DNA of 64,000 bases from Heptranchias perlo (Eukaryota). The position numbers and the translations under genes are program-made. The stretch spans positions 19,902,001-19,966,000 of the forward strand of contig NC_090350.1 of assembly GCF_035084215.1 (NCBI RefSeq), given 5' to 3'. Positions 1 to 64,000 of the stretch are shown one piece after another; within the stretch, counting starts at the first letter, position 1, and each line of letters starts with the position of its first letter. Below the pieces are notes generated by a model, which saw only the letters and a program-made list of their open reading frames with translations, was not told where the DNA came from and made no database searches.

Positions 1-17
1 GCAAGTCATTTCTTTAC

Positions 18-2360
18 CTGCTCCTCCTGCAACCCAGGCAACTGTTGACCAATCTGCAAATACATGGACCAAAAACAAGCATTAGACAAGGATTCGACAA
101 CTGGGAGGCAAGCTGCTCATTTGTTAACCTCTTGACTGCTATACTTGTAATGTAGGAAATCAGTCAAGTTAAATTTAGACTGTCACTTTATTTGTTTGCA
201 GACTACCTGTATAATGCACAAGTACTTTTCTTCTCATCATGAGCACTAATAAGGTCAGGGACACATTAACGTATGAAACTATGGGCCCCAGCCAAATATA
301 GGGCCCCCTACAGGGATGGCGAGCTGTGCCCTACAAGTTCCAGCACTGGAGAGCAGCAGCCCAGTCTTATCCTTCTGGGTATGTTTTAATGGATCGGAGG
401 ATTTGTAGCGGGGGCGGGGGGGTGCGGTTGTGTGGGTGAGCCCCACGAATCCTTAATTCAGCTCTGATTAAGATTTTTTTTTTGCTTACTGCCATGCTAT
501 TGGCACCAGATCTCAAGCAGCTGGATTTGCTAAGGCTGGTGGTTGGGAGGACCGGGCTTTAAGAAAAATGCAGCACCTGGCCATTTTCTCTCCCAGTCAA
601 TGGGTGCAAAAGTAGCTGAGTGCTCAACTGTCACTTTCCCAATACAGTAAACAATACTGGCGCAAAGAAAAGTGGGAAAGTGTTCCATCCCCCAGCCTTG
701 CCACCTCCCACCTTAAAGAACACATGAAAAAGATAAACAAGTCAAGAGAAAAAAAGAAGCTCCTCTTAGCAACACAACCTAATAACAGAACTTTACGATC
801 ACTATGGACACACAAGCCACACAGTATAGAAAGGAGGGAGGAGTAGAGAAGAATGGGTGTTACCTTTGTCACTCCAAGGCAAGCTTGAACCTGTAAAGGG
901 GAGCAGATTAATAACAGAATGAGAGAATTTTCTTTTTATTTTGTCTTTTAAAAGTATTTGTTTTTTTATACACACACACACACACAGTGACAAATCTCTC
1001 ATATCATTGATCACAGTGCGTCAGAGGATACAAACTTGTGTTTACATAGCATCTTATCACATCCTCAGAATGACCCAAAGCATCTTACAATCAATGGATT
1101 ACTTTGGAATTGCATTGATATTTACAGAAAGTGTCCACTATATGGAAGACTTTCAATATATTATAGCTAGGTGGATGTATCTCCACTATGCCTTTTGCAT
1201 ATGCTCAAGATTACAGTCAAATATTAACAAGATGTGCTTCAAAATAGATTAGTACACCATCCCTTATTTTTTAATCACCATAAATCCCAACTGGGAGAGT
1301 CTGTGATTTCTTGCTGATTCTCTTCTGCTCCTTCTGTCTGTGCCAGGGAAATAACTGATGTTATTCCAGGTGGCATGAAAAGTTTCATATCTCACTCTTT
1401 CCCTTCAATCATAGGTGGTACTGCATCTTGGTTCAATCATGCCTGTCCCTCATAAATACAGTTCCATATTGATCAGTCTCAAGAATCCTAAGCTTTTTCT
1501 GTGCTCATAACCTCTGCGAGTCAACTGATCGAATTGCTAAATGTATTTTTTATGGAAAAGCAGCTTCAGCTGTTCTCTTCCTGACCTCCAGGTGCTGTTC
1601 CTCCTGGTCACTTGCCAATAATCTGTGAATCCTCCTTTTCACCACTCTGCCATCCTGATGGTACAGTTGCTAGTTCTTTTTGGCTCATTTTTCTCCTCCA
1701 ACTTTCATTTTTGATGCCAATGCCAAAGAACTTTCCTCCATTCTGTTCTACCTCTATAACTGACGTTAAGTTTTATCCCCATTGTGTGGATTAGATCCTT
1801 AGCTCCCTGGAATCCAAGAAAGTATCTAATCCTGATCATATCCTCAAGACATGTGCCTTCCCTTCTGTCTGTAGTGTTTAGCCTTTGAAGATCCAAAGTT
1901 TAAGTTACCTACTCAGTATTTTCTGATTTATTTTCCTTTTCTATTCTTATCAACTTGATGGGCCTTTAATATTCACTTGTTTCCCAACAAAACCCCAGAG
2001 GGCTGTGGCTGCTCAGTCGTTGAGTATATTCAAGGCTGAGATAGATAGATTTTTGGACTCTAGGGGAATCAAGGGATATGGGGATTGGGCAGGAAGGTAG
2101 AGTTGAGGTTGTAGATCAGCCATGATCTTATTGAATGGTGGAGCAGGCTCGAGGGGCCGTATGACCTACTCCTGCTCCTATTTCTTATGTTCTTAAAAGA
2201 AAGAAACTTCTTTTAAGAGGGATGGGTCAGTAAGATTGCAGAAGGGCCAGGCATAACTTTACAAGTATTTGAAATCAATCAGCATTTCCACATAAATCTA
2301 CGTCTCACCTGTGTTGAAAGAAGCAGACAAGATCAACACGATACAGACCAGGTGTTGCAT
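18..2360 (-). CDS. ISG12-family (IFI6/IFI27-like) gene A, 5' coding exons only; the rest lies beyond the left edge
   Basis: Three phase-1 GT-AG exons: 2360-2309 (MQHLVCIVLILSASFNT, signal-peptide-like), 890-864 (GSSLPWSDK, 27 nt) and 53-18 (DWSTVAWVAGGA, like the segment before the ISG12 exon in the paralogues). Non-coding exon 1 has a donor at 4866-4865. The promoter is homologous to that of gene B. The ISG12 exon itself is not in the window. Confidence 0.65.
1993..2194 (+). mobile_element. CR1 LINE 3' end fragment
   Basis: Near-identical to the CR1 3' end at 40250-40455, ending in cttatgttctta. Confidence 0.8.
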
Positions 2361-3014
2361 TTTTCCGATATTTTCAACCACGACCAATACAAGAATTGCG
2401 GGTTTCAGTAACAGCTGGAACACAATGTGACCTACCTGCATGAATCAACAAAAAAGGCAAGTTCAATTAAAAAGGTTACAAGGGAAGACTAGACTGTGCT
2501 ATGTAGTAACTTCACCTGGTAGCAGATTTATAACTGCAGCTAGAGTTGGTTCAAATTGTTATCAGTAAAGCTTGGTTTCAAATTTTGTCCAGTTACCTTC
2601 AGTGAACTTATAACTCTTCACTCTTAAGTGATTACTCGATTAAAAACTGAATTATACTTCATTTTTGTTGGGATGTATCAGTGGTTAACCTCCAATAAAA
2701 ATGTAGTCATGCTGCTGCTGCTGTCAGAGGTGGTGCTTTCTTATTAATTCCTGAGATGTGGGCAATGTTGGCATAACTGAATTTTTAGTATTTATCCAAT
2801 TCCCTTTTGAACGTTACTACTGAATCTACCTCCACCACCCTTCCAGATCATAACTCGCTATGTAAAAAGATTTCTTCTCTCTCCTCTGATTCTTTTACCA
2901 ATTACCTTAAATCTATGTCCTCTGGTTACCAACCCTCCTGCCAGTGCAAACAGTTTCTCCTTATTTACTCTATCAATATCCATCATAATTTTGCATGTCT
3001 TGCCTGGTTCCATT

Positions 3015-4092
3015 CTTAACTATCCAGTTGTAGCCAGAGAATCACCGGCTTCTTTTCCCGTTCCCACACCGTTACCTCTGGAGTCCCCAAGGATCTATCC
3101 TTGGGCCCCTCCTATTTCTCATCTACATGCCGCCCCTCGGCGACATCGTCTAAAAACACGATGTCAGTTTCCACATGTACACTGACGATGCCCAGCTCTA
3201 CCTCACCACCCCCTCCCTTGACCCCTCCACTGTCTCTGATTTGTCACACTGCTTGTCCTACATCCAGTACTGGATGAGCAAAAATTTCCCCACTCTAGAT
3301 ATTGGGAAGACTGAAGCCATTGTCTTCGGTCCCCGCCACAAACTCCATTCCCTAACCACCGACTCCCTGGCCATTGTCTGAGGCTGAACCAGACTGTTTG
3401 CAACCTTGGCGTTCTATTTGACCTTGAGATGAGCTTCCGACCACATATCTGCTCTATCACCAAGATCGCCTACTTCCACCTCCGTAGCATCGCCCGTCTC
3501 CAACCTACCTCAACTCATCTGCTGCTGAAACCCTCATCCATGCCTTTGTTACCTCTAGACTTGACTATTCCAATGCTCTCCTGGCCGACTTCCCATCTTC
3601 CACCCTCCATCAATTTGTGCTCATCCAAAACTCTGCTGCCCATATCCTAACTCGCACCAAGTCCTATTCACCGTCGCCCTTGTGCTCACTGACCTACATT
3701 GGCTCCTGGGCCGGGAATGCCTCGATTTTAAAATTCTCATCCTTGTTTTCAAATCCCTCCATGGCCTCGCCTCTCCCTATCTCTGTAACCTCCTCTAGCC
3801 CTGCAACAATCCGAGATCTCTGCACTCCTCCAATTCTGGCCTCTTGTGCATCCCCGATTTTAATCACTCGACCATTGGCGGCTGTACCTTCAGCTGCCTA
3901 AGCCCTAACCTCTGGAATTCCCTTCCTAAACCTCTCCGCCTTTCTACCTCTCTATCCTCCATCCTTGGTCACCTGTCCTAATATCTCCTTATGTGGCTCG
4001 GTGTCAAATTTTGTTTGATTACGCTCCTGTGAAGCACCTTGGGACGTTTTACTACGTTAAAGGCGCTATATAAATGGAAGTTGCTGTTATTA
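3015..4092 (+). mobile_element. L2-type LINE, 5'-truncated and frameshifted RT C-terminal half plus 3' UTR
   Basis: Broken ORF pieces GVPQGSILGPLLF, YTDDAQLYL and HICSITKIAYFHLRSIARL; L2-type tail aaaggcgctatataaat...gttgctgtt. Confidence 0.85.
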
Positions 4093-4866
4093 TAAATCTC
4101 CCCTTAACCTTCTCTGTTCTAAGGATAATCCCAGTTTCTCTAATCCCTCCACATAATTGAAGTCCCTCATCCCTACGCGATTTTCCACATTGTTGGATAG
4201 ATGCCAGAATCATAGCTCTACTGCAACAACATAGCTGGGAAGGAGTTGGGAGGTAAATGGCTAGTTCCGGTGTACAGGTCTTTAGCACAACGGCTGGGAT
4301 GTTATCAAGGTCGGTAACCTCTTCATCACATAACCCAACTCTCATTTAAATGATTGCAGGGCTTTCTGCTCCAGATTACCCACACACATAAAGGGCGATT
4401 TTAACCCTGCTGAAAAAAAAAGACTGTGTAGCCTAAAACTGAATGGAGGGCAACTGTAGTGATCATTTTCAGGATCAGTCAACAGTTTAACCCATCAGCA
4501 GGTTAATTAACCTCCGAAGTTGTTCTTCCAACCGATTGATATATATTTATTTAAATAGTAAAACAAAAATTTGGAACCTTTTCATTTAAGCAATTGTGCT
4601 GTGACAGATGACTAAGTATGAAGTAGTAAGCAAAATAGTTGTCTAAATAATCTTGATGCTACTTATGATCATACTTTGACAAATGAATACATAACACGAT
4701 GAATCCTAACAATCCATTTCTGTGCCTCTGATCGACAAGGAAACGACTGCCAAGATAAAGCGATTTTCAAGTGATTATTATGGAAAAGTAATATCGCAAA
4801 AAATGCTACCCTGCATCAAATTTGTATTAGATATTTTATATGTTAACTGGTATATGTTGGGCTTAC

Positions 4867-5170
4867 CCAAAGCCAAGGTCAGCTGCAGCAGATCTCAATA
4901 ACAGCAGCCAAGCATTTCCTTCAGTATAGAATATATAGCAAACTGAGAGGACTCTGCTGGGTCCAAATGCTCAATGAGTTCGATTTATTCATATTTTAGG
5001 CACAGGAAAGTTTTTTTGCAGTGAGAACCGGGGCGTACCCTGTAATTTAAATAATTGCTGTTTACCACAGTAAGCCGAGAGACATGACCTATTTTTTTCA
5101 CTCTCTGTTTTTTTTCAAGATCCCGAGGAAATCGAAACTGCCTCTTTAGTTTCGGTTTCGTTTCTTCAGA
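4867..5170 (-). promoter_or_regulatory. Gene A non-coding exon 1 and promoter with TATA box and tandem ISREs
   Basis: Donor GTAAGC after 4867; TATATA at about 4931-4937; ggaaatcgaaactg at about 5127-5140 and agtttcggtttcgtttc at about 5148-5164 match the ISRE consensus GAAANNGAAACT. Confidence 0.75.
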
Positions 5171-6769
5171 AATCCAGCTGGCGTCTCTAACTTGCAATTG
5201 TTGGATTACACGCACTAAAGATCAGTCCCCTTTCAAGTTCCAAAGCGTGTGACCTTCAAAGCTCTTGAACATTTATTAAGCAGTATTTTTACTAGTGCAT
5301 TAGTAGATATTATAAGACTTTAAAAGCTGTAAATATATTGGGATTGGTTTTCAATTTGCTGCTCTGACGTGAAACTAGCGTTTCCATGAAACGAAATCAG
5401 GTGGTGTGTAAAACGGGCGGCCAACTCGCTTTGCCCGTTTTTGCAATCGCCCAGGACGAATTTCACCCATAATGTGTTTTTGTGACATTCCTCGGTCCAC
5501 ACTTTTGTCACCTCCATCCTGATTTCTCCAACACCTTCCTTAATGTCCTCAAACGCCTCACCCTACATAAACTGCAGCTCCTCCAAAACTTTGCTGCTTG
5601 CATCCTGTCCTACATCATCCATGTCCTCACCAACCCAATGAGAGAAACTTTCACTAATTAACCTCAGTACTATTTAGGCTACTTCCCCACAGGGAGTACC
5701 TGAACCAATGACTTCAAAAGTTCAGGCCAATTATACAGATAAACAATGCAACTATGCCCCAAACTACCCATAAGCAACAGCACGGGAAATCAACTAGTTC
5801 TTAAAGCAAAGAGATATGATGTGGAGAGCCTGAGGGTTGCACATTGACGCTTGATGTAATGTGGGAGGAGGTAGCCCATTTTGGGTCCAGACTTGGCGCT
5901 GCTGAGGCAACGCACGTCCAAAGACGGAGGCCCGAGAATTGTGAACAATTGGTCCTCGGGCCTTTTCTAGATATTCGGGGTGAGCTGCCAGCACCGGTCA
6001 CACCTCCATAGGTAGCTCGCCTGAGGAAAGGCTTCAAATTCAGGCCGTCTCTTCGCCAGCAGCGGCCCTCAGATAAGGGGGGGGGAGTAGACAACGGAAG
6101 GGGGGCGATCGCAGCCGGCAGGAGTTGTGTGGTGCCAGGGGTAGCACTAAAAGTAAAAAAAAAAGAAAATTTACATTCCTTTTCAGTCACATCCATATCC
6201 AGAAAACCCGAGCAGGTCCAAGACCTGCTCCACCCAGGACAGCCCCATTTCTGGAAATGGTCCTTAAATTGGCATTAGGCCCCTCATATGGAAGATGCCT
6301 GACACCTGTTTTAGCCGGCCACCCCGGACACCGGAAAAATGGTCCAACCCAATTTCAATTTTCAGGGGTTTCTGGGGAGCAGGACATTGCGCCCCGAAAT
6401 TGGTCCTTTTTGCGCTCGTTTTAAGCCTGTCCAACAGGCACAATGAGGACCAATTTCTACCCCGGGATGTGCAAAGGAAAACATACAAAGCTGGTGCCCA
6501 GGTGTGGGCCCTGAAGGAGGCACAGAAACAAAGGCTGGATACTTATGTGAACATACTGTAGAAGCAGGATATTAAGGAGAGGGCGGAGGAGAGATCAGCT
6601 GTAAGGAAAGAATGAATGATACTGAAGTAATGACATGAGAAAGAGTCACCTGTGTGTGGAAACAGAGACAAGTTATGGCAAGCAGATTACAATGTACAAG
6701 GCTCATAGGACAGTAACTGGCCAGGTTAGATTTGTTCAGCTTTTTGTGAATAGGACATCCCTATGCAAT

Positions 6770-8730
6770 TATCCACATTGTTGGGTTGATGCCTAGGTCA
6801 TAGCTCCATTGCAACAGCTTAGTTGGGGTGGGGTGAGGGGAGGTAAATGGCTAGTTCTGGTGCACAGGTCTTTAGCACAACAGCTGGGATGTTACCAGGG
6901 TCGGTAACCTCTTCATCACATAACCCAACTCTCATTTAAACGATTGCAGGGCTTTCTGCTCTAGGAGATTACCCACACAAGCTAGGGGCGATTTTAACCC
7001 TGCTGAAAAAAGAGACTGTGTAGCCTAAAGCTGAATGGAGAGCAACAGTACTCAACATTTTCAGGACCAGTCAACAGTTTAACCCATCAGCAGGTTAATT
7101 AACCTCCGATACTCTACTTCCTACAGATTGAAATATATTTATTTAAATGCTAAAGCAAAAATTTGGAATCTTTTTTATTTAAGCAACTGTACTTTGACAG
7201 ATTGCTAAGTATGTGAAATAGTAAGCAAAATAGTTGACTAAATTATCTCAATGCTACTTATGGTTTGACACATAAACAGAACAAGATGAATCCTAGAAAA
7301 CCATTTCTGTGCCTCTGATCGACAACGAGGCGACTGCCAGGATAAAGCACATAATCCAGAAACCATTTTGAAGCTTTGCTTTGGGTGAGGCAGGTTTGGG
7401 GCACCATTTAAAACATGTACCATGTATCATGTACCATACCAAGTCATTTCTTCAGCTGAAAGGAAACTAAATACATGCAGAATCTGGCAGACTCTTAAAT
7501 TTACATATCAAAAATAATAGACCTGCAAGTTACTGGGTAGGTAGGAATATGTTTTCATATTTCCTGGAAGAGCAGCTGCTGTAACTAGAAGTATGTCTCA
7601 TGGTCATAGTTCCATTGTAATAGCTTTGCTGGGGTGGGGAGGTAAATTTCTATTTCTGGTGCACAGGTCTTTAGCACAAGAAGCTGGAATGTTATCAGGG
7701 TCGGTAATCTTATTGAATGGCGGAGCTGGCTCGAGGGGCCGTATGGCCTACTCCTGCTCCTATTTCTTACGTTCTTACGTTCTTGGTCTGTTCTGTGTAA
7801 CTACACACAGCAGTTATTGAAGAATAACCATCAGGACATCTCCGAGGAAACAATATTGGTTGGAAATATCCAAATCCTCTTGTGCATTTCTCAGTCTTCT
7901 GGGACTACGAACTGTCCATAGTTGCCAATGTCCGCGCTGCACACAGACACCAGCTTTTCCAGCCTCGGAATGGGAAATCAACTGATTTCAAGCATCACAA
8001 ACAGGGGCCGGAAAAGCTGTTTCCGGCACAAAAAGTGGATGATTGGCAACTGTGAGAACAAATCACTACCTTTAGCTTTAGCTTTGCTATTCCTAAATAT
8101 AATCATTGAACCACTACAATCTCACTTACTCTCCACACCTCTTTTGTTCTCGGTACATTATTATGTCGCTGAGATTCTTACTCGGCTCCTTTTCCTGAGT
8201 AGCTCCTGGTGCTAATCGGTTCCATGAAACCTATGTGTTACTCCTATGTTACTCTTCTGCTTTTACAAGATTCTTCTTTAACCACCTTTCCCAACTGTAG
8301 CCATTCCTTTTCACCTGTCAGTATCTTGATCCACTACCGCTTCCAAACAAATTCATTTCTTATCTCTTCCAGCTGGTCCCCATGCTGAGCTTTTTCTCCT
8401 TCTGTGCCCAATGCTCACTCCTTATTCGTTGAACACTTCTAGGAACCTGGGGCATTTACTAATCTCTATGAGCATTTCAATCCTAGTCCTTAATTCTACT
8501 ATCCTTTCCTTCGATTTGCAGCCATTCACTTCCTGCTCAATTACCGCACAGATTACACAATCCACTGTTCTCAATTCCATCCTTTTTTAGCTATATTCTA
8601 AAAATTATTTGAACAATTAATAAAGAGCAGCAGCCAAATGTTCACCCAAGTGCAGTATAACAAACGGTGAGGACTCTGCTGGGTCCTAATGCTCAATCGG
8701 TTCTATTCATTCAATTCCCGGCACAGACGG
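6770..8730 (-). pseudogene. Relic ISG12-gene intron-1/promoter duplicate with no coding exons
   Basis: 6780-7350 aligns with 4190-4760 (gene A intron 1). 7550-7610, 7820-7910 and 8555-8615 align with 16865-17085 (gene B intron 1). 8620-8725 aligns with the exon-1/TATA region at 17745-17860 but has no splice donor and a degenerate TATA. Confidence 0.65.
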
Positions 8731-9177
8731 GTAATTTCTGAAACACGTGGCCAATCCACAACGTTAGATTTACGCCCCGGCAACAAGTTGAGAATCAACC
8801 CCATTGTGTGTGAATGGGGTCAACCGGCAGAGCGTGCCAGAGGCCCACCTGTTCTGGCAATGAAGAGGCCAGAGCCATTTAGTGGACCTGGCTTTATTTA
8901 AATTGCACCGAGCTGCCCACCCCAAATGGGCTGGCGGCCAGATAAGCTTGGGGAATTGTCACGATAGTGGGGTGAGGGGATGCCTGGTGGCAGTGGCCCA
9001 GATTATTTTTGTAGGGCCCTATCCAGTTACTTCTTGATTTACCTCATTCCTACATTTCCTTCAGATCCAGTTTGCATAGTTAGAAAAGGTCAAAGAAATT
9101 CTTTGAAAACAAATGAATGAAACAAGAGTAGAAAATGTTGGAAATGCACTGTGTTCTGAAGACAGGTCCCACTCAAT

Positions 9178-10683
9178 GGCCCTGAATTTGCTGGGAAAAT
9201 AACGGCGAGTTAAATGCGCTCACCGTTATTAGTGTGTAAATAACTCAGTAATTTGCGTCAACGAAGAGATACGCCGTGAGTTGCGAATTGCCACAAATTG
9301 CTGGACGATTTGTGCCACTCCACTGTTAGCCTCACGAAAACGGGAGCTCACCGTCAACCTCCCTGTGAGTATCAAAACATTTCTGCATTTGCGCTGTTAA
9401 AATGAATTAAACTTGCCGCAGAAAGTTAGGGCTGGCACTTAACGATGTAAGGATGCGATTTATGTTCCTGCAATGCCACTCAATCTCTCCGGCCCAGAAA
9501 GGAAACAATTGGAATTGTGGAGTTTCATTCCTACAGGCAGTAAATTGTTCCAAGCTGTTTTTAAAATTTTTTAATTAATGGGCCGGAACTTGCTCCGACC
9601 GGCATGGCAAGGCTGTCCGCACATCCTGCGGACAAACACCACGAATAAAATTACCTTGTAGTCTCCAATGTCCACTTGTTCCCTGTTCTATTTTTTTTAA
9701 GTTTAGCGCTATGGATCCAGCGCAGGTTCATTAGGATCCGATAGAGACTGTGGGAATGGAGGTCCCGCCCACAGAATCTGTCAAGAAGTGAAGTCATGCC
9801 GACAAGCAGGCAAGTAGGAATCATTCATTTAAAGTAAACTTCTGTATGTTAGTTTAAATAAAAATTTAACATATCTTATAAAAAGCCAAGCAAATGATTT
9901 AATGTAATGAAACTTACAGAAGTTAAAAGTAAAAAAAAGTTTTACATTTTTAATTTCTAAACATTTTTTTTAATGATCAGAAAATATTAAAATAAGTGTA
10001 ATATGACATTCCACATTTTTAAAACTTAATTTTTGTTGTTTCTCAGTAACTAACAGTCATCACGCTTTTAAAAAGTAGCAAAGAGCTGGTATTTTCCAGC
10101 GTACCTTTTGGTGGCGTATCTTTGTTCCAGATGGGGAGATGGGTAAGTTTATGAACGTTTAGTGATTTTATTGATTGTAGCGTAGGTGGCCCTTTAATTT
10201 AGACCTGTCAAACCGCCGGCAAACCAATGGGAGCAAGCTCACGATTTCCGGGTTTTAGTGCGCATTCGTGAACTTACTCAATAGATTCGCCAGCGGAGAG
10301 AGAGGACGTCATTACTCACCTTGGGTGAGTAATTTCTGGGCCAATATTTTTTTTCTTACTTTCCCTTTGTCTCTTTTTTCTCTCTCTCTTAATCCAATCT
10401 TTCTTTTCCTCACTTTAATTCTCTTTCTATATCTAATTTGACTCTAATTCACCCTATTTCCTTCTCTGTCGTTCCTCGGTTTCTGTCTCCATCCTTAAAT
10501 TTCACTGGTTAAGGATGTTGGTCCTGCTATTCACTAAGATCCCAGATGCCCTGTTGACCTCGCCCCCGTCATCAGCTTGCAGTTCCAGCAATTTGCAGTG
10601 CAAAACATTTTCGAGCTGAAGGGTGAGGGTAACAATCTAACGGAGCACGTCACGAGATGCCCCGCTCCAGCAAATTATGGGCC
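9178..10683. mobile_element. Non-autonomous Harbinger-group DNA element containing a nested element
   Basis: Termini ggccctgaatttgctgg...ccagcaaattatgggcc; AAT duplicated at 9175-9177 and 10684-10686; related to 35969-36749 and 52626-53411. Confidence 0.7.
9580..10342. mobile_element. Nested non-autonomous Harbinger-group element
   Basis: Termini gggccggaacttgctc...gagtaatttctgggcc; AAT on both flanks; homologous to 33133-33863. Confidence 0.7.
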
Positions 10684-10934
10684 AATATGTTAATCTTTGT
10701 CTTTTAAGATATCAGATGACCTGTTTTGCATTCCCAGCATTTTTATTTCAGATTCCCAAGCATTCATGGTCTTTTTAATCTAAGCTTATGAAGCAGTTCT
10801 TATTCAAATACTTTCTTTTATAATCAATTCAAGAGTCGCCTTCAGGAAAAAGTGTTTAGAATGCATACATAGTAACAGTCATTGTAGCTAGGTTATGTTT
10901 CAAAGCACCAAAGTTTTCAATTGTAAGATACAGC

Positions 10935-11805
10935 TTGAACACGTACATGATGGACGTGCTCTCCAAAATGGGGTTTGGGGAGGGAATCCGCAATTGGATC
11001 CAACTGCTCTACACAAACATCAGTAGCGCCGTTTCAATCAACGGGTGGGAATCAGAAAGCTTCCCGATCAAATCTGGAGTCAGGCAGGGCTGTCCTCTCT
11101 CCTCTGTCTTGTTTGTGTGCTGCATCGAACCCTTTGCCGAGTCCATCAGGAGGGATGCGGGCATAAGAGAGGTGACGATCCCAGGCAGCGGAGGCACTCA
11201 GGTCAAGGCCTCCCTGTACATGGACGACGTTGCCGTCTTTTGCTCGAATCAGCTGTCGGTCCGCAGATTGATGAGCATCTGCGACCTGTTCGAACTGGCC
11301 TCAGGGGCCAGGGTAAATCGCACCAAGAGCGAGGCCATGTTCTTTGGGAACAGGACCGACCGATCCTTTGTCCCCTTCATTGTCAGGTCGGATTACCTGA
11401 AGGTGCTGGGATCTGGTTCGGGGGGGCCGGGGCGTGCACCGAAAACTGGAAGGAGCGTATTTCTAAGGTGAAGCAGAAATTGGGACTGTGGGATCGATGA
11501 TCCCTCTCGATCGTGGGAAAAAACCTGGTCATCAGGTGCGAGGTGCTCTCGGTGTTGCTGTACTTGGCACAGGTCTGGCCCATACCTCGCTCCTGCGCCG
11601 TGACAGTCACCCGAGCCATCTTCCGCTTTATCTGGAGATCAAAAATGGACCGTGTCCGCAGGGACACGATGTACAAATCTCTGGAGAAAGGGGGGAAAGG
11701 CGTGCCCAACGTGGCCCTCATCCTGATGGCCACTTTTGTGTGCGGCTGCATCAAGCTTTGCGGGGACCCCTGGTAAGAAAACACAAAATGTCACTACGTG
11801 CTGAG
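10935..11805 (+). mobile_element. Tx1-like (L1 clade) non-LTR retrotransposon RT fragment
   Basis: Motifs SGVRQGCPLS and ASLYMDDVAVF, then GKNLVIRCEVLSVLLY...GGKGVPNV; frameshift near 11410 and in-frame stops; GC-richer than the flanks. Confidence 0.85.
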
Positions 11806-12218
11806 TGGCTCAAAGTGGCGCTAGTGTCTGCCTGTAAGAATTAATTTTGATGACCTTAGCGAATGACACTTCATGGGAGTGAAGTTCTTCTTGGTGTAAC
11901 CTCTTCCCAGAATAGATCTAGAACTTCTTTCTTGCCAAACATTTGGCTTAAACACCAGTCTCATTAACTCAAACTACTCTCCCATCCTCTGACTTTTGCC
12001 TTTTGGCCTGTATTATTGCTCTGTATCAATCTCACTGGCTCAGCAATATGGAACTTGATGGAACAGGGTTCTCCTAGCATCCCAAATGCCAAAGCCATCG
12101 AAGGTGACACTGCTTTTACTGGTACACTGCTGGAATAGCCCACATGTTATAGCAATTGCTGTCTAACTGAGAAATGATGAGAGAGGAGAAATGATTGGAA
12201 AAGCTAACACAGGTATTT

Positions 12219-13319
12219 GATGTGGAGATGCCGGTGATGGACTGGGGTTGACAATTGTAAACAATTTTACAACACCAAGTTATAGTCCAGCAATTTTATT
12301 TTAAATTCACAAGCTTTCGGAGGCTACCTCCTTCGTCAGGTGAACGATGTGAAAATGAAATCCTCGAGATGAAATCGCATTTATAATTCACAGAACAATG
12401 CTTGGTGAGTACAGACAGTTTTTTCAACTGCCCGTTGCCAAGGCAATCAGTGTGCAGACAGACAGGTGTTACCTGCCAGGTCTCACAGAATATACAAATC
12501 ACCAAAAAAAAACAACAAACAAAAAAAAACAGAGATAGAGAGGTAGAAACATAGAAAAGACAGCAACTGACCCGTTATATTAAAAACAGATAACATTTGT
12601 TCGCTGGTGGGGTAACGTGTAGCGTGACATGAACCCAAGATCCCGGTTGAGGCCGTCCTCATGGGTGCGGAACTTGGCTATCAATTTCTGCTCGACGATT
12701 TTGCGTTGTCGTGTGTCTCGAAGGCCGCCTTGGAGTACGCTTACCCGAAGGTCGGTGGATGCATGTCCATGACTGCTGAAGTGTTCCCCGACACTTCAGC
12801 AGTCATGGACATGCATCCACCGACCTTCGGGTAAGCGTACTCCAAGGCGGCCTTCGAGACACACGACAACGCAAAATCGTCGAGCAGAAATTGATAGCCA
12901 AGTTCCGCACCCATGAGGACGGCCTCAACCGGGATCTTGGGTTCATGTCACGCTACACGTTACCCCACCAGCGAACAAATGTTATCTGTTTTTAATATAA
13001 CGGGTCAGTTGCTGTCTTTTCTATGTTTCTACCTCTCTATCTCTGTTTTTTTTTGTTTGTTGTTTTTTTTTGGTGATTTGTATATTCTGTGAGACCTGGC
13101 AGGTAACACCTGTCTGTCTGCACACTGATTGCCTTGGCAACGGGCAGTTGAAAAAACTGTCTGTACTCACCAAGCATTGTTCTGTGAATTATAAATGCGA
13201 TTTCATCTCGAGGATTTCATTTTCACATCGTTCACCTGACGAAGGAGGTAGCCTCCGAAAGCTTGTGAATTTAAAATAAAATTGCTGGACTATAACTTGG
13301 TGTTGTAAAATTGTTTACA
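12219..13319. mobile_element. Penelope-like element arranged as an inverted (fold-back) repeat
   Basis: Arms 12256-12784 and 12791-13319 with a 6-nt loop; the mirrored ORFs 12296-12505(-) and 13070-13279(+) are identical. Encodes a PLE C-terminus (QGGLRDTRQRKIVEQKLIAKFRTHEDGLNRDLGFMSRY). Flanking direct repeat acaggtatttga at 12209-12220 and 13317-13328. Confidence 0.85.
13231..13269 (+). ncRNA. Minimal type-I hammerhead ribozyme motif within the Penelope-like element (mirror copy on the minus strand at 12306-12344)
   Basis: ttcac-CTGACGA-a-ggagg(tag)cctcc-GAAA-gctt-gtgaa: conserved core, stems I and II, and a palindromic AGCT in place of stem III. Confidence 0.7.
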
Positions 13320-13385
13320 GGTATTTGAGGCAGGGATGTGCTGAAATAACTAAGCTGCTCTCAGCTTCCCCAAGTCTGGACATTC

Positions 13386-13594
13386 TGTTAAAATTAGATA
13401 GCCCGGTGGTGAAGGATAGAATACTAAGAGCCCGGTCTTCAGTTGCTTCCAAGCCTTTATTCACAGAGGTTCCCCTTACACACACACCACACCCTAAATA
13501 AGCTCTCCTATAAAAAGGATACAAGAGAGTCCCTAATTGATACACACTACCTGAATACAATTAACACCCACTGATATAAATCATGCAATTAACA
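13386..13594 (-). mobile_element. Short solo LTR
   Basis: TGTTAA...TTAACA termini; 4-bp duplication ATTC at 13382-13385 and 13595-13598; absent from the paralogous site near 21425. Confidence 0.7.
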
Positions 13595-13876
13595 ATTCTG
13601 TCATTCAATTTTCTGTCCATCCCACATGATGAAAGAATAAAACAAAATAGAACAATTTATTTAAACTTGGACATTAAAAAAAACTTACTGATGGCAGTAA
13701 CCCAAGGATTCTAGGCTTTAGAAGCAGGCGAAGGAACTTTTGTGTCTTAAAAAGCACATGTACAAATAAGTCTCAAACCCCAAAGTCCCAAGACAGAGTA
13801 TTCACAAAATTTATTGATTTTCAGTTATATTTTTCCAATTTTCCTCCTTCATAATCAGAATTGAAAGGAAAGATGT

Positions 13877-16572
13877 TCATTTATTGTCAGTTGTCCTGAG
13901 GTATTTTTTCTCTAGAAGATGCAAGGCTGAAGCTAAGGCACCACCTGCGGTTCCCACTGCAGCTTTGCCAGCTATAGAGAGGCCAGCAGCACCTTTAAAG
14001 TTAACAAAATAGAGAATAAATTGTACACAATCTGAGATGTCCTGAATTTGTTAATAATCAACACTTCATACATTCTTAACAGCTTAACAGTCACCTCGTG
14101 AAAGATGGAGTCCATAGAATAATCTATTGGACAATTGATTTCTTCACTTGTATTTACAACAAAGCCAACCAATTATTTCATTAGCACTTTGTTGAGATTT
14201 AAACATAACAGAATTAAAGTTTAATGCAAAAGTGTCATTTAATTTGTAGTAAGACTACTGAGGGAAGTTTCCAAGACAATCGGGTATTTAATATAAAATG
14301 CTATTGTGCACCATCGTAGATGCAGAGAAAACCAAACAGCAGTAGACAGGCTTTAAACAAGAATGATTGAGACATGTTCATTACTTATCACTGGGACCTT
14401 ACCAATAGATTGAAGGACAGCCACCGTACTTCCAGCTGCTACAGCTCCTCCATTGGCGACAGCAGCTGTAGACATCATACTTGCTGCAACTGATCCAGCA
14501 GATATTCCAGCACTGGTAAATCCCAGTACTCCCAGCACCACTGGTGCTCCAGCAATGGCACCAGCTGAAAGAGGAAACATCCCCGTTTGAACACAGCACA
14601 TATACACAGGAGCTTAGTACAGGCCAGTAACACACAGGGGATCAAATTAGATTGTTTGCTGTGAGAGCAATACTCAGGCAATTTAACAATATTGCCTAAA
14701 GCCTGAAATGTACAATTGTATCATGTCAGAATTCTTCCTGTCTGCAGTGATGGTTTATTTCCTTCACAACATTTCAATCCAGCATCTAGGAATACCAGTT
14801 ATATCTCTAATAATAATCCAGGAAATTTTGAAGCATGCCTTAAAGTTGCCATGCTTGGAATTTCCACAGGGGTGCTCTCGATTGTCTGCCATAACTTTGG
14901 CAGAAACCCCAGAGAAACGACATAAACGGCCATTTACGCTATTTCTCCAAGGTTTCAGCTGATAGTCCAAAGTAATGAACCTCCGTGGAAATTCTACCCC
15001 TCAACCTTTAACAGCACTGAAGCGTAGAAGAGATAGCAGAATTAAACAGGAAGTCCAAGAATAACAGCCACCAACAACTCTTAACTCATGACACATGCTA
15101 TGTTTCTGTGCACTGAAAATTATAGGGAAACATCTATCATATGTTAAAAATATTGAGTGGTCGCAGCAATCTAATGGTACTGGGTCTGTAGGTAGTGCTG
15201 TGAGCGTCATATTGAGTGCAGAGGGACTCAACAGTAAGCTGTGACTTCCTACCTTACTCTTGCTGCCTGTTCCTTCCTTCTTCTGTTCAGAATTTTAACC
15301 TACTCTATCGAGTAGGCGACAAGGACATGTTGCCCAAAGCCGGTGGGGTCCTTCTTTACATATGCATGTCAGGTCCCGAAGATGTCATCAGGACCTGATT
15401 GCAATTTTAACTACTGGCCTGAGCGGTGAAGCCATTATAGCTTTTCCGAGTGGTGATGGCAGCAGGAAGAGAAGCCAAGCCCAGAAAAAACCCAAAATAA
15501 GCGTTTTTACTTTCCTTGAGGTCTGGAGGTGCAGGAGGGCTTCACCAGGCCTCACTTGCCACGGACTCCCACCCCCCACTTCCCAAACACGAGACCCTCC
15601 CGAGACGGCCCTCGAAGCCGATCTCACCACCTACTTGTTGTCAGTGGGCGGTCTCCGGGCTGACTATAGTGCTATGGACTGTAGCATTATAAGCATTGTC
15701 GGTTTTCCAGCTTCATGCTAGGAAGCTGGCTTTAGGATCTCGTTTCTGGGGGAATAGGGGCAGGAATAGCTGGGGGAGGGGATGGGAAATAAATGGGTAC
15801 GGTTGCCACCCTACCCTCCTAACCACCACCTCTGAAAGAAAAGGAAAAGAGAACAGAGCAGAAGAGCATAGAGAGAGAAGCAAAAAAAAAGAAATGCCAA
15901 GTTCAGGAAAGAGACAGAGAAAAAAAGCAGAACATGAGAGAGACAGAGTGTGAAACAGCAAAACAAATATGACAGAGACAGGTGAGAGACAATATAGTAA
16001 GAAAGAACTTGTATTTATAAAGTGTTTTCACGACCTCTCCTATAAACAGCAATGAGATAATGACCAGACAATCTGTTCTAGTGATTTGGTTGAAGGATAA
16101 ATATTGGACTAGACACTAGAAGAACTCCCCTGTTCTTCTTTGAATAGTGCCATGGCATCTTTTACGTCTGCCTGAGAGGGCAGAGATGGCCTCAGTTTAA
16201 TGTCTCATCCAAAAGACGGCACCTCCGACAATGCCAGTACTCCCTCGGTACTGCATCGACCTATCAGCTTAGATATGTGCTCACGTCTCTGGAATGGGAA
16301 TTGAACATACAACCCTTCTGACACAGAGACGCGATCCTCCGACTAACAATGAGCAATGCAATGGGAGATTTACTTGCTTCCTTTATAAAAATTTTTGAGA
16401 GCATCGTCACACACTGGAAGTCACACTTTGTGTAACCTGCTTTGCTGCAGCTAAACCCATTTCAATAGCACCCTCCGGAAGATTTTATTGCCCCATTTTT
16501 TTTACATATTTATCTTAAAGTCGAATAGTGCTTACCTGCGCCTATCCCTGCAGCTACAACTGGCAACCACAT
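13877..16572 (-). CDS. IFI27: IFI27-like (ISG12 family) protein B, 104 aa
   Basis: Exons 16572-16536, 14564-14403 (162 nt, [42 protein letters not shown]) and 13992-13877 (GAAGLSIAG...TTDNK*). All GT-AG, phase 1, frame open. Confidence 0.9.
16003..16330 (-). mobile_element. tRNA-head/Deu-domain SINE with L2-like tail
   Basis: Reverse-complement match to the full copy at 55403-55838. Confidence 0.75.
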
Positions 16573-17715
16573 GACTATCTGCTGATTAGCTCTGTAAATT
16601 GAAAAAAAGTCTGTTGTTAAACTCACAATCCTATAAACCTTGTAGGGGTAAATACTGTAAACATCTCACCCTCCCTGCCACACACACATTTTTATTGTGA
16701 TTGTTCTTTCATTGTAACAGATTGTCATGAATTCATGATCTAATTAAGACACAAGGTTATAAGTCAATTATTTTTTGAGATGGAAGAGGAAACTAAATAC
16801 AAGCAGAACCTGGAAGATTCCTAAGTTTACATATAAAAATTAATAGATCTATAAATCACTGCGTAGGTTTTCATATTTCCTGTAAGAGCAGTAGCTGTAA
16901 CTAGCAGTATGTCTCATGGTCTGAAAAATTACCATCAGGACCGCTCAGAGGAAACAATATCAGTTGGAAATAGCCACACCCTGTTGAGCTTTTCTTAGTC
17001 TCCTGGGACTATGAACCGTATTACAATCCACTGCTCTCAATACCTTCCTTTTTCCCCACTAGTATCTAAAATTTATTTGAACAATTGATGCAAGATATAT
17101 TACCCATTAACTATCTTTAAGCAATTTAACCGACAGCCTGTTTTCAAATTATTCTGAAACTTGTTAATATCCTTTAACATTCTTTATTATCTGATTAAAG
17201 TCCATGTCTGAACATACTTTGTTACCCGATTAAAGTCGATATCTGACCTACAGTGTGCAGAAAATTTGAAATTAATGGTTTAACACTTCTGCGAAAATTG
17301 TGGAGAGGGGAATTTGAGAAGAGTGGACCAGCATCCATCCTCTAGTATCTCAGGGCCTTTGTGTTGCTGGGCCTTCATAATAAATGTTGTTGTGTCCTGT
17401 CGGTAAACCTTGAGAGTGGCCTCATAAATGAAAAAGAGACACAGCTGGTATTACACTCCTCGGTCCCAGTGTTACTGTTTGTCATGGAGGAAAGCTCCAG
17501 TTATCAGCTTCAGCATCGCACAAGGGCCCAATCAACAAAGGAAATGCACTGGTGTTTGACGAATCAATTGGTGTATAGATGCACACATTTTTAAAAAATG
17601 ATTATTACAGAAAAGTAATATAAATGCAATCGGTTGAACAGCTACCCTGCTTTGAATCACTGCATCAAATTTCTCTTAAATAGTTTATATATTGCCTGGT
17701 ATATGTTGGACTTAC

Positions 17716-17970
17716 CAAACGCAAATCCAACAGTAGCAGATCTCACGAGCAACAGCCAAGCGTTCGCTCAAGCGCAGAATATATAAAGCAAACTGAAAGG
17801 GCTCTGCTGGGTCCTAATAATCAATGTGTTCGATTTATTTTCAGTGCAATTCCCGGCACAGTCTTTGTGCAATTAAATCCAGGGTGTTCCCTGTAACTTA
17901 TCATCGCAAAACAGTTTACTACAGTAACCCAAGAGACATCGATCGTTTTTTCACTTGCCGATTTTGGTCA
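17716..17970 (-). promoter_or_regulatory. Gene B non-coding exon 1 and core promoter
   Basis: Donor GTAAGT after 17716; TATATA at about 17779-17786; colinear with the gene A promoter at 4867-5115. Confidence 0.7.
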
Positions 17971-17975
17971 AGGTC

Positions 17976-19986
17976 AAATCTAGAGCCCCCTGGATGACAA
18001 GGAGCTTGGGGGGGTAAGATAAAGCAAAAAAGGGAAGCTTATGTCAGACACGGAGAGCTCAATACTGCAGAAAGCCTAGAAGAGTACAGAAAATGCAGGG
18101 TGAAATTAAAAAGGAAATTAGGAAAGCAAAGAGAGGTCATGAAAAAATACTGGTAAGTAAAATTAAGGAAAACCCAAAATGTATAATAAATAAATAAAGA
18201 GCAAGAGGATAACTAAGGAAAGAGTAGGCCTATTAGAGACCAATAAGATAACCTATGTCTGGAGGCGGAAGATGTGGGTATGATTCAGAATGAATACTTT
18301 GTGTCTGTCTTCACAAAAGAGGGGGCGATGCAGAGATTGTAGTTGAGGAGATGGAGTGTGTAACATTGGATGGGATAAACATAGTGAGAGAGGAAGTATT
18401 AAGAGGATTAGCATCTTTGAAAGTAGATAAATCGCCAAGCAGATGAAATGTATCGCAGGCTGTCAAGAGAAGCAAGGGAGGAAATAGCAGAGGCTCTGAC
18501 CATCATTTTCCAATCCTCCCCGGTTACAGGCACGGTGCCAGAGGATTGGAGGATTGCTAATGTTGTACCGTTGTTTAAAAAGGGAGAAAAATATAGACCA
18601 AGTAATTACAGGCCAGTCAGTCTAATCTCGGTGGTGGGCAAATTATTGGAATCAATTCTGAGGGACACCATAAATCGTCATTTAGGAAGGCATGGGTTAA
18701 TCAAGGACAGTCAGCATGGATTTGTTAAGGGAAGGTCATGTCTGACTAACTTGATTGAATTTTTTGAGGTGGGAACATGGAGGGTCGATGAGGGTAACGC
18801 GTTTGATGTGGTGTACATTGATTTTAGCAAGGCTTTTGACAAGGTCCCACATGGCAGACTGGTCAAAAAAGTAAAAGCCCATGAGATTCAAGGGAAAGTG
18901 GCTTGTTGGATCCAAAATTGGCTCAGCAGCAGGAAGCAAAGGGTAATGGTTGACAGGTGTTTTTGCGACTGGAAGGCTGTTTCCAGTGGGGGTCGGCAAG
19001 GCTCAGGACTCGGTCCCTTGCTTTTTGTGGTATATATTAATGATTTGGACTTGAATGTGGGCGACTTGATCAAGAAGTTTGCAGATGATACAAAAATGGG
19101 ACGTGTGGTTGATAGTGAGGAGGAAAGCTGTAAACTGCAGGAAGATATCAATGGACTGGCCAGTTGGGCAGAAACGTGGCAAATGGAATTCAATCCAGAG
19201 AAGTGTGAGGTAATGCATTTGGGGAGGGCAAACAAGGCAAGGGAGTACACAATAAATGGGAGGATAATGAGAGGTGTAGAGGGACCTTGAAGTGCATGTC
19301 CACAGATCCCTGAAGGTAGCAGGACAGGTAAATAAGGTGGTTGAAAAGGCATACAGGATATTTTCCTTTATTAGCCGAGGCATAGAATATAAGAGCAGGG
19401 AGGTTATGCTAGAACTGTATAAAACATTGGTTAGGCCACAGCTTGAGAACTGCATACAGTTCTGGTCACCACATTACAGGAAAGATGTGATTGCACTCGA
19501 GAGGGTACAGAGGAGATTTACGAGGATGTTGCCAGGGCAGGAGAATTTTAGCTATGAGAAAAGATTGGATAGGCTGAGGTTATTTTCTTTGGAACAAAGG
19601 AGGCTGAGGGGAGTTTAATTGAGGTATATAAAATTATGACGGGCCTAGAGATAGTGGATAGGGAGAATCTATTTCCCTTAGCAGAGGGGTCAGTGACCAG
19701 GGGGCATAGATTTAAACTAATTCGTAGAAGGACGAGAGGGGAGCTGAGGAAAAACTTTTACACCCAGAGGGTGGTGGGGTCTGGAACTCACTGCCTGAAA
19801 GGGTGGTAGAGGCAGAAACCCCCAACTCATTTAAAAAGTATTTGGATGTGCACTTGAAGTGCCGTAACCTACAGGGCTACGGACCAAGTGCTGGAAAGTA
19901 GGATTAAGCTGGATAGCTCTTTTTCGGCCGGCACGGACACGATGGGCCGAATGGCTTCCTTCTGTGTTGTAACCTCCCATGATTCT
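17976..19986 (+). mobile_element. CR1 LINE, 5'-truncated, inserted in the gene B promoter
   Basis: ORF 18448-19290 has RT motifs (NYRPVSL, QHGF, DFSKAFDKV, KFADDTK); 3' end catgattct; candidate target duplication aaggtc at 17970-17975 and 19987-19992. Confidence 0.9.
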
Positions 19987-20004
19987 AAGGTCCTGATTAG
20001 CCTG

Positions 20005-20060
20005 TAGATGCAGGAAATCGATACTGCATCGTTAGTTCGTTTCCTCAGAAATCCAGCTGG
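20005..20060 (-). promoter_or_regulatory. Displaced, degenerate ISRE block of gene B
   Basis: ggaaatcgatactg...agttcgtttcctcagaaatccagctggc aligns with the gene A ISRE block at 5125-5185; homology continues to about 20580. Confidence 0.55.
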
Positions 20061-21969
20061 CATCACTAACAGTAGGCCCTAACTCTGTTACAATTGTTGG
20101 ATTACACACACTAATGATCAGTCTCCTTTCTAGTTCCAAAGAGTGAGACCTACAGAGCTCTTTTGCATTTATTAAGCAGTATTTTTACGAGTGCATTAGA
20201 AGATTAGTAAATTTGTAGATATTATAATTCTTTAAAAGATGAAAATACATTGGGACGATTTTTAGTTTGCTGCTCTGATATGAAACTGGCTTTTCCATTG
20301 ATTTCAATGGGAACGAAAATCAGGTGCTGTGTGAAACGGGCGGCCAACTCGCTTTGCCTGTTTTGCTATCACCCAAAACCAAATTTCACCCATGATGTGT
20401 TTGTGTGACATTCCTTGGTCCACACTTTTGTCACCTCCATCCTGACTTCTCCCACACCTTCTTTAATATCCTCAAAAGCCTCACCCTACATAAACTGCAA
20501 CTCCTCCAAAACTTTGCTGCTTGCATCCTGCCCCACACTAAGTCCAGCTCGCCCATCGTCCATGTCCTCACCAACCCACTGGTTTGTTGTCCTCAATTTA
20601 TTTAATGTAAGATTGCCATTATAAAAAATGGCTGTGTCCCTTGAGTACCCTCACATATAAGCATTCAGCTTGCTCTTAACATCGACTTTGAGCGATAGAT
20701 TTAATACATGTTGGGCTTGTGCCCAAAAATTGGAAAGCGGAGAGCAAAATTTAAATATCTTATTTAAATATCTTAAGCACACAAAATTAAACTCACATTC
20801 TGCAAGAGAGCTGCATCTTTCGCTAAGATATGTCAATCAGAACAGAACACAAAATAGGGACTCCGCAAGTTCAAAACACTTCTGCTTGTTGTGTATAAGA
20901 TTACAATAGCAGGACTGTTCCCACACATTGGAAGTTAAAGTTTATTATTTCCAAAAATAATTAGTTATCTGACTTGAAATGAAAACTTAAGTAAATGATG
21001 ATTAAGGCAGTGATAATATCACTCCCTGCTGTATGGTGTAACCTCTTCCCGGTATGGATCTAGAAGCTCTTTCTTGCCAAACATTTGGCTTAAACTCCCC
21101 TTTCATTAACTCAAACTGCTCTCCCATCCTTTGGCCTGTTTTACTGTTCTGTATCAACCTCACCGGCTCAGCAATATGGAAATTGACGGGACAAGGTTCT
21201 CCTAGCATCCTGAATGCCAAAACCAATGAAGACGACAGACTGCTTTTACTGGTACACTGCTGGAATGGTCCACATTTTATAGCGTTCCCTGTCTTGCTGT
21301 AAGGATGAGACAGAACAGATACGATGATTGGGAAAGCTAACACCGGCATGGAGCAAGTGGGATGGGTGTTTGAGGCAGGGATGTGCTGAAATGATTCAGC
21401 TGCTCTCAGCTTCCCAAAGTCTGGACATTCTGGATGCCGGATGAAGGAACTTTTGTGTCTTTAAAAAAAAAGCACCTTATCGAATAAGTCTCAAATCTTT
21501 GAATCAAGCAATAGCCCTTCAGCTAGGGTCTTATAGCAAGCCACAGCATTGAAGCAACTGCATCTGGGCATTAAAGCTGCCATGATGTTTCTAAAATTAT
21601 ACATGTCAGGTTGTATTACTGTAATACTCAAATTAATTACAAAATATCACTGACTAATAATGAACTGCAAACAAAACAGATACTGTAACTCATTGATCCA
21701 GAACACAGGTACTGAATGTTTCATAGCTGGAATCTTGGCTTGAAACTGGGTGGAGTTGAACACAGTGGGAAATTATAACCTGCTTCCAGAGCTAAACTCC
21801 TGCATAATATGTTCCACACTGCTATATTCTGGAAGGCAGAACAGTCACAGAGACAAGTCATAATTGTAAAAAGATTTATTGATTTTCAGTGACATTTTTT
21901 TCTCTTCATATTCAGAATTGAAAGGAAATATGTTCATTTATTTTCAGTTGTCCTAAGACATTTTTTCAC

Positions 21970-23851
21970 TTAAACAAGAAGTAAGGCTGAAGCTATGGCA
22001 CCACCTACGGTTCCCACTGCAACGCTGCCAACTGCAGAGAGGCCAGCCGCACCTTTAAAAATAACAAAAAAATAAATAAGAATAAATTGTACACAATCTG
22101 AGATGTCCTGAATTTGTTAATAATCAACACTTCTTATATTCCAGAGCTTAACAGTCACCTTGTGAAAGATGGGATCCATAGAATAATCTATTGGACAATT
22201 AATTACTTGTATTTACAACAAAGCCAACCCATATTTCATTAGCACTTTGATGAGATTAAAATATAACTGATCTAAAGTTTATTGCAAAAGGGTCATTTAA
22301 TTAAGACTACCGAGGGAAGTTTCCAAGACAATCGGGTATTTAATATAAAATGCTATTGTGCACCATCGTAGATGCAGAGAAAACCAAACAGCAGTAGACA
22401 GGCTTTAAACAAGAATGATTGAGACATGTTCATTACTTATCACTGGGACCTTACCAATAGATTGAAGGACAGCCACCGTACTTCCAGCTGCTACAGCTCC
22501 TCCATTGGCGACAGCAGCTGTAGACATCATACTTGCTGCAACTGATCCAACCGCTATCCCAGCACTGGTAAATCCCAGTACTCCCAGCACCACTGGTGCA
22601 GCTACGATGGAAGTACCTGAAAGAGGTAACATCCCGGTTTGATCACAGCACGTATACACAGGAGGTTAGTACAGGCCAGTAATACATAGAGGATCAAATT
22701 ACATCGTTTACTGTGAGAGCAACACTCAGGCAATTTAACAATATTGCCTAAAGCCTGAAATGTATAATTATATCATGTCAGAATTCTTCCTGTCTGCAGT
22801 GATGGTTTATTTCCTTCACAACATTTCGATCCAGCATCTTGGAATATCAGTTATATCTATAATAATAATACAGATCCAAGACATGCTTTAAAATTTCTTG
22901 AAGATGCTATGCCTGGAATTAAATAAATGCGGAAAACATGAAAGCCACTGACTGGTAATGGACAGCACCGATGTTTTAAATATTGTTTACACTTAAACGT
23001 AAGGATTTTCCACTGGAATTTTGCCGTGGAGCTGGTGTAACTCTGGGGGAATGCGGCAGAAAATTCCTTCTGAGCCATTCTGTTGGCTCTCTACATCTCC
23101 CCACCACTTGCGGGATTTCCTGCTTGAAGTGTTGAGAGTTGTAGAATACGGGTCCTCAAATATGGGTGGCCGTTTTCCATTGCTATGCAAATGACAGAAA
23201 TACATTGCACAACATAAATTTCCATCACTTGTGCCCTAGTGTTGATATAGTGGCAGAGGCCCTCTTTCAAATTTAAATGGCGAAAAAGCCAAGCCATAGT
23301 TGGCACAGTCTTCGGAACTGTTTTTGAACTTTAAAAAACAAAATTCCCCATTTTACAGGGCAACAAAAGGACCACCGGCCACACTGCCCTGCATTAAGCA
23401 TCTGAGACCTGCCACAGCCAATCTCTGCCTCACCCAAACCAGGCAGATTCCCCAATGGAGGGCGAGAACCCATGAAAATTATTTTTAACCCTGATGCCAA
23501 AAAAATTGGCCAGGGTCAGAGGTACATCCCTGTGGTGGTCGAAAGTCCCACTCGCTGCAATTCCAACTGGTGTCATGGCTGATCAAAAGACTTAGGCCAC
23601 TCTATGTAACAGCATAAGAATCCAGAGAGGCTTTTCAAACCTCTGGTTCTGAGAAATTGAAATACTGTAAATGAATGATTGGGAAGCACCATTTTGTGTA
23701 ATAATCTGCAATATTGAGGCTAAACCCACCTCAGTGGCAGCCTCCCTAGGATTTTGTTCCTCATTTAAAATAAACTTATTTACCATAAAGTCTAATGGTG
23801 CTTACCTGCACCTATACCTGCGGCGAGTATCAACAGAAAACCCATTTTCAT
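21970..23851 (-). CDS. IFI27: IFI27-like (ISG12 family) protein C, 96 aa from the first ATG
   Basis: Exons 23851-23806 ([15 protein letters not shown]), 22616-22455 (162-nt ISG12 exon) and 22052-21970 (GAAGLSAVG...ASALLLV*). All GT-AG, phase 1. Non-coding exon 1 was not identified. Confidence 0.9.
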
Positions 23852-24039
23852 ATAATTTGCTGTCTGTAAACAGAAAAAAAATCTTTTGTTAAAAAAGAAC
23901 TTGCATTTATATAGTGCCTTTCACGACCTCAGGACATCCCAAAGCGCTTTACAACCAATTAAATACTTTAAGTGTTGGCACTGTTGTAATGTAGGAAACG
24001 TGGCAGCCAAACAGCAATGTGATCATGGCCAGATTATTT

Positions 24040-25002
24040 ATTTATTTATTTTATTCGTTCATGGGATGTGGGCGTTGCTGACAAGGCCAGCATTTATTGC
24101 CCATCCCTAATTGCCCTTGAGAAGTTGGTGGTGAGCTGCCTTCTTGAACTGCCGCAGTCCGTATGGTGAAGGTTCTCCCACAGTGCTGTTAGGTAGGGAG
24201 TTCCAGGATTTTGACTCAGCGATATATTTCCAAGTCGGGATGGTGTGTGACTTGGAGGTGAACGCGCAGGTGGTGTTGTTCCATGTGCCTGCTGCCCTTG
24301 TCCTTCTAGGTGGTAGTGGTCGCTGGATTGAGAGGTGCTGTCGAAGAAACCGTGGCGAGTTGCTGCAGTGCATCCTGTAGATGGTACACACTGCAGCCAT
24401 GGTGCACCGATGGTGAAGGGAGTGAATGTTTCGGGTGGTGGATGGGGTGCAACCAAGAAGGCTGCTTTGTCCTGGATGGTGTCGAGCTTCTTGAGTGTTA
24501 ATGGAGTTGCATTCATCCAAGCAAGTGGAGAATATTCCATCACACTCCTGACTTGTGCCTTGTCGATGGTGGAAAGGCTTTGGGGAGTCAGGAGATGAGT
24601 CACTCGCCGCAGAATACCTAGCCTCTGACCTGCTCCTGTAGCCACAGTATTTATGCGGCTGGTCCAGTTAAGTTTCTGGTCAATGGTGACCCCCAGGATG
24701 TTGATGGTGGGGGATTCGACGATGGTAATGCCGTTGAATGTCAAGGGGAAGTGGTTAGACTCTCTCTTGTTGGAGATGGTCATTGCCTGGCACTTGTCTG
24801 ACGCGAATGTTACTTGCCACTTATCAGCCCAAGCCTGGATGTTGTCCAGGTCTTGCTACATACGGGCATGGACTGCTTCATTATCTGAGGGGTTGCGAAT
24901 GGAACTGAACACTGTACAATCATCAGCGAACATTCCCATTTCTGATGGATGGAAGGTCATTGATGAAACAGCTGTAGATGGTTGGGCCCAGGACACTGCC
25001 CT
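24040..25002 (-). mobile_element. CR1/L2-group LINE 3' portion (second family)
   Basis: ORF 24094-24783 (ILGVTIDQKLNWTS...KAQVRSVMEYSPLAW); closely related copy at 35020-35626. Confidence 0.8.
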
Positions 25003-25057
25003 AGTGATGTTGTTTGAGGGAGTCCCCTGCTCTTCTTTGGAATAGTACCATAGGATC

Positions 25058-26141
25058 TGTAAGGGGTTTCTTTTTTACTGTTTCTCGGGCTTATAATAGG
25101 TCAGCCAGTTATGTTTTCCTGAGCTGCCCTGCCCGCAGTGCGGTTGCGAATCGCTTACCCCTTCCTGATTCTGAGCTGAGGACTTATCAAGTGGTACAAG
25201 GAAAACCAATGTTTATTAATAAGTAAACTAAAACTACAAAGTGAACAGTATAATACAGAAGATAAAAAGAAATCGCTATGGATGTAATACAGTTTTACGC
25301 TTAACGGGTTGGAAGAAACGGACACATCGAGGGAAAATTCTAAAATCACAAGTTTAGCAATATCCCCTTTAACCCCCACCCTTACACTTATGCTAGGTCG
25401 TCTTGTGGCGGCCAGAAAATTAATGCTCACCGGTGAAAACAGATGAAAAGGCCTGGCCTCTGTGCCTGCTGTTGCCGTCGACATGTGGTTGCGAGGTTTA
25501 CTGAATGGCCTTCCTTCTTAGGTGCTAGCAGACAGACAGGACAGGGCCAAGAGGCGAAGAGAGAAGAGCAGAGAGATACTGGGCAGCCCCAGTTATACCC
25601 TCTTGGTAACAGGTTTTTTTCATACCTCATCAGCTTGCTTCATTGTTTGATTTAAGCACGAAACGTAAGACAAAGGACCCCATCTCTGGCCCATTTACAT
25701 TAATGGCCAATTCCTGTATTTCTGAGTTCCATAACTGCTTTAAGACAAAGGACCTAATTTCTGGCCCATTTACATTAATGGCCAGTTCCTGTATCGATCT
25801 GTTCCATAACTGCTTTACCATTGTTCCGAATGTACCTTGATGGTTCACCTTTTGTCCTGCGATCACTTCCTGCTCGAATTTTGATGTGTTGGCCGGCCAT
25901 GTTGATAGCTTGCCTCAGGGCTAGAATGCAGCTGCATTGTTTAAAGAAACCTGTCTGAAACACGAAGCCTGCCGAGTTGTTGAGAATGCAATTTCAAATC
26001 TGCCGGTCCTCGGCCATGTGTCTGACTGCAGCCATTTTGAGAGACCTTGGATTTTTTAAAACAGTCACACCAGGGTTTCTTTAATAACTCCAATAAATCT
26101 TCGGGGTGGGGGGAACATGTGAAATTTTGCGAATCCCTTCA
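25058..26141. mobile_element. Solo LTR (about 1.08 kb)
   Basis: TGTAAGGGG...CCCTTCA termini; 4-bp duplication GATC at 25054-25057 and 26142-26145; internal direct repeat of about 75 bp at 25666-25817. Confidence 0.75.
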
Positions 26142-28004
26142 GATCTTTTAGGTCCACCTGAGACGGGGCCTCAGTTTAATGTCTCATCCGAAAGACTGCA
26201 CCTCCGACAGTGCAGCGCTCCCTCAGTACTGCACTGGAGTGCCAGCCTAGATTTTGTGCTCAAGTCCCTGGAGTGAGACTTGAACCCAAAACCTTCTGTC
26301 TGTTTTTATACTGCAGTCAATACATATCATTCCTGGCAGGAGACCAGCTCATCTAGGTGATTGGCTGAAAGTGCTTCTTCTCGTACTTACCAGGAGACAG
26401 GGCTCGATTGATCTAACACTAACTGAAGAACTTCAGTTACTGGGATCAACTGTACGGGTGGCAGCAGGACAGTGAACTCAGGTTAAAGCACAAAGAGCCA
26501 AAGCTCTTTGTGCTTTAACTGGCTGCTTTTTAAAAAAATCCTATTTTCCTCTCCTGTCCTTTAGACTCCTTGCTGTGATACAATTCCACAGGTGGCAGCA
26601 CCCCTCCAGTATCCCATCTGAATGGGCATTCTTTATCTTGGATCCCAGACTGGGAGCGTTGGCAAGCTATTCAACCATGATGCATGTCCTCACACACACT
26701 TTACAGCAAGTGTCACTGGGTCGATCAGGAACTGCAATCCTTCCTGTGGGTGTTCTGGGGCCTGTTGTCGCATCCAAATTGCTATCCTAACTGACATCAG
26801 CTAACTCAGCAGAGACAGGAAATTAAACCTAGTACCTTCCAGGTCCCTATGGCTAGAGGGGGGGGTTTCCACATAGGTTCTCCCGCTCATCCGCTGTAAC
26901 TTCGCCGTTTACACCATTTTCCAGGGTTTTCATAGCACTTCCGCCGAAGTTACGACAGACAAGCGGGAGAACCCTTGCGGAAGTTCATTCCCCCCTCACC
27001 TTTACTCACTAAACCATGACAGGGAGCCTGCCCAGTTCTTTTGAAATCAAACTGCTATTTTTCTCTTTGCTTTGATAGGGGGCTTCAATACACTCAGGTT
27101 ATCCCCAGCTGTCACCTCTTCCACCCAGAAACACATACCCTGTAAACAGGGTTTCCCACAATTATGGCAAAGTTACGAGGAAATTCCTGAGATCGAACTG
27201 AATCACGAAGGGGCTGAACCAGAGTTCAACCTGGATGTCGCAGCTTTAATCTCCAACCTTATAGTGATGTCTGACAATTAAATGTGCTGACCTGGATTTC
27301 TGCAAGAGACTAGTAGCAAATAAAAGAATGGAGTAATTACTGGGGAGAAGGGATATTAGTGACCCCTCTCTTGAAGACTGTTGAACTGAGCCAGGAAATC
27401 CTGTTGCAGATTCAGACAATCCCTGCTGCTCCTTGAAATTCCCAGGGATAAATTTCTGCTGGGATTGCCCATTCCTCCACCGTAAATTGGCGGGAGAACC
27501 ATTTTATATTTAAATAGTGTCTCAAAAGTCCCCCATACCCCAAGTTCTCTCTTCCCCTCCCCAAGTATTCTCTTCCCCTCGTTACCTCTCCCCACTGTCT
27601 TTGAAAAGCATAACGTAAAATTGCCATACCTGTTGTCTTCTTGCTTGTCCCACTTCACTGAATCTGCCTCTCATATCGACTGCCCAATTTATTAAGTGTT
27701 ACAGTGAGGGGTGGGGCTCACAGTTATTTGCCACTTGCGTAAGTTTATTGTTATTGGAAAAGGTCAAGGTGCAGCCGTGGGCAGTTAAATTCCAACATTC
27801 GCAAAGAGTTTTGGCTGAAACTTCATCAGAAATTCGGACGTGCAAATTTGAAAAATGACACTTTGGGTGTTGGCAGAGTGGATAATTGGGCAGTTTTTTT
27901 ACACCCATTTGATCTGGGTTTTAATCCAGTCCAACCTGATGCAATTAATGCCTTTTCTCTGAAGCTCCAACCTTGCAGTGCTCCACTGGTGACATATGAG
28001 TCGT

Positions 28005-29407
28005 GGGGGGTTAAATTCGATAACCCCCGAAACCTGGCGCAGACATCGCGGTCCGTGATTAACCCACGCCGGGTACTTCCAATGCGGGCAGCACGTGAGA
28101 TTTGTGCTGCCTGATCATTAACATGATTTCTACGTGCAGCCAGCACTGCCCGTGCTGTTGAGAGGCTGTACGCACAAACAGGAGCCCCAAAATGGGGCGT
28201 GACCAGCACTTGGTAAAGGCAGCCTGCACCTCTTAAAGGGGAGGTGCACAGTTAATGAGAGCAGTGCAGGATGGCAGGAAGGATTGCTGGACTGGCAAAA
28301 GAGCATGCACCAAGGTTCTCTGATGACGCTCTGGAGGCCCTGGTGGAGGGAGTGGACGAAAAGAGGGCCATCCTGTACCCGCATGACAATAGGAGACCCT
28401 CCAGACACCAGCTCTGTAGGCAGTGGGCAAGGAGTTGAATGCCAGGAGTACAGCACCGTGCACGTGGGTGCAGTGCCGAAAAAAGTTCAACGATTTGACA
28501 CGAGTGTTCAAGGTGAGTGAATGTAAGTGTCAAATGGCACATCTGACCAACTGCACCACTGCTCCATGCACGACACCCCTCCCCCCACCCACCAACAAAC
28601 TCTGCCTATCCGTTCGCATGCTGCATTTCACCCTCACATAGTACCACACTTGCAATGCACACACCCACCTCTCACAGGTCACACACACTGGTGGCAATTC
28701 GACCACGTCAGGCACATCACCCAGACACCTTGAGGACTCTCAGTGACACACCTCCCTCTGACTTGAAGGAGAAGGTGGTGCATAACAGTCAGCAGCAGGA
28801 GAGACCTGAAGGAGGACAGGCAAGCTTACACGTCCTCACCCCCCCACCCCGGCCCCCCCGGAGGACTATTGGGCGGAACGTCGCTGCAGCCATGACCACT
28901 GGCATTGCTGGAGGTCCCGGTGAAGGGGGTCTCTACATACCTAATGCTCCTTCTCATTGAGGGATGAGGATGACACACGTGCTGCAGATAGTGTAAGCAT
29001 GCACGTCTTACTTGCTCCTGTCCCCGCTCCGCAACTCAACCTGTTTCCCTTTGCCATTGCAGGCACTCAAGAGCATATGGCGGCACTGTCCAAGGAGGAG
29101 GAGGGGGACACTGAAGCCACACCGTCACTCGATCTTACACTCACATCCACCAGCTCAGATGCTGACACAGTGCCAAAATGGTGTCTATCACTTTAAATCA
29201 GCGTTGCACACTGATCTAACGCATATTCTCCCTACTTTATAGGCTGCCGGCATTCGTTATCTGCACATGTGCTAAACCTTTTACCACGATGGTGTCCGGA
29301 GCACATAATGCTCGAAGCATGCGTGCGCATTCCGGATGCCATTTTGGAACTTTGGAAGGTCACGTAGCGCCGAAACAACAGGCGCTACACGGCCCAATTT
29401 CTAGCCC
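28005..29407 (+). mobile_element. Harbinger-group transposon remnant with a degenerate Myb/SANT-like gene
   Basis: APRFSDDALEALVEGVDEKRAILYP...WVQCRKKFNDLTR followed by a GTGAGT donor; termini ggggggttaaatt...aatttctagccc; related to 56063-57758. Confidence 0.8.
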
Positions 29408-31084
29408 ATATTCTCTTCTGAATTATTGGGTTAGAGGTGATTGGAGGCAGTAATCAGAGGAAAATGTGTTCTAAAAGCTAATATCTCACAGAAAACTGCA
29501 CCTGCATTCTCCTCCTAAAAAAAAGGCCATTTCCTTCAAAGCCTCACCACAAGCCTGTATCATCACATATAAATGGAGTCAAGGGGGCATGGCTCACCCC
29601 TCCTCCCCATTCCCCTCCATTTCCACCCAAACCCACCCAAAATTCTTACCACCACTATATCGTGCTTCCCTGATCCTATTTAAATGTGGCGTGACAGACT
29701 TGTGGAGGGTATCAAAGAGAATTGGTGGGTTTTTTTGGGAGGAGAATGCAGGAGCAGTTTTTTTGTGCGATTTGAAGTGGCTGCCTTTCAGAAAGTATTT
29801 TGCTCTCTTTACTGCCCCAAATCCACCCCAAAACATATGGTAATTCAGAAGGAAAATCTAGACCATTAAGTTTTAATGTATTAAAATGCAGCACACTCAT
29901 TGCATTGTCAGTTTAATCACTACGGTTGTACTATTTGTTTTTTTGACTTTTGTTTTTGGTCAAAAACATTCTACGTGACTGCCCTTCTTCTAACTTTCTG
30001 CTGTATGCAAATTGGCTGCCGCATTTCCTACATTACAGCAGTGACTACATTTCAAAAATACTTAATTGACTGTAAAACGCTTTGGAACATCCCGAGGTCC
30101 TGAAAGACGCTATATAAATGCAAGTCTTTTTTTTCTTTTCCTTCTCATATCTGGTGATATTTGAAATTTTCACCATGGGCTATTAAGCCTATCTAGCTTG
30201 TCCTTTCTTGGGGTCCATGAATAAGACTAAGTCAGACCATTATGGTTTCTCCTGCCTTAGCCTTATGTTCTGTTCTATCATAAATATTTAATTAATTTTT
30301 GAATATCATCAGTCTAGATTCATTACATTGGTTGGAAATCTAATTCATGATCTCACTAAATTATGGGTGAACATTTCCTTTGACGTTACTTTGTGTTGAA
30401 CATCACCGTGTGCAACTTGGTGGCATTCTTTTGATTCGCTGTAGCTTGGGAAAGTGAAAGTACCAATTGAGGTGTACATAAAGTGCTAACTATGCTTAGA
30501 ACTGCACCTACAAGCACCACATTTTTGATACCTTGTGTAATCTTATGTAATTCTAGCTGTCGGACCACTTCTATTCTACTATGGTTGCCAGGGATTGAGG
30601 TTGTGTTTAAAGAAACATTATCAAATCAGGACTTTTATTGAGAAACTCTTTCCAAACTTGGACAATAGAACAGTTTTTCCAAAACTTGGGACTATGGTGC
30701 ATTATTCTCAATGCAGATAGTTGTTACACATGCTCATTACCATAGAAGTAACTACACTGGAATCCAAGTGGCAAGTGGGATTTTGCTCTTGGATAGGGTG
30801 GGACTTCTGCCACGTCCCATGGATGCAATAATGATCTTGGCTGACTTCCAGGGATCAGGCTTATTTACATATTTTGGCAAACTCCTGGGGAGAGTTCTGC
30901 CTGGGTTGTGCAGCCTCCCTCAGGAGAGGGAGGCAAACTGCTATGGGCCTTGGGCACCTGCAGTGGTGGAGCATGTCCGACAAAAGGGCAATAAACTGTA
31001 AACATTTTTCAAATCCAAGGCATTGTGAATCTAACTGATCAGCCCTGTGATGCGGGCAGGAGTAGTCAAGTGACACATTAGCAA

Positions 31085-32230
31085 TGGGAGAATGTCACAT
31101 GATTGAAGCCCATGGAATAAAGGGGGCAGTAGTAGCATGGATACAAAATTGGCCAAGTAACAGGAAGCAGAGAGTAGTGGTGAACGATTGTTTTTCGGAT
31201 TGGAGGGAGGTGTACAGTGGTGTTCCCCAGGGGTCAGTGCTGGGACCACTGCTTTTCTTGATATATATTGATGACTTGGACTTGGATGTACAGGGCACAA
31301 TTTCCAAATTTGGAGATGACACAAAACTTGGAAGTGTAGTGAACAGTGAGGAGGATAGTGATAGACTTCAAGAGGACATAGACAGGCTGGTGGAATGGGT
31401 GGAAATATGGCAGATGAAATTTAACACAGAAAAATGCAAGGTGATACATTTCAGTCGGAAGAACAAGGAGAGGCAATATAAACTAGAGGGCACAATTCTC
31501 AAAGGGTTACAGGAACAGAGAGATCTGGGGGTATATGTGCACAAATCGTTGAAAGTGGCAGGGCAGGTTGAGAAAGTGGTTAAAAACCATACGGGATCCT
31601 AGGCTTTATAAATAGAGACATAGAGTACAAAAGCAAGGAAGTTATGATGAACCTTTATAAAACAGTGGTTTGACCACAAGTGGAGTATTGTGTCCAGTTC
31701 TGGACACCGCACTTTAGGAAAGATGTGAAGGCCTTAGAGAGGGTGCAGAAAAGATTTACGAGAATGATTCCAGGGATGAGGGACTTTAGTTACGTGGATA
31801 GACTGGAGAAGCTAGGGTTGTTCTCTATGGAACAGAGAAGATTGAGAGGAGATTTGATAGAGGTATTTAAAATCATGAAGGGTCTAGACAGAATAGATAG
31901 AAAGAAACTGTTCCCATAGGCAGAAGGGTCAAGAACCAGAGGACATAAGTTTAAGGTGATTGGCAAAAGAACCAAAGATGACATGAGGAAAAACATTTTT
32001 ATGCAGCGAATGGTTAGGATCTGGAATGCACTGCCTGAGGGGGTGGTGGAGGCAGATTCAATCATGGCTTTCAAAAGGGAACTGGATAAGTACTTGAAAG
32101 GAAAAAGTTTGCAGAGCTACAGGGATAGGACAGGGGAGTGGGACTAGCTGGATTGCTCTTGCATAGAGCCGGCACGGACTTGATGGGCCAAATGGCCTCC
32201 TTCCATACTGTAACCTTTCTATGATTCTAT
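31085..32230 (+). mobile_element. CR1 LINE 3' portion
   Basis: SGVPQGSVLGPLLFLIYIDD, KFGDDTKL and EYCVQFWTPH motifs with stops; ends ctatgattctat. Confidence 0.9.
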
Positions 32231-32379
32231 AACATATTTCCTGTCATTAACACCAAAGTAATACTGAACACTAGAAACGTGCTGGTGTATTTGGCATCCA
32301 GCATTGCTGTGACATTCATGACAGGAAATATGTCAGCTGTCATTTTTCCTGTCATTATCACGTCATTGACAAAGAAATG

Positions 32380-35019
32380 GAACAGCAGTGGGAAACGTTT
32401 AAAACGGTGATCAATGGAGTTTCAAGGAGAAATATATCCCAATAAAAAGCAAGAATAAACTAGCCAGTAACGATACACCATGGATGAATAAAGAAATAAG
32501 GACAAAATTGAAACTAAAGAAAAAGACATACACTAAGTACATAGACAACAAAGGAGAGAATGAGAAAATGGAATATGAAAACATTAGGAAAGAATTCAAA
32601 AAGAAAATTAGAAAGGCAAAGAGAAACAACAAAATTAAATTATGAAGGGATATAAAAAGAAGTAATGATGTATTCTACAGGCACATAAATAACAAAAGAA
32701 AAATCAGGATAGGGATTGGGCCAGTAAGGGGTACACATGATAAACTCACAGGTAATGACAGAAAAATGGCAGAAATATTAAATTGCCTCAGTATTTATCA
32801 GGGAGACTAACATGGTGGGCATGACATTAGAAGAAGAGATCAAAAAAGATATGAAGACATTTAAGAAAGAAAGGGGGTGATAATTAATAAACTAATCAAA
32901 CTTAGAGATGATAAAGCCCCTGGTCCAGATGGATTGCATCCACGCACACTAAAAGAAGTTAAGGGAGAGATAGCACAGGCACTATTACATATATATAAAA
33001 AATCATTAGAAAAGGGAATCATGCCAGAGCCTGGTGGACAGCTAATGTGATTCCTATATTTAAAAAGGGGGATAGACCAAGTCCAGGGAACCATTGACCA
33101 ATTAGCTTAACGTCAGTGGCAGGGAAGATTATGGGCTGGAACTTGCTCTGACTGATGTGGCAAGGCTATCTGAACATCTTGCAGGTAAAAAGTATGAAGA
33201 TACTTACTGCGTGGCCCACGACGTCCACTTGCTTCGTTTTGAATTCTTCTCAAGTGATGCGCTCCGAGATCAGCGCAGGCCCTCATGCGCATGCATAGAC
33301 TGTGAGAATGGAAGCCCCTCCCACAAGCAGGCGAGTAAAACTCATTCATTTAAAGCGACATTCCCTATGTTAGTCTAAATTAAAATTTAACATATCTTAT
33401 TATAAAAAGCCAAGGAAATGATTTATGATGTACATACAGAAATTAAAAGTTAAAAATATATTTTTTAAAAATTTAATACTTTTTTTAATGATCAAAAATA
33501 TTAAAATTAAAATAATTAGACATTCCACATTTTGAAAATTTAATTTTTTGTCATTTTGCAGTCATTATAAGTCACCGTGTTTTTAGAAAGTCGTGTAGGG
33601 CTGGTATTTTCAAGTGTACCTTCTCGTGGTGTAAGTATCTTCGTTCCAACTGGGCAGATGGGTAAGTTTGATTGTATTGATTGTAGCATAGGTGGCCCTT
33701 TAATTTGTAACTATCAAAACGCCGGTGAACCATTCGGAGCAAGTTTGCGATTTTGGGGTTTTACTGTGCATGTGCGCATTCGTGAACTTGCGCTGATGGA
33801 TTCGACGGCGTTTGGAAAGGACGCCATTGAGGAACGGCATCCCGACTGAGTAAGTTCTGCCCCAATGGAATCCCGACTCAAAGATGTAATAGAGAAACGT
33901 CTTGAAACCAAAAATATAATAAAGAATAGTCAGCACAGATTTCAAAATGGAAGGTCATGCTTGACCAACCTTGTTGAATTCTTTGAAGAGGTGACAGAAA
34001 GGGTAGACAAGGATAATGTAGTAGATGTAATATATTTGGATTTTCAAAAGACCTTCGCTAGCAGACTCATGACTAAAGTCAGAGCATGTGGAGTCAGGGG
34101 ACAAGTAGCAGAATGGCTAGCAAGCTGGCTACAAAACAGAAAACAGAGCATAGGGGTTAAAGGTAGTTAGACTGGCAAAAGGTGGAAAGTGGTGTTCCAA
34201 AATGATCAGTGCTGGGACCACTGTTCACCCCATTTACATAAACAATTTGGACTCGGGAACAAGAAGTACAATTTGAAAATTTGTGGATGACATCAAATTA
34301 GGGATATAGTTAATACTGAGGAGGACTGCGACAAAATACAGGAAGACATTAATAAGCCTGCAGAATGGGTGTGTAATTGGCAAATGAACTTCAATACAGG
34401 TAAGTGTGAGATGGTACATTTTGGTAGGAAGAATAAGAAGGCCGCATACTGCTTGGATAATAAGAGCCTAAATGGGGTAGAGCAGCAGAGGGATCTGGGA
34501 GTACAAATACGCAAATCACTAAAAGTAGTGACGCAGGTTAATAAGGCCATAAAAAAAAACACTCAGGTTCATTTCTAGAGGGATAGAATTGAAAAGCAGA
34601 GCAGTTGTGTTAAACTTGTATAGAACCTTGGTTAGACCACACTTGGAGTATTGTGAAAAGTTCTGTTCTCCATATTACAAAAAAAGATATAGAGGCACTG
34701 AAGAAGGTGCAAAAAAGATTTACTAGGATAATACCAGAACTGAGAGAGTATACCTATCAGAGACCAGAACTAAGGGCCATAAATATAAGATAGTCACAAA
34801 TAAATCCAATAGGGAATTCAGGAGAAACTTCTTCACCCAGAGTGGTTAGAATGTGGAACACGCTACCACATGAAGTAGTTGAGGCGACCAGCACAGATGC
34901 ATTTAAAAGGAAGTTAAATAAACATGAGGGAGAAAGGAATAGAAGGATATGCTGATGGGGTTAGATGAAGTTAGATGGAAGGAGGCTCATGTGGAGCATA
35001 AACACCGACGCAGACCTGT
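32380..35019 (+). mobile_element. Degraded CR1 LINE interrupted by a DNA element
   Basis: KAPGPDGLHP, QHRFQNGRSCLTNL and WQMNFNTGKC fragments with many stops. Confidence 0.8.
33133..33863. mobile_element. Non-autonomous Harbinger-group element inserted in the CR1
   Basis: Termini gggctggaacttgctc...gagtaagttctgcccc; flanks TAT/AAT; the CR1 sequence resumes on both sides. Confidence 0.7.
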
Positions 35020-35626
35020 TTTTTTATTCGTTCTTGGGATGTGGGCGTCGCTGGCAAGGCCAGCATTTATTGCCCATCCCTAATTGCCCTTGAGATGGTG
35101 GTGGTGAGCTGTTAGGAAGGGAGTTCTAAGATTTTGACCCAGCGACGATGAAGGAACGGCGATATATTTCCAAGTCGGGATGGTGTGTGACTTGGAGGGG
35201 AACGTGCAGGTGGTGTTGTTCCCATGTGCCTGCTGCTCTTGTCCTTCTAGGTGGTTGGGACCGCGGGTTTGGGAGGTGCTGTCGAAGAAGCCTTGGCAAG
35301 TTGCTGCAGTGCATCCTGTGGATGGTACACACTGCAGCCACTGTGCGCCGGTGGTGAAGGGAATGAATGTTTAGGGTGGTGGATGGAGTGCCAATCAAGC
35401 GGGCTGCTTTGTCCTGGATGGTGTCGAGCTTCTTGAGTGTTGTTGGAGCTGCACTCATCCAAGCAAGTGGAGAGTATTCCATCACACTCCTGACTTGTGT
35501 CTTGTAGATGGTGGAAAGGCTTTGGGGAGTCAGGAGGTGAGTCACTTGCCACAGAATACCCAGCCTCTGACCTGCTCTTGTAGCCACAGTATTTACGTGG
35601 CTGGTCCAGTTAAGTTTCTGGTCAAT
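35020..35626 (-). mobile_element. CR1/L2-group LINE 3' portion (same family as 24040-25002)
   Basis: ORF 35126-35665, IDQKLNWTSHVNTVATRAGQRLGIL. Confidence 0.8.
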
Positions 35627-35968
35627 GGGCTGTTGGACCGAATGGCCTTTTTCTGTGTTGTACATTCCAAGTAATTCTATGTAATTTGAATATTCCTGTC
35701 CATATTTGTGTGGACTTATTCAACATGCGTCAATACTTGCAGCAGAAAATCTTGGAAGTGGCAGGAATGGGAGGAATGGCTTCCCAGCTGATTTTCGACT
35801 CTTGCCCACTGAAGTTACACTGGGGAACTGGCATAATTCCAAAGGAAAATCTGCCCTTGTTGTAGAGTTTTAAATGGTCTCATTCATGTTCCTTAGCCCA
35901 TAAAGCTTTTAGAGTATCTTCAACTACATTAAAAAATCTATTATACAAAAGTTAAAGAAATAGATATT

Positions 35969-36749
35969 GGGCCGGATTTTGCTGTAAAAATAACGGTGAG
36001 GCTAACAGCGCCCACCGTTAATCATGTGCAAATCAGACAGTTAGTTCTGGCAACCGCACATGCACAATTAAACGCAGAAATCTGGAAGTTACTGGCTGAA
36101 ATGTGATGCTCCTCCAAAAGCAGCGCGAAAACGGCACCCGCATCTGGCTCCCCATTCAAATGTATTGAACGACATGAAGTTCCTGTACTTACATCATAGA
36201 TGCGGACCAAACTTGTCAAAAAATGTTGTCATTTCAAGTCTAAGTACCTTTTTAATGGCGTGCCATGTCTTAGTTACTGCCAAACAACTTCTCTGACACT
36301 GAAAATTAACTTTTACAAGTGTGGAGTCTCATTCCTTCAGGTTTTAATTATTGTCGAACATTAAAAAAAAATTTAATACATTTTTTCTTACTTTTTCTTT
36401 CTGTCTCTTTTATCTCTCTCTCTCTCTCTCTCAATTCAATCTTTCTTACCCTCTCTTTATTTTACTTTCTGTATCTGGTTTGACATTGAGTTCATTATTC
36501 TAACTTACACTTCCTGGTTCTGACTCTGCCCTGTCATTAACGATGCTTCAATCTGATCGGTTAAGGAGATACACAGTTGCTTGCCCCGTTCACACAGGTC
36601 GCAGATGCCCTGTAGAGGGTGCTGTCCTTTTTTGGAACCCTAATTTCCAGTAACTTGCCTTGCAAAAGCTGAGGGAAAGTCTATGAGCAAGTGCAAGTCT
36701 AATGAATGGCTGGTGCCCTTTGTTTGCTGCTCACAGCAAATTCCAGCCC
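35969..36749. mobile_element. Non-autonomous Harbinger-group element
   Basis: Termini gggccggattttgctg...cagcaaattccagccc; ATT on both flanks. Confidence 0.7.
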
Positions 36750-38582
36750 ATTATCTATGCTGCTTAACATCTATAAAAGGCAAGTGCCGGGAATTCCTCA
36801 GGGTTTCTCCGAATCGGTTGCCGAAACGTCGGCGAATGGTTGGAATGCAAAGAAATCCAAAAAAAGCATATTTTCAGCAAAAAAAAACCTCAGAGAAGCT
36901 CCTTCAACTCTCCAGAAAATACCAATGATCTGAGTAGTTGCCGGTGAGAGCCCCTTTAAATAGCACCAGAAATGCCCCATTACACCCTGGTCCAGCACTG
37001 AGCATTCACCACACTAAAGTGAATGAAAATGGCATTGGGGTCCTATTGACTTCATAGGCCCCCAATTTCCGTACATTTATGAGGCTTCCGCCTGTCTTAG
37101 ACAGGAGCTCTGGCCACCAATGTCTAGGCAGAGATCAAAATGGCGGCAGATGGAATGGCAGCAGGAACAGAGCAGTAAATTGCATACCCCCATTTTCATT
37201 GTGCTACCAGCCTGTTCCTACCCAAAACCAGGAATGAAAATTGGGCCCATATCTCCTCTTAAACCATGTAAGTGAACCCACAAATTGAAGAACAGCATCT
37301 AAGACCAGGATGTCAGAAGATATACTTGGGATCTAGTGACTTATAATAACAGCACTGTGTGGGTTGGGTTGCTTGGTACTTGGCAATGTGGCAGAGTAAC
37401 AGGGAATGCCTGATCCCATCAACTATTCATTGATACTGCTTTTCTTTCACCAAACAAATGCCAAATGAAAAAAATCTGCAACACTTTCATAGCATTAAGA
37501 GAAAAGAAAACAACTTTATTGCTGAAAACTTGTGCAGTTGGAATATCGTGGAATATTTTCCATAATCCACCTTTTCTTCCTGAACATCTTTATTCACCAC
37601 AGGTACAGTAACTGGCATTAGTTCTTTCAGGACTGTCATAACATATCGGCACCAGAAATAAAATATAACACGTTTGCAAAATTTTAGCCTTATACCAAGT
37701 ACACTTTGGTGATTAGCTAAATAACTGTTCTCAGTCACCTTAGCAAGATTTGAGCTTTTTGATCTACAAGAAAAAGGACCAGGTAATAGTATTTTTACAG
37801 TAGATTCATAACAGAGGTCATGATAGCATTATATTGTAAATCAAAACCTGAATTCACATGGTCATTATATTTTTCTGTATGGTGTTCCATCTTTGAAATG
37901 CAGAATGTTGATTTTATGGATTGTAAGTGACTGAAAGTGCAGTCTCCTCCACTTGATTGAACCTGCGTAAACTTAATCATTCAGTGATTTATTTTTGAGC
38001 TTGGACTGAAGTTTACAGTCTACCCTGTACATCGGCACATGTTACATTAATTATGTTACTGCTCACCAGGTAAAAGCAGCAATAGACTAAAACAGTTCAC
38101 TTGCAATGTAATCCTACAATACAGTTGACAAAAAGCAAATCATTATGCAACAGAAAATGATTGCTAACAATTCATTGTAATCCCTTGATAAGCGAATAAA
38201 TTGTAGTATAAAATTGGAGAGCCATTGATCAGGAGCAGACCATATGCACTCAGTTATGTTCCTACTTTTTTTTAGCTACAAAAAGAGTTAACAAACTGTT
38301 TGAAATCTACGATCTATTCATTGGTCGAAATATTAAAATCATGCACACATAATGTAATGCCACTTTCATTGCTCAGTAATGTTAATTCTTTTTAGTTGAC
38401 TTTTTATTTTTTCCACAGACGAAGAAGTTATGAAAGTAATATCCACCCTTAGCTCCAGCCAAGCCCAAGGTAGAAATCCCAGCTTTTGCACCTGTTGTGA
38501 GAAAAAACAATTATTTGGTTGTTGCTAGGACTTTCCTTAAAGAATTAAAGTAATAATTAGGAACAATAAATAAAGGGATACA

Positions 38583-39534
38583 TACATACGAACATACAAA
38601 TTAAGAGCTGGGGTAGGTCATTCGGCCCCTCGAGCCTGCTCTGTCATTTGATAAGATCATGGCTGATCTGATTGTGACCTCAACCCTACTTTCCCGTCTA
38701 CCTACTATAACCTTTGTCTCCCTTGTTAATCATGAATCTATCTAACTCAGCCTTAACAATATTCAATGACCCTGCCTCCACCGCTCTCTGGGGAAGGGAG
38801 TTCTACAGACTCACGACCCTCTGAGAGAAAATATTTCTTCTCATCTCCGTCTTTAAACTTTATTTTTAAACTGTGGTCCCTAGTTCTAGTCTCTCCCACA
38901 AGGGGAAACATCCTCTCAGCATCTACCCCTTCTAGTCCTTATATGTTTCAATAAGATCACCTCTCATTCTTCTAAACTCCAATGTATACAGGCCCAACTT
39001 GTCCAACCTTTCCTCATAAGATAACCCCCACATCCCGGAATCAGTCAAGTAAACCTTCTCTGATCCGCCTCTAAAGCAATTATGTCCTTTCTTAAATAAG
39101 GAGACCAAAACTGCACGCAGTATTCTAGCTGTGGTCTCACCAATGCCCTGTACAACTGTAGCAAAACATCTCTACTTTTATATTCCATTCCCCTTGCAAT
39201 AAATGACAACATTCCATTTGCCTTCCTAATCACTTGTTGTACCTGCATACTAACTTTTTGTGATTCATGTACTAGGACACTCAGATCCCTTTGTACCTCA
39301 GAGTTCTGCAATCTCTCTCCATTTAAATAATATACTGCTTTTCTATTTCTCCTGCCAAAGTGGACAAGTTCACATTTTCCCACATTTTACTCCATCTGCC
39401 AATTTTTTGCCCACTCACTTAACCTATCTATATCCCTTTGCAGACTCCTTATGTCCTCTTCACAACTTACTTTCCTACCTACCTTTGTGTCATCAGCAAA
39501 TTTAGCAACCGTACATTTGGTCCCTTCATCCAAG
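38583..39534 (-). mobile_element. CR1 LINE 3' portion
   Basis: ORF 39045-39383 (LYRALVRPQLEYCVQFWSPY) and a CR1 3' UTR. Confidence 0.85.
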
Positions 39535-39626
39535 ATGGTTATTGTGCTCTGACATTTTTTGTGTGCAGTTGTATAAAGTAATTATGTGTACCTGTTGTTA
39601 ACATAAGAGACTCATTATAATGAGAG

Positions 39627-40455
39627 GTTTAGTTGAAATATGAATATATGGCAGATGGCGTATAATGTGTGGAAGTGTGAGATTTTTCACATTGGTAGGA
39701 AGAACATAAAAACAGAATTTTTTTAAATGGTGAGAAACTATTAAATGTTGGTGTCCAGGGAGAAATGGGTATCCTGGCAAAAGAAACACAAAAAGTTAGC
39801 ATGCAGGTACAGCAGGCAATTAGGAAAGCAAATGGCATGTTGGCCTTTATTGTATGGGGGTTGGAGTACAAGAGTAAGGAAGTCTTACTACAATTGTACA
39901 GGGCTTTGGTGAGACCTCACCCATAGTACTGCGTACAGTTTTGTTTTCCTTATAAGGATATACTTGCCTTACAGGCAGTGCAATGGAGGTTCACTAGATT
40001 AATTCCTGGGATGAGAGGGTTGTCCTATGAGGAGAGGTTGAGTAGAATGGGCCTATACTCTCTGGAGTTTAGAAGAATGAGAAGTGATCTCATTAAATTG
40101 GCTTGACAGGGTAGATGCTGAGAGGTTGTTTCCCCTGGCTGGAGAGTCTAGAACTAGAGGGCATAGTCACAGGATAAGGGGTTGGCCATTTAAGACTGAG
40201 ATGATGAGGAATTTCTTCACTCAGAGGGTTGTGAATCTTTGGAATTCTCTACCCCAGAGGGCTGTGGATGCTGAGTCGTTGAGTATATTCAAAGCTGAGA
40301 TAGATAGATTTTTGGACTCTAGGGGAATCAAGGGATATGGGGATCGGGCAGGAAGGTAGAGTTGAGGTTGGAGATCAGCCATGATCTGATTGAATGGCGG
40401 AGCAGGCTCGAGGGGCCGTATGGCCTGCTCCTGCTAATGTTTCTTATGTTCTTAT
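39627..40455 (+). mobile_element. CR1 LINE 3' portion
   Basis: NFFTQRVVNLWNSLP motif; tail cttatgttcttatg. Confidence 0.85.
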
Positions 40456-41878
40456 GAATACTTCAGATTGATTACTTTAATTCAGGGGTTCAGATGACAT
40501 TACTGTAAGATGCAGCCTTATTTTGTTTTTTTCATATACAATATATGTACTATGAAGTTTGTGGAGTCAGTTTCATCTTGCTGGTTTGTTTCCTGGCTGT
40601 CGTTGTCATGGCGGATATCGGATATGTTGACAGCTAGTATACTCCGTATTGTTGATGATGCCCATTCTGAAAGTGATCTTTTAGGTTGTGATCTACTTAT
40701 TTCAATCTTTTAAGGAATGGTAATCAACAGTTGGCCACCAGGAAATAATACAGTGAGTATTTGAAAATGCATAAATGTGCCCCATTGCACTTTTTTATTA
40801 AAATACTAGCAGATCTCCCTAGTGTCATTCATGGTATATCAAAGGTTACGCTGTTGCAAGCGGGAGGTGTGCTGGTTTGTGGAAGTGGGAGGGGGTGCAC
40901 ATCTCCATTGAAAGAATTTAGAAAGAAGTTTGTAAAACCCATTTTCAGCCAGTAAAGTAAGTAATTTTAGATTGGTTCCTGGCAAATAAATAAATAGTAT
41001 TCTTCTTATAATACATTAAAAATGTAGTGCAAAATTGAATAGCCATTAGCAGCAGGAGACTGTATGCACACAATTATTCTCCTACTTTCTCTCCCTCTAA
41101 ACAATGAGTTAACAAACTGTTTGAAAGCTACAGGTTATATATAGGCAGAAATATTAAAATCCAGCACGTATAATGCAATTGCTCTTTAATTGCATCTGTG
41201 TGCACTTCCTGTCAACTTTTTCTATTATAAATCCCTATGTCCACATTTAAAACAGAAACCAGTTATGTAAACTTGTCATGCTGTAATCGCACCTTCCCGC
41301 CAGGCTACAGTGCCATCACTTGTGGGAGGGTGTATTTATAATGTGACAAGTTTGTGTAGGAAGTTCCCATTATGGATGTAAATGTAGGAATTTATAATGG
41401 AAAGATAAAAATAAGAACAGACTTTAGAAAATTGATGTAAGTATGTCTATGTGCCCTGGTCCAATTACCCACTGCCTTTTAACCCAACTTCACCTGAAGA
41501 TCACACTTGGTTCTTGACGCCTGGTGTGCAATGCCACAAGAGATTGACTAGTTGCAAATGCATAAATACATTTTCTCCCCTCACATACTGCACTTATATA
41601 AATAAATCAATCTTTGCAGGTAATATTCGGAGAGTGATGCTTTAAGGGCTGAGTTCTGAGTTCATGCTAATTAAAATGAATGGGCGGAAAATCGTGATTT
41701 CCCAATATGAGCAGCCAGGAGCAAGGCTCCCTGCCAGTAGCATGAACTCAGAAAATGATCTGCTTATTCTCCATTTGTTTTGGGTGTTTGATTTTTATGT
41801 AGTGAAATTTTGTTTGATAACGCTCCTGTGGAGTGCCTTGGGATGTTTTATTACATTAAAGGCAATATATAAATGCAT

Positions 41879-41899
41879 GTTGTTGTTGTTGTTGTTGTT

Positions 41900-41938
<39 letters not shown>
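41879..41938 (+). repeat. Compound microsatellite (GTT)n(GTA)n at the end of an L2-type tail
   Basis: Seen directly in the sequence. Confidence 0.95.
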
Positions 41939-42448
41939 AGTCAAGAAATGTATAAAACTTAAGAAGATAAAACCAATTTGCATTTTTCATTCTTTACCAA
42001 ATATCTCTACTTTATGGCCCATTCATTCATAGTCAATGGGTGGAAAATATGAATGTTATCAAAAAATTCTGTTTAAAGAAACATAGTTATATCAGGACTT
42101 TTATTCAGAACCTCCCTCCAAACTTGGACAATAGTCCAAAACGTATCATAGTTTATATATGAATCATTTTGTTTTCCTAGTTGTTTTTGAGTTCTGAGAT
42201 AAATCTAATTGAAATAGATACAGCTGGTATAACCATTTAGAATACATTACAAAATATAGATGACAGTAATTTCCATGGGAGTTCTCCCAATATTCCAGCA
42301 ACAAATGTTTCAAATGTAATATAATGTAATGCTGAGACGTGAAATCACAGTAACAGGTGTGTACAGTGTAGCACAATTGAGAATTGCTGGATTAACACAA
42401 ATAATGTCTAATATTAAATAGGTGCAACAAGTCAACCGTATAACTTAC

Positions 42449-45367
42449 CAAGACTTTGAAGAAATGACACCAAGCCTCCTGCAGCCACCCCTCCACCATT
42501 TAGTGTTGCAGTGATTTTCATAATTAAAGCACCAATGGATTTTGCTGCTATCCCCTTCCCAGTAAACCCAAGAACTCCAAGAACTGCAGGGCCACCTAAA
42601 ATAGCTGCTCCTATGTCCAATGGAAAGGTGACACAGCAGTCAATAAAATTGTGTTTAACCATTCTTCAACTATATCTAAGTTTTACACATAGTTATCACA
42701 GAATCCCTTTAAATTATTTTATATAAACATAAGACAATATTTTCAATCACTAATTGTTAGTGATGGATTAGCTAAAATTATAACTAGCTAGATTAGCTAG
42801 AAATGTACCTTTTAAAAACATCATAATTTGAAATGAATAGTCTTGCTGTCTTGCCAAGAGATGAATCTACAATAGGGATGAATTGAGCAGATTGTAGCTG
42901 TACATTTCTGCCCACCAACAATCTTATCCCACTTCTCAGGCAGCACAGTGGGTCAGCGATACCTGTGATGAGGAGGGAGTTGGCCTGCTATTTGCTTGTA
43001 CCCATTGACTGCCTCATTGATAGCCGGTCTGTCTGCTCCACAAACCCAGGCACAAGCCTCTTAATGCCTGCGCCAACTAGAGGGATAAAATATTAACCGA
43101 GGGCTCCGGTTCAATTCTGTATCTTGTCCTGAGTTACATGGGGCAGTTGTTGGGTCACTATAATTGGCCTGAGCACTCCAAACTGTGGAGGAATCATCTA
43201 GCTTCCCCTTAAGGGCATCTATGTTATTCGCCTCAACCACTCCATGTGTTAACGAGGTCCACATACTATCCACTTTCTGGTGTGACCTTATTACTGTGTG
43301 GACTTCCATGGTACCTACTAGTGCCCCATTGCATGTGCTAGTCAAGGCTGAAAATGACCAAGCATGGATCCAACCAGTTTTTCACTTACATTGGCCAGGA
43401 TTAGGAAGGGAAGCAAGTTCAATCCTCCACTCCACTGAGCTCCTGATCTCAGCCTTGCTGTGTACAGAGAGTCAAGTGAAGCCAGACATTTCCCCACAGG
43501 CAATAGAGCAAAAATTGAGTGGGAAGCCTATACCAAATCATTCACATGAGCCTCTTGATGGGCATCCAAGAACATGATAGGCTACTGCCTGGAAACAGGC
43601 TGCTCATCCACTTGGGCACAGCAGGTGTGTACACTGAGATAGGGTGACCTATGGAGTAAGAGGGTGTGTGCACACACAGAAAGATACATACTTCTCCCTT
43701 AGAAAAAAATTATAACATGCACCAACCACAATTGTTCCATTTTCACAGTTATTACAAATATGTCCATTAGAATTTCATACAAAGGGTTAAATTCTGAAGC
43801 TGCAGAGCATGATTTCTTCTCATTCGTTCATAATACACTGTAGCTGCAATGTCTGTCCATTATTCTATCCATCCCCTTTGTTGGATGAATTTTATATTCA
43901 ATGGAAAGCTACTGTGAATTGAAAATATTAACTGATGTCCATACCTCCACCAACAGCAATGTACGGGAGTGCTTCCATTAATCCACAGGAGTCATCCTCA
44001 TCTGTAAAAGAGGAAAATTATTATTTTTATAAATGGCTATCTTTTCCCTTACTCCTCCATTTTTCTTTCATACCCCTCTTCTTCTGAAGATGCTGACTCA
44101 TGGTTGAATATGAGGGTAAATTCTTGCTCCTATGGAAAATCATGGCTGCGCCATTTCATGATATGCATTCCTGGTGTTTGCAAAATTTACCCTCTGGTTC
44201 CATATACTACCCAACTGGTTTTTCTTTGTATATGAGCTCAGTCAGTGAGTGTCAGCAGGACATTTGATTCTTGAGCCATCATAGCTGAGCCTAATCCTTT
44301 CCTAACCCAGTGCTATCAAGAAAAAGGGGCCACTGATACAAGATTATCATTATCTTCTATCTAAATGTAGGGGATCGTTGAGTATATTCAAGACTGAGAT
44401 CGATAGATTTTTGGACTGTAAGGGAATTAAGGGATATGGGGATAGGACAGGAAAGTGGAGTTGAGGTCGAAGATCAGCCATGATCTTATTGAATGGCGGA
44501 GTAGGCTCAAGGGACTATATGGCCTTTTCCTGCTCGTATTTCTTATGTTCTTATGAGATTAAGAACAGAGAGCAAGAGAAACTTAGTTGCACAGCTGAGG
44601 CAGAAGCTACATCAACACTCAAAATTAGATTGGATTGGCGAATGAAGGAAAAAGGGTTAAAGGAATATGGGAACTGGGCAGGCAAATGTGATTAGGACAA
44701 TTTGCTTGCATAGAAGATAAATGCTGACACATGCTTCTTGTGAGAGCACTATTCGCTGGGATTGTGAGATCAAGAAATTACCCATTACTCCCATAGTTAG
44801 GAAACGCATGAACATACGAAAAAGATGAATAGAAAAAGACCAGATGGTCCATCAAACTCTGTTCCATTCCACTGTGTTGCAACTAGGCAGCATGACACCA
44901 CCCCCCCGGCAATGCTCCCTACCTTCTGGCAGGCATGTCATCTCCTGGGAGAGGCAAAAAAAAATAAACAGATTAAAAAAAAACCCTAGGCCAATTCAGA
45001 GAAAACAGAATTATGGGTAATTGCTCTCCAACCCTAAGGGCAATCAAAAATGAACTTCAGGAGATAACAGTGACTGCAAGGTAAATCACCCAACATCAGG
45101 TACAAGTGTGACACAGACTTTGCATATCAGAAATGTGACTTCTGTGGTGTGACGCTGGAATTATAATGCCTGAAGTGTGATAGGCAGACAGTGTGTGGAA
45201 TCGTAAACTTTTTATAATATTAGTGGATAGATAAGTAAATGCTACTATTCGTTAATTATACTATATTCATGTATCATTTAATGGCAATACATCCACTCAC
45301 CTGTGGTTGCTAATGTGCTTGAAAATAGCAGGTAGATAATGAAGAAACCGAGTGTCCCACGAAACAT
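42449..45367 (-). CDS. IFI6: IFI6-like (ISG12 family) protein D with signal peptide; terminal exon unresolved
   Basis: Exons 45367-45301 ([22 protein letters not shown]), 44001-43945 ([19 protein letters not shown]) and 42610-42449 (162 nt, [42 protein letters not shown]). Layout and residues resemble human IFI6 (YLLLF..., KALTFMAVGGG, NGGGVPAGGLVATLQSLG). Confidence 0.85.
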
Positions 45368-46799
45368 AACTGAAATTGGGTGGAAGATTATCACAGCAAA
45401 TATTGGATAGCTCCAATTTCAGACAGCAAATTTCTAGCTGCAAAACACAGTAAACCACATTATATTTATCCAATCTAAGTTTCTCCCTCCTCCCAAGTTG
45501 AATTACAGTTCCATAGTACATTCTTCATGTGTGAGTCAAAATATTTGATGTTGGAAGGCTATTGAACGATGAGTGCCAAGACAGCTGAGCTTGATCTTTT
45601 CCTCCCCGGGGTCCAGATACACAGGGGTAGATTTTGGTCTGGGCCTGTTTACGGACCCAGACCCGATGCTGCACGACCAGCGTATGCCCAAACTGAGAGG
45701 CCCGAGGATCAATGGAAATCGATCTTGCGCCCGTTTGCATACTAATTTCTACTCCGCACACTTTTCAACAAGAGCCACTATACAGTGATCAAGAGCAGGA
45801 ACTCTGGCTGTATTTTCTCTCCCAGCCCATGGATACTGAGGCCAACAGTAGTGCCCCACAGCTGTCTGGGCTACGATCTGCTAATTTGGCACAGATCAAT
45901 TTTGGGACCTTCATAATTTATGTGGCATTTAACCACAGAGCCATGAGGAAAACCTCCAACGAACATTTTAATGTAAAGAGATTTTTTTTTAAATAAAAGG
46001 TTTTATCTGCTTTTTTGTTTTCTTTGCCGAAAGTTTTCTCATCTGTTACCATGCATTCTGTATAATACAGGTTTTTCTCATATAACTTCACCTCAATTGC
46101 CAAAATGACACTGAATTATGGGCTTAATGAGATCAGTTAACTTCAAGAAAGAGGTTTGTTAAGAAATAATGCACTCTGACAAAAGCTGTTGCACATCTGC
46201 ATTTTTATGAGAGAGATGATATTGCCAAATGTGAATGGCTTACATACTTATGAAAATAATGTACAGGAAAAGACCAGCTGTTCCTTCGAGCCTGTCCCAA
46301 ACATTAATCATGACCCTCAATGCTCCCTTAGCAGCAGCCAGCACATTCATCGCTGTATTAATTCAGGCGCTGTAGAGGCATTCTTTGTGGGCACCGAAAA
46401 CAGCCGGTAGGCCCCTTGAATATGCTAATAAGGGGTTTGACACTTGTTTTAGAACCCAAACCGGAAATTGGTTTACCCTGAACACTCCACATTAAAACTG
46501 CCGGCCACCGCTTGCCTCCCTGCCCCCTCCTGATTGTCTCACCCCTCACCTTGGACTTATTTTTGGACCTTGGCCAGCATCCCAGCTGGTTGATTTTGCT
46601 CCCCACCACGACCAGTGAGCTGCCTCTGGAGCTGCGACTGGCACCTGCAGCTCGCTGGCCTTATCCTAATGGGGTTAGTAGATTAATTTGCCGTGGTCCT
46701 GTCACCGGCCTCATTAGGCGCATGCCACATGTGCTGCACTGGGATCGTGCCCTGATTCAGGCACGATCTAACTTCCAGGCCATTATATCGACCAGGCTA

Positions 46800-47530
46800 C
46801 CTTAAGCCACCAACCGAGTAACCTCCTCAAAAAATTCAACCAGGTTGGCGAGACATAACCTTTTCCAGAAGCCATGTTGAGAGTCTCTGATAGCCCCTTC
46901 TCTGTTCAGGTGGTCACATAGAGTATCTCTAAGGATCCCTTCTAGTAACGTGTCTATAGATAAAGTCAAGCTAATGGGCCTATAGTTTCCTGGTTCTCAC
47001 TTATTGCCCTTTTTGAATATTGCTATATTAGCCTCCCTCCAATCCATGGGAACAATCCCTAACTCTAGTGAGCTGATAAATATGTAAGCAAGGAGCTCAT
47101 TTAGCATGGCTCATATCATCAGGACTAGCTGCCGGATCTGATTTAAGATCCCTTATTTTTTCCAGGATTACATCTGCATCCACTTTAACATTTGAAACAT
47201 TAGTGCTAACCACACATTGCATTAATGGCAACTGAGCACAGTCTACAGGAGTGAAGAGTGATGCAAAGTAACCATTTGAAACCTCTGCCATGTCCTAGGA
47301 GTGAGTTCACCTGAATCTGCTCTGAGGAATCTTTAACATGGCGAAGAAAGATTTTACTTTTGCTACCACAATTATCTATTATCTTCTTCTTCATTGACCT
47401 TCTGCTGCTGATGGTAGTTTTTGTTGCCTTTAGCTGAGCTCGACACCTATCCTTGTTATCTTAAGAGTTATTTTCCTTTAGTGTGTAAAAGCATTTTTGC
47501 TTAAGTCTGATCCTGTGTTCATAACCAGGG
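46800..47530 (-). mobile_element. Highly diverged CR1-type RT fragment
   Basis: The minus strand reads GNYRPISL and QHGF...NLVEFFEEVT. Confidence 0.6.
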
Positions 47531-47794
47531 GCAGAAAATGACACCCAGTTAATTTATGGGCTAATGAAGCAAAACTCTGAAAATGTTTACAACTTACACT
47601 TATGTGGCACTCTTAATGTAGTGAAATATCCCAAAGTGCATCACAAGGGGTTATGGTGTGTGTGTGTGTGTGTTGGAGGGGGGGGTGGTGGTTGGAGAGG
47701 ACACTGATCAGAAATTGTAGAAATTGATGGACGAAGGTTACGGGTGATGACTGAAGACATGGTCAAAGAGGTAGGTTTTAAAGGTGGACCTCGT

Positions 47795-48200
47795 GGCCTC
47801 ATTCCAGGAAAAACAAATCAGGTTCAGTTCTTGAGAATTAACTTTAGTTTCAATTTTGTTGAAACCATCTCCTTTTCGCTTGAGTTAACAAATACAATAT
47901 TGAAATACTGGCTGCCACAAAGGCTCAGCTGAGAAAGACAGGGTGTAACTAGTCCAAACACGCCAGAGGGCCTGTGTTTGATTTTTAGTTTGTGTAGAGC
48001 TAGGAGCTCTCAGCCTGGGTGGCAGAAAAAGTCCAACAATTGACCCCAACTCACTGGGAAAATCAGCCACATTTCCCACTCCTCATTGTGATCCAGCGAC
48101 AACTGCTAGAAAATAAATATGTAAATATCAAGTGAGAACAGAATTATGCTTATCTGTGATGCAGCCCACCCCTTCCCTCTTTAACTGAATAGGTTGCCAG
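47795..48200 (-). repeat. Duplicate of the gene D upstream promoter inside D intron 1
   Basis: Colinear with 50346-50745; lacks the TATA box and exon 1. Confidence 0.8.
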
Positions 48201-48489
48201 CAGCAAACAGCCCCAATTTCACAAGTCTCTCTTCCTATTTGTATTTCCTCATACCAGGCAGCATACCGATGAGATAATGACCAGATAATTTAGTGATGTT
48301 GGTTGAGGAATAAATATTGGCCAGGGCACTGGGGAGAACTCCCCTGCTCTTCTTCGAATAGTGTCATGGGATCTTTTACGTCCACCCGAGATGGTTTAAC
48401 GTCTCATCTGAAAGACGACATCTCTGACAGTGCACCACTCCCTATGAAATGCAATATTGCACTGAAGTTTCAGCCCTGATTACTACCAA

Positions 48490-49095
48490 GAATTGTGAAG
48501 AATTTGTTATTTAACACAATTTTAATAAACATTTCTTGAGACATGTCAAAGATGGATCAAGCAAATCCAAACAGACCAGGAAGGTTCCATGTTCACTGTC
48601 TGGTCTGTGCTGAGTTTGCCAGTCTCAGTTGGGAAAGCTGTGGGGGCGGGCAGCACTAAAATTGTCCTTAGTCAGCTATGGCTCCTGCTATGGATTGTTA
48701 TCCAGTGAGCCCTGCTGGAAAGTGTATGTGTATGGACATCGCATGAGGACAACACAGGGCCTGACTGTGATTCTATCTTCCACCCTCCCACAGATGAATA
48801 GCCTGTCGACATTCTCCGTCCAGGCTCACTAATAAAGAATGGCCACTTGGACAGGGTGGTGAAGAGCTGCTATTGGCCGTGGAACATCAGTGGCTTCAGG
48901 AATGGAGTGATAAGGGGAGAAAGTTGCAGCAGCAAAAAAAACACAGCCGCACTGATTGTTAGAGACACTTTGGATGTTTCCTGCATTTGTATGAAAAGAT
49001 ACTGCAGAGAGATAGTCAGACAGATAGATATTCTTTCAACCATTGAAAGATCTAAACTAATAATTTGACATATATAGAATGTGACAATTAAAATC
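48490..49095. repeat. Duplicate of 55970-56060 plus 57762-58285
   Basis: High similarity by eye, including unique flanks; the second copy is split by the Harbinger element at 56063-57758. Confidence 0.8.
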
Positions 49096-49371
49096 GCTGA
49101 TGCTTCTGCCTGACCGGGTTTAGCTGTCCTTTTCTAGTTGACAGACATGGGGTGGAAATTGCGTAGCACTGGCCTGTTGGAAGATACTGGGTGCTATCCC
49201 TGCACCGGAACAGGTGGCCCAAGGCCTGATCAAAATTGGACTTCGTGCCTCGTTTAAATTAGACTGGCGAACTGCAGATCCCTACTGCACATCCACAGGC
49301 AGCTCGCTGGTAAAGTGGATGTCAATTTTGGGTTGCTGTGGTGTTGGCGGCGGCCCTCAGATAGGTACTAG

Positions 49372-49640
49372 GAGGGGGAGGGATGGCGATCAGGAGAGAG
49401 GGGGAGACGATCGGCAAAGAGGGGGCAGCGGTCAGGAAGGGGGAGGCGATCGGGAGAGAGGGGAAGGTGATTGGGAGAGAGGGAGGCGGTCAGGAAGGGG
49501 GAGGGGATCAGGAGAGAGGGGAAGACGATCGGCAGAGAGGGGGAGGCAGTCAGGAAGGGGGAGGAGATCGGGAGAGAGGGGAAGGTGATTGGGCGAGAGA
49601 GGGAGGCGGTCGAGAAGGGGGAGGGGATCGGGAGGGGATA
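49372..49640 (+). repeat. Purine-rich minisatellite (gatcgggagagagggg-like units)
   Basis: Seen directly; accounts for the low-complexity ORFs at 49214 and 49383. Confidence 0.85.
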
Positions 49641-50247
49641 GAACTTACGGTCAATGGGAAATAATTTATAAAAAACAAAAAATTATATTAAAAAGCTAAA
49701 ACAAAGAATCAGTGGGCATTGCAGCTGAGCTATGCAGACCAAAAGGTCCATGGTTCAATTCCCGGTTCAATCCCCAAATAGATTATCTTTGTTGAGGTGA
49801 TGGTAGGGTCGCTACAATTGGCCTTAGCATCACTGAGCTAGGGAGGGTAAAATCAGGCAGGGTTGCCACTTCAAATCCCTACCCAGTGACTCCAGGAGTA
49901 GTCCCGTGTGGTTGAATTTCTGTCTGGGTTAACAAATGAAGCATGTCCATTTAGGTGCAGTAGTGGACTGCAGCTGACACCTCCGGGGCCAGCAAGGGGT
50001 CAATGGCCTCAGGAGAGGAGGAGGATAAGGGGAGGAAAATTGGCAGAGAAAAGAAAGGGGGAAAAAGCACAGATATTTAAAGAAGTATTAAAACCTGTAG
50101 CAACACAACATAAACACCAGACACCCCTTCACTCTGATTGAAGTGAGAAAGTTAAATGTAAATTTAAATTTTGTGTTTAGCACTATGCAATAACAATTAT
50201 TCAGAGATTATTGCACATCCTTCATCAAAAGTAATTGCATAACTTAC

Positions 50248-50430
50248 CGCAATTTGTTGGAGATCTGTTTGTGATCAGAATGAAGAACCAAACTAACAGG
50301 AAACTTCAAGCTGGCAGCACTGCTGGTATTTATATACAGCAGATCTGGCCTCATCCCAAGAAAAACAGATCAGTTTCAGTTCTCGAGAACAAACTTTAGT
50401 TTCAATTTTGGTGAAACCATGTCCTTTTCA
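50248..50430 (-). promoter_or_regulatory. Gene D non-coding exon 1 and promoter with TATA box and ISRE-like sites
   Basis: Donor GTAAGT after 50248; TATATAAATA on the minus strand at 50336-50327; agtttcagttctc at 50372-50384 and agtttcaattttg at 50398-50410. Confidence 0.7.
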
Positions 50431-52625
50431 CTTGAGTTAACAAATACAATATTGAAATACTAGCTGCCCCAAAGGCTCAGCTGAGAAAGACAGGGTGTAA
50501 CTAGTCCAAACACACCAGAAGGTCCGGGTTTGATTTCTAGTTTGTGTAGAGCTAGGAGCTCTCAGCCTGGGTGGCAGAAGAAATTTGACAATTGACCCCA
50601 ACTTACTGGGAAAATTAGTTCGGTTTCCCACTCCTCTGTGATCCAGCAGCAACTGCTGGAAAATACACATGTAGATGTCAGAGGAGAAGAGAATTTTGCT
50701 TATCTGTGATGCAGCCCACCCCTTCCCTCCTTAACCGAATAGGGTGCTGAAGAAAGAAATAACTTGCATTTTTGCAGTGCCATTATCATATCTCACAGGA
50801 CCGCCCAAAATGCTTCACAACAAATAACTTGCTTTTAGGTGTAGTCACTGTTATTATGTAAAACCAGTTTCCTGCAAAGTTAGGTCATTATGTGGAGAAG
50901 TATTTGATCGAGAGGTACAGTGTTGTCTGTAATATTTTAGATCCTGGTATTGGTCAATGGGCTGCAATGGACCTTTCCAGTCCTGTACACTCCTTTGCTC
51001 CTATGTTTGCATGAAAATACAGTATTTTTTCCACTGTACTAAAAAATTAAATGGAGGAGTTTGCTACATATAGGACAAATTGTTTACAGAGATACAATTA
51101 ATTGTACCTGACAGAGATATTCGGAAACCATTGCGATACGATGAAATCCTCTGCTTGTTATCCAAATCAATTCCCTTTTACTATTTCAGGGACAACTGCT
51201 CAATTCCATTAACCTTCCATTTTCAAATCCATCTCAGCTTCACTCACTTTTTCCATGGTTTTCCTGTTTTGGTATTGTACTATTGTTTCTTGTTGTGGAA
51301 AATATATTTGCACTCAATAACGTGAGAGATGTTGAGGCTGGGGAATAGGATGTGTTCCATTTACTATCAGGTCAGTTATAAGGACCAAATGCACAGTAAA
51401 ACTCCTGCTCTACCAACAATGTGCCTACTCCCATCCTCAAAAGAGTAGCCTATACTACATCTATATGGCATTTCCATATATTACACCCGCAATCCTTAGG
51501 GGTTGTCTGAGTGACAAATTATGAGCAGTTTATACTATAGATTCAAGCCCTCTAGGATCTTGGTTGAGAGTGCCTCAACTCAATTCATGTTAGCCTCTGG
51601 CAGCCACAACAGAGAAGAGGTTTTCTTCCCATTGGTCTGGTCTGGATTCAAATCCAGGCCATAGGGATGAAAGAGTAGGGTATTAACTCAATGTGGCACT
51701 TTGACCTTATTGTGTTATTGATAAATGCTCATTAATTTGTGCTCTGCAGATTGATTAATGGCAGCCTTGGATGAGTCCATGGCATAAAAGTTCAATGTTG
51801 AAGTGATTCTAATAGTCTTTGATATTACTCTGCCTACCGTGGAGTCTGGCTGGAGATCAGCTAGCAGTAGGCGGCACAACTTTGTTCACAGCCTCCATGG
51901 TGAATCTCAGCTGACACATGCGCTGTTTCTCAGCCGAGTCCAGGTAAGTTCACCTTTGCCTAAACACGAAGGTTGGGAGGGTAACGGGCGGTTGCAGCCC
52001 TCATCTCATGTAATCTGACATGTCTCACGACCCTCTGTTATTCCTCTTCTTCCTCAAAATAATATTAATAAAGAGGAATAGAAATAGGTATACCCATTAT
52101 CTTAATTAGTAGGTTGGTAGCAAAATATGGGTGGATGAAAACCCTTGCCTTTTATTATTTGAAAAAAAAGCTCAGTAAAATTTGTAAGCAAGAATTTGTA
52201 GGCTTTTAAAAGATAAATGAGAATGATAGGAGTGACTCTGTGATTCTGCACTGCCAGTGGGGATCACACATTTATGGGAAGAACGGCTTTCTGTTGGGAG
52301 CGCAGAATCACCCTATTATTCCAAGCCCGTGATCATTCTTCAGCCTTGTCCTGAAGGTTAAACTGAAGAAGCAGTGGATTTGCAAACATGTATAGATTTT
52401 CTCCTACTCATTCCACACAAAGGGGGAATTCTTTTGTTGTCCCTGTTTAGATGACAGATTCTTTGGAGACAAGGATTGGTCAGATAAATAAAGTGTTAGC
52501 ACAGTGTGGAAAACGTTCAGCATCATGTTCTCCAGAGTCAGCTGATCGAGCTCAGCAGTACCTTACATTATCTTCTATACAGACAGTGGGTCTTCCTTCT
52601 GTCCATCTGAGATCTATGTTATATT

Positions 52626-53411
52626 GGCCCAGAGTATGCTGTAGCCGGTTAACAAATGGCGTCCGCCATAAGTTAGACTTGCCCTTACCCGTTTAATCTC
52701 CATGAGATTTTGCACTGGAAGCTGCTGGAAATGTGAGATGGAAACAGTGCGGCGCCCCCTATAGGGCATCCGGGATCTGAGTGAACACGGCAAGCAACTG
52801 TGTATCTCCTTAACCGTTCAGATTGAAGGATTGTTAAATGAACAGCCCCAGAGTTTGAACAAGGAAGTGTAAGTTAGAATGGTGAATTCAATGTCAAATC
52901 AGGTACAGAAAGAGAAATAGAGGGAAAGAAAGACTGGATAAAGAGAGAGAGAAAAAAGACAGAAAGAAAGAGTAAAAAAAATTTAAAATTTTATTTAAAT
53001 TTTTTTAAATCTCCAACATAAATTAAAACATTAAGGAATGAGATTCCATGCTTGTAATAGTTAATTTTCAGTGCCAGAGAGGTTGATTGACAGTAATTAA
53101 CACTTATCACGCTGTTACAAAGGGTACTTAGACTGAACTGGACAAGCCCTAACTTCCTGTGGTGAGTTTAGTTCGTATCTACCATGCAAATACAGGAATT
53201 TCATGTCATTCAATGTATTTGAATGGTGAGTCAGACAGAGAGATGCCATTTTTGTGAACCTAATGGCGGAAAGGCGCATCCCGGTCAGCAACTATTGGAT
53301 TTTCGTTTTTTCCTGCGCAACTGCCCTCGCCTGAAGTTGCTTTGTGATTTGTGCATAAATAACGGTGAGTGCCGTTAGCCTCTCCGTTATTTTGATAGCA
53401 AATTGTGGGCC
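52626..53411. mobile_element. Non-autonomous Harbinger-group element
   Basis: Termini ggcccagagtatgct...agcaaattgtgggcc; ATT on both flanks; reverse homologue of 35969-36749. Confidence 0.7.
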
Positions 53412-55402
53412 ATTGTGATTATATTGTGGTTAAATATATTATATCTACATATATATCTATCTACTTTTTAGATTTCTTACATAGTAGGCAATATGCCCAG
53501 GCTGAGTGGTTGGCAGACAAATTGCTCCTTGGCCTATGCCAGTGCAGCAATTGAACCAGCCAGACATGAAACATCAATGATAGCTGAAATTGTGCACTGA
53601 CCACATGGTGAATCATGCCAGGTAAACTCACTTGCCACACCATTCATAAGGCAGCCTCTGGGAAGCATGTGAGAGTGGCCTGCAGTCCCTGTACAAAAGC
53701 TTCTTCTGCTTGGCATCCTATAAAACTCTCTCCGTGGGAATCACATTTTTAATGTTTATCAATATGATTTTACATTGAATTGTTGATTCATTTTGTTGAT
53801 TCCATGACTGGTACAGAACAATCTAGGTGACACAGAGTTCCAGATCTAGAAATTAAACTGTGAGTACAAATCACTTTCAGTTGATAAGTCCACTGTTATT
53901 CTAATCGGCTGAATCAGTGGCAGACTGGCACCCCCAAAAGGGCACAGGATTCTTATGGAAAAAGAGGGCCCAGTGATACAGCGTTATGAACCATTCACAA
54001 TGGTACTTATATAGCCAGTCTGTCCCTAGACCTATTGGATGCAGAGTGGCAGCACAAAGATCAGCAATGCTTTAAGTAAAATCCATCAAACCGCATTGGT
54101 TGCTGCTCAGGACAGAGAGGTCCACCTACACAACTGGTGTGTTTTCAACTCACCAACCAGTGAATGCATAAAAAAAACTTCATATGTACAGAGCCCAGTA
54201 TGTTCTTTGTGAACAATGTGGAAAAATTACTTTCTTAATTACTGCTAGATTGTCAACTAGAACATTGGCCCCTCCTTGTGGCCATAATCTGATGGAGGTG
54301 TTGTGTTGCAAAACTGTTTCTATTTGAACCAGTCCTGCAGTATATGCTGGGGCTCCCAGAGCTCCAGAGTTCACCCCTTTTATATTGCAGGGCGGATGGC
54401 AATGAAGAAACCACTTTTGATGCACAATTGTTTCAAACTGTCATTGTGATTTGCATTTTCTAGCTGTGAATCTCCCGTAATGCTTGGGGAAGGTTCGTAC
54501 AGATCAGCAATGAGAAAATACACTGCCGGTCTCAACTGGTAAGTGTGCTCCCAGATATGCAGCTGGGAAGAGAACAGTGAATGGGCTCAGTTCTTCTCCA
54601 GTGCCATTTCACCTGCCTGCAATCCCTCAATTGCTCCTCCTCTCTTCCTCCAAAAACATAAATATAGAGGGATTCCCAATGGGTCTCCCATTGCCCAATT
54701 TCCAGGAGCAAATCAAAAATGGCAAACCAAATATGATTGGCACAAAACCTTATCAAAAATTGAGTGGACAAGAAAAAATTTATTTAAAATACTGTTAAAA
54801 AACACATCAAATAAGCCTACAAAAACATGTTTTACTTGCTGTCTGCCCTTTTAAATAACAAACCTCAGCATGGCCAGTGAAAATGATGCCAGCATTGCTG
54901 ACTGTTTAAGTTTGCTACAAACAATATTGCTACTTCCAAAGAAGGCTGAGAAAAGCACCTCTGGAGGTGGCTTTTTGCCCCTCTCGTGGCAGTAGCGCGC
55001 CCCCATCAAATTATACTGCTTGAAGTCAGGGCTGCAGTCACTGGTAGTGTTTTATCATAAAGGAGACCCGTTCTCCTATGAGGAGAGACAAGATTCCATC
55101 CTATTTTCTCACGAGAGGCACAAGTTGGTGAGAGAAGTTGAAGGCAATGCCTCCACTCCCATTCTTTTGTCTTTACCTATCTGTTTGGGGGAAGATGTCC
55201 TCTGGCCACTATAAGCGAGGTTATAAGCATATTGGGAAAACTTTCTTCGACTGCTACATTGTAATGTAGCGAGTGATTTCCTCTAGCTGCTAAGTGTTAG
55301 TGACAATGTAACCCCAGCAGGAAGAATTCCTGTTTGCTGTTTTTAGCAAAATCATAAAAAGATTCTAAAAGAACAGGTTTACAATTTTGCTATTGCATAG
55401 CC

Positions 55403-55838
55403 TCATCTGTGGCTCAGTTGGTATCATTCTTGCCTCTGAGTTAGAAGGTTGTGGGTTCAAGTCTTCCTCCAGAGACTTAAGTACAAATATCTAGACTGGC
55501 ACTTGAGGGAGTACTGCACTGTTGGAGGTGCTATCTTTTGGGTGAGATGTTAAACTGAGGCCCTGTCTACCCTATCAGGTGGATGTAAAAGATCGCTTGG
55601 CACTATTCGTAGAACAGCAGGGGAGTTCTCCCTGGTATTCTGGCCAATATTTATCCTTCAACCAACTTCACTAAAACAGATTATCTGGTCATTCAATATC
55701 AGATTGCTGTTTGTGGGACCTTGGTGTGTCCAAATTGGCTGCCATGTTTCCTACATTACACTTCAAAAGTACTTCATTGGCTATAAAGTGTCTGAGGTTG
55801 TGAAAGGCACGACATAAATGCAAGTCTTTCTTTCTTTA
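55403..55838 (+). mobile_element. Near full-length tRNA-head/Deu-domain SINE with L2-like tail
   Basis: A box tggctcagttgg, B box ggttcaagtc, central gatgtaaaagatc...ggccaatatttatcc, tail taaatgcaagtctttctttc. Confidence 0.8.
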
Positions 55839-56062
55839 CTGTATAGAATTAGATAAATATTAGAACATAGGTTACAATTTTGAACCAAAGCACCTGTCAT
55901 TGCAGAAGAAACGTAAAAATACATTCTGTGTATTCCTGTTACATTCCTTGCTTCTAACACCTTACTACCAAGCATTGTGAAGAGTTCTAATTTTGTACCA
56001 CAATTATTTTATAAAATTTCTTGTGACATGTCAAAGATGCACCAAGCAAATCCAAACAGACT

Positions 56063-57758
56063 GGGCTAGCAATTGGGCAATGTAGCACCCGTTGCTTTGG
56101 CGCTACGCGGCCACCCGAACATCCAAGATGGCGTCTTGGCTGCATATGCACGTTTCCAGCGTGACGTGCGCCGGACGCCATCATGGTATAGGTATCAGCG
56201 CATGTGCAAATACCGAATGCCGCAGCATGTAATGTAATGAGAAAATGGATACAATCAGTGTGCAACGCTGATTTAGAGTGATAGACACCATTTTGGGACT
56301 TAACGCTCAACTCAATGCACAGTCTTAACTACGACCATCTGAACATGTCTTCGAGTGCTTGGAGGACCCCCTTCCCACCACTGCTATTTAAAGGGACCAT
56401 GCAGGATTTACAGTTGCTGGGTTACTGCTTCTGGCTGCCGATACATTTGTAACTATTTTTGGAGGTCTCCTATACTTGAACACCAGGCCACAGGGACATA
56501 GCCTAACATTTAGAGCCAGGACGTACAGGAGTGAAGTTAGGAAACGCTGCTACATGCAAAGGGCGGGAGAAGTTTGGAACAGTCTTCTGCAAATGGCAGT
56601 TGATGCTAGCTCAATTGTGAATTCTAAATCTGAGATTGATAGATTTCTGTGAACCAAGGGTATTAAGGGATATGGGGCTAAGGCGGGTATATGGAGTTAG
56701 GTCACAGGTCCACCATGATCTCACTGAATAGTGGAACAGGCTCAAGAGGCTAAATGCCACTGCCACTTGCTGCCTCCTGATATGCACCACCTTCTCCTGC
56801 AAGAAAGCGGGACATGTGTCTGGGTGATGTGCCTGTAATGGTTGAATAGCTGCCAGTGTGTGTGGCCTGTGAGTTGTGGGTGGGTGGCTTGCAACAGTGG
56901 TAATGTGTAAGGGTGAGAGGAAGCATCTGATTGGAAAAGTTGAGTACTGATGGAAAGAGTTTGTTGGTAGGTGGGTGATGGGGGTGTAGTGCATGGAGCA
57001 GTGGATGTGGTTAGTGGTGTAGTTGGTAGGAGACGCCACTTGACAGTTGACCTCACCGTTTGACCACTCGTAGCAAAGCATTGAACTTCTTCCTGCACTA
57101 CATCCATGTTCATGATGCTGTGCGCCTGGCATTGACTTCGTCCCCCGCTGCCTCCCATTGCCTTTTGGGCATATGTCTGGAGGGCCTCTTGCCCCTCCCA
57201 CCCCCCGCGGATAAACAATGTACCTCCTTCTGTCCACCTCTTGCACCAAGGCCTCTAGTGCATCAGCAGAGAACCTTGGTGCATGCACTCTCACAGGCCT
57301 GGTATAAACTCAGATCGGCAGATTGGTGAGGTCTGGCGAGCAGATTGGAGGATGTGGGATTTAGTGGTGCGCAACCTTTATTTAATGTTTTAACATAACT
57401 CATTGGTTTGTAAACATAGGGACGGGACCTGCTTTTGCCTTTTACATGTGCGATGTCTGATCTTCTTTCAGACTCTGTGCAGACAGCAGACTGTTATTTT
57501 TAGCAAATGCAGGTTCTGGCTATCTTTAAGAGATGTTAAGAGAAATCCTTTCTTTAAGAGATTGGGGATCCACTTGCTGGCGGAAAGTGCAAATTGCATT
57601 AAATCCTCATGTCAATGCTGATTTCCAATGCTGCTTGCAGGTAAGTCCTCAGGCTGGACGAAAGACTCGTCCTGCCTGCGCGGGGGCCGTCGGGCGTGGG
57701 TTAATCATGGATCATGATACCCGTGCCTGATAATAGGCCTTATCGAATTTTTCCCCAC
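56063..57758 (-). mobile_element. Harbinger-group transposon remnant with a Myb/SANT-like gene and a nested CR1 3' fragment (about 56505-56755)
   Basis: ORF 56611-57294 begins HAPRFSADALEALVQEVDRRR; termini match 28005-29407; ACT at 56060-56062 and 57759-57761. Confidence 0.8.
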
Positions 57759-58642
57759 ACTGTGTTCACTGTCTGGTCTGTGCTGAGTTTGCCAGTCTCA
57801 GTTGGGAAAGCAATAGGGACGGGCAGCACTAAAATTGCCCTTAGTCAGCCAAGGCTCCTGCTATTGATTGTTCTCCAGTGAGCCCTGCTGGAAAGTGTAT
57901 GTGTATGGACATCACATGAGGACAACATTGGGCCTGACTGTGATTCTCTCCTCCAGCCTCCCACAGGTGAATAGCCTGTCGACATTTTCCATCCAGGCTC
58001 ACTAATGAAGAATGGCCACTTGGACAGGGTAGTGAAGGGCTGCTATTGGCCGTGGGACATCAGTGGCTTCAGGAATGGAATGGTAAGGGGAGAAAGTTGC
58101 AGCAGCAAAAAAAAAACACAGCCGCACAGTAAGCGGTAGTAACTGATTGTTAGAGACAGTTTGGATGTTTCCTACATTTGTATGTAAAGATACTGCGGAG
58201 AGATAGTCAGACAGATAGATATTCTTTCAACCATTGAAAGATCTAAACTAAGAATTTGACATTCGCAGAACACGACAATTAAGATCACAAACGCTTAAGC
58301 CTGATCTGACTTGGTTGACGAGCAATAACTTACATACATTCAAACAAGGAAAAGCAGCTACTTTGGACTGACTGCCGAGTATCAGTTAAAGTGGGGGTAG
58401 GTTTCTCTGTGGGCTGTCTATCATTAAACTGTAAAAGTGCTCTTTGCAAATTTGACCTCTCAAATGGCCCATCTTTCTCAGTATTTGTGTATTCAGGAAA
58501 GGTTGTGTTCTTTTCCAGCTTTTGTATTCATTTTCTTCATTGCAGAATAAAATGTGCAGCACAAAGGAGAAGAATGATTGCCAGACTTTCTGCAGCACAC
58601 GTACAGGTCATATTAATTTTGTTCTCTACAGTCATTTACTCT

Positions 58643-58848
58643 GATGTGGAGATGCCGGCGATGGACTGGGGTGGACAAATGTAAGGAGTCGTACAACACC
58701 AGGTTATAGTCTAACAGCTTTATTTGAAATCACAAGCTTTCGGAGGCTTCCTCCTTCATCAGGTGAAGGAGGAGCAAAGCTCCGAAGGCTTGTGATTTCA
58801 AATAAAGCTGTTGGACTATAACCTGGTGTTGTACGACTCCTTACATTT
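58643..58848. mobile_element. Short Penelope-like fold-back element with a minus-strand hammerhead motif (58730-58766)
   Basis: Same gatgtggagatgccgg tail as 12219; inverted arms from about 58677 to 58848; the minus strand reads tcacCTGATGAaggaggaagcctccGAAAgcttgtga. Confidence 0.8.
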
Positions 58849-59182
58849 CTCTATCGCTGTAACCTTTTCCAGCCCGTCAACACTCCATAAACGCTGTGTT
58901 CTTCCAGCTCTGCCTCCCGTGCATCCCCCATTCCCTACATCCCACCATTGGTGGCCGTACCTTTAGCCGTCTAGGCCCTAAACACTGCAATTCCCTCCCT
59001 AAACCACCACCTTCTTCTCCTTTAAGACCCTCCTTAAAACCCAGCTCTTTGACCAAGCTTTTAGTCACCCCTTCTAATATCTCCTTCTTTGGCTCAGCGT
59101 TGATTAGTGAATAATTACGCTTCTGTGAAGTACCCTGGGATTTTTTTTCTATGTTAAAGGAGTTATATAAATGCAAGTTGCT
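58849..59182 (+). mobile_element. L2 3' fragment
   Basis: Aligns with 3775-4090. Confidence 0.7.
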
Positions 59183-59997
59183 CTTCAGGCTGCCATCGAA
59201 GCATCAGCAACATCAGCCAATCTGCAGTGCACAGATGTTCCCACTTGGTGGCAGTGTGTGCTGTTGTGCCCAACAACCGAACCGAGCACTTTTTCGAGAT
59301 GTGCCTCCAATGAATGTCATATATGAGGCCACGTACCACTGGTTATTTGTGAGAGCCTTTTGGGACTGATGTGCCCCTCAACCTCTGTGTACTGGCTTCT
59401 GACATGGCCCAGCTACTGGCTTCCCATTTTCCCAGCTGTAGCATGTGTCACCTATACAATCATTGGAAGGGGTTAGGGATAGGCGGTACAGTTTTGGACT
59501 TTTTCCAAAGATATATTTCTTTGTGCTCAGTGCCAAAGACTATTTCCATAAGCAAGGTCTCACTCTTGTGAACCATAATTTAAAGGCAGCCAGTGCCTCC
59601 AGCAAATTGCTGGCAGCTCCGGCAAAGAGATAGCACAGAAACGACGGGCCAAATGACCTCCTCTAGGTCACCCATCCTAATTTCTCCTTCTTCGGCTTGG
59701 CATCCATTTTTTTCCTTATGCCTCTGTGAATTGCCTTGGGATATTTTTCTACATTTAAGGCAGCAGATAACTGCAAGATGTTGTCGTTGCAAACATTTGT
59801 AGTTTTATGGAGAATACCTAAACCTGTAAAATTTCTAGGTAATTGGAGTGAGCCTAAGGATTGAACAGAAACATGAGTCGCTATTCGCCTCACTGGATAT
59901 AACATGTGCCCTCACATCCTCTCTTTGGCTTCAGAAAGCAGTGGAATAAACTCGATCAGAATGTGAGATTGGCCATAAACTATCAAATGGACTTAAT

Positions 59998-60970
59998 GGG
60001 CTCGATTTTCGCACCCACGATCGGGTGCGTTCGTGGCGGGGGTGGGGGGGCTGCGAAAATACGGGATTCCCGGGGCGGGTCCGGAGCCCGGCTCCAACCC
60101 GCCCACTTCGGGTTCCTCAGTGACACGCTCACATGCGCGCGCAGCCCCCGCATGTGGGACTCCCGCCGGCAATTAAAGCCAGCGATGCCACTTAACGTAC
60201 TTAAACAGGTACTTCTGGTTGTTTACAGACCTGATTGACCTGATATTTTAGGAGGGATCGGATTTTGAAATTAACTGAGACCGTTTCCCGTACTGTGGGA
60301 AACACTCCCAGTTCAAATGGATGTGTTGCAACCATCAGCCTGTGGCAGCTGCAAAGGTCCATTTGACAGGTGGAGGGGGGAGACCCTCACTCATTGCAGG
60401 AGGCCACTCTGTCACTTTGGACAAAGTTTGGCCTCCACCACCCTCCTCCTAACAATCAAATGCATAAACTTGCACACTTACCCCGGTGTCCAGACACATT
60501 TACCTACCTTGCGGACCCCCTCAAACTTCCGGATGGGGGCCGCCGCAGCTGCAGTCATGACCTCCTCGGAGGGCGAACAGCACGACCAGCCTTGCCGGCC
60601 ACGCTGTCCACCTCTGACACGTGGAGCTCCACAACACAGTGCTGTGACACATCCACCTGCACAGCAGGAGGCAAGGCAACCGCAGAGAGAGATGCGTCGC
60701 AGAGGGCACTACCCTCGCCACAGGGTCCACAGACCGAGGCTCAGCTTCCTGGACCTCTCTGAGCAGCAGTGCACATGGAGGCTCAGAGTCACTCGACATG
60801 TAGTCGTGGACATCTGCAGCCTCCTTCATGCCGAGCTGCTCCCACCTGGCCCGAGCACCATCTTCTTACCTGTCGCTGTCAAAGTCACCACTGCCCTCAA
60901 CAACTTCTCCTCCGCATCCTTCCAGGGCGCCACTGGGGACATCGCTGGCGTCTCTCAGTCGTCTGCACAA
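59998..60970 (+). mobile_element. Truncated Harbinger transposon with an N-terminal HARBI1-like transposase fragment
   Basis: ORF 60317-61063 contains RLSFLDLSEQQC.WRLRVTR...VKVTTALNNFSSASFQGATGDIAGVSQSS; left terminus gggctcgattttcgc preceded by AAT; no catalytic DDE region or right end seen. Confidence 0.8.
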
Positions 60971-61238
60971 GACTTCAGCACTACAGCCGGGATGTTGTTG
61001 GAGCCCATAGCCCTTGCTGTATCCAGTGCACTCAAGCATTTCTTGATATCACATTCTAAGTGATCAAAAATGTTAAATTAAGTCATCTTATTGTTCAAAC
61101 CTCTCACTAATATCACGTGTTGTGATTTTTCTTTCAAAGAATGTGAGGTTACAAGCTCAGGCTCAGTTATTCAGGGTGCTGCTGGTGTGCCTGGAGTACC
61201 AGGAAAACCAGGAATGAATGGGCTGGTTTGAAAGGTAT

Positions 61239-61239
61239 G

Positions 61240-61272
<33 letters not shown>

Positions 61273-61274
61273 TA
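61239..61274 (+). repeat. (TA)n microsatellite directly after a splice donor
   Basis: Seen directly in the sequence. Confidence 0.95.
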
Positions 61275-61656
61275 TTTTCACCCACCCCCACTTTTTCTTT
61301 AAGCTATGCCTGTAATTAATACTTGCAGTGATTGCTTCTCAAAGTGAATACTAATAACACAGACTTACTATTCCAAATGCTGAATGAGATGAATGACCAA
61401 TTAACCTATTGAGGGATGAATATTGTCCAGGAGACTGGGAGAATCGTTGCTTTGGGAATAGTGATGTGGAATTTTCAATGTCCAGCTCAATGACTGGAAC
61501 AGGGAGACAGAGCTTTGGTTTAATGTCCCGTCTAAAGGTGAGCATTCCTCATAATGCAGCACTCTCAGTTCTGAGGCTTTGTTAACTTTGCTAATTCTAT
61601 TTTGGAATAACGTCAGAAAGTTTCAGAAAACCATGTAGAAAGGAGCAAAGAAAGTG

Positions 61657-62065
61657 TCAGCTTGGCTCAGTAGATAGCACTTTCGTCTCTAAATCACAGG
61701 TTATCGGTTCAAGCTCCACTCCAATATCTAAGCATATAATAGAGGCTACACTCCAATGCAATATTGAGGAAATGCTGGATTGTACGAGATGCTGTCGTTC
61801 AAACGAGATGTTAAAACGAGGACCCGTCTGCCTGTTTCAGTGGTTCAGGTCGATGTGATGTTAAAGATCCCATTGCAATATTTGAAGATGAGCAAAGTTC
61901 TCCTCAGCAGATTAACTGGTCATTCATTTCAGTGGGATTAGTGAGATATTGCTGTATCCAAAATGGCTGTTGCATTAACAACATAACAACAATCACTGGC
62001 TTCAAAGTAATTCATTCAATGGGAAGCACAATGGGATGTGTCCAAGAGATATGATAAAGTGCAAA
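61657..62065 (+). mobile_element. Diverged tRNA/Deu-type SINE
   Basis: tggctcagtag and ggttcaagct boxes; similar to 55403-55838. Confidence 0.7.
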
Positions 62066-63505
62066 TTTGATAATTGGATGATAATATCTTCATTTGAATG
62101 GCAACTCTGTATGGAACAAGTTTTAGTTAATTTTGCAGCTACTGATCATTGAGATGAGTTCTAAGGTAGTTTCTGAATCGAAATGAATTGAGTCAGATAT
62201 CAGATTTATCCAAATAACTCACTTTTCAAGAGTTGGATTTCACATCCTTAAAGTCTGAGTTTTAATTTTTTAGAATTCAAACTGTTCAGATCCATAAAGA
62301 GAAGATTTGAAGAGTCCAACTTACATTATAAAGCTTGGTTGTAAGGTGTTTTCGGACGTTCTGAGATTGTAAAAGACGCAACATAAATGCAAGTTCTGTC
62401 TTCCTAAAGTAAATCCTCATTGTTTTTAACATTTGTTACAGGAGATAAGGGTGCTCCCGGGACACCTGGGAAAGCTGGACCAAAGGGTGAAAAGGGGGAA
62501 AGAGGTAAATATTTGAAGAAAAAACTTTGTTCAATAAAGCCTGAGTAGTAGAATCAGTTCAGGGACCTCCTCATACCATAAACAATTCCGAATGTGTAAC
62601 TACCATTAGAGATATGTGGAATAAGTCATAAATCCAATTTTACATCAAATATTACATACAAAAGTATCATTAAGATATTCAGATGCAGTGAACCAATATG
62701 AGACCAGCTTTTGTGTAAACCAGTTATTATAAAAGTGTCTGGTTATGTAAGGTGACATGTTGTGTTGTAAAACACTGAGAGGTATTGACAAGCTGCTGTT
62801 GTTCACACAGGGGAAAGTGGCACTTCTTACAATTGTGATACAGGTAAGTTTCAGAAATATCAATGGGACCAGGACTCTTCCCACTCAGCTCCAAAAGAAC
62901 CTGGAAGCCGATGCTTTAATAAATAGCATGGTCCTAACTGGACAAGCACTGGGAAGTTTACGGGTGTTCTCTGTTGATAACCTGTACGGTTTTAGCTAGA
63001 TAGATACCCACAGTACCTCGACACACACTGAAGAGTCTCTAAATATTGTCATTGCCAAGTTGCAGCTAAATTCTCTGGATTTAGGTCGGTGACGTGTGTC
63101 CCTACAGGGACAGATGATGCATTCCACAACAGGCAAACGGAAACATTAATTATGTGGATTTCTCAACAGTTAGATTTGGAGTCTCTTAAACATAGTGGGT
63201 TTCTGCATGTGGCTAATCAAAAATAGTGTATATTGGACTAAAGTTGGCCATAGAACATTAAAATAATGTATATTAGATGGAGGTAAATTGAATATATCTG
63301 ACCTTAGGTGTCAGGAAATGTAACGATTTGCAAGACAGGGGAGTAACATTGAGTGGCTGGTACCTCATATACCAGGAAAACTGCAACTCACTAACTGTGT
63401 TCTGTGATATGGACACAGATGGGGGAGGATGGCTGGTGAGTGAATAACTTCAGTTTCTTTGGATTTCCTGGTGATACTGTGTGAGATGTTGGGGTGAAAT
63501 TTAAT

Positions 63506-63845
63506 CCCGTTATACACCCCGCCCGTTATACACCCCGCATGTTATACACTCCACCCATTATACACCCCACATGTTTTACTCCCCGCCCGTTATACACCCC
63601 GCATGTTATACACTCCACCCATTATACACCCCACATGTTATACTCTCCGCCCTTTATACACCCCACATGTTATACTCCCCGCCCTTTATACACCCCACAT
63701 GGTATACACCCTGCCCGTTATACACCCTGCCCGTTATACACCCTGCCCATTATACACACCGCCCTTTATGCCCCCACCCGTTATCCCCCCTGCCTGTTTT
63801 TCTCCCCCCCCCCCCCCCCCCCGCCCCGTTATACTCCCCGCCCGA
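63506..63845 (+). repeat. Minisatellite with units of about 17 nt (cccgttatacaccccgc / catgttatacaccccac)
   Basis: Seen directly; accounts for the repetitive ORFs at 63494, 63571 and 63603. Confidence 0.9.
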
Positions 63846-64000
63846 TTTTCCTTTCCATTTACTTCATTGTGGGCCTATTCGTGCCTCCCATTCTGTGCCC
63901 CCACCAAAGTCCTGTAATCAATGTATCATGCTGGATCATACAATATGGCTATTTATATTTTAATCCATTTAGTAATAAAAGGTAGACTACTATATTGTAT

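Follow-up and report, generated by a model that had tools for sequence, protein, structure and literature searches.

The window examined here is a stretch of 64,000 nucleotides from the sevengill shark Heptranchias perlo (C29:19902001-19966000). Near its downstream end it holds the first five exons of a ficolin gene, hereafter copy A, whose exons 6-8 lie open 3.2-5.6 kb past the window end (C29:19969250-19971556). A further 200 kb downstream were also mapped, and the coordinates of the gene copies continue the numbering of the window. Ficolins circulate in the blood and mark microbes for attack by complement; they are secreted as oligomers, attach to acetylated surfaces of microbes and switch on MASP-2. 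A preliminary description, made from the letters alone, had proposed a ficolin-like gene of a probable cartilaginous fish, and the host is indeed a shark. The features of copy A within the window are as follows.

58574..58647, plus strand: remnant of exon 1, signal peptide, MIARLSAAHVQVILILFSTVIYSD
58648..58860, no strand: palindromic interspersed repeat that replaces ~124 nt (end of exon 1, its donor and start of intron 1)
61140..61234, plus strand: exon 2, encoding the Cys-bearing N-terminal region and the first stretch of collagen, 95 nt, AG..GT
62442..62504, plus strand: exon 3, 63 nt, open, with seven Gly-X-Y triplets that include the MASP-binding motif PGKAGP
62811..62843, plus strand: exon 4, 33-nt neck exon with a Cys, open
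63290..63307, plus strand: exon-5 acceptor, shortened by 11 nt of pyrimidine tract behind 63303 (alignment to copy C)
63308..63435, plus strand: exon 5, 128 nt, first fibrinogen-domain exon, open, PF00147 E 3.9e-09

The exon order and phases of copy A are repeated in three neighbouring copies, which argues that these exons are not chance open frames. On re-inspection, the four exons noticed initially, the TGA at 61229-61231 and the clash of phases were all as described, and the other three of those exons (3, 4 and 5) proved open. The exon at 61140, described as the first collagen exon, is present; it is actually exon 2, exon 1 starting at 58574. It reads CEVTSSGSVIQGAAGVPGVPGKPGMNGLV up to the TGA, and is entered in phase 1 and left in phase 0, whereas exon 3 requires phase 1. 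Exon 3 of copy A differs from that of copy C at 0/63 nt and from that of copy F at 1/63, exon 4 differs from both at 0/33 nt, and exon 5 differs from both at 8-9/128 nt.

The first of three lesions in copy A lies in exon 1, which aligns with exon 1 of copies C, E, F and G and follows the neighbours' signal exon for ~24 codons before the alignment ends and the palindromic repeat begins. In the neighbours this exon is 97 nt long and matches the N-terminus of the sawshark ficolin P0021; in copy A its final 8-9 codons and phase-1 donor are missing. Homology between copies A and F ends at 58644 and restarts at 58839; the inverted arms of the repeat (58665-58761 and 58764-58860, 97 nt) match at 88%, and related pieces are found at ~10 other places in 264 kb of surrounding sequence. 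Read through into the repeat, exon 1 meets a stop after 36 codons. The consensus-like donor candidate in this read-through, at 58681, lies inside the repeat and in phase 2, and the sole phase-1 GT, at 58671 (GGG/GTGGAC), is poor. The evidence for this lesion is the assembly sequence. An out-of-frame ATG stands at 58552 in copy A where the neighbours have ACG.

The second lesion is a 19-nt deletion in exon 2 near 61219-61222, between two GGG runs (alignment to copy E); without it the exon would be 114 nt long. The neighbours read GIPGSKGVGLKG at the deleted place, and thus the 4-nt restoration suggested beforehand (GLPGLKG) does not correspond to what was lost. The position between GGG runs would fit a microhomology-guided deletion. 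One Cys is found in exon 2 of copy A, compared to three in copies C, E and F and two in the sawshark and copy G. The third lesion is the shortened acceptor of exon 5, where the neighbours' form appears as an 11-letter insertion in the contigs of 3/4 DNA runs, while an X1 contig spans 63266-63386 without a gap in the window's (deleted) form. Copy A has no single open frame with usable splice sites from signal peptide to stop, and a full-length ficolin cannot be made from its own exons.

The tandem ficolin cluster

The first fibrinogen exon has seven more matches in the genome; six lie in the 95 kb that follow the window and one is at 11.74 Mb. The cluster comprises at least seven whole or partial tandem copies.

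58574-69556, plus strand: copy A, the window gene, broken, at the cluster edge
near 73950, inverted: copy B, a lone exon 5
near 82400-82800: exon 6-7 fragment with a stop
93502-106793: copy C, complete, 30 kb beyond the window
near 109700, inverted: copy D, a lone exon 5
120493-125646: copy E, which ends after exon 5
140055-149044: copy F, complete, 76 kb beyond the window
~162056-154300, inverted: copy G, exon 6 of 131 nt, exon 4 not followed by GT, no match to exon 8
C29:11732878-11748553, minus strand: second ficolin locus, outside the cluster, 8 open exons, RefSeq ficolin-1-B-like, 343 aa

Each of copies C and F has 8 exons with GT-AG borders and 322 codons without a stop, and five of the seven copies are broken or partial. 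C and F possess the signal peptide and N-terminal cysteines of a ficolin (a hydrophobic 32-codon exon 1 and Cys 34, 40 and 45), which copy A does not. Their collagen exons stand in phase N-terminal to the fibrinogen exons, a condition that holds in copy A from exon 3 on only. The collagen of C and F consists of 9+9 triplets around a Gly-Val-Gly break, located in exon 2 (L012:1920-2051, L016:8381-8512) ahead of the MASP site and missing from the sawshark. The number of GVP triplets differs among copies C, E and F. An extra Cys in the fibrinogen domain of copy C is common to copy A. The exon-6 donor GTCATT (L012:6804, L017:3253), which is unusual and weak, is common to C, F, G and the exon 6-7 fragment, and copy A has GTAATT; the intron that follows contains a 4.2-kb insertion in copy C and is otherwise 78 nt long.

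Identity between copy A and copies C and F is patchy, ~84% near exon 1, 98-100% in exons 3, 4 and 6 and 92-94% in exons 5 and 8. This pattern suggests conversion or unequal exchange, which may be why the later exons of copy A still look fresh. Tandem clusters of immune lectin genes are known to evolve by birth and death. The shark cluster shares with them whole, truncated and inverted copies side by side, duplicated 11-kb blocks (96-97% identical upstream of C, E and F) and patchy identity, and there is no difference in kind. It may have grown by unequal crossing-over and may be losing its copies singly.

The ficolin at 11.7 Mb is divergent: it reads SGKIGP instead of PGKAGP (Ser for Pro), carries six extra residues ahead of the last Cys pair and is without a DND stretch. 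Three RNA-like runs of the same sample, tissue not stated, were aligned to copy F. In an X5 contig, exon 6 shows 13 differences from F, the number that separates the 11.7 Mb gene from F, and 6/6 listed positions agree; in an X6 contig, 16 differences fit the spliced exon 6-7 junction of the 11.7 Mb gene (12+4) and not its intron (12+7). Judged from counts on these two contigs, the 11.7 Mb ficolin appears to be spliced, at a junction inside the fibrinogen domain. RNA runs were absent from those listed as containing 61000-63500, which says nothing about expression of copy A. No exon piece or joint of C or F was found among the 24 pieces and 15 joints listed, of many more, for the runs on F, and no collagen-fibrinogen splice joint of the cluster was among the joints listed from these three runs of unstated tissue.

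Human FCN1/2 lie in the COL5A1-OLFM1 interval. The shark cluster differs in that it is not in a COL5A1-OLFM1-like interval, as 0/21 OLF and 0/71 COLFI matches fall on C29. This contig carries a MAP3K5/6/15-type gene and a CD164-type gene, which are presumably of the kinds that neighbour human FCN3. No flanking gene was identified in the 58 kb upstream and ~100 kb downstream, and the Pfam matches among 49 frames selected from several hundred were confined to reverse transcriptase, endonuclease and integrase (4/49). On one strand ~30 kb past copy G (L021:9493-9774 minus; L022:3999-4160, 5429-5587 minus) there are a Cys-rich frame that ends in CCNTTLC, a second frame rich in Asn-X-Thr/Ser and a hydrophobic leader; the group has no Pfam match and looks like a Ly6/uPAR-type gene. 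Within the window, broken reverse-transcriptase frames of a LINE-type element (PF00078) occupy 10860-11500. A GC-rich, very high-copy repeat lies in intron 1 at 59990-61050 (contig depth >500,000 at 60900-61073), has a relative in intron 6 of copy C and looks like a Harbinger-type element. A tandem repeat with a ~16-nt unit and the core TTATACACCCC lies in intron 5 at 63500-63850 and is also found in C, E and F.

Family assignment and database records

In a tree of 48 fibrinogen domains over 215 columns, in which 40 database rows were picked from 268 proteins and squamate venom-labelled rows and mammalian FCN3 were not included, all 36 ficolin rows, those of sharks among them, formed one branch at 100/99. 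Copies A, C and F grouped with two sawshark proteins at 96/82, and these with lungfish and one coelacanth protein at 96/92, apart from the genome's own FIBCD1, MFAP4, tenascins and angiopoietin-like genes, all of which fell outside the ficolin branch. Against PDB, the RefSeq model of copy F scored 344-366 bits with ficolin-1/-2, 268 with ficolin-3 and 214-219 with tenascin-R, MFAP4 and FIBCD1; its identity to the solved ficolins is 70%. The fibrinogen domain is identical to that of human FCN1 at 147-154 of 216 residues. PGKAGP is present in A, C, F and sawshark P0021 and is identical in human FCN1; passages of PMC3179595 and PMC2592599 describe this type of motif as the MASP-binding motif, and its lysine is essential (PMC3179595). 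PF01391 scored 18-24 bits on the truncated RefSeq models of the cluster, below its curated cut-off of 27.2. The tree, the PDB scores, PF00147 and PGKAGP together bear out the ficolin call that was made from the exons.

The signal peptide, Cys-bearing N-terminus, PGKAGP collagen and neck Cys are also shared by the vertebrate ficolins compared (human FCN1 and FCN2 and the lungfish, coelacanth, gar and sturgeon models). The sevengill genes differ from these in that copy A is broken and C and F have the Gly-Val-Gly break.

RefSeq has three ficolin-1-like proteins of Heptranchias perlo that correspond to copies A (XP_067863042.1), C (XP_067863090.1) and F (XP_067863091.1), and a ficolin-2-like protein of the sawshark Pristiophorus japonicus is also in the databases. 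The locus of copy A and two of its neighbours are therefore not overlooked in databases, as had been thought possible; the preliminary description had itself reasoned that annotated shark orthologues would remove the novelty, and the RefSeq labels do so. It should be noted that these labels are automatic. Copy A is rendered protein-coding by a repeat-derived first exon:

56128..56185, plus strand: first exon of the RefSeq model of copy A, MASWLHMHVSSVTCAGRHH, no signal peptide, within a repeat

The stretch 56147-56756 matches repeats elsewhere in the region, and this first exon is likely a modelling device by which the broken exons 1-2 are skipped. The RefSeq models of C and F start inside exon 2 and are without the signal peptide and the N-terminal cysteines.

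Three protein database searches gave 1624, 2167 and 1820 matches, of which the best 120 were taken in each. Cartilaginous-fish rows among these best 120 numbered 3, 4 and 3, queries included, and all belonged to Heptranchias perlo or Pristiophorus japonicus, with chimaeras, rays and galeomorph sharks unrepresented. None of the 17 unnamed rows among the matches listed was closest to a shark protein. These results hint at a squalomorph-only distribution of ficolin, as far as the best 120 matches and current annotation reach.

Fate of copy A and of the cluster

We interpret copy A as a broken duplicate at the edge of the tandem cluster and a likely pseudogene, with its role covered by C, F and the further ficolin on C29, and put the probability of this reading at roughly 0.85. 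Over exons 3-8, dN/dS was 0.86 for A-C and 0.90 for A-F, compared to 0.46 for C-F, and the excess of amino-acid change in copy A was not significant at the codon level (14:4 vs 11:7, Fisher p 0.47). Relative to the sawshark, the fibrinogen domain of copy A carries 7 unique changes, and 5 of these affect residues that the sawshark and human FCN1 have in common; C has 2 and F has 1, none at such residues; some private residues of copy A are the ancestral state common to the sawshark. A transcript of copy A, if made, would meet an early stop and be degraded, and the shark probably tolerates the loss of this copy thanks to C, F and the 11.7 Mb gene. With the frames of C and F complete and another ficolin gene present on C29, one duplicate is dying and not the family. 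Of the two readings offered originally, an overlooked ficolin or one being lost, the second thus holds for copy A itself, as a likely pseudogene, and finds no support for the family, nor does the first.

That the whole cluster is decaying, with C and F open merely by recency and the lectin pathway served by the 11.7 Mb ficolin, by other lectins or not at all, is in our judgement unlikely. The proportion of broken or partial copies (5/7) and the weak exon-6 donor and collagen break of C and F agree with it, as does the omission of exons 1-2 from the RefSeq models of C and F, which may reflect thin transcript support. However, the C-F dN/dS of 0.46 and the absence of changes unique to C or F at sites common to the sawshark and human FCN1 point the other way, and the cluster joins full-length orthologues of the sawshark at 96/82. 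The GTCATT donor, moreover, is also found in the older copy G, and according to passages of PMC2592599 MBL normally has a Gly-X-Gly break before its MASP site.

It is improbable that copy A yields a shortened protein, i.e., a short-collagen ficolin without N-terminal cysteines made by skipping of exon 2 or from a new first exon. Exons 3-8 are open with the motif intact, RefSeq models a 272-aa product and the phase-1 GT at 58671 would let exon 2 be skipped in frame, but the RefSeq first exon lies in a repeat and lacks a signal peptide, the donor at 58671 departs far from consensus, and copy A also has a damaged exon-5 acceptor and changes at conserved residues. Recent conversion or duplication would be expected to leave exons 3, 4 and 6 nearly identical to those of C and F, as they are. 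One 162-nt contig of an RNA-like run, at depth 2.1, has 9 differences from F, the number expected for the last exon of A (7 for that of C); this lone low-depth contig matches by count only and may be DNA carry-over.

We consider it highly improbable that the lesion of copy A arose in assembly, or that the gene is polymorphic and the lesion marks just one of its alleles. There is an AT microsatellite 12 nt from the deletion, and all DNA reads came from one sample, possibly the source of the assembly. In the contigs of 4/4 DNA runs, however, 61005-61231 was covered in the deleted form at a depth of 10.4-12.3 with 0 other letters and 0 gaps, so that the frameshift is not a consensus error. The preliminary description had pointed to reads around 61215-61235, and within that one sample the frameshift is confirmed through 61231. 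No second A-like allele was present among 12 of the 16 indel rows, the depth of 8.5-10 over 61161-61247 agrees with a single contig, and the same copy bears two further lesions. Finally, an MFAP4- or FIBCD1-like gene beside unrelated collagen exons, which shares nothing but the fibrinogen domain with what was found, is refuted by the tree as sampled and disfavoured by the PDB scores, by the location of FIBCD1 (C34:33.8 Mb) and MFAP4 (C40:5.85 Mb) elsewhere in the genome, by the in-phase collagen and fibrinogen exons of C and F and by the single chain that holds both domains in the sawshark models.

MASP genes and the lectin pathway

A CUB search, in which 150 of 305 candidates were scored and 16 candidate regions were examined, identified two genes for putative partners of the ficolins.

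C35:24760995-24785853: MASP-2-like gene, ten exons in CUB-EGF-CUB-CCP-CCP plus protease order
C13:800454-877808: MASP-1/3-like gene, CUB exons

The MASP-2-like gene has all the domain exons, whose order was read by eye from single, unjoined exons. Its protease is a single open exon of 266 aa with His, Asp and Ser in place, and its best match is MASP-2 (241 bits, vs 197 for C1s); the CUB2 exon taken alone does not separate MASP-1/3 from MASP-2 (101 vs 97 bits). On C13, no MASP-1/3 protease exon was found in 70 kb, minus strand only, and the gene may extend further.

Passages of two reviews state that cartilaginous fish have yielded no ficolin and may have no lectin pathway (PMC6795676; PMC6015906), in line with the absence noted in the preliminary description, and one of the two describes MASP-2 as missing or without its protease in the cartilaginous fish studied. 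Ficolins were not identified in the hammerhead shark, according to a passage of PMC6015906, and passages of PMC13337447 do not address shark ficolin. The main text and one supplement of the elephant shark genome paper mention neither ficolin nor MASP, and no publication that reports a shark ficolin was found in a search that was thin on subscription journals.

Copy A alone is likely an ordinary pseudogene, and RefSeq has a label for it already. Secretion as collagen trimers and disulphide-linked oligomers is predicted for the intact ficolins, whose fibrinogen domains would bind acetylated microbial sugars; MASP-1/3 and MASP-2 may dock on the lysine of PGKAGP and start complement. The open-frame ficolins and MASP-2 of this genome suggest that some sharks likely keep an immune pathway that has been reviewed as possibly absent in cartilaginous fish. 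We lean slightly towards the view that a ficolin-MASP-2 lectin pathway dating back to the first jawed vertebrates still works in squalomorphs (sevengill, sawshark), that the absences in chimaera, skate and galeomorph sharks are separate losses in the species studied, and that the cluster makes such loss visible copy by copy.

The cluster and MASP-2 contradict a repeated statement of the reviews and make the absence testable, with the genes and species for testing it now named and three RefSeq models corrected. If this view is true, ficolin and MASP-2 would have been present in the jawed-vertebrate ancestor, and the "absence" of the pathway would become a matter of lineage-specific loss.
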